NCBI GenBank assembly: GCA_964587725.1
Contig: CAZPLO010000030.1
Coordinates: forward strand, 1-14,025
Direction: 5' to 3'
Length of the DNA: 14,025 bases
Source: an uncultured archaeon
GTDB lineage: Archaea; Altiarchaeota; Altiarchaeia; IMC4; SCGC-AAA252-I15
The translations under genes and the position numbers were made by a program. The notes below the pieces were generated by a model. It saw only the letters and a program-made list of their open reading frames with translations, was not told the origin of the DNA and ran no database searches. Of the stretch, positions 1 to 14,025 are shown piece after piece (positions within the stretch are counted from its first letter, which is position 1; each line of letters opens with the position of its first letter).

Positions 1-9
1 TGATATGAA

Positions 10-80
10 TGCGCCCACCGGGATTTGAACCCGGGTTTCAAGCTTGGAAGGCTTGAGTCCTACCACTAGACTATGGACGC
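10..80 (-). tRNA. tRNA-Gly(TCC), intronless, CCA not encoded
   Basis: Reverse complement GCGTCCATAGTCTAGTGGTAGGACTCAAGCCTTCCAAGCTTGAAACCCGGGTTCAAATCCCGGTGGGCGCA folds as a cloverleaf: acceptor GCGTCCA/TGGGCGC, anticodon arm CAAGC-CTTCCAA-GCTTG (TCC), T-arm CCGGG-TTCAAAT-CCCGG, discriminator A. Confidence 0.97.
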
Positions 81-103
81 GTGGATGTTATATGTTGCCT
101 AAG

Positions 104-119
104 GTTTAATACGTTTTGT
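104..119 (-). promoter_or_regulatory. Putative BRE/TATA promoter of tRNA-Gly
   Basis: Minus strand reads CAAAACG-TATTAAAC about 25-30 nt upstream of the tRNA 5' end, the usual archaeal spacing. Confidence 0.6.
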
Positions 120-131
120 GTACCACACTCA

Positions 132-200
132 GAGGGGTTGAGCGAAGCGAACGCCCCTCCCAGGCGTGGACGGACTGAACCGTCCGACTATGGACGCGTG
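132..200. repeat. Double-hairpin element ending in a 15-bp copy of the tRNA-Gly 5' end
   Basis: Inverted repeats GAGGGG(132-137)/CCCCTC(154-159) enclosing GAGCGAAGCGAA and GGACGG(168-173)/CCGTCC(180-185). GACTATGGACGCGTG at 186-200 is identical to 69-83. Confidence 0.75.
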
Positions 201-251
201 CGAGTGAAAGTGATGTGTTTTTGGTGTCTGTTTATTACGTATTTGGGGTTT

Positions 252-3029
252 TTATTTGCCGAGTTTTTTGTTTATGGCTTCGAGTTCTTTTTTGATTTTT
301 TCTGCGGCGTCTAGTTCGCGGGCGTCTTCCTCCGGTTCCTCGGGGGGTTCCTCTGGTTTCAGGGTTTCCGGGGGTTTCTCCTGTTCGGGGGTTTTTTCGG
401 GTTCTTCCGCGGGTTTTTCCTCTGTCTGCGGCTGCTGGGCGGGTTTTTCAGGCTCCTCTTTTTCAGTGGGTTTGGTGCCTCCTTTGGCTAGCAGGGCGTC
501 CAGGCGCTTGCTTATGTCCTCCCGGGATTCGGGTTCCGGTGTCTGTTCCTGTTTTGTCTCCGGTTTTTCGGCGGGCGGTTTGTTTTCAGCGGCTTTCTCA
601 GCTTCCTCCTCGGACTCTGGTATTTCGGAGAGTATTTGGAGTAGCGGAGACTCCTCTTCCTGCGGGTGCTCCGGCTTCGGAGGCTGCTCCTCCGGCTTCG
701 GAGGCTGCTGCTCTTCCTTCTCCTCCGGCTCCGGCTCCTTCTCCTGCGGCTCCGGCTCCTCCTCATCCTTGGCGGGTTCTTCGGGGATGAGGGGGGTGTA
801 GTCTACTTCCAGCTCCTTCTTTGGCTTTTTCTTTCGGAGTCTAGAGTATATGAGGTATGCTGCCGCAGCCAGTATCAGTAGTGTTGCTGCGGCTGCCAGC
901 GGCAGGATTAGGGTGGAGATGTCGACGCCTTGTGTTTTCCTCTGCTCCTCTTCGGCTTCGAGTATGAGGTTGCCGGATTTGATGGCGTTGTCGTGGTCTT
1001 CTATGGTTCTGTAGAGTTGCCGGGCTTTGGCTGCGTAGTCTTTCGCCAATTCATACTGTTGGGCTGTGAGGTGTTCGAATGCCGTGGCGTAGTTTTGCTG
1101 CGCTTCCACTCCGGTGTTGCAGGTGGAGAGGAGTGTGGCTGCGGTCGCCTGGTTTCCGGTCTCACCCAGGTCGGCGTAGATGCCGAGTGCCTGCGTGGCC
1201 TGGTCGACGCAGCCGTGGTAGTTGCCTTCCTCGTATGCGGTTAGGGCGCGGCCGTAGTGTGACGCTGCCGTAGCCAGCCTCGCCTGTATCTCCAGCTGCT
1301 CCTCAATGCGTGACAGCAGCGTGTCGGCCGCCGTTATCCTTCCGCTGTCTCCTACGATGGCGTATGACTGCTTCGCCGACGTCGCGTGTTCCTTCGCGGC
1401 CTCGTAGTTTTCCTGCTGGTACAGCCGCAGCGCCTGGTCGTAGTTGTTGTTGGCGCTCCTGTATTCGACGGTGTTGTTGACGAGTTTCTCCGCCTTGAGT
1501 ATGTTGGCTTCGTCTTCCAGGGTGCGGTACATCTCCAATGCCTTCAATGCGTATATGCTGCCTTCAACGTAGTCTTCGGCGCGGTTGTATTCCAGGGCCT
1601 GCTGGTAGTAGCCCTGCGCGGTTATCTGGTCTATTGCGTCGTCCACCAGGTCTGTTGCCGCTGCCGCGTTCACTGTGTCGTCCAGTGACAGGTAGATGAG
1701 GTGGGCTTCCGCAGCCAACTCCCTTGTTGCTGGGTAGTCGCCTGCCGTGTAGTTTCGGCGGGCCTGCACCATGAGCTTGTCCGCCTGCACGTATTTAACG
1801 GAGGTGTTGGAGAGTTCCCTGGCCTTCCTCACCTGTTCGGTGTCGTTGAGTTCGGCGTAGATTTCCTGCGCCGCGAGGGCGTGGTTCCTCGCCTTGGAGA
1901 AGTTCCCGGAGGCGTAGTGCGCCAGAGCCTTCTGGAGGTTGTCGTCTGCCGTGAGGTCGCGGAGGTAGTCTTGGTTTATCCTGTATGCCGTGATTTTCCT
2001 AGCACCCAACACTATCAGGTTGGTTTCCCCCTCCCAGAGGTCGGCGGCGGCGAGTTCGACTATTGGATACCCTACTTCGTGGGTCCACTTCAGCCGCCCC
2101 ATGTGGTCTAACGCGTATACCGTGTCCGCTGCCGCTACGAACACTTCGGGGGTGTTGTCTCCGTCCAGGTCGCCTGCGGTCACGGTCGGCTTCACCACCC
2201 GGACGGTGGTGTTCCACATCAGTTTGCCGGCGGCGCTCAACGCAGTGACCTGATCGTCTTCCGAGACTGCGAGAACCTCCTTGAGCCCGTCCCGGTTTAT
2301 GTCTTCACCGTACACTGCGACGACGGTGTCGCCGGGGTTGTACCTCCACATCCTGGCGCCGGTGTTCTTGAGGGCGTGGACGTAGTTGAAGGAGCCGGCA
2401 ATTATCTCCGGCACCCCGTCTCTGTTCAGGTCTGACGCATGTACTGCGCCGACTGTGCCTTCGGCGGTGTACTTCCACCGGAGGGTGCCGTCGCTGTTCA
2501 GCGCGTACACTGCGCCATCACGGGTTCCGGAGATTATTTCGAGGCTGTCGTCGCCGCCGAGGTCTGCTGCATCGAGTGAGACGGAGTAGCCGTAGTCGCG
2601 GTGCACCCACTTCAGCTGGTTGTTCTGCAGGTTCGGGTTCCTCTCCAGCACGAACACGGGGGACGCGTACGGCGACATACCGAAGGAGCAGGTCTTCGCC
2701 TCCACCACGGAGCCGACGACTATCTCCGTGTAGCCGTTGCCGTCTACGTCGTCGACCACGAGTGCGTTGGGGCTGTTCTGCGGCCATATCACTGATATCT
2801 TGTTCCGCCAGATGAGGACTCCGTTGTTGTCTAGGAGGTATGCGTAGCTGCCTTGTTCGCTGAACAAACCCACGGTTATTTCCAGGCTGCCGTTGCCTTC
2901 GACGTCGCGGACCTCCAGTAGGTCGCCTCCCAGGTCTATGCTCCACGCCTCCGCCAGGGGGTCGTATGTGACTGCATCAGCGAGTGCCGACGCCAAGATT
3001 AGTATGACAGCAGCTTCCAGGACTTTCAT
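252..3029 (-). CDS. Type I membrane surface protein (925 aa): signal peptide, FG-GAP/PQQ-like beta-propeller, TPR-like helical repeats, one TM helix, acidic Pro-rich cytoplasmic tail
   Basis: Start re-called at ATG 3029 (MKVLEAAVILILASALADA, signal-peptide-like). Seven DxDxDG-like motifs (DVEGNG, DVDGNG, DLGGDD, DLNRDG, DINRDG, DLDGDN, DLWEGE), several followed by G-x-L-x-W; six helical repeats of about 55-60 aa; TM LILPLAAAATLLILAAAAYLIY followed by RLRKKKPKK; E/P/K-rich tail. Confidence 0.88.
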   Translation of the reverse strand: MKVLEAAVILILASALADAVTYDPLAEAWSIDLGGDLLEVRDVEGNGSLEITVGLFSEQGSYAYLLDNNGVLIWRNKISVIWPQNSPNALVVDDVDGNGYTEIVVGSVVEAKTCSFGMSPYASPVFVLERNPNLQNNQLKWVHRDYGYSVSLDAADLGGDDSLEIISGTRDGAVYALNSDGTLRWKYTAEGTVGAVHASDLNRDGVPEIIAGSFNYVHALKNTGARMWRYNPGDTVVAVYGEDINRDGLKEVLAVSEDDQVTALSAAGKLMWNTTVRVVKPTVTAGDLDGDNTPEVFVAAADTVYALDHMGRLKWTHEVGYPIVELAAADLWEGETNLIVLGARKITAYRINQDYLRDLTADDNLQKALAHYASGNFSKARNHALAAQEIYAELNDTEQVRKARELSNTSVKYVQADKLMVQARRNYTAGDYPATRELAAEAHLIYLSLDDTVNAAAATDLVDDAIDQITAQGYYQQALEYNRAEDYVEGSIYALKALEMYRTLEDEANILKAEKLVNNTVEYRSANNNYDQALRLYQQENYEAAKEHATSAKQSYAIVGDSGRITAADTLLSRIEEQLEIQARLATAASHYGRALTAYEEGNYHGCVDQATQALGIYADLGETGNQATAATLLSTCNTGVEAQQNYATAFEHLTAQQYELAKDYAAKARQLYRTIEDHDNAIKSGNLILEAEEEQRKTQGVDISTLILPLAAAATLLILAAAAYLIYSRLRKKKPKKELEVDYTPLIPEEPAKDEEEPEPQEKEPEPEEKEEQQPPKPEEQPPKPEHPQEEESPLLQILSEIPESEEEAEKAAENKPPAEKPETKQEQTPEPESREDISKRLDALLAKGGTKPTEKEEPEKPAQQPQTEEKPAEEPEKTPEQEKPPETLKPEEPPEEPEEDARELDAAEKIKKELEAINKKLGK
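669..709. repeat. 21-bp-period tandem repeat encoding QPPKPE twice in the low-complexity tail
   Basis: CTCCGGCTTCGGAGGCTGCT at 669-688 and 690-709. Confidence 0.8.
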
Positions 3030-3051
3030 TGTTAGATAGTGGCATACGGCC

Positions 3052-3061
3052 CTTATATATT
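3052..3061. promoter_or_regulatory. Putative shared bidirectional TATA box
   Basis: CTTATATATT lies in the middle of the 51-bp gap between divergent ATGs at 3029 (-) and 3081 (+), 20-30 nt from each; no SD motif before either start. Confidence 0.55.
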
Positions 3062-3080
3062 CCTCCTCAGAGTATGTATT

Positions 3081-3770
3081 ATGCGTCGTGGGGGAGCTGT
3101 TCAGGAGGGGGAGACCCTGGTTGTTCTGCCGGCGTACAACGAGGGGGGGGTGCTCTCTGAGACGCTGGAGAAGCTGCGAGAGAGCGTGAAAGCGGATCTG
3201 CTGGTGGTGGACGACGGCAGCTCGGACGATACGGCGGACATAGCGCGTGCCGCGGGCGCGAGGGTGGTCAGCCACGCCGTGAACCTGGGATTGGGGGCGG
3301 CGTTGTCCACCGGCCTGGAGGTCGCCCGCCGCGAAGGCTACGAGAGGATGGTTACGTTCGACGCCGACGGACAGCACAGCCCCGAAGACATAGGTAGGCT
3401 GCTGGAAGAACTCGGCGGCTGCGACGTCGTAATAGGCGTGCGGACGGTGCACGGCGAGCGGATGCCGCTGGTGAAGAAGATAGGGAACCACATACTGAAC
3501 ATTCTGACCGCGGTGGTGTTCCAGACATACTGCAGGGACAGCCAGAGCGGGCTGCGGGCGTTCAACCGGAAGGCGATCGATTCCCTGGAGTTGAAGGCCA
3601 ACAGGTATGAGGTGTCGTCTGAAATACTGTATGAGGCCGGGAGGAATGGTTTGACGGTGGGGGAGGTTCCGGTGGACGCCATATACACGGAGCATTCCAT
3701 GAGCAACGGCACCGGCGTGAAGGACGGTTTTAAGATACTGTGGCGTATGTTATTACACAGGGGCAGGTGA
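3081..3770 (+). CDS. GT2 family glycosyltransferase, DPM1-like (polyprenol-phosphate sugar synthase), 229 aa
   Basis: Motifs VVLPAYNE, VVDDGSSDDT, NLGLGAAL, FDADGQH, DSQSGLRAF typical of DPM1-like GT2; ATG at 3081 preferred over GTG 3039. Confidence 0.93.
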   Translation: MRRGGAVQEGETLVVLPAYNEGGVLSETLEKLRESVKADLLVVDDGSSDDTADIARAAGARVVSHAVNLGLGAALSTGLEVARREGYERMVTFDADGQHSPEDIGRLLEELGGCDVVIGVRTVHGERMPLVKKIGNHILNILTAVVFQTYCRDSQSGLRAFNRKAIDSLELKANRYEVSSEILYEAGRNGLTVGEVPVDAIYTEHSMSNGTGVKDGFKILWRMLLHRGR

Positions 3771-3772
3771 AG

Positions 3773-4099
3773 ATGATAGTCGAGGTTTTCGGGATACTGT
3801 TTTCGTTGTTCGCTTTGAGCAGGGCGGTGCTCCGGTTCAGGGAGGGCCGGCTCAGCTGGGGGATGCTCGCCGTCTGGAGCCTGGCGTGGCTGACGGTTAT
3901 AGCGTTCATACTGTCGCCCGCCAGCTTCGAGCGGGTGTCTAAGGCCATAGGCGTGCAGCGGCCCCTGGATTTGATGCTGATTGCGGGGGTTATTTTCTCG
4001 TACTACCTGGTGTTCCGCATCTACATTTACGTGGAGGAAATCCGGTCCGACATGGCGAAGGTGGTGCGTGAAGTGGCGTTGGAGAAGGATGGAAAATAA
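3773..4099 (+). CDS. DUF2304-like small membrane protein, 108 aa
   Basis: Three hydrophobic segments, W-x-x-x-W and GVQRPLDL motifs, C-terminal 'VREVAL' helix. Starts 2 nt after the GT2 stop (alternative GTG 3767 overlaps it); this family commonly pairs with DPM1-like GT2. Confidence 0.82.
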   Translation: MIVEVFGILFSLFALSRAVLRFREGRLSWGMLAVWSLAWLTVIAFILSPASFERVSKAIGVQRPLDLMLIAGVIFSYYLVFRIYIYVEEIRSDMAKVVREVALEKDGK

Positions 4100-4116
4100 G
4101 GTGGCCCTGGGGGGGT

Positions 4117-4632
4117 TTAATTGGAGCAGCTTCCAGCCAGTTTCTCGACGCCCGTGAACGACTTGCCTTCTACGCCGTGTTCGCGGTTGCTGTACTGGAA
4201 CGTCACATCGAACGAGTACGAGCCCCCGGATGTGCAGTTGAACGGCGCCGTGGCCTCCCACTTGTAGTAGTCGCCGGGCAGCAGGGTCAGGCCAAGCGCG
4301 GTGGTGCTGTCTCCGCCGTCTATGGAAACCCAGTCGACGGTGACCTGGTATTCCTTGTTGTTCTGCAGCACCAGGGTGCTGTTCTGGCTTGCAGACGTCT
4401 GGAATATCTCCCAGTCCATAATACCTATGTCCGCGGACTTCCAGTAGATAGCACCCTTCTTCTTGTACGTTGTCGCTGTTCCAATCTTGATGAAACCCGA
4501 TAGAACACCGACAGCAACCACCGCGATAACAATCGCGATAGCAAGAAGAACCAGATACTCTACAGACGTCTGCCCCTTCCTGCCGGTTCTGAACGCTTTC
4601 AACGATTTCATGTTTTTCCCCGAGCCAAACAC
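4117..4632 (-). CDS. Class III signal peptide (type IV pilin-like) protein, paralog 2
   Basis: RKG|QTSVEYLVLLAIAIVIAVVAVGVL prepilin cleavage motif with Q+1/E+5; beta-rich body with two Cys. Start is GTG 4632 or ATG 4611. Confidence 0.9.
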   Translation of the reverse strand: MFGSGKNMKSLKAFRTGRKGQTSVEYLVLLAIAIVIAVVAVGVLSGFIKIGTATTYKKKGAIYWKSADIGIMDWEIFQTSASQNSTLVLQNNKEYQVTVDWVSIDGGDSTTALGLTLLPGDYYKWEATAPFNCTSGGSYSFDVTFQYSNREHGVEGKSFTGVEKLAGSCSN

Positions 4633-4656
4633 CTGTAAACAATTGGGATATAGTAT

Positions 4657-4664
4657 TATATAAA
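4657..4664 (-). promoter_or_regulatory. Putative TATA box of pilin paralog 2
   Basis: Minus strand TTTATATA about 25 nt upstream of GTG 4632. Confidence 0.6.
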
Positions 4665-4689
4665 GCAGGGAGCTTCAGCTGGGAAAGAT

Positions 4690-4733
4690 AAAATAAAAAG
4701 AAAAGAGGATCCTGCCCTCGCGGACAGGGACTC
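4690..4733 (-). terminator. Hairpin plus T-tract terminator after pilin paralog 1
   Basis: Minus strand CCTGTCC-GCGA-GGGCAGG (GNRA loop, one G-U pair) followed by CTCTTTTCTTTTTATTTT, starting about 20 nt after the stop at 4750. Confidence 0.75.
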
Positions 4734-4749
4734 AAAGCCAGTCAACCCC

Positions 4750-5256
4750 TTATGCGGAGGTTGAGCAGGTTCCTGCTAGCTTCTCGACGCCCGTGAACGA
4801 CTTGTCGAGCACGGAGTGCTCCAGGTTGTCGTACTGGAAGGTTATCTCATACGAGTATGAGCCTCCCGCCGTACAGCTGAAGTTGCCGTTGTCGGTCTCC
4901 CACTTGTACGTGTCACCCGGTAGCAATGTCTGGGCTATGGCTATCGTGGATGTTCCGCCGTCGGTCGATATCCAGTCGATCCGAATCTGGTATTCCTTGT
5001 TGTTCTGGAATACCAAGGTACTGTTGGTCAAGGAGACATCGTATACCTCCCAGTCCATAATACCTATGTCCGCGGACTTCCAGTAGATAGCACCCTTCTT
5101 CTTGTACGTTGTCGCTGTTCCAATCTTGATGAAACCCGATAGAACACCGACAGCAACCACCGCGATAACAATCGCGATAGCAAGAAGAACCAGATACTCT
5201 ACAGACGTCTGTCCCTTCCTGTCGCTTTTTACTGCCTTTAAAGGTTTCATGTTCAT
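4750..5256 (-). CDS. Class III signal peptide (type IV pilin-like) protein, paralog 1
   Basis: Same RKG|QTSVEYLVLLAI motif; SD GGGGGTGA upstream (better spaced to ATG 5250 than 5256); two Cys at the same positions as paralog 2. Confidence 0.92.
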   Translation of the reverse strand: MNMKPLKAVKSDRKGQTSVEYLVLLAIAIVIAVVAVGVLSGFIKIGTATTYKKKGAIYWKSADIGIMDWEVYDVSLTNSTLVFQNNKEYQIRIDWISTDGGTSTIAIAQTLLPGDTYKWETDNGNFSCTAGGSYSYEITFQYDNLEHSVLDKSFTGVEKLAGTCSTSA

Positions 5257-5281
5257 CTCACCCCCCTATTTTTATTTGATG

Positions 5282-5403
5282 GCTTGGTGGTATTCACCAA
5301 GCGTTTATATGGTTAGCCATTGGAGGCAACCCATATAAATACCGCCGGTTAATACGCCATCATAGGGGTTATAAACTAGGTTTTACAATATAAATACCTT
5401 TCG
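5282..5403 (-). promoter_or_regulatory. Complex promoter region of pilin paralog 1 (two identical TATA elements plus palindromes)
   Basis: ATATAAATACC at 5333-5343 and 5388-5398 (minus GGTATTTATAT, the distal one preceded by BRE-like CGAAA). Inverted repeats GCTTGGTG/CACCAAGC (5282-5302) and TTTATATGG/CCATATAAA (5304-5339). Confidence 0.65.
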
Positions 5404-5451
5404 GTTGGTTTCACGGCCGGATAGTGGTATACACGAAGGGTTTATAAGCCT

Positions 5452-6153
5452 TCAGCCCGGCTGCCAGAAGAGTTTCTCCTCAGGCGAGATCTTTATGCCG
5501 TTGTCGAATATGAAGGGCACTATCTTCCGGGAGTGGTCTGAGCCCCGCATCTTCAGCACCTCTATGGCGTTCTGCCGGACGTTCCTTATCTGGATATTGT
5601 AGAGTATGATGACGCCGTCGACCACGTATTCCTCGAAGCCTATGCCCAACGTGGAGGCGGGCATCCTCTCCGCCTCCAACGTCATGAGGCTGGTGCAGTT
5701 GTTTTTCCGCAGCCACTCGCAGAATTTGAGCAGGCTCATCTTCCGGTCGAACAGGTCTTTGACGATGATGTTGAACGTGCTCAGCGGATCTATCACGAAC
5801 CGCTTAGCGTCCATCGACTTTAGGGTGTCCCGTATTTCGCCGTAGTCTTCGCGGATGACCTGCATGACGTCCGACGGGTCCAGGCGTAGGACGGTCAACT
5901 TCTCCTGTTTTTCAAGCTTGTTCAAATCCCACCCGTACTGGCCCATGTACTGTTTCAGCATGCCGGGGGTCTCGTTGAAGCTTACGTAGACTCCATTTTC
6001 ATTATACTCAGTGGCGCCGTTGTACAGGTATTGTAGGCAGAGGGTGGTTTTCCCGCTGCCTGCGCCGCCCGCCACAATGGTGGAGGAGCCCTCCGGCAGC
6101 CCGCCCGAAAGCATCTCGTCCAGCCCCGGTATCCTGGTCTCAACCTTTTTCAT
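5452..6153 (-). CDS. Single-domain KaiC/RAD55-family RecA-like ATPase, 233 aa
   Basis: TRIPGLDEMLSGGLP start, Walker A GGAGSGKT, YVSFNE, Walker B RFVIDPL, VDGVIIL, EVLKMRG arginine-finger motif. Overlaps the upstream gene by 14 nt. Confidence 0.93.
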   Translation of the reverse strand: MKKVETRIPGLDEMLSGGLPEGSSTIVAGGAGSGKTTLCLQYLYNGATEYNENGVYVSFNETPGMLKQYMGQYGWDLNKLEKQEKLTVLRLDPSDVMQVIREDYGEIRDTLKSMDAKRFVIDPLSTFNIIVKDLFDRKMSLLKFCEWLRKNNCTSLMTLEAERMPASTLGIGFEEYVVDGVIILYNIQIRNVRQNAIEVLKMRGSDHSRKIVPFIFDNGIKISPEEKLFWQPG

Positions 6154-8530
6154 CGTTCGCGTATATGCCGGTTATGATATTTATTTCAGACTCTATTATA
6201 GTCTGCTGTTTCCTGGCCTCGTTCAACTGCTTCTCCATCACGTGCTTCTCATCCAACACCTTGATTATGTCCGCGTTCTTGGACTCGTATTCCTGGGACA
6301 TCCTGTTCTTCCGCTCCTCCAGCGTGGAAAGCTTCTCCTCCACCGCCACCCTCTCCTTAGAGGCTTTGTCCAGTTTCTTCCGGGCCTTCTTCAAATCCGC
6401 CTTGACGGCCCTGATCTGCTTTCTCTGGTTCTTACGCTGGTCTTTGAGCTCCTTCAGCCGCCGTTTGGCCTCTGTCACCCGCGTAGACTGCGCGGCAACC
6501 TCCGACTCAGCCAAGGGTATCTGCTCCTCCTCCTCTTTGAGTTTGCGGGCGAGGCTCTCCTTCTCCAGCCGTAGTTCGTTGTTCTCCTTCTCCAGCGCAT
6601 GGGCTTTCGTCTGCATCCCCACGTACTCCTCCTCCAGTGAGCTGACCTTCTCCCTGCATTCGCCGACGTAGTTTTCAGCAGCCTCCAGATCGGATTCAAC
6701 GGATTCCTGCACTCTGACGGCCTCGTCCAAGTCCGCCTTCAACCGGCTTTTCTCGTCGAGGAACCGGTCCATCTCCTGTTTTATGGGGTACAGGAACCGC
6801 ATCACCGTCAACCCGCCGGCCCACGACTTAATCTTCCGCTCCCGGTTCGCCTTCAACTCCTCGTCCTTGTGTATGAGCTCGGCTCTAGCGTCCTGTATCT
6901 GCTTCCGCAGCTCATCCATTTCGGACACGGTCTTCTTCACCTGCCGGCCGACCTTCGCAGACCTGGTTTTAATCCGCTTCCTCTCCGCCGCCGAATTCTT
7001 CAGCTTGGCTTCCAGGCGCTGCTGCTCCAGCTCCGCCCGGTCCAGCTGCTTCTTGAGCATTAGCCGCCCCTCCTCCGAGTAGCCTGCGGACCCCAGCTTG
7101 TCTTTCACGTGCTTCAGCTGCTTCTCCTTCACCTTCACTTCCTTGGCGGCGTCCTCCAGGGAATCCGACAGTTCCTTCACCTTCCCCTTGAGGCCGTCTT
7201 CCTTCTTCCCCAGGGACTTTATCTTTCCCTCTGCGGCGGTGATTTTCTCGGTCGCATCCCGTATGGACTCCCGCAGCACCTTCGGCAGCTCTATAATCAG
7301 CTTCTCCTCCTCGCTGCCGGATATCTCCCGCAGCTCCGACTCCAGGCTCTCCTTCTCCTTCATCACCTCGTCGAGTTTGGTCTTAAGCTGCTCCTCCTTC
7401 TCGACGACAGCCTGCATCTCCTTCCTGGCGTTGGATATCTCTGAACGGGTCTCCTCCAATGTCTTCTTCCCGGCCTTCAGCTGCTCCTCCAGACTGGATT
7501 CTTTGTCCTTCGACTCCGCCAGCGCCCTGGCTGCGTCGTCGAGCTCCGCGTACACGCTGAACTGGAGCTGAATCTCCCTGACACGGGATTTCGCGGCATC
7601 CAGGCCTTCCTTGATTTTCTTCTCCTTCTCTTCTTCTCCGCGGAGGCTGGACTCCAGCGACTTCCCCTCGGCCTCCAGCTCCGACAGCTCCCGCTCCTTC
7701 GCATCCAGCGTCTTCTCAGCCGCCTGTATGTCGTCCTTCAGCTTCTCCTTCTCCCTGCCTATCTCGTCGACGCGGTGGTAGAGGTTGTAGACTTCCTCTA
7801 TTGCCGCGCGTTCCTGTGACACGCGGTCGTATTCACCCGCTATTCTGCGCTGCTCCTCCAACGCCGACTCCAACTCCGCTCTTGCTGAAGAGACCTCCTT
7901 GTCCAACACCGTGCGCTTCCGTTCAAAGTCCGCTATTTTGTTGAGGTTCTCCCGGATGCCGTTGTCCGCCTTGAGGATTTTATCCGGCATCCTCCGCACC
8001 TTCCGTTTGGCGGACGCCAGGGACTTTTTCGCCGACTTCAGCTCCTTCTGAAGGTCCTTGTATTCTCCGTCGGCCTGCTTTATCTCTGACTCCAAATCCT
8101 GCAAGCCGATGTCGGCCTCCTCCTTCTGTCTAGCAAATGCGTCGACGGTGTCGCGGAGCTCTTCCTCAGCCTTCAACTTCGGGTTCAGCTGCTCCCGTAA
8201 CCCATCCTCCTCCTCTTCAACGGCGTCCAACGCCTCCCTGACCTTCGCCCGTTCGACCTCCACCGCCCGTATCCGCCTCTGAACTTCGAGGATGCCCTTG
8301 GACAGGTCTGTTATGGACGCTTTGACGTCGGCGAGCTCCTTCCGCAGGTCTGGGAGGTTGCCGGACTCCATCAGCGACTTCGACGGCTTCCGGATGAGCT
8401 TCGACAGATGCTGTATCCGCTTCTCCTCAGACCCCACATTAGAGGGAACCTTGTTCTTTCCCGTGCCGTGGGAGCCCTTGATTATGTCGGTCAACCGCTT
8501 AACCTTGTCGTCTCTGCCGGAGTCTTCCAT
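6140..8530 (-). CDS. Long coiled-coil protein, 796 aa, no ATPase head or TM segment
   Basis: Nearly continuous E/K/L/R-rich heptad pattern; SD GAGGGGTGA before ATG 8530; starts 1 nt after the upstream stop and overlaps the downstream gene. Confidence 0.88.
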   Translation of the reverse strand: MEDSGRDDKVKRLTDIIKGSHGTGKNKVPSNVGSEEKRIQHLSKLIRKPSKSLMESGNLPDLRKELADVKASITDLSKGILEVQRRIRAVEVERAKVREALDAVEEEEDGLREQLNPKLKAEEELRDTVDAFARQKEEADIGLQDLESEIKQADGEYKDLQKELKSAKKSLASAKRKVRRMPDKILKADNGIRENLNKIADFERKRTVLDKEVSSARAELESALEEQRRIAGEYDRVSQERAAIEEVYNLYHRVDEIGREKEKLKDDIQAAEKTLDAKERELSELEAEGKSLESSLRGEEEKEKKIKEGLDAAKSRVREIQLQFSVYAELDDAARALAESKDKESSLEEQLKAGKKTLEETRSEISNARKEMQAVVEKEEQLKTKLDEVMKEKESLESELREISGSEEEKLIIELPKVLRESIRDATEKITAAEGKIKSLGKKEDGLKGKVKELSDSLEDAAKEVKVKEKQLKHVKDKLGSAGYSEEGRLMLKKQLDRAELEQQRLEAKLKNSAAERKRIKTRSAKVGRQVKKTVSEMDELRKQIQDARAELIHKDEELKANRERKIKSWAGGLTVMRFLYPIKQEMDRFLDEKSRLKADLDEAVRVQESVESDLEAAENYVGECREKVSSLEEEYVGMQTKAHALEKENNELRLEKESLARKLKEEEEQIPLAESEVAAQSTRVTEAKRRLKELKDQRKNQRKQIRAVKADLKKARKKLDKASKERVAVEEKLSTLEERKNRMSQEYESKNADIIKVLDEKHVMEKQLNEARKQQTIIESEINIITGIYANDEKG

Positions 8531-8531
8531 G

Positions 8532-10265
8532 TCACCCCTCCCCTTCCGTCAGCTCCTGGAGCCGCTTCTCCATGGCCTTCTTCTTATCCAACACTTCCTT
8601 CAGCTTGCTCTCCGTCTCCTCGCGGGCCTGGGTTATGAACCCGAGCTCGTCCTCTACCTTCGCCTTCCGGTCGCGGACGTCCTCCAACTCCTCCTTCTTG
8701 CTGGCGCCCTCCTCCACCATCGACTTCAGCTCGTCCTTCAGCAGGTTGATTTCGGTCGCCACCGCCTCCCGGCGGCTGTCGAGGGATTCCAGTTTCTCCT
8801 TCGACTCCGCCACCTGCTTCTCACGCTTCGCCAGCACGTCCTTAAGATAAGGTGTGAGGTCTATGTAGAGTTCCCCGCCGCCCTCCACCAGAGACTGTAT
8901 CTTGTCCTCCAGGTTTTTCTTGCGGTCGAGTATCCTGTCTATGCGCTCCTTGATTTTGTCCTGGTCTTCGACCAGCTCACGATAGCGTTCCTCCTCCCCC
9001 CCACGGTCCTTCTCTATGTCCGCTAACGCGGACTGCTTGGCAGCCACCGCCCTTCGGACGCTGGTCTTCCGCTCCTCAATCTCCCGGACCTCAGACTTCG
9101 CCTGGTTCTCCTTCGTCAGCAAAAGATCCAGCCTCTTCCTGGACTCCCGGGATTGCTCCTCCTTCTCATGGACGACCTCGCGGAGGCGGAGCTGCTCGTT
9201 CAACAGATCCTTTATCTCCTCCCCCAGCTTATCCGGCAAATCGTTCATGTCCGCCACGATAATCTGCTTGTCGATGTGCTGCACCGTCGGACCCATGGAA
9301 CCGCCGCCAGCGCCGCCGGGACCGCCTTCCCCCCCCGCACCCCCTGCTGGGGGGGCTGCACCGCCCACTGAACGACCCCCTGAACCCTCGAATTTTATGT
9401 TCGACAACCCCTCCCGGAGGCCTTTCGCCAGACCTTTCTCGTCTATCTTCCCAGGCTCCATTTTGATGTTGGACAACCCCTCCTTCAGACCCTCCACCAA
9501 GCCCTCTTTGAAGTCTTCGAGGTAGCCGCCGGCGTCCATGTACTTCCTCGGGCCGGCGGGTCGCGACACGGTCACGCCCGGCTGCTGCTGCCACGCGAAC
9601 AGACTGCTTTCAATCCACTCCCCCGTCTGCCCCAACGGAAGCTTCAGCACGCTTATCTTACGCACCCCCTTGTCGAACCCGAACTCCAGCACCGAATCGC
9701 ACATCATCTTCAACGTCTCCTCGGTCTGGGGGTCGTGGAGGTCACGCTGCAGTATGAACGTGCCCGTGAACCCCGCCGACGTTATCCTGCTTATGTGCAC
9801 CTTCAGGAACTCCTCGCACGTCGACGGCCTATTGTAAAGCAGCAGCGTGGATACGGAGTCGAAAACCACCAAACCCTGGCCCTTCACCTCCGACAGCGCC
9901 CGCATAAGCATCCGGTTCAACTCGTTCAAGTTGACGGCGGATGTGCAGTTTATCACGTACGGGTCGTTCAACCCCTTGCCGGTGACCTGCTCCGAATACG
10001 CGTCTATGAACCGCAGGAGGTTATGGTCCTGGAAGCTGCGGTAGTCTACCTTGAAGTACTCCATCTTCTCCCGTATCGACAGCGGGCTCTCATCCAAACA
10101 AATCCATATGCAGGGGAGGCTGTTCTTCAGGAACTCCCGCGCCAGCGTCAGAGAGAAGGTGGTCTTCCCCGAAGCAACCGAACCGTATAGAAGGGTGGAA
10201 ACCCCCAAGGGAAACTCCTTCACTTCCCCGCCTATGTCTAACCGTACGATACGCACCAGATTCAC
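8532..10265 (-). CDS. KaiC/RAD55-like ATPase domain fused via a Gly-rich linker to a C-terminal coiled coil, 577 aa
   Basis: Walker A GSVASGKT, WICLDE, LRFIDAYS, Walker B VVFDSVSTL, CDSVLEF in the first ~225 aa; GGAGGEGGPGGAGGG linker; ~230 aa of heptads. Start GTG 10265 or GTG 10256 (SD GGGGGTGA fits the latter). Confidence 0.9.
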   Translation of the reverse strand: MNLVRIVRLDIGGEVKEFPLGVSTLLYGSVASGKTTFSLTLAREFLKNSLPCIWICLDESPLSIREKMEYFKVDYRSFQDHNLLRFIDAYSEQVTGKGLNDPYVINCTSAVNLNELNRMLMRALSEVKGQGLVVFDSVSTLLLYNRPSTCEEFLKVHISRITSAGFTGTFILQRDLHDPQTEETLKMMCDSVLEFGFDKGVRKISVLKLPLGQTGEWIESSLFAWQQQPGVTVSRPAGPRKYMDAGGYLEDFKEGLVEGLKEGLSNIKMEPGKIDEKGLAKGLREGLSNIKFEGSGGRSVGGAAPPAGGAGGEGGPGGAGGGSMGPTVQHIDKQIIVADMNDLPDKLGEEIKDLLNEQLRLREVVHEKEEQSRESRKRLDLLLTKENQAKSEVREIEERKTSVRRAVAAKQSALADIEKDRGGEEERYRELVEDQDKIKERIDRILDRKKNLEDKIQSLVEGGGELYIDLTPYLKDVLAKREKQVAESKEKLESLDSRREAVATEINLLKDELKSMVEEGASKKEELEDVRDRKAKVEDELGFITQAREETESKLKEVLDKKKAMEKRLQELTEGEG

Positions 10266-10440
10266 CCCCTAAATACCCCGCCGCACCCCCCTCAGTGTAC
10301 TGCCGCGGGGTTATGTATTGGACAATGGTTTAAATATACACCGGAGGTTACTATGCCCGCCCGCTGGAGGGAACCAGCCCCTGAACGTATTTATATTAGG
10401 GTAAACGTATTATTTACAAAACTTTTTAAGGTGATGTGAG

Positions 10441-10656
10441 ATGGCAACTACACCAACGGACGAAGTCAAGGTCTTTGAGATTGAATGGGAGGGTTTCTTC
10501 GGGAACATGCATTTGATGAACATCGGGATACCGACGTTCGAGGACCTCTGCGAAATAGCGATTATTATGAGCAGGCCCGTCCTGAAGGAGAAAGGCAGGA
10601 ACATATACCACGTCGTCGACGCCTCAAGCGTCTACACGTACAAGAAGAGGAAATAG
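10441..10656 (+). CDS. Small hypothetical protein, 71 aa
   Basis: ATG preceded by SD AAGGTGA, TATA-like TTTATAT at 10390-10396, fills an otherwise empty gap, followed by a hairpin/T-tract. Confidence 0.72.
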   Translation: MATTPTDEVKVFEIEWEGFFGNMHLMNIGIPTFEDLCEIAIIMSRPVLKEKGRNIYHVVDASSVYTYKKRK

Positions 10657-10662
10657 GTTTCT

Positions 10663-10710
10663 AAAACGGGGTGGGTTGCAGACACCCCTTTCTTTAAATT
10701 TATCTTTATT
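10663..10710. terminator. Putative bidirectional terminator between convergent genes
   Basis: GGGGTG(10668-10673)/CACCCC(10683-10688) stem with TTTCTTT after it on + and TTTT after it on -. Confidence 0.55.
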
Positions 10711-11292
10711 CTATGGGAACAGGAACACCCGCTGGTCTATCAGCGCGTTCGGCGTCGTGAACCCGATGCGCCGTATGCTGCCCTGCGACGGAATAATCTG
10801 TATAACAAGCTTCTCGTCGGAGCCGATGGGTGTGGCGAGTGAAATGTTTATGACGGCGCTGTCTCCGAGGTTGACGTATCCGTCCAGCGGCGAACCCGAC
10901 CGCTGCAGGTAGTAGACGTCGTAGGTTCCGCTGCCGGCGGCGGTGGAGTAGCGGAGGGTCTGGAAGGATGTGCGGCCGTCGATTGTTATGACGGTGGTGT
11001 TGAGGTTGATGGGGTCCGAGCCGGGCTTCAATTTCACCAGCATCTCCAGCTGTTCCACTTGGCCGTCGTCGCTGGCGTCCGAGCCGACGATGGAGTAGAC
11101 GTTCAAGCCGCTGGCTATCTCAGCCTCCGTCCCCTTCATAGCCGTCACCGAACGCTGCTCCAGGCCGCCTCCGGAGCCTATCAAGACGGCGGCCGCGACT
11201 GCGGAGACTACGATAACCGCTATGAAGATTATCAGCATCCCTATCCCCATCAGGCCCTTCCGTCCTCTGCTCCGGTTTTTCATATGCAACAC
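10711..11292 (-). CDS. arlB: Archaellin (archaeal flagellin)
   Basis: RKG|LMGIGMLIIFIAVIVVSAVAAAVLI N-terminal helix, LEQRS, VKLKPGSDPINL, conserved in archaellins. Start GTG 11292 or ATG 11283. Confidence 0.93.
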   Translation of the reverse strand: MLHMKNRSRGRKGLMGIGMLIIFIAVIVVSAVAAAVLIGSGGGLEQRSVTAMKGTEAEIASGLNVYSIVGSDASDDGQVEQLEMLVKLKPGSDPINLNTTVITIDGRTSFQTLRYSTAAGSGTYDVYYLQRSGSPLDGYVNLGDSAVINISLATPIGSDEKLVIQIIPSQGSIRRIGFTTPNALIDQRVFLFP

Positions 11293-11299
11293 GCTTTTT

Positions 11300-11902
11300 T
11301 TACGTCGGCCACAGCGAGACGCTCTCCTGCGTCATGCTGTCCGGCGTGTAAAACTCTATCTGGGTGTACGTCCCCACACGCGGGATCATCTTAATCCGCA
11401 CCAGCTGGTTCTCGCTTATCTCCGGACTCAGCTGGAATATTATCTTCGCCACGTCACCGCGGTTCAGGTAGCCGTTCTCGTGGTTGGTTCCGTTCTGTAT
11501 GTAGTATACCACGTAAGCGGTCGTGGTCGCCGCCGTCGAGTCGGCCCCGATGGTCGTGTTGTATGTCAGACTGTACGACGCCGTCTCCGTGTCCACGGTT
11601 ATTATGGTGTTGTTCAGGTTGATTCCCTGGGAACCCGACTGAAGCCGCACCATCACCTTGAAGTCGCCCACCTTATGCGGTGTCCCGTCGCTGGCGCTCG
11701 CATCCGAGGCCACGACCGTCATGGCCTCTATCCCCGAGGCGATGCTCTCCTCCGTCTGCGAGCCCGTGATAAGGGCTTTCTGCTGGAGGCTGCCGCCTGT
11801 GGTGATAAGGACCGACGCCGCAACCGCTGCGATGAGGATTATCGCAATGAATATTATCAACGCTCCTATCCCCATCATACCTTTCCTTTCCTTAGCCCTC
11901 AT
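11300..11902 (-). CDS. arlB: Archaellin (archaeal flagellin), 200 aa
   Basis: RKG|MMGIGALIIFIAIILIAAVAASVLITTGGSLQQKA; SD GAGGTG 5 nt before ATG 11902. Confidence 0.95.
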   Translation of the reverse strand: MRAKERKGMMGIGALIIFIAIILIAAVAASVLITTGGSLQQKALITGSQTEESIASGIEAMTVVASDASASDGTPHKVGDFKVMVRLQSGSQGINLNNTIITVDTETASYSLTYNTTIGADSTAATTTAYVVYYIQNGTNHENGYLNRGDVAKIIFQLSPEISENQLVRIKMIPRVGTYTQIEFYTPDSMTQESVSLWPT

Positions 11903-11943
11903 TTGCACACCTCTGTGATATATTGATTTACTTTACCTCTTTT

Positions 11944-12624
11944 TTAAGTTGTCGGCCACAGCAAAACCCGCTGTTCCACCATGGAATCCGGAGTCATGAA
12001 CTCCAGCTGCGTCATAGCCCCCGTACGGGGTATGAGTGTGATGCGCGACCGTATGTTTTCGCCCAGCTGCCCGTTTATGTTGAATTTGAGCTCCGCCACG
12101 TCCCCCCGGTTCATGTAGCCGTCCTCGTGTATGGGCGCCTCCTTCACGTACGACACCACGAACGTGGACGTCCCCGACGCCGTGGCGGACTGCGGTACGG
12201 TGCCGTTGTACAGGAAGTTCTGGCTCGCCAGCGGCGTGTCCAACGTCACCACCGTGTTGTTCAAACTCAGCGGGTCGCTGCCTGCCTGAAGCCGCACCAT
12301 CACGTTCAAGCTGGTGACTGCGTGCGGAGTCCCCGATGAGCTGGCGTCGGACCCGGTTATCTTCACCGTCTCCACGCCGGAGCCCACACCCTCCCGCGCC
12401 TCGTTGCCGGTTATCAACGCCTTCTGCTGGAGGTTCCCGCCCGTGGATATCAAAACGAAAGCCGCTATGGCAGAGATTAGAACAATGGCTATGAATATTA
12501 TCAACGCCCCTATACCCATCAACCCCCGGTTCACCTTGTCGTGGCGGGACAGAACCAACAGTATCAGCAACACTATAGCGCCGGCACTGACTGTGCCTCT
12601 GCCGGGTTTCTTCAGCTGGGCCAT
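11944..12624 (-). CDS. arlB: Archaellin with an extended hydrophobic leader, 226 aa
   Basis: NRG|LMGIGALIIFIAIVLISAIAAFVLISTGGNLQQKA; SD GGAGGT before ATG 12624 places an extra hydrophobic stretch ahead of the cleavage site. Confidence 0.92.
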   Translation of the reverse strand: MAQLKKPGRGTVSAGAIVLLILLVLSRHDKVNRGLMGIGALIIFIAIVLISAIAAFVLISTGGNLQQKALITGNEAREGVGSGVETVKITGSDASSSGTPHAVTSLNVMVRLQAGSDPLSLNNTVVTLDTPLASQNFLYNGTVPQSATASGTSTFVVSYVKEAPIHEDGYMNRGDVAELKFNINGQLGENIRSRITLIPRTGAMTQLEFMTPDSMVEQRVLLWPTT

Positions 12625-12720
12625 CCGCAACCTCCACGTACCCAGGCAACCACCTCAAAAACAGCCAACCAGCCAGACCCCCCAAGCCCACGCATGAGCT
12701 GTTACATAATGTATTTGAGG

Positions 12721-12730
12721 ATATATAAAT
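12721..12730 (-). promoter_or_regulatory. Putative TATA box for the three-archaellin transcript
   Basis: Minus strand ATTTATATAT about 100 nt upstream of ATG 12624, in an AT-rich intergenic patch. Confidence 0.55.
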
Positions 12731-12744
12731 TAGATGTTCCATTT

Positions 12745-13815
12745 TCACGGTATTAGGGGGCTGCTGCGGCTGTCGTGGCGGTCTATTTTCTTCTGAATCT
12801 CCAACCCGACAGTGTCCACCACCTCCCTCGTAACATTGTACCGCTCCTGCAGGTGCTTCAGGAACCCCTGTATGTCGTCGTTGGGGTTCTCTATCGACGA
12901 CGTTATCGCATATGCTATGTAGGCTGCGAGCTCCTCCCCCCATTTGTCGCCGTAGTATTCCTTCACGAAGTGGTCTTTAACGCCGCCTATGTGCTTCACC
13001 ACCGCGTCGAAACGCGCCCCCAATTCCCTGGACGCGAATGCGTCGTATTTTTTGTCGGGCGCGTTGCGGTGCTTCACCGGCGTGAAAATCGGTATCGTAG
13101 CGTCCTCCAATATGGCAATCTTCATGGTGTCCCAGTGCTTCTCCACCGCCCCCGTCGCGTACAGCAGCATCATCACGTCCTTCACGTACACGTCGAGGAA
13201 GAACCGTTTGCCGATGTAGTCTATGCCGTCGTGTGTTATGTTCAATTCGATGTTGTTGAGCATCTCCAGCAGCAGCTCGTGCATGCCCTGGTATTTCTTG
13301 TTGGTTACGTCGGTGGTCCTCGACACGGATATGAACAGCAGCTTGAAGAAGAAGCGGGATATCTCCCGGCCCATGAAAATCAGCGGGAACAGCGTGTCCA
13401 GGAACCGCATCCGCTCCCTGCTGGCGAGCTTCTCGTCCAGGCTGCCCATCCAGTTATCGTCTCTGCTTAACTCCTTGAATGTGGCCATCGCCGCCTCCGC
13501 CTCGTAGTCGGTGAAGGAGTAGCGGTTGACGATGGAGTGGATTACGTTGACGTTAGCCTTGAACGGATTCCGCGGCTTCCCGTCAACATAGTATCGTTTG
13601 CTCCTGGACAGGAAACCCATCTTCACGAACTTGTTCAGCTTCTTCCGGTACGCCTCCTGGCTCTGCTTCTTCAACAGGATGTCCTCCTTACGGAGCTGAT
13701 ACGACCAGGTCTCTTCCTTCAGCAGCCGGAGGAAGAAGCGTGTGAGGGCGTCCTGGGTGTCGGCGTCCATGTGTTTGACCTTGAGAAAGAGTTCCCTGGC
13801 TGTGTAATCCGTCAA
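12745..13815 (-). CDS. Hypothetical protein, 356 aa, with a winged-HTH-like N-terminal region (putative regulator)
   Basis: TTG start after GGGGGGA SD-like motif. SQEAYRKKLNKFVKMGFLSRSKRYYVDGKPRNPFKAN resembles the recognition helix plus wing (Y-x-x-x-L-x-x-h-x-x-x-G-h-h...G-[RK]-P) of archaeal wHTH proteins. Product call is by eye only. Confidence 0.75.
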   Translation of the reverse strand: MTDYTARELFLKVKHMDADTQDALTRFFLRLLKEETWSYQLRKEDILLKKQSQEAYRKKLNKFVKMGFLSRSKRYYVDGKPRNPFKANVNVIHSIVNRYSFTDYEAEAAMATFKELSRDDNWMGSLDEKLASRERMRFLDTLFPLIFMGREISRFFFKLLFISVSRTTDVTNKKYQGMHELLLEMLNNIELNITHDGIDYIGKRFFLDVYVKDVMMLLYATGAVEKHWDTMKIAILEDATIPIFTPVKHRNAPDKKYDAFASRELGARFDAVVKHIGGVKDHFVKEYYGDKWGEELAAYIAYAITSSIENPNDDIQGFLKHLQERYNVTREVVDTVGLEIQKKIDRHDSRSSPLIP

Positions 13816-13937
13816 CCTGCATCCCCCCTAGACACCGTATACGTGGAACAAAGACCCTCAGGAGCACGGGCTTATGCAACCACAAGTTTATACACTACCA
13901 TATTACGCAGGAGTATATAAAACTGACGCATGGGTTG

Positions 13938-13956
13938 AAACAAAAAAAAAAAAGAA
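13938..13956 (-). terminator. Oligo-T terminator after the upstream archaellin
   Basis: Minus strand TTC-T12-GTTT about 20 nt after the TAA at 13976-13978. Confidence 0.7.
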
Positions 13957-13975
13957 GGGGGAGTTTTGGCCTGGC

Positions 13976-14025
13976 TTATGGCCAGAGCGTTATACGCTTG
14001 TCGGTGACTACGTCCGGTGTGGTGA
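13976..14025 (-). CDS. arlB: C-terminal end of a fourth archaellin (truncated by the window edge; absent from the ORF track)
   Basis: Minus strand translates TTPDVVTDKRITLWP*, matching the ends of the other archaellins (TTPNALIDQRVFLFP, YTPDSMTQESVSLWPT, MTPDSMVEQRVLLWPTT). Confidence 0.85.
   Translation of the reverse strand, partial: TTPDVVTDKRITLWP

Follow-up and report, generated by a model that had tools for sequence, protein, structure and literature searches.

In the window, by which we mean the whole 14,025-nt stretch of DNA that was analysed, two pilin genes lie in tandem on the minus strand, and we consider it very likely (a probability of about 0.85) that the downstream copy, gene a, recently received a short stretch of the upstream copy, gene b, by non-crossover interlocus gene conversion between old tandem paralogues. 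Positions 4408-4572 in gene a, the presumed recipient and conversion tract, equal positions 5047-5211 in gene b, the presumed donor, at 165/165 bases with an offset of 639, synonymous sites included, as the original prediction had stated; the exact run is maximal at 165 nt, being ended by mismatches at 4407/5046 and 4573/5212. Read on the minus strand, the run has as its first codon, again as predicted, the CAG of Gln+1, next to the ...RKG end of the leader, and it covers 55 codons (mature residues 1-55). Past the single mismatch at 4573/5212, the nine leader nucleotides adjoining the patch are once more identical. Further copies of the 165-mer, for which a search of the genome had been proposed, did not turn up: the 1.56-Mb, 92%-complete genome holds these two only.

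On both sides of the patch the genes are diverged, as had also been claimed. Differences between a and b number 11/39 nt in the leader (signal peptide) codons (minus strand, 4573-4611 in a and 5212-5250 in b), 0/165 in the patch and 91/285 aligned nt in the beta-sandwich heads (minus strand, 4120-4407 and 4753-5046), and the corresponding pS values are 0.70, 0.00 (0 differences over 40.7 synonymous sites) and 0.62. At third codon positions the counts are 6/13, 0/55 and 44/95; when the 50 differing third positions were permuted over 163 codons, none of 200000 permutations reached the observed run of 57, and the maximum was 35. The heads are 31% different (dS ~1.3, pN 0.229, pS 0.622) and, with a pN/pS of ~0.37, appear to be under purifying selection overall. 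Plain recent duplication is ruled out by the leader pS and the head pS; the segmental comparison between the paralogues that had been suggested as a check thus found divergence that is not uniformly low.

Pilin character of genes a and b

Gene b (4750-5250, minus strand) encodes 166 amino acids from the ATG at 5250, the position equivalent to that at which its orthologues begin MKPLKA...; an alternative in-frame ATG at 5256 would give a product of 168 amino acids. Gene a (4117-4611, minus strand) encodes 164 amino acids from the ATG at 4611. Both open reading frames match PF04021 (Class_IIIsignal, the class III or type IV pilin signal peptide) with 29.3 bits, the cut-off being 23.7, and neither product matched a family in NCBIfam. 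The leaders, MKPLKAVKSDRKG in gene b and MKSLKAFRTGRKG in gene a, are short and charged and end in RKG, so that a [KR]-G cleavage site precedes the hydrophobic stretch, and the mature sequence of both then begins QTSVEY..., with the Gln+1 and Glu+5 of EppA substrates; Q14 and E18 are invariant in all 34 aligned family members. As judged from these sequence features, the two genes encode EppA/Epd-style archaeal type IV pilin-like subunits with a class III signal peptide that is predicted to be cut before Gln+1.

An AF2 model of the gene b product (pLDDT 84) has helices at residues 17-44 and 46-59 and nine strands over residues 62-161, a fold of N-terminal helix plus beta-sandwich. The "constant polymerisation helix" of the original prediction holds in so far as the modelled helix 17-44 lies in the patch, but in the model the patch also takes in helix 46-59 and the first beta-strand. 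Foldseek matches of the model to solved archaeal pili (8fk7, 6nav, 6w8x and 6w8u) are weak (E 1e-3 to 1.6e-2, TM 0.3-0.45), and a profile search of PDB sequences matched a pilin at an E of 0.3. Elsewhere in the genome there are a prepilin peptidase with Peptidase_A24 and Arc_PepC matches (299 aa, C1:90242-91138), six T2SSE matches and, on contig C6, a pilus locus with a ParA-like ATPase, one T2SSE, two T2SSF and a full-length, 39%-identical pilin paralogue, the only further one found. The C6 machinery and the A24 peptidase are candidates for the processing and assembly apparatus of the a and b products, which presumably assemble into a pilus.

The two genes also appear to have separate expression signals. 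Just 3' of the gene b stop codon, a pattern match places a terminator-like hairpin (4728-4711) with a T-rich run behind it (together 4690-4728, minus strand), and about 45-50 nt 5' of the gene a ATG there is a TATA-box-like TTTATATAA (4656-4664, minus strand) that may be a promoter belonging to gene a. A Shine-Dalgarno-like GGGGGGTGAG (5257-5266, minus strand) lies 5' of gene b; this motif is present in 8/8 of the first-in-array (b-type) genes examined and is absent 5' of gene a. Genes a and b are probably expressed independently of each other.

Probable donor, recipient and age of the shared segment

Related pilin arrays give a measure of how different two such paralogues usually are over the corresponding 165 nt. 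Among 22 same-group paralogue pairs, the a/b pair differs at 0 positions, the pair L036_1/L036_2 at 3 and two whole-gene recent duplicates at 8 and 9; in the remaining 18 pairs 26-53 positions differ even though their peptides are near-identical. The tandem paralogues in G004 and in G012, for example, differ at 45-53/165 nt (pS 0.71-0.75), and between L035_1 and L035_2 there are 34 nucleotide differences over the 165 positions and a single amino-acid change. In old pairs uninterrupted identity extends over 9-27 nt at most, and in a/b over 165. Cross-group pairs (n=413) differ at 11-69/165 nt, with a median of 43. Because 18 of the 22 same-group pairs diverge to this extent, peptide constraint is ruled out as the cause of the a/b identity, and from the same sequence comparisons codon bias does not appear to account for it either. 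The recent gene conversion put forward in the original prediction is borne out by the mosaic of pS values, by the a-specific sequence that bounds the patch and by the 26-53 nt that separate the copies in homologous arrays.

The two whole-gene recent duplicates are L040_3/L040_4 and G005_a/b. The latter differ at 8/165 N-terminal and 31/279 head positions and lie on two separate contigs; since they could represent either strain variation or a young duplication, we left them out of the conversion count. The three differences between L036_1 and L036_2 leave stretches of 95 and 59 nt without a mismatch, and the leaders of these two genes are unrelated; this pair is probably a second, independent case of conversion, which would bring the groups with an N-terminal tract to 2 of 11. 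Also in the window, three archaellin genes share a 107-nt N-terminal repeat that is 67-70% identical among them, with no conversion.

The duplication that produced a and b appears to predate the patch. In trees, the head of a groups with those of the second-in-array genes L034_2, L037_2, L039_2 and L041_1 (support 93/93 for DNA and 92/86 for protein), and the order b-type then a-type is kept in the arrays of those genes. A tree in which the two heads of our pair are sisters is, however, not rejected by the AU test (p 0.21, lnL difference 16.05), and the a-type head clade is not "starred". Taken by itself, then, the tree is no proof that the duplication came before the separation from these relatives; its old age rests mainly on the saturated pS. 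We take the two genes to be an old tandem pair.

The direction of transfer can be read from sites that discriminate a-type from b-type N-terminal regions, where the groups were set from the clade of the head and the order of the genes. At 12 such sites the shared patch agrees with the b-type and at 2 with the a-type, and it differs from seven b-type orthologues at 14-26 nt and from four a-type genes at 31-34 nt; since the N55 tree is mostly unresolved, the donor call rests on these 14 sites. In gene a the patch is flanked on both sides by a-specific sequence: GGGGGGTGAG is missing upstream and the head is a-type, which points to a patch and not a crossover. The b-like diagnostic sites, taken with the non-b region 5' of gene a, thus argue for a short non-crossover tract that was probably copied from b into a.

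According to this gene conversion reading, one short non-crossover homologous-recombination event would have replaced ~165-175 nt of gene a by a copy of their counterpart in gene b, namely the part encoding mature residues 1-55 (helix, linker helix and first strand). The tract would lie where a and b were already most alike because purifying selection is strongest there, and that high prior similarity (~80-85% identity, judged from related arrays) would have made it the best substrate for recombination. At the protein level the effect would have been almost or entirely silent. The family as a whole would evolve by tandem duplication and loss, with occasional conversion.

Competing explanations of the identity

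The original prediction favoured a cassette-style shuffling of variable heads, reminiscent of Neisseria pilE/pilS and possibly driven by viruses, in which the 165 nt would act as a recombination hinge for swapping or deleting heads or for a 639-bp pop-out. Direct repeats of 165 nt spaced 639 nt apart are indeed a substrate for deletion and amplification, array size in relatives ranges from 1 to at least 4 copies, and the L036 array has a homogenised N-terminus as well. We nevertheless regard such programmed variation as very unlikely, and no observation made here concerns viruses. What was copied here is the conserved part, and the heads were left untouched; there are two copies only, each full length with its own start and upstream signals and with the hairpin and T-run between them; and 18 of the 22 same-group pairs are without homogenisation, the rest being a/b, L036 and the two whole-gene recent duplicates. 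In Neisseria, many silent cassettes that are promoterless and lack their 5' ends feed variable segments to one expression locus with the assistance of a G4 structure. The a/b case is like it in being conversion among pilin paralogues with a conserved N-terminal region, and unlike it in comprising two complete genes with the conserved part converted and no extra cassettes; no G4 motif ((G3+N1-7)x4) occurs on either strand of the window. Site-specific inversion of pilin tips (Moraxella Piv type, shufflons) uses inverted repeats that flank alternative segments and a recombinase gene nearby. In contrast, the a/b repeats are direct, there are no inverted repeats around the two genes, and the 15 window ORFs scanned against Pfam include no recombinase family; one of the 15, a 356-aa ORF at 12745-13815, matches no Pfam or NCBIfam family. 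Finally, the k=31 contigs show no depletion of the segment between the repeats relative to its flanks (depth 50.4 against 44.9 and 47.5 in run X1, and 87.6 against 72.5 and 77.6 in run X2), a crude measure with one depth per contig, and a deletion between the repeats makes no new 31-mer and is invisible to such contigs. The a/b case is very probably ordinary gene conversion and not a pilin-switching system.

Less probable still is an assembly artefact, in which the metagenome assembly would have merged or homogenised two copies that differ in reality. The source genome is a metagenome-type assembly of 48 contigs and 92% completeness, the 165-nt repeat exceeds usual short-read k-mers, and there is strain variation nearby (A>G at 5030 in runs X1 and X2; fragmented contigs at 4954-5076 in X4). 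Independently assembled Logan k=31 contigs come from four runs (X1-X4) of one study; two of the runs may be the source of the assembly. In X1, X2 and X4 the repeat is a single, unbranched 165-nt contig with no internal variant, and its depth is ~1.9-2.7 times that of its flanks (90.2 against 44.9/50.4/47.5 in X1, 211 against 72.5/87.6/77.6 in X2 and 22.2 against 6.2/11.2/9.6 in X4); the flanking contigs share exactly 30 nt with it at each of the four junctions. One contig of X3 extends from the head of a across the patch as far as 4572. A single variant-free node at about twice the flank depth makes collapse unlikely: a copy diverged at 26-53/165 positions would take its own path, without common junction k-mers. 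Nor could an assembler replace a ~20%-diverged stretch, since identity past the patch boundaries is less than 10 nt; at most a few SNPs would be popped. At the contig level these data speak against the consensus collapse that the original prediction wanted excluded, with the reservation that contigs lose rare variants, so that the two copies may in truth differ at one or two sites. Such differences would turn "very recent" into "recent" and would leave the mechanism unchanged.

We give somewhat less weight again to unequal crossing-over within the array, which would produce a chimeric gene with identity running outward from the crossover point. Arrays of this family clearly grow and shrink, and L040_3/L040_4 and G005_a/b are young whole-gene duplicates. 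A single crossover, however, leaves one flank identical to the partner, and neither flank of the patch in a is b-derived: the identity is bounded within gene a by the 11/39-diverged leader with non-b sequence upstream on one side and by the a-type head on the other. Preservation of the 165 nt by nucleotide-level selection (an embedded RNA element, antisense gene or binding site), to which the identity of every synonymous site and the antisense ORFs of 66 and 78 aa overlapping both copies might point, has a negligible probability, as synonymous sites are free to vary in 28 other family members (cross-group 11-69/165, pS 0.53-0.97) and the repeat itself gives rise to the antisense ORFs.

Related systems and the wider pilin family

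The closest parallel to the a/b pair is interlocus (ectopic) gene conversion, or concerted evolution, as it is known elsewhere. The pair resembles it in having a bounded tract of zero divergence inside old, saturated paralogues, and likewise in the non-reciprocal transfer, the inferable donor and the location of the tract in the most conserved part; there is no essential difference, and the tract is short at 165-175 nt. Among the titles and abstract openings listed from the literature on gene conversion in archaeal pilins and archaellins and on concerted evolution of type IV pilin paralogues, no such case is described.

Two known groups of archaeal pilins bear comparison. PibD-processed pilin paralogues share one N-terminal hydrophobic module and have varied C-terminal parts (PMC4371748, PMC7002104), and, like a and b, their genes are not co-located with assembly genes (PMC4371748, PMC7002104). 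They belong to another family (a Pilin_N/DUF1628 H-domain and not Q+1) and are dispersed, not tandem, and their identity is reported at the protein level over ~30 aa, in passages that mention neither DNA identity nor gene conversion (PMC4371748, PMC7002104). The identity of a and b covers 55 residues at every base. The Epd pili of Methanococcus maripaludis (EpdA-E, EppA, EpdL/J/K) are the other group: Gln+1 and Glu+5 are the signature of EppA substrates (PMC4371748), and the Epd pilins have a KG|Q site with Gln+1 and Glu+5, as in a/b (PMC4371748), and several paralogues, as in the genome studied here (PMC4371748). Both genomes also encode a large A24 peptidase, and in both one locus carries a T2SSE gene and two T2SSF genes. 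Past the signal peptide, no sequence relation between the Epd pilins and a/b is detectable, and NCBIfam gives no match. By analogy, processing of the a and b products by an EppA-type enzyme, and their formation of a filament, are putative.

The a/b pair is a clean, datable case of short-tract gene conversion in an uncultured Altiarchaeota-type lineage, with a donor, a recipient and both ends placed to ~10 nt, and it suggests that recombination is workable between partners that were probably ~80-85% identical. It reveals no new mechanism of variation. It also documents, in Altiarchaeota-type archaea, a tandemly expanding EppA-style pilin family that is unnamed in NCBIfam and has no clear match among solved structures. 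For annotation and binning it carries a warning that exact repeats of 165 nt break or loop short-read assemblies.

A broader idea is that the first 55 mature codons are a recurrent recombination hinge in Altiarchaeota and DPANN-type archaea, kept homogeneous by repeated conversion; we hold this to be unlikely. If it were true, arrays would expand, contract and re-assort a-type, b-type and other heads within and between strains, the pilus surface would vary at the population level without dedicated machinery, and the a/b pair (0/165) and L036 (3/165) would be fresh events of an ongoing process.

Two shorter islands of identity in the heads, of 21 and 24 bp, exist as originally described. The 21-nt island (4345-4365, equal to 4987-5007) encodes the conserved QNNKEYQ, and the same 21-mer occurs in 9/30 family members from several genomes; it is ruled out as a second conversion tract and reflects codon bias on that peptide. 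The 24-nt island over KSFTGVEK (4142-4165, minus strand, equal to 4781-4804) is found, among the 30 family members, in the a/b pair only; not significant alone, it may represent either a second micro-tract or a chance match.

The tandem pilin genes and their identical stretch

Two pilin genes lie in tandem on the minus strand, gene b at 4750-5250 (166 aa) and gene a at 4117-4611 (164 aa). The start of gene b was set at the second ATG, where its orthologues begin, since the in-frame ATG at 5256 lies too near the Shine-Dalgarno-like GGGGGGTGAG. Comparison of the window sequence bears out the identity from which the original prediction started: 4408-4572 and 5047-5211 agree at 165/165 bases, and the maximal exact run is precisely those 165 nt, with a mismatch directly beyond each end. 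This patch covers 55 codons from the Gln+1 codon onward, following a leader that ends in RKG. The further copies for which a genome search had been proposed were not found; the source genome (48 contigs, 1.56 Mb, 92% complete, the window being the entire 14,025-bp contig C30) contains the 165-mer just twice.

Both proteins score above the cut-off of the Pfam Class_IIIsignal model and carry Gln+1 and Glu+5, described in PMC4371748 as the signature of substrates of EppA, the large euryarchaeal prepilin peptidase. An AlphaFold2 model built from a 34-sequence alignment (pLDDT 84) has a helix at 17-44, a second helix at 46-59 and a nine-strand beta-sandwich head at 62-161; two cysteines (C126 and C162) and an NN motif never vary across that alignment. 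Foldseek gave no match to this model at E <= 0.001, its weak top matches including archaeal pili (8fk7, 6nav, 6w8x, 6w8u), the Aap filament, archaellins and also unrelated Ig-like domains, and NCBIfam has no model for either pilin. Relatives are labelled in the database as Candidatus Altiarchaeota or Altiarchaeales, and more distant ones as Woese-, Micr-, Iain- and Undinarchaeota and Nanobdellota. A hairpin and T-run lie directly 3' of gene b and a TTTATATAA element ~45-50 nt upstream of gene a, which suggests that each gene is transcribed on its own.

The genome also encodes a 299-aa A24 peptidase with the archaeal C-terminal domain and, on another contig (C6:13500-27000), a Tad/Epd-like pilus operon with a ParA/MinD-like ATPase, a 730-aa T2SSE ATPase, two T2SSF proteins, several class III-signal proteins, a PA14-like protein and a 153-aa pilin paralogue 39% identical to a and b. 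This operon likely supplies the assembly machinery for this pilin family and may also serve a and b.

Reads and family comparisons

Two copies that truly differ might have been homogenised by the assembler. The read evidence is contig-level public data from four runs of one study (X1-X4), two of which are possibly the assembly's source. Independent Logan k=31 contigs reproduce the expected repeat graph: one ends at 4437, 30 nt inside the repeat, a 534-nt contig (4543-5076) reaches 30 nt into each copy, and another starts at 5182. In X1, X2 and X4 the repeat is a single 165-nt contig without internal variant, at depths of 90.2 (flanks 44.9, 50.4 and 47.5), 211 (72.5, 87.6 and 77.6) and 22.2 (6.2, 11.2 and 9.6), respectively; in X3 one contig spans the head of a and the patch up to 4572. 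A copy as diverged as those in other arrays would form its own path in the graph, and identity beyond the patch is <10 nt, too short for an assembler to splice the patch between copies, although one or two SNPs between the copies may have been popped. A 639-bp pop-out allele would be invisible in k=31 contigs because the deletion makes no new 31-mer; depth of the inter-repeat contig, a crude single figure per contig, is not below the flanks. At position 5030, 17 nt outside the patch, the window has A and the X1 and X2 contigs have G, a strain polymorphism (Leu74Ser) in the head of gene b. The fragmentation of 4954-5076 into short contigs in X4 suggests more variants in that head.

Nei-Gojobori counts were made separately for leader, patch and head. 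The leaders differ at 11/39 nt (pS 0.70) and the heads at 91/285 (pS 0.62, pN 0.23), and the patch at 0/165 (40.7 synonymous sites; pS and pN 0.00); third positions differ at 6/13, 44/95 and 0/55, respectively. None of 200,000 permutations matched the observed run. The family set of 30 genes drew 11 on five related genomes and 19 on nine metagenome contigs. Across the patch stretch, 413 cross-group pairs differ at 11-69 nt (median 43), and 18 of 22 same-group pairs at 26-53 nt with peptides nearly unchanged (for example 34 nt and one residue between L035_1 and L035_2, two genes of one array). Purifying selection on the protein is thus not the source of the DNA identity, since such pairs keep the peptide yet differ in DNA. 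Longest exact runs in old pairs are 9-27 nt, and the a/b pair, at 0/165, is an outlier within the family. Both shorter identical islands are present as predicted. The 21-nt one recurs in 9/30 family genes and reflects codon bias on QNNKEYQ; the 24-nt one (KSFTGVEK) is unique to a/b among the 30, either as a possible micro-tract or by chance.

Probable conversion of gene a by gene b

The head of a clusters with the second-in-array (a-type) genes of four other arrays (support 93/93 for DNA, 92/86 for protein), and these arrays share the order b-type (first-in-array) then a-type, which indicates that the duplication would predate these lineages. An AU test does not reject the a and b heads as sisters (p 0.21), so the age argument rests mainly on saturated synonymous divergence. 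At sites separating a-type from b-type N-termini the patch is b-like at 12 and a-like at two, the latter in one codon and also present in the closest b-type relative; it lies 14-26 nt from b-types and 31-34 nt from a-types. The GGGGGGTGAG motif stands upstream of 8/8 b-type genes and is absent upstream of gene a.

Since the b-type patch in gene a is flanked by a-type sequence at either end, gene a appears to carry the footprint of non-crossover gene conversion, b into a; unequal crossing-over is rejected on the same ground. A b-type stretch would have overwritten the corresponding part of a without crossover, in a tract of 165 nt, or ~175 nt if the mismatch at 4573/5212, beyond which 9 bases are identical, came later. 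The event would be very young relative to the duplication, because no difference has arisen in 165 nt against a head dS of ~1.3; the recent conversion originally predicted is supported by a bounded zero-divergence patch between saturated leader and head. A tract start at Gln+1, within ~3-10 nt, is expected if the tract is confined to the best-conserved stretch, and needs no functional cause.

Among known processes, ordinary interlocus gene conversion comes closest. The closest biological parallel is H. volcanii, whose six PilA pilins have an H-domain conserved almost in full (PMC4371748, PMC7002104), but those belong to another pilin family, their genes are dispersed and the identity is described at the protein level. 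Cassette-style shuffling like that of pilE/pilS, also part of the original prediction, breaks down at the features that define it: silent truncated cassettes are absent, the window has no G4 motif, and the conserved rather than the variable part was converted. The suggested virus pressure is unsupported. An inversion system does not fit either: the repeats are direct, and no recombinase family turned up among the 15 window ORFs scanned against Pfam. Searches of open-access articles turned up no account of archaeal pilin genes undergoing gene conversion.

Other arrays and neighbouring genes

The size of related arrays varies from a single gene to at least four. One metagenome array (L036; genes at 765-1223 and from 1406) shows 3/165 differences with exact runs of 95 and 59 nt, whereas its leaders are unrelated, and is probably an independent conversion; its contig stops 12 nt into the second head, perhaps because the assembly broke at the repeat. 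The pairs L040_3/L040_4 (from another array) and G005_a/b (related genome) appear to be young whole-gene duplicates or variants. On G005 contigs C201 and C385 (loci L004 and L022), pilin genes 89-95% identical each lie ~40 nt from a contig end, reflecting either a young duplication that interrupted the assembly or a mixture of two strains in the bin. Neither conversion nor young duplicates were seen in the remaining arrays of the 30-gene set. These comparisons are consistent with a birth-and-death mode of evolution in which conversion happens now and then. A role of the N-terminal 55 codons in these archaea as a hinge at which recombination recurs, underlying array dynamics and the re-assortment of heads, seems to us improbable.

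The region upstream of the pilins (5452-12630, minus) is an unusual block of archaellum-related genes. One encodes a 233-aa KaiC-like ATPase (5452-6153) whose match to ArlH/FlaH is weak, at 52.5 bits where the cut-off is 215 bits. Two others encode a coiled-coil protein of 796 aa (6140-8530) and a protein of 577 aa that combines a KaiC-like domain at the N-terminus with a long coiled coil (8532-10265). The block also has three PF01917 archaellin genes (10711-11292, 11300-11908 and 11944-12630); neither ArlI nor ArlJ is in the window. A 107-nt N-terminal repeat is common to the three archaellin paralogues, at only 67-70% identity, and in contrast to the pilins they show no conversion. Adjoining them is a 356-aa ORF (12745-13815, minus) with no Pfam or NCBIfam match. 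On the other side of the pilins, a minus-strand gene (252-3023) encodes a large protein, secreted or in the membrane, that has both FG-GAP/beta-propeller and TPR-like helical repeats, a TM segment and a tail rich in Pro, Glu and Lys. Divergent to it are plus-strand genes for a GT2 glycosyltransferase (3039-3770) and, next, a DUF2304 membrane protein (3740-4099); these two may be connected with glycosylation of the adjacent pilins, which carry conserved N-x-S/T sequons (e.g. NST, NCT).

Follow-up and report, generated by a model that had tools for sequence, protein, structure and literature searches.

Does an operon of KaiC-like ATPases and coiled-coil proteins, found between archaellin and pilin genes in an uncultured archaeon, belong to the archaellum, and does it occupy the place of the motor genes? 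The question is raised by a stretch of DNA of 14,025 nucleotides (14 kb), here called the window, which is one whole contig of an Altiarchaeota metagenome-assembled genome (MAG). The operon lies on its minus strand and consists of KaiCCC (577 aa), CC796 (796 aa) and KaiC233 (233 aa). Both junctions were read directly on the sequence: the TGA stop of KaiCCC is followed by one nucleotide and then by an ATG, while CC796 and KaiC233 overlap by 14 nt (ATG...TGA), so that the three translationally coupled genes of the original prediction, with their 1-nt gap and 14-nt overlap, stand as placed in Table 1. According to ORF calls, the equivalent junctions in six other loci range from a 4-nt overlap to a 13-nt gap. 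The GC content of the operon resembles that of its neighbours. In 6/6 aligned loci the operon and arlB3 are kept apart by a spacer of about 340-600 nt containing a divergent 71-aa ORF. A minus-strand TATA-like box (10327-10339) is found 62-74 nt ahead of the GTG of the operon and a plus-strand one about 45 nt ahead of the 71-aa ORF; the position of the box is kept across loci (alignment A3), and from their sequence we consider these boxes putative promoters.

Table 1. Features of the window, in order of position, with the evidence for each
Feature	Position	Strand	Basis
932-aa membrane protein	252..3050	-	PF25292, PF13517, PF01839
GT2 glycosyltransferase, PpgS/AglJ-like polyprenyl-phosphate sugar synthase	3039..3770	+	PF00535, E 3.9e-24
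Second pilin-like protein, class III signal peptide	4117..4632	-	PF04021, E 8.4e-7
Pilin-like protein, class III signal peptide	4750..5256	-	PF04021, E 7.8e-7
KaiC233, single-domain KaiC-family ATPase	5452..6153	-	PF06745
CC796, 796-aa coiled-coil protein	6140..8530	-	AlphaFold2 helices, Foldseek, conserved breaks
KaiCCC, KaiC-like ATPase::disordered linker::coiled-coil hairpin	8532..10265	-	PF06745, DUF7504, AlphaFold2
Divergent intergenic region	10266..10440	.	A/T-rich TATA-like boxes
71-aa conserved ORF (P0019), divergent from operon	10441..10656	+	codon-periodic conserved block
Archaellin arlB3	10711..11292	-	PF01917, E 1.7e-26
Archaellin arlB2	11300..11908	-	PF01917, E 1.7e-26
Archaellin arlB1	11944..12630	-	PF01917, E 2.6e-27
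356-aa conserved protein between arlB0 and arlB1	12745..13815	-	no Pfam/NCBIfam match
arlB0, fourth archaellin, last 15 codons + stop, cut by contig end	13981..14025	-	C-terminus resembles arlB1/arlB2

Residues 4-226 of the 233 of KaiC233 are covered by PF06745 (E 1.4e-58, 198.4 bits against a gathering threshold of 26.6), and the nearest solved structures are KaiC (E 1e-55) and PH0186/PH0284. Invariant in 7/7 orthologues are the Walker A segment G29-T37, E61, D122, K201 and R203, which we take to represent the Walker A Lys/Thr, the catalytic Glu after strand 2, the Walker B Asp and the Lys/Arg sensor. Circadian KaiC proper, the component of the KaiABC oscillator, has two tandem domains, CI and CII, in about 500 aa. 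KaiC233 has a single domain and scores 169 bits with NF006799 (cut-off 408), and was therefore rejected as circadian KaiC; KaiC chains align to it in two stretches, the better of which is the first half of KaiC. It was also rejected as ArlH (52.5 bits against a cut-off of 215 for NF052589).

The N-terminal part of KaiCCC (residues 1-205) is predicted by AlphaFold2 as a RecA-like fold with a pLDDT of about 90, and its residues 18-180 match PF06745 (E 3.8e-17, 62.9 bits, same gathering threshold of 26.6) and also DUF7504 (Pfam). In 17 KaiCCC sequences K31 (the Walker A Lys), D55 and D133 (the Walker B Asp) are invariant, and E56, which forms a pair with D55, is present in at least 90%. By family score, fold and P-loop residues this domain passes as an ATPase of the KaiC/RecA superfamily. 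Its best Foldseek matches are PH0284 (E 5e-14, TMt 0.73), SSO2452 and KaiC CI, with FlaH (4yds) at rank 15, and as ArlH it was discarded at 18.6 bits with NF052589 (cut-off 215). Residues 212-337 are predicted to be disordered and are followed by two helices, 340-456 and 468-571. Profile searches link this tail weakly to MCP chains (E 8e-5 to 1.6e-4), beside myosin and SMC coiled coils; no MCPsignal match was found in Pfam, and its interpretation as a chemoreceptor signalling hairpin was abandoned. A search of 1.84 billion representatives at E<=1e-30 gave a KaiCCC-type fusion family of 12 proteins.

For CC796, AlphaFold2 predicts helices at 59-404, 417-481, 486-571 and 581-794, with pLDDT dips at 245-260, 405-416 and 570-585; residues P182, P416, W570, P582 and P672 are invariant. 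This pattern fits a hairpin whose apex, near 410, is a 12-residue loop around P416, and in which the break at 250 is matched to that at 575. The best Foldseek matches (MukB, JetC, condensin, Smc5/6, the cohesin elbow and Rad50; E 1e-8 to 1e-3) have low TM-scores, about 0.1-0.27 overall and about 0.13 for the best SMC-type arms. Reading the topology from the secondary-structure and pLDDT pattern and from these low-TM matches, CC796 is probably an antiparallel hairpin rod similar to the SMC/MukB arm and devoid of an ATPase head; at about 0.15 nm for each of some 346 paired residues, its length would be about 50 nm. Pfam returned only sub-threshold coiled-coil matches, and the SMC/Rad50 matches of NCBIfam are restricted to coiled-coil regions and far under their cut-offs (SMC 99.6 bits against 567). 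Since Pfam and NCBIfam detected neither head halves (SMC_N, AAA or ABC ATPase) nor a hinge or zinc-hook domain, CC796 was not accepted as a member of the SMC/Rad50/MukB family; its homologues are labelled 'chromosome segregation ATPase' in source records, which is an automatic name. A canonical SMC is encoded elsewhere in the genome, on contig C8. The domain content first proposed for the operon (KaiC-like ATPase fused to a coiled coil, 796-aa coiled coil, lone KaiC) is thus borne out by PF06745, found twice in Pfam, and by AlphaFold2.

It had also been observed that the window has no arlC/D/E/F/G/I/J, and indeed Pfam and NCBIfam found none of these genes, nor arlH, inside it. However, as the window is an entire contig, this absence is partly an assembly artefact, and the genes are present on contigs C26 and C1. 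C26 encodes an arlCDE fusion (FlaC_arch plus three Arch_fla_DE domains in Pfam), three ArlF/G-like genes, a DUF5752 protein and the N-terminus of arlB0; this gene order is repeated in L045, L048, L022 and L067-L069, and the end of C26 most likely abuts the end of the window. The true ArlH is found on C1 (41650-42378; 225.8 bits, NF052589 cut-off 215), adjoining ArlI (716 bits) and ArlJ, so that arlI and arlJ, two of the genes whose location was of interest, could be placed. The idea that the operon has taken over the site of the motor genes has consequently to be given up: with arlCDE, arlF and arlG just upstream on C26 and arlH-I-J on C1, it appears embedded in an archaellum supercluster and replaces none of them. 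The genome contains about 20 KaiC-like genes, spread over many contigs.

Concerning the other genes of the window, the count of four archaellins holds for three complete genes with PF01917, while the fourth, arlB0, is a 15-codon stub at the contig edge; the true start of arlB1 is probably internal to its ORF. Upstream of the 356-aa gene, arlB0 is found in L022, L023, L045 and L048, and orthologues of the 356-aa protein (52-73% identity) occupy the equivalent position in these loci and in L026; the Atlas search gave weak leads only. The 71-aa ORF is the best-conserved protein of the locus, with a codon-periodic block in 6/6 aligned loci and 21 homologues (70-92% identity), all of one clade; its match to the DUF5305 C-terminus is weak and under the cut-off (E 3.9e-5). 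The two predicted pilins do carry class III signal peptides (PF04021). The GT2 product reaches 167 bits with NF058614 and 119 bits with AglJ, each under its cut-off. In the 932-aa protein an FG-GAP/beta-propeller forms the N-terminal part; the protein also has a region of helical repeats, a single TM helix and a tail that is acidic and rich in Pro. Both its gene and the GT2 gene keep their position in 6/6 loci reaching that far. Homologues of the 932-aa protein also flank the arl cluster of genome G027 and are found at the end of contig C13 of G001.

Is the position of the operon a property of this contig or of a lineage? Archaellins are found upstream of the module in 8/8 informative contigs, CC796 follows KaiCCC in 10/10 loci, and KaiC233 is followed downstream by pilins, in two to four tandem copies, in 8/8 informative loci. 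The placement between archaellins and pilins is therefore kept in the relatives (8/8 informative loci), as the original prediction expected, and the module order is held despite the divergence of CC796 (24-44% identity among related loci) and KaiCCC (39-57%). It should be noted, however, that gene order between genera is conserved tens of kb past the locus on both sides, so that the linkage to filament genes could partly be inherited synteny and not selection; moreover, all module-bearing genomes belong to one family, and the loci are therefore not independent.

We then considered the distribution of the module in 41 genomes, using ArlH over the cut-off and PF01917 as markers, which coincide in 11 of them. 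A module occurring mostly in genomes without filament loci would have spoken against a link with filaments; orthologues were instead found in 5/11 archaellum-encoding genomes, all of one family, and in 0/30 genomes without archaellum. Three archaellated members of the family that have no module also have no detectable arlCDE, and in one of the three, G001, a contig stops inside the pilin gene, beside the GT2 gene and the 932-aa protein; given these coincidences, the absences look like assembly gaps. In sister families, complete arl clusters without the module are present in the archaellated genomes G022, G024 and G027, which indicates that the module is not required for the archaellum. Inside the G024 cluster there is a KaiC gene with a helical gene of about 100 aa, and a similar pair is found beside arl/T4P loci on C1. 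Genome G023 encodes a stand-alone copy of the KaiCCC ATPase domain (53% identical) adjoining another KaiC, and the genome survey found neither ArlH nor archaellin in it; such an ATPase pair as such is thus not tied to archaella. CheW was detected in 0/21 genomes of the family, and so was CheF over its cut-off (0/21).

From its sequence and setting, the operon probably regulates the archaellum or serves as a scaffold for it, in a lineage-specific manner. In its fuller form, as a self-contained, lineage-specific accessory part of the archaellum supercluster in one family of Alti-2-type Altiarchaeota, we assign this reading a probability of roughly 0.45. KaiC233 would be an intact single-domain NTPase of KaiC type, probably hexameric, whose nucleotide or phosphorylation state would work as a switch, in line with proposals made for ArlH, CirA and the archaeal KaiC 'hubs'. 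KaiCCC would provide a second, divergent NTPase, catalytically intact judging by its residues, joined by a flexible linker to a coiled-coil hairpin of about 17 nm, and CC796 would fold back into its antiparallel rod of about 50 nm with both conserved termini at one end. We infer that the three proteins could form a complex, a cytoplasmic ATPase-plus-rod assembly controlling or positioning the archaellum machinery on the ArlCDE/ArlH/ArlI side and perhaps also the neighbouring Epd-type pilins, with a possible effect on motility or adhesion; neither CheW nor CheF was detected as chemotaxis input in this lineage. A much more specific version, which we regard as distinctly improbable, is a chemotaxis-independent control and anchoring device in which the two KaiC-type ATPases, through their nucleotide or phosphorylation state, set the assembly of the CC796 (about 50 nm) and KaiCCC (about 17 nm) rods, and these tie the ArlCDE/ArlH ring to a sub-membrane platform and toggle between swimming and pilus attachment. 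If true, the device would be functionally analogous to an SMC-type rod machine, though with RecA heads, and components of a polar-cap-like structure would be named for the first time.

The module could, on the other hand, be a KaiC signalling or cytoskeletal system unrelated to filaments, serving cell shape, division, DNA organisation or stress, and placed here by inherited gene order. The synteny between genera well past the locus on both sides, the abundance of KaiC-like genes over many contigs, the ATPase and its KaiC neighbour in the archaellum-less G023 and the automatic name given to the CC796 homologues all agree with this. However, CC796 has neither ABC head nor hinge and the canonical SMC is encoded elsewhere; the full module was found in the survey only in archaellum-encoding genomes (5/11 against 0/30), is lost jointly with arlCDE in incomplete assemblies, and KaiC genes recur in arl/T4P loci of relatives and other archaea, so that we consider an unrelated function rather unlikely.

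Polar caps are widespread in euryarchaea, and CC796 and KaiCCC rods might form a passive polar organiser or anchor, such as a cap-like plate or motor-plate tethers, with the part of KaiC limited to assembly or turnover. Both CC796 and the tail of KaiCCC are long coiled coils, the operon lies inside the archaellum supercluster, and the calculated rod length is of the same order as the gap of 35-44 nm between motor and polar cap described in Pyrococcus and Thermococcus (PMC10117864), a cap whose composition is given as unknown in that 2021 review. Nevertheless, a family limited to one small clade cannot be a general cap protein, no membrane-binding or Arl-binding feature was found in the module proteins, and all catalytic residues are kept in both ATPase domains, which argues for an active role; a passive anchor therefore seems improbable to us. 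A role in anti-phage defence or as a mobile element, along the lines of SMC-like systems such as Wadjet or Lamassu, can hardly be entertained. In its favour are the weak matches of CC796 to JetC and LmuB (PADLOC, E 1e-12 to 4e-4) and the presence of JetC and Lamassu among its Foldseek matches, but the matches span coiled-coil arms only. PADLOC gave nothing for KaiCCC, and for KaiC233 its match, to mad8 (E 3.2e-6), is weak and partial. Neither a nuclease nor a kleisin nor an ABC head was detected by Pfam and NCBIfam, the operon does not stand out from its neighbours in GC content, and it keeps a fixed place in a shared chromosomal context throughout the loci.

Returning to the operon as an accessory part of the archaellum supercluster, its interest lies in the fact that regulation and anchoring of the archaellum are poorly understood. 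It comprises three defined proteins, or four if the 71-aa neighbour is counted, and hard-wires KaiC-type ATPases to long rods within an archaellum cluster, in a lineage without detected CheW or CheF. As the family is limited to one small uncultured clade, findings may be lineage-specific; the module proteins, however, can be expressed and imaged without culturing the host, which makes the action of KaiC through coiled-coil scaffolds testable.

We finally compared the module with known systems. Its undescribed character, suggested from the start, was upheld, as no match was found in Pfam, NCBIfam, PADLOC or the literature searched. Both module ATPase domains find their best matches, in structure as in sequence, in PH0284, PH0186 and SSO2452, solved single-domain archaeal ATPases of the KaiC/RecA superfamily, but these stand alone and the titles of their structures name neither a function nor a coiled-coil extension. 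CC796 would resemble the arms of SMC, MukB, JetC and Rad50 in its probable long antiparallel coiled coil with conserved breaks (elbow), and differs from these proteins in having no ABC head, hinge or kleisin partner and in adjoining ATPases of RecA/KaiC type. ArlH is a KaiC-like ATPase inside a coiled-coil/helical scaffold ring at the archaellum motor (PMC5019145, PMC10117864); compared with the ArlX/ArlCDE scaffold, the three proteins have no FlaC_arch or Arch_fla_DE domain in Pfam.

The association of KaiC ATPases with filament loci, also part of the original prediction, is correct and already published (PMC4858521; CirA, PMC10983859). KaiC ATPases are reported inside archaellum and T4P operons or adjoining them, in some cases with a predicted partner protein (Makarova 2016, PMC4858521); the KaiC families of T4P loci are arCOG01171-01175, some of them paired with a small helical protein. 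In the text of that paper dealing with KaiC and coiled coils there is no KaiC::coiled-coil fusion or SMC-arm-like partner of the kind proposed here. The arl cluster of Haloferax volcanii encodes, as a separate transcription unit, the KaiC-like protein CirA, described as the sole genetically studied KaiC-like 'hub' near archaellum and pilus genes: it represses motility, its deletion leads to hypermotility with arl transcripts up, and it has a genetic tie to type IV pilins (PMC10983859). By domain type and setting KaiC233 can be likened to CirA, both being single-domain KaiC proteins encoded within an archaellum gene cluster; unlike CirA, which stands alone, KaiC233 is linked by translational coupling with a KaiC::coiled-coil fusion and an 800-aa rod, in a host of another phylum. 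KaiC ATPases near archaellum and pilus loci are thus already described, and the present operon is a variant of this arrangement with a fusion and long rods.

The window takes in all of contig C30 (14,025 nt). The MAG holding the contig amounts to 1.56 Mb in 48 contigs and is 92% complete, and orthologs of its proteins carry the source labels 'Candidatus Altiarchaeota archaeon' or 'Altiarchaeales'. Nearly all of the real genes in the window lie on the minus strand. The operon encodes KaiCCC (a KaiC-like ATPase domain followed by a disordered linker and a coiled-coil tail), CC796 (a coiled-coil protein) and KaiC233 (a single-domain KaiC), and its junctions are those of the original prediction: a TGA stop, one base and an ATG between KaiCCC and CC796, and a 14-nt overlap between CC796 and KaiC233. 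At 0.55-0.60, GC content across the operon resembles that of the neighboring genes. Concerning the four archaellins counted at first, three are complete genes, but the fourth is present only as a stub.

Features of the window, with the basis of assignment where one is recorded
Feature	Position	Strand	Basis
Archaellin stub, last 15 codons, at contig edge	about 13981-14025	−	translation
356-aa protein, no known family	12745-13815	−	
Three archaellins	11944-12630, 11300-11908, 10711-11292	−	PF01917, E about 1e-26
Small conserved gene, 71 aa	10441-10656	+	
KaiCCC, 577 aa	8532-10265	−	
CC796, 796 aa	6140-8530	−	
KaiC233, 233 aa	5452-6153	−	
Two class III signal peptide proteins	4750-5256, 4117-4632	−	PF04021
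GT2 glycosyltransferase, PpgS/AglJ kind	3039-3770	+	
932-aa membrane protein with FG-GAP/beta-propeller	252-3050	−	

The operon had been thought to sit in place of the archaellum motor genes, but this impression is an artifact of contig breaks, the genes in question being found on two other contigs of the same genome. A bona fide arlH-arlI-arlJ set lies on contig C1 (38246-42378), where ArlH reaches 225.8 bits (cut-off 215) and FlaI 716 (cut-off 550), and ArlJ has an E-value of 5e-128; directly upstream is a 111-aa coiled-coil ORF that looks FlaC-like by eye, unconfirmed by family models. A type IV pilus assembly locus (about 43987-51290, L053), in which pilin-like genes accompany a PilB-like ATPase, two T2SSF genes and a KaiC next to a 106-aa helical gene, adjoins this set divergently, so that both filament machineries are adjacent there too. 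The end of contig C26 (11141-15961, L052) encodes an ArlC-D/E fusion (FlaC_arch plus three Arch_fla_DE), three ArlF/G-like proteins and a DUF5752 membrane protein, and at its terminus the N-terminus of an archaellin runs off the contig. In the third ArlF/G-like protein the C-terminus is extended by a Cys-rich stretch, which is much longer in loci L045 and L068.

Because the order DUF5752 gene, arlB0 (the archaellin cut by the window end), 356-aa gene is intact in L045, L048, L022 and L023, and G016:C49, G004:C20 and G012:C90 preserve the collinearity of the upstream part, it is most likely C26 that adjoins the window at its 14025 end. Granted this join, the contents of C26 place the operon inside an archaellum supercluster running arlCDE, F, G, DUF5752, arlB0, 356-aa gene, arlB1-3 (the three complete archaellins), 71-aa ORF, operon, pilins, GT2 and the 932-aa membrane protein, and the operon is no stand-in for motor genes. 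The contigs of these MAGs repeatedly break inside archaellin or pilin genes (the end of G001:C13, L071 17844-18005; C8:49424-49594 and C26:15778-15948 in the host genome G000), and presence/absence calls for this locus in MAGs are for this reason unreliable.

KaiCCC orthologs were followed through ten loci, namely the window, the related genomes G004, G016, G012 and G005 (in the last split over two contigs) and the metagenome contigs L043, L044, L045, L046 and L048; three further contig matches were duplicates of G016, G004 and G012. CC796 follows KaiCCC in all ten. Archaellins lie upstream in 8/8 of the loci whose upstream sequence is long enough to tell (L024 and L044, with less than 500 nt, are uninformative), KaiC233 and then 2-4 pilin genes come next in 8/8 of those reaching that far, and GT2 with the 932-aa membrane protein follows in 6/6. 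Gene junctions in six loci range, by our ORF calls, from a 4-nt overlap to a 13-nt gap. In L046 (1247-2991) KaiCCC is divided between two overlapping ORFs, by either a frameshift or a sequencing error. The order archaellins, operon, pilins is kept in every informative locus (8/8), and the module accompanies the archaellin and pilin genes as a conserved feature specific to this clade.

The spacer between the last complete archaellin gene, arlB3, and KaiCCC measures about 445 nt (10266-10710) and holds a codon-periodic conserved block in 6/6 aligned loci, which corresponds to the 71-aa ORF, on the opposite strand and divergent from the operon. Its 21 homologs, all from the same clade, are 70-92% identical; since ortholog identities are lower for KaiC233 (61-80%), KaiCCC (39-57%) and CC796 (24-44%), this is, on these alignments, the best-conserved predicted protein of the locus. 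No family is indicated for it beyond a match, below threshold, to the DUF5305 C-terminus; a role as the operon's partner or regulator is possible. A/T-rich TATA-like boxes, putative promoters, are found 62-74 nt ahead of the operon GTG and about 45 nt ahead of the 71-aa ORF, and a gap of 195 nt follows KaiC233.

Among the flanking genes, the one for the 356-aa protein lies between arlB0 and arlB1 in every locus reaching that far (52-73% identity), a position that suggests an archaellin-specific factor or regulator; an Atlas search with it gave no usable match, all scores being 0.84 or below with recognition under the mark. The FG-GAP membrane protein and GT2 (252-3770) also flank the arl cluster in a sister family (L073, G027:C6, 1-2924 and 17299-18342), an arrangement suggestive of a conserved role in surface-filament glycosylation or anchoring.

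A word-seeded search of 5.8 billion clustered proteins returned 18 KaiCCC relatives at E<=1e-10, and an exhaustive HMMER search of 1.84 billion representatives returned 12 at E<=1e-30 (six full-length, five fragments and one stand-alone ATPase domain). The next HMMER scores, 119 bits or less, belonged to KaiC-like proteins of a generic kind, about 230 aa long, and above this level the search found no further protein matching both the ATPase and coiled-coil parts. The profile of CC796 recovered five homologs, and an Atlas feature search brought up KaiC/DUF7504 clusters of 392-598 aa in Thermoplasmatota, which at scores of 0.81-0.84 are leads only. The fusion is carried by 5 of 61 genomes searched from the phylum, in one family and four genera; a stand-alone domain occurs in G023, a genome of another family in the same set.

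Contrary to a statement in PMC8407392 that Altiarchaeota lack archaella, and in agreement with the 'Flagellar proteins' listed for the core Alti-2 genome in a passage of Bird et al. 2016 (PMC4975002), ArlH and archaellins were found in 11 of 41 related genomes searched, ArlH over cut-off and PF01917 marking the identical 11 genomes among the host and its 40 nearest relatives. The module is present in 5 of these 11 archaellum-encoding genomes versus none of the 30 others, and arlCDE in 4/5 module-bearing genomes, the exception being G005, with 410 contigs. Neither the module nor arlCDE was detected in three archaellated genomes of the same family (G001, G013 and G020), and contig C13 of G001 ends in a pilin gene adjoining GT2 and the 932-aa membrane protein gene; on these grounds the absences are best read as probable assembly or binning gaps rather than loss, and G001 (of the same genus as the host) and G013 were withdrawn as archaellated genomes truly without the module. 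Archaellated genomes of sister families (G022, G024 and G027) have compact arl clusters, and the module was not found in them. In G024 an oppositely oriented 241-aa KaiC gene and a 97-aa helical gene lie between arlH and arlI (L072, G024:C10, 13906-14933), recalling cirA in Haloferax and the pair on C1 of the host. Homologs in the sister family f5 (25-31% identical) are ordinary KaiC paralogs, and archaellins are absent nearby.

An alternative is an unrelated KaiC module linked to the filament genes by descent, which we regard as rather unlikely, with points in its favor nonetheless. The genomes bearing the module are all close kin, and because gene order between genera is conserved well past the locus (G004 genes downstream of the membrane protein map to C25 of the host, upstream genes to C26), conserved adjacency within this one family is weak evidence of selection. 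A filament-specific role is also opposed by G023, which encodes neither ArlH nor archaellins and has in one cluster (L025, G023:C25, 4282-6507) a KaiC, a 148-aa protein and a 53%-identical stand-alone KaiCCC ATPase domain. This cluster, almost identical to contig L047, may preserve the ancestral state of the ATPase pair.

KaiC233 is a complete KaiC-family ATPase (PF06745, 198 bits), to which KaiC (E 1e-55) and PH0186/PH0284 come closest among solved structures, and 7/7 orthologs keep its Walker A, E61, D122 and K201/R203 motif without change; at 52.5 bits versus a cut-off of 215 it is not ArlH. KaiCCC has four parts. Residues 1-205 are a RecA/KaiC-like domain (PF06745 62.9 bits, DUF7504 too; pLDDT about 90 in the predicted structure) for which Foldseek ranks PH0284 first (E 5e-14), then SSO2452 and KaiC CI, with FlaH at rank 15. 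Across 17 sequences this domain shows little or no variation at the P-loop Lys, the D55/E56 pair and the Walker B Asp. The middle is a variable disordered segment, Gly/Pro/Gln-rich, with short conserved motifs at either side, and the tail is predicted to consist of two long helices (340-456 and 468-571) with a conserved loop of 11 residues between them, probably an antiparallel hairpin about 17 nm long.

CC796, 40% of whose residues are Glu, Lys or Leu, is modeled as nearly all helical (59-404, 417-481, 486-571 and 581-794), and eight orthologs share invariant P182, P416, W570, P582 and P672 together with conserved N- and C-terminal motifs. A loop at 405-416 and paired confidence dips at 245-260 and 570-585 would fit a hairpin folded around residue 410 with a matched break, or 'elbow'. 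Foldseek matches CC796 best to MukB, JetC, condensin Smc2/4, Smc5/6, the cohesin elbow and Rad50, with E-values of 1e-8 to 1e-3 at a TM of only about 0.13. Pfam/NCBIfam profile searches found neither an ABC head nor a hinge in it, and a canonical SMC gene is present on contig C8. An N-terminal Gly/Lys-rich stretch is not kept in orthologs and was discarded as a P-loop. The predicted complex of KaiC233 and KaiCCC 1-260 with CC796 1-75 as partner scored 0.10 for a mark of 0.32, without controls, and weighs neither way on binding.

These long predicted rods could by themselves serve a purely structural anchor, a reading that, set beside the conserved ATPase residues, appears improbable; a passage of Jarrell et al. 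2021 (PMC10117864) gives the protein composition of the polar cap as unknown and the cap-motor distance as 35-44 nm. A defense system is rejected as very improbable, PADLOC matches being limited to the coiled-coil arms. The preferred reading, to which we assign a probability of about 0.45, is an ATP-dependent module that regulates or scaffolds the archaellum, perhaps also the pili.

Several genomes of the host family encode ArlCDE, the usual docking site of chemotaxis output. CheW was found in 0/21 genomes of this family and CheF over cut-off likewise in 0/21, although control genomes did match; because of this, and with the MAGs incomplete, its archaella would appear to possess the ArlCDE 'switch' protein but no recognized chemotaxis input.

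In literature on KaiC, archaella or motility in Altiarchaeota and on KaiC-like coiled-coil T4P proteins, a description of the operon was not found; the supplementary KaiC arCOG tables of PMC4858521 may bear on novelty. Sections of the same paper (Makarova et al. 2016) report the KaiC ATPases arCOG01171, 01174 and 01175 as strongly associated with archaellum and T4P loci, and predict an alpha-helical partner in one KaiC case. In Haloferax, parts of the CirA preprint (PMC10983859) describe a KaiC-like product of the arl cluster that represses motility and arl transcription and is mutated in suppressors of a pilin-deletion motility defect. The original observation stands on firm ground. Of the original interpretation, a conserved companion of filament genes matching no described system holds, but the replacement of motor genes does not, and the link of KaiC-type ATPases to archaellum and pilus loci was already known; the operon falls within that theme. 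What is new is its architecture, a KaiC-like ATPase fused to a predicted coiled-coil hairpin, a headless rod resembling SMC arms, a second KaiC and a conserved 71-aa neighbor, which together make an unusual, testable and lineage-restricted protein set.
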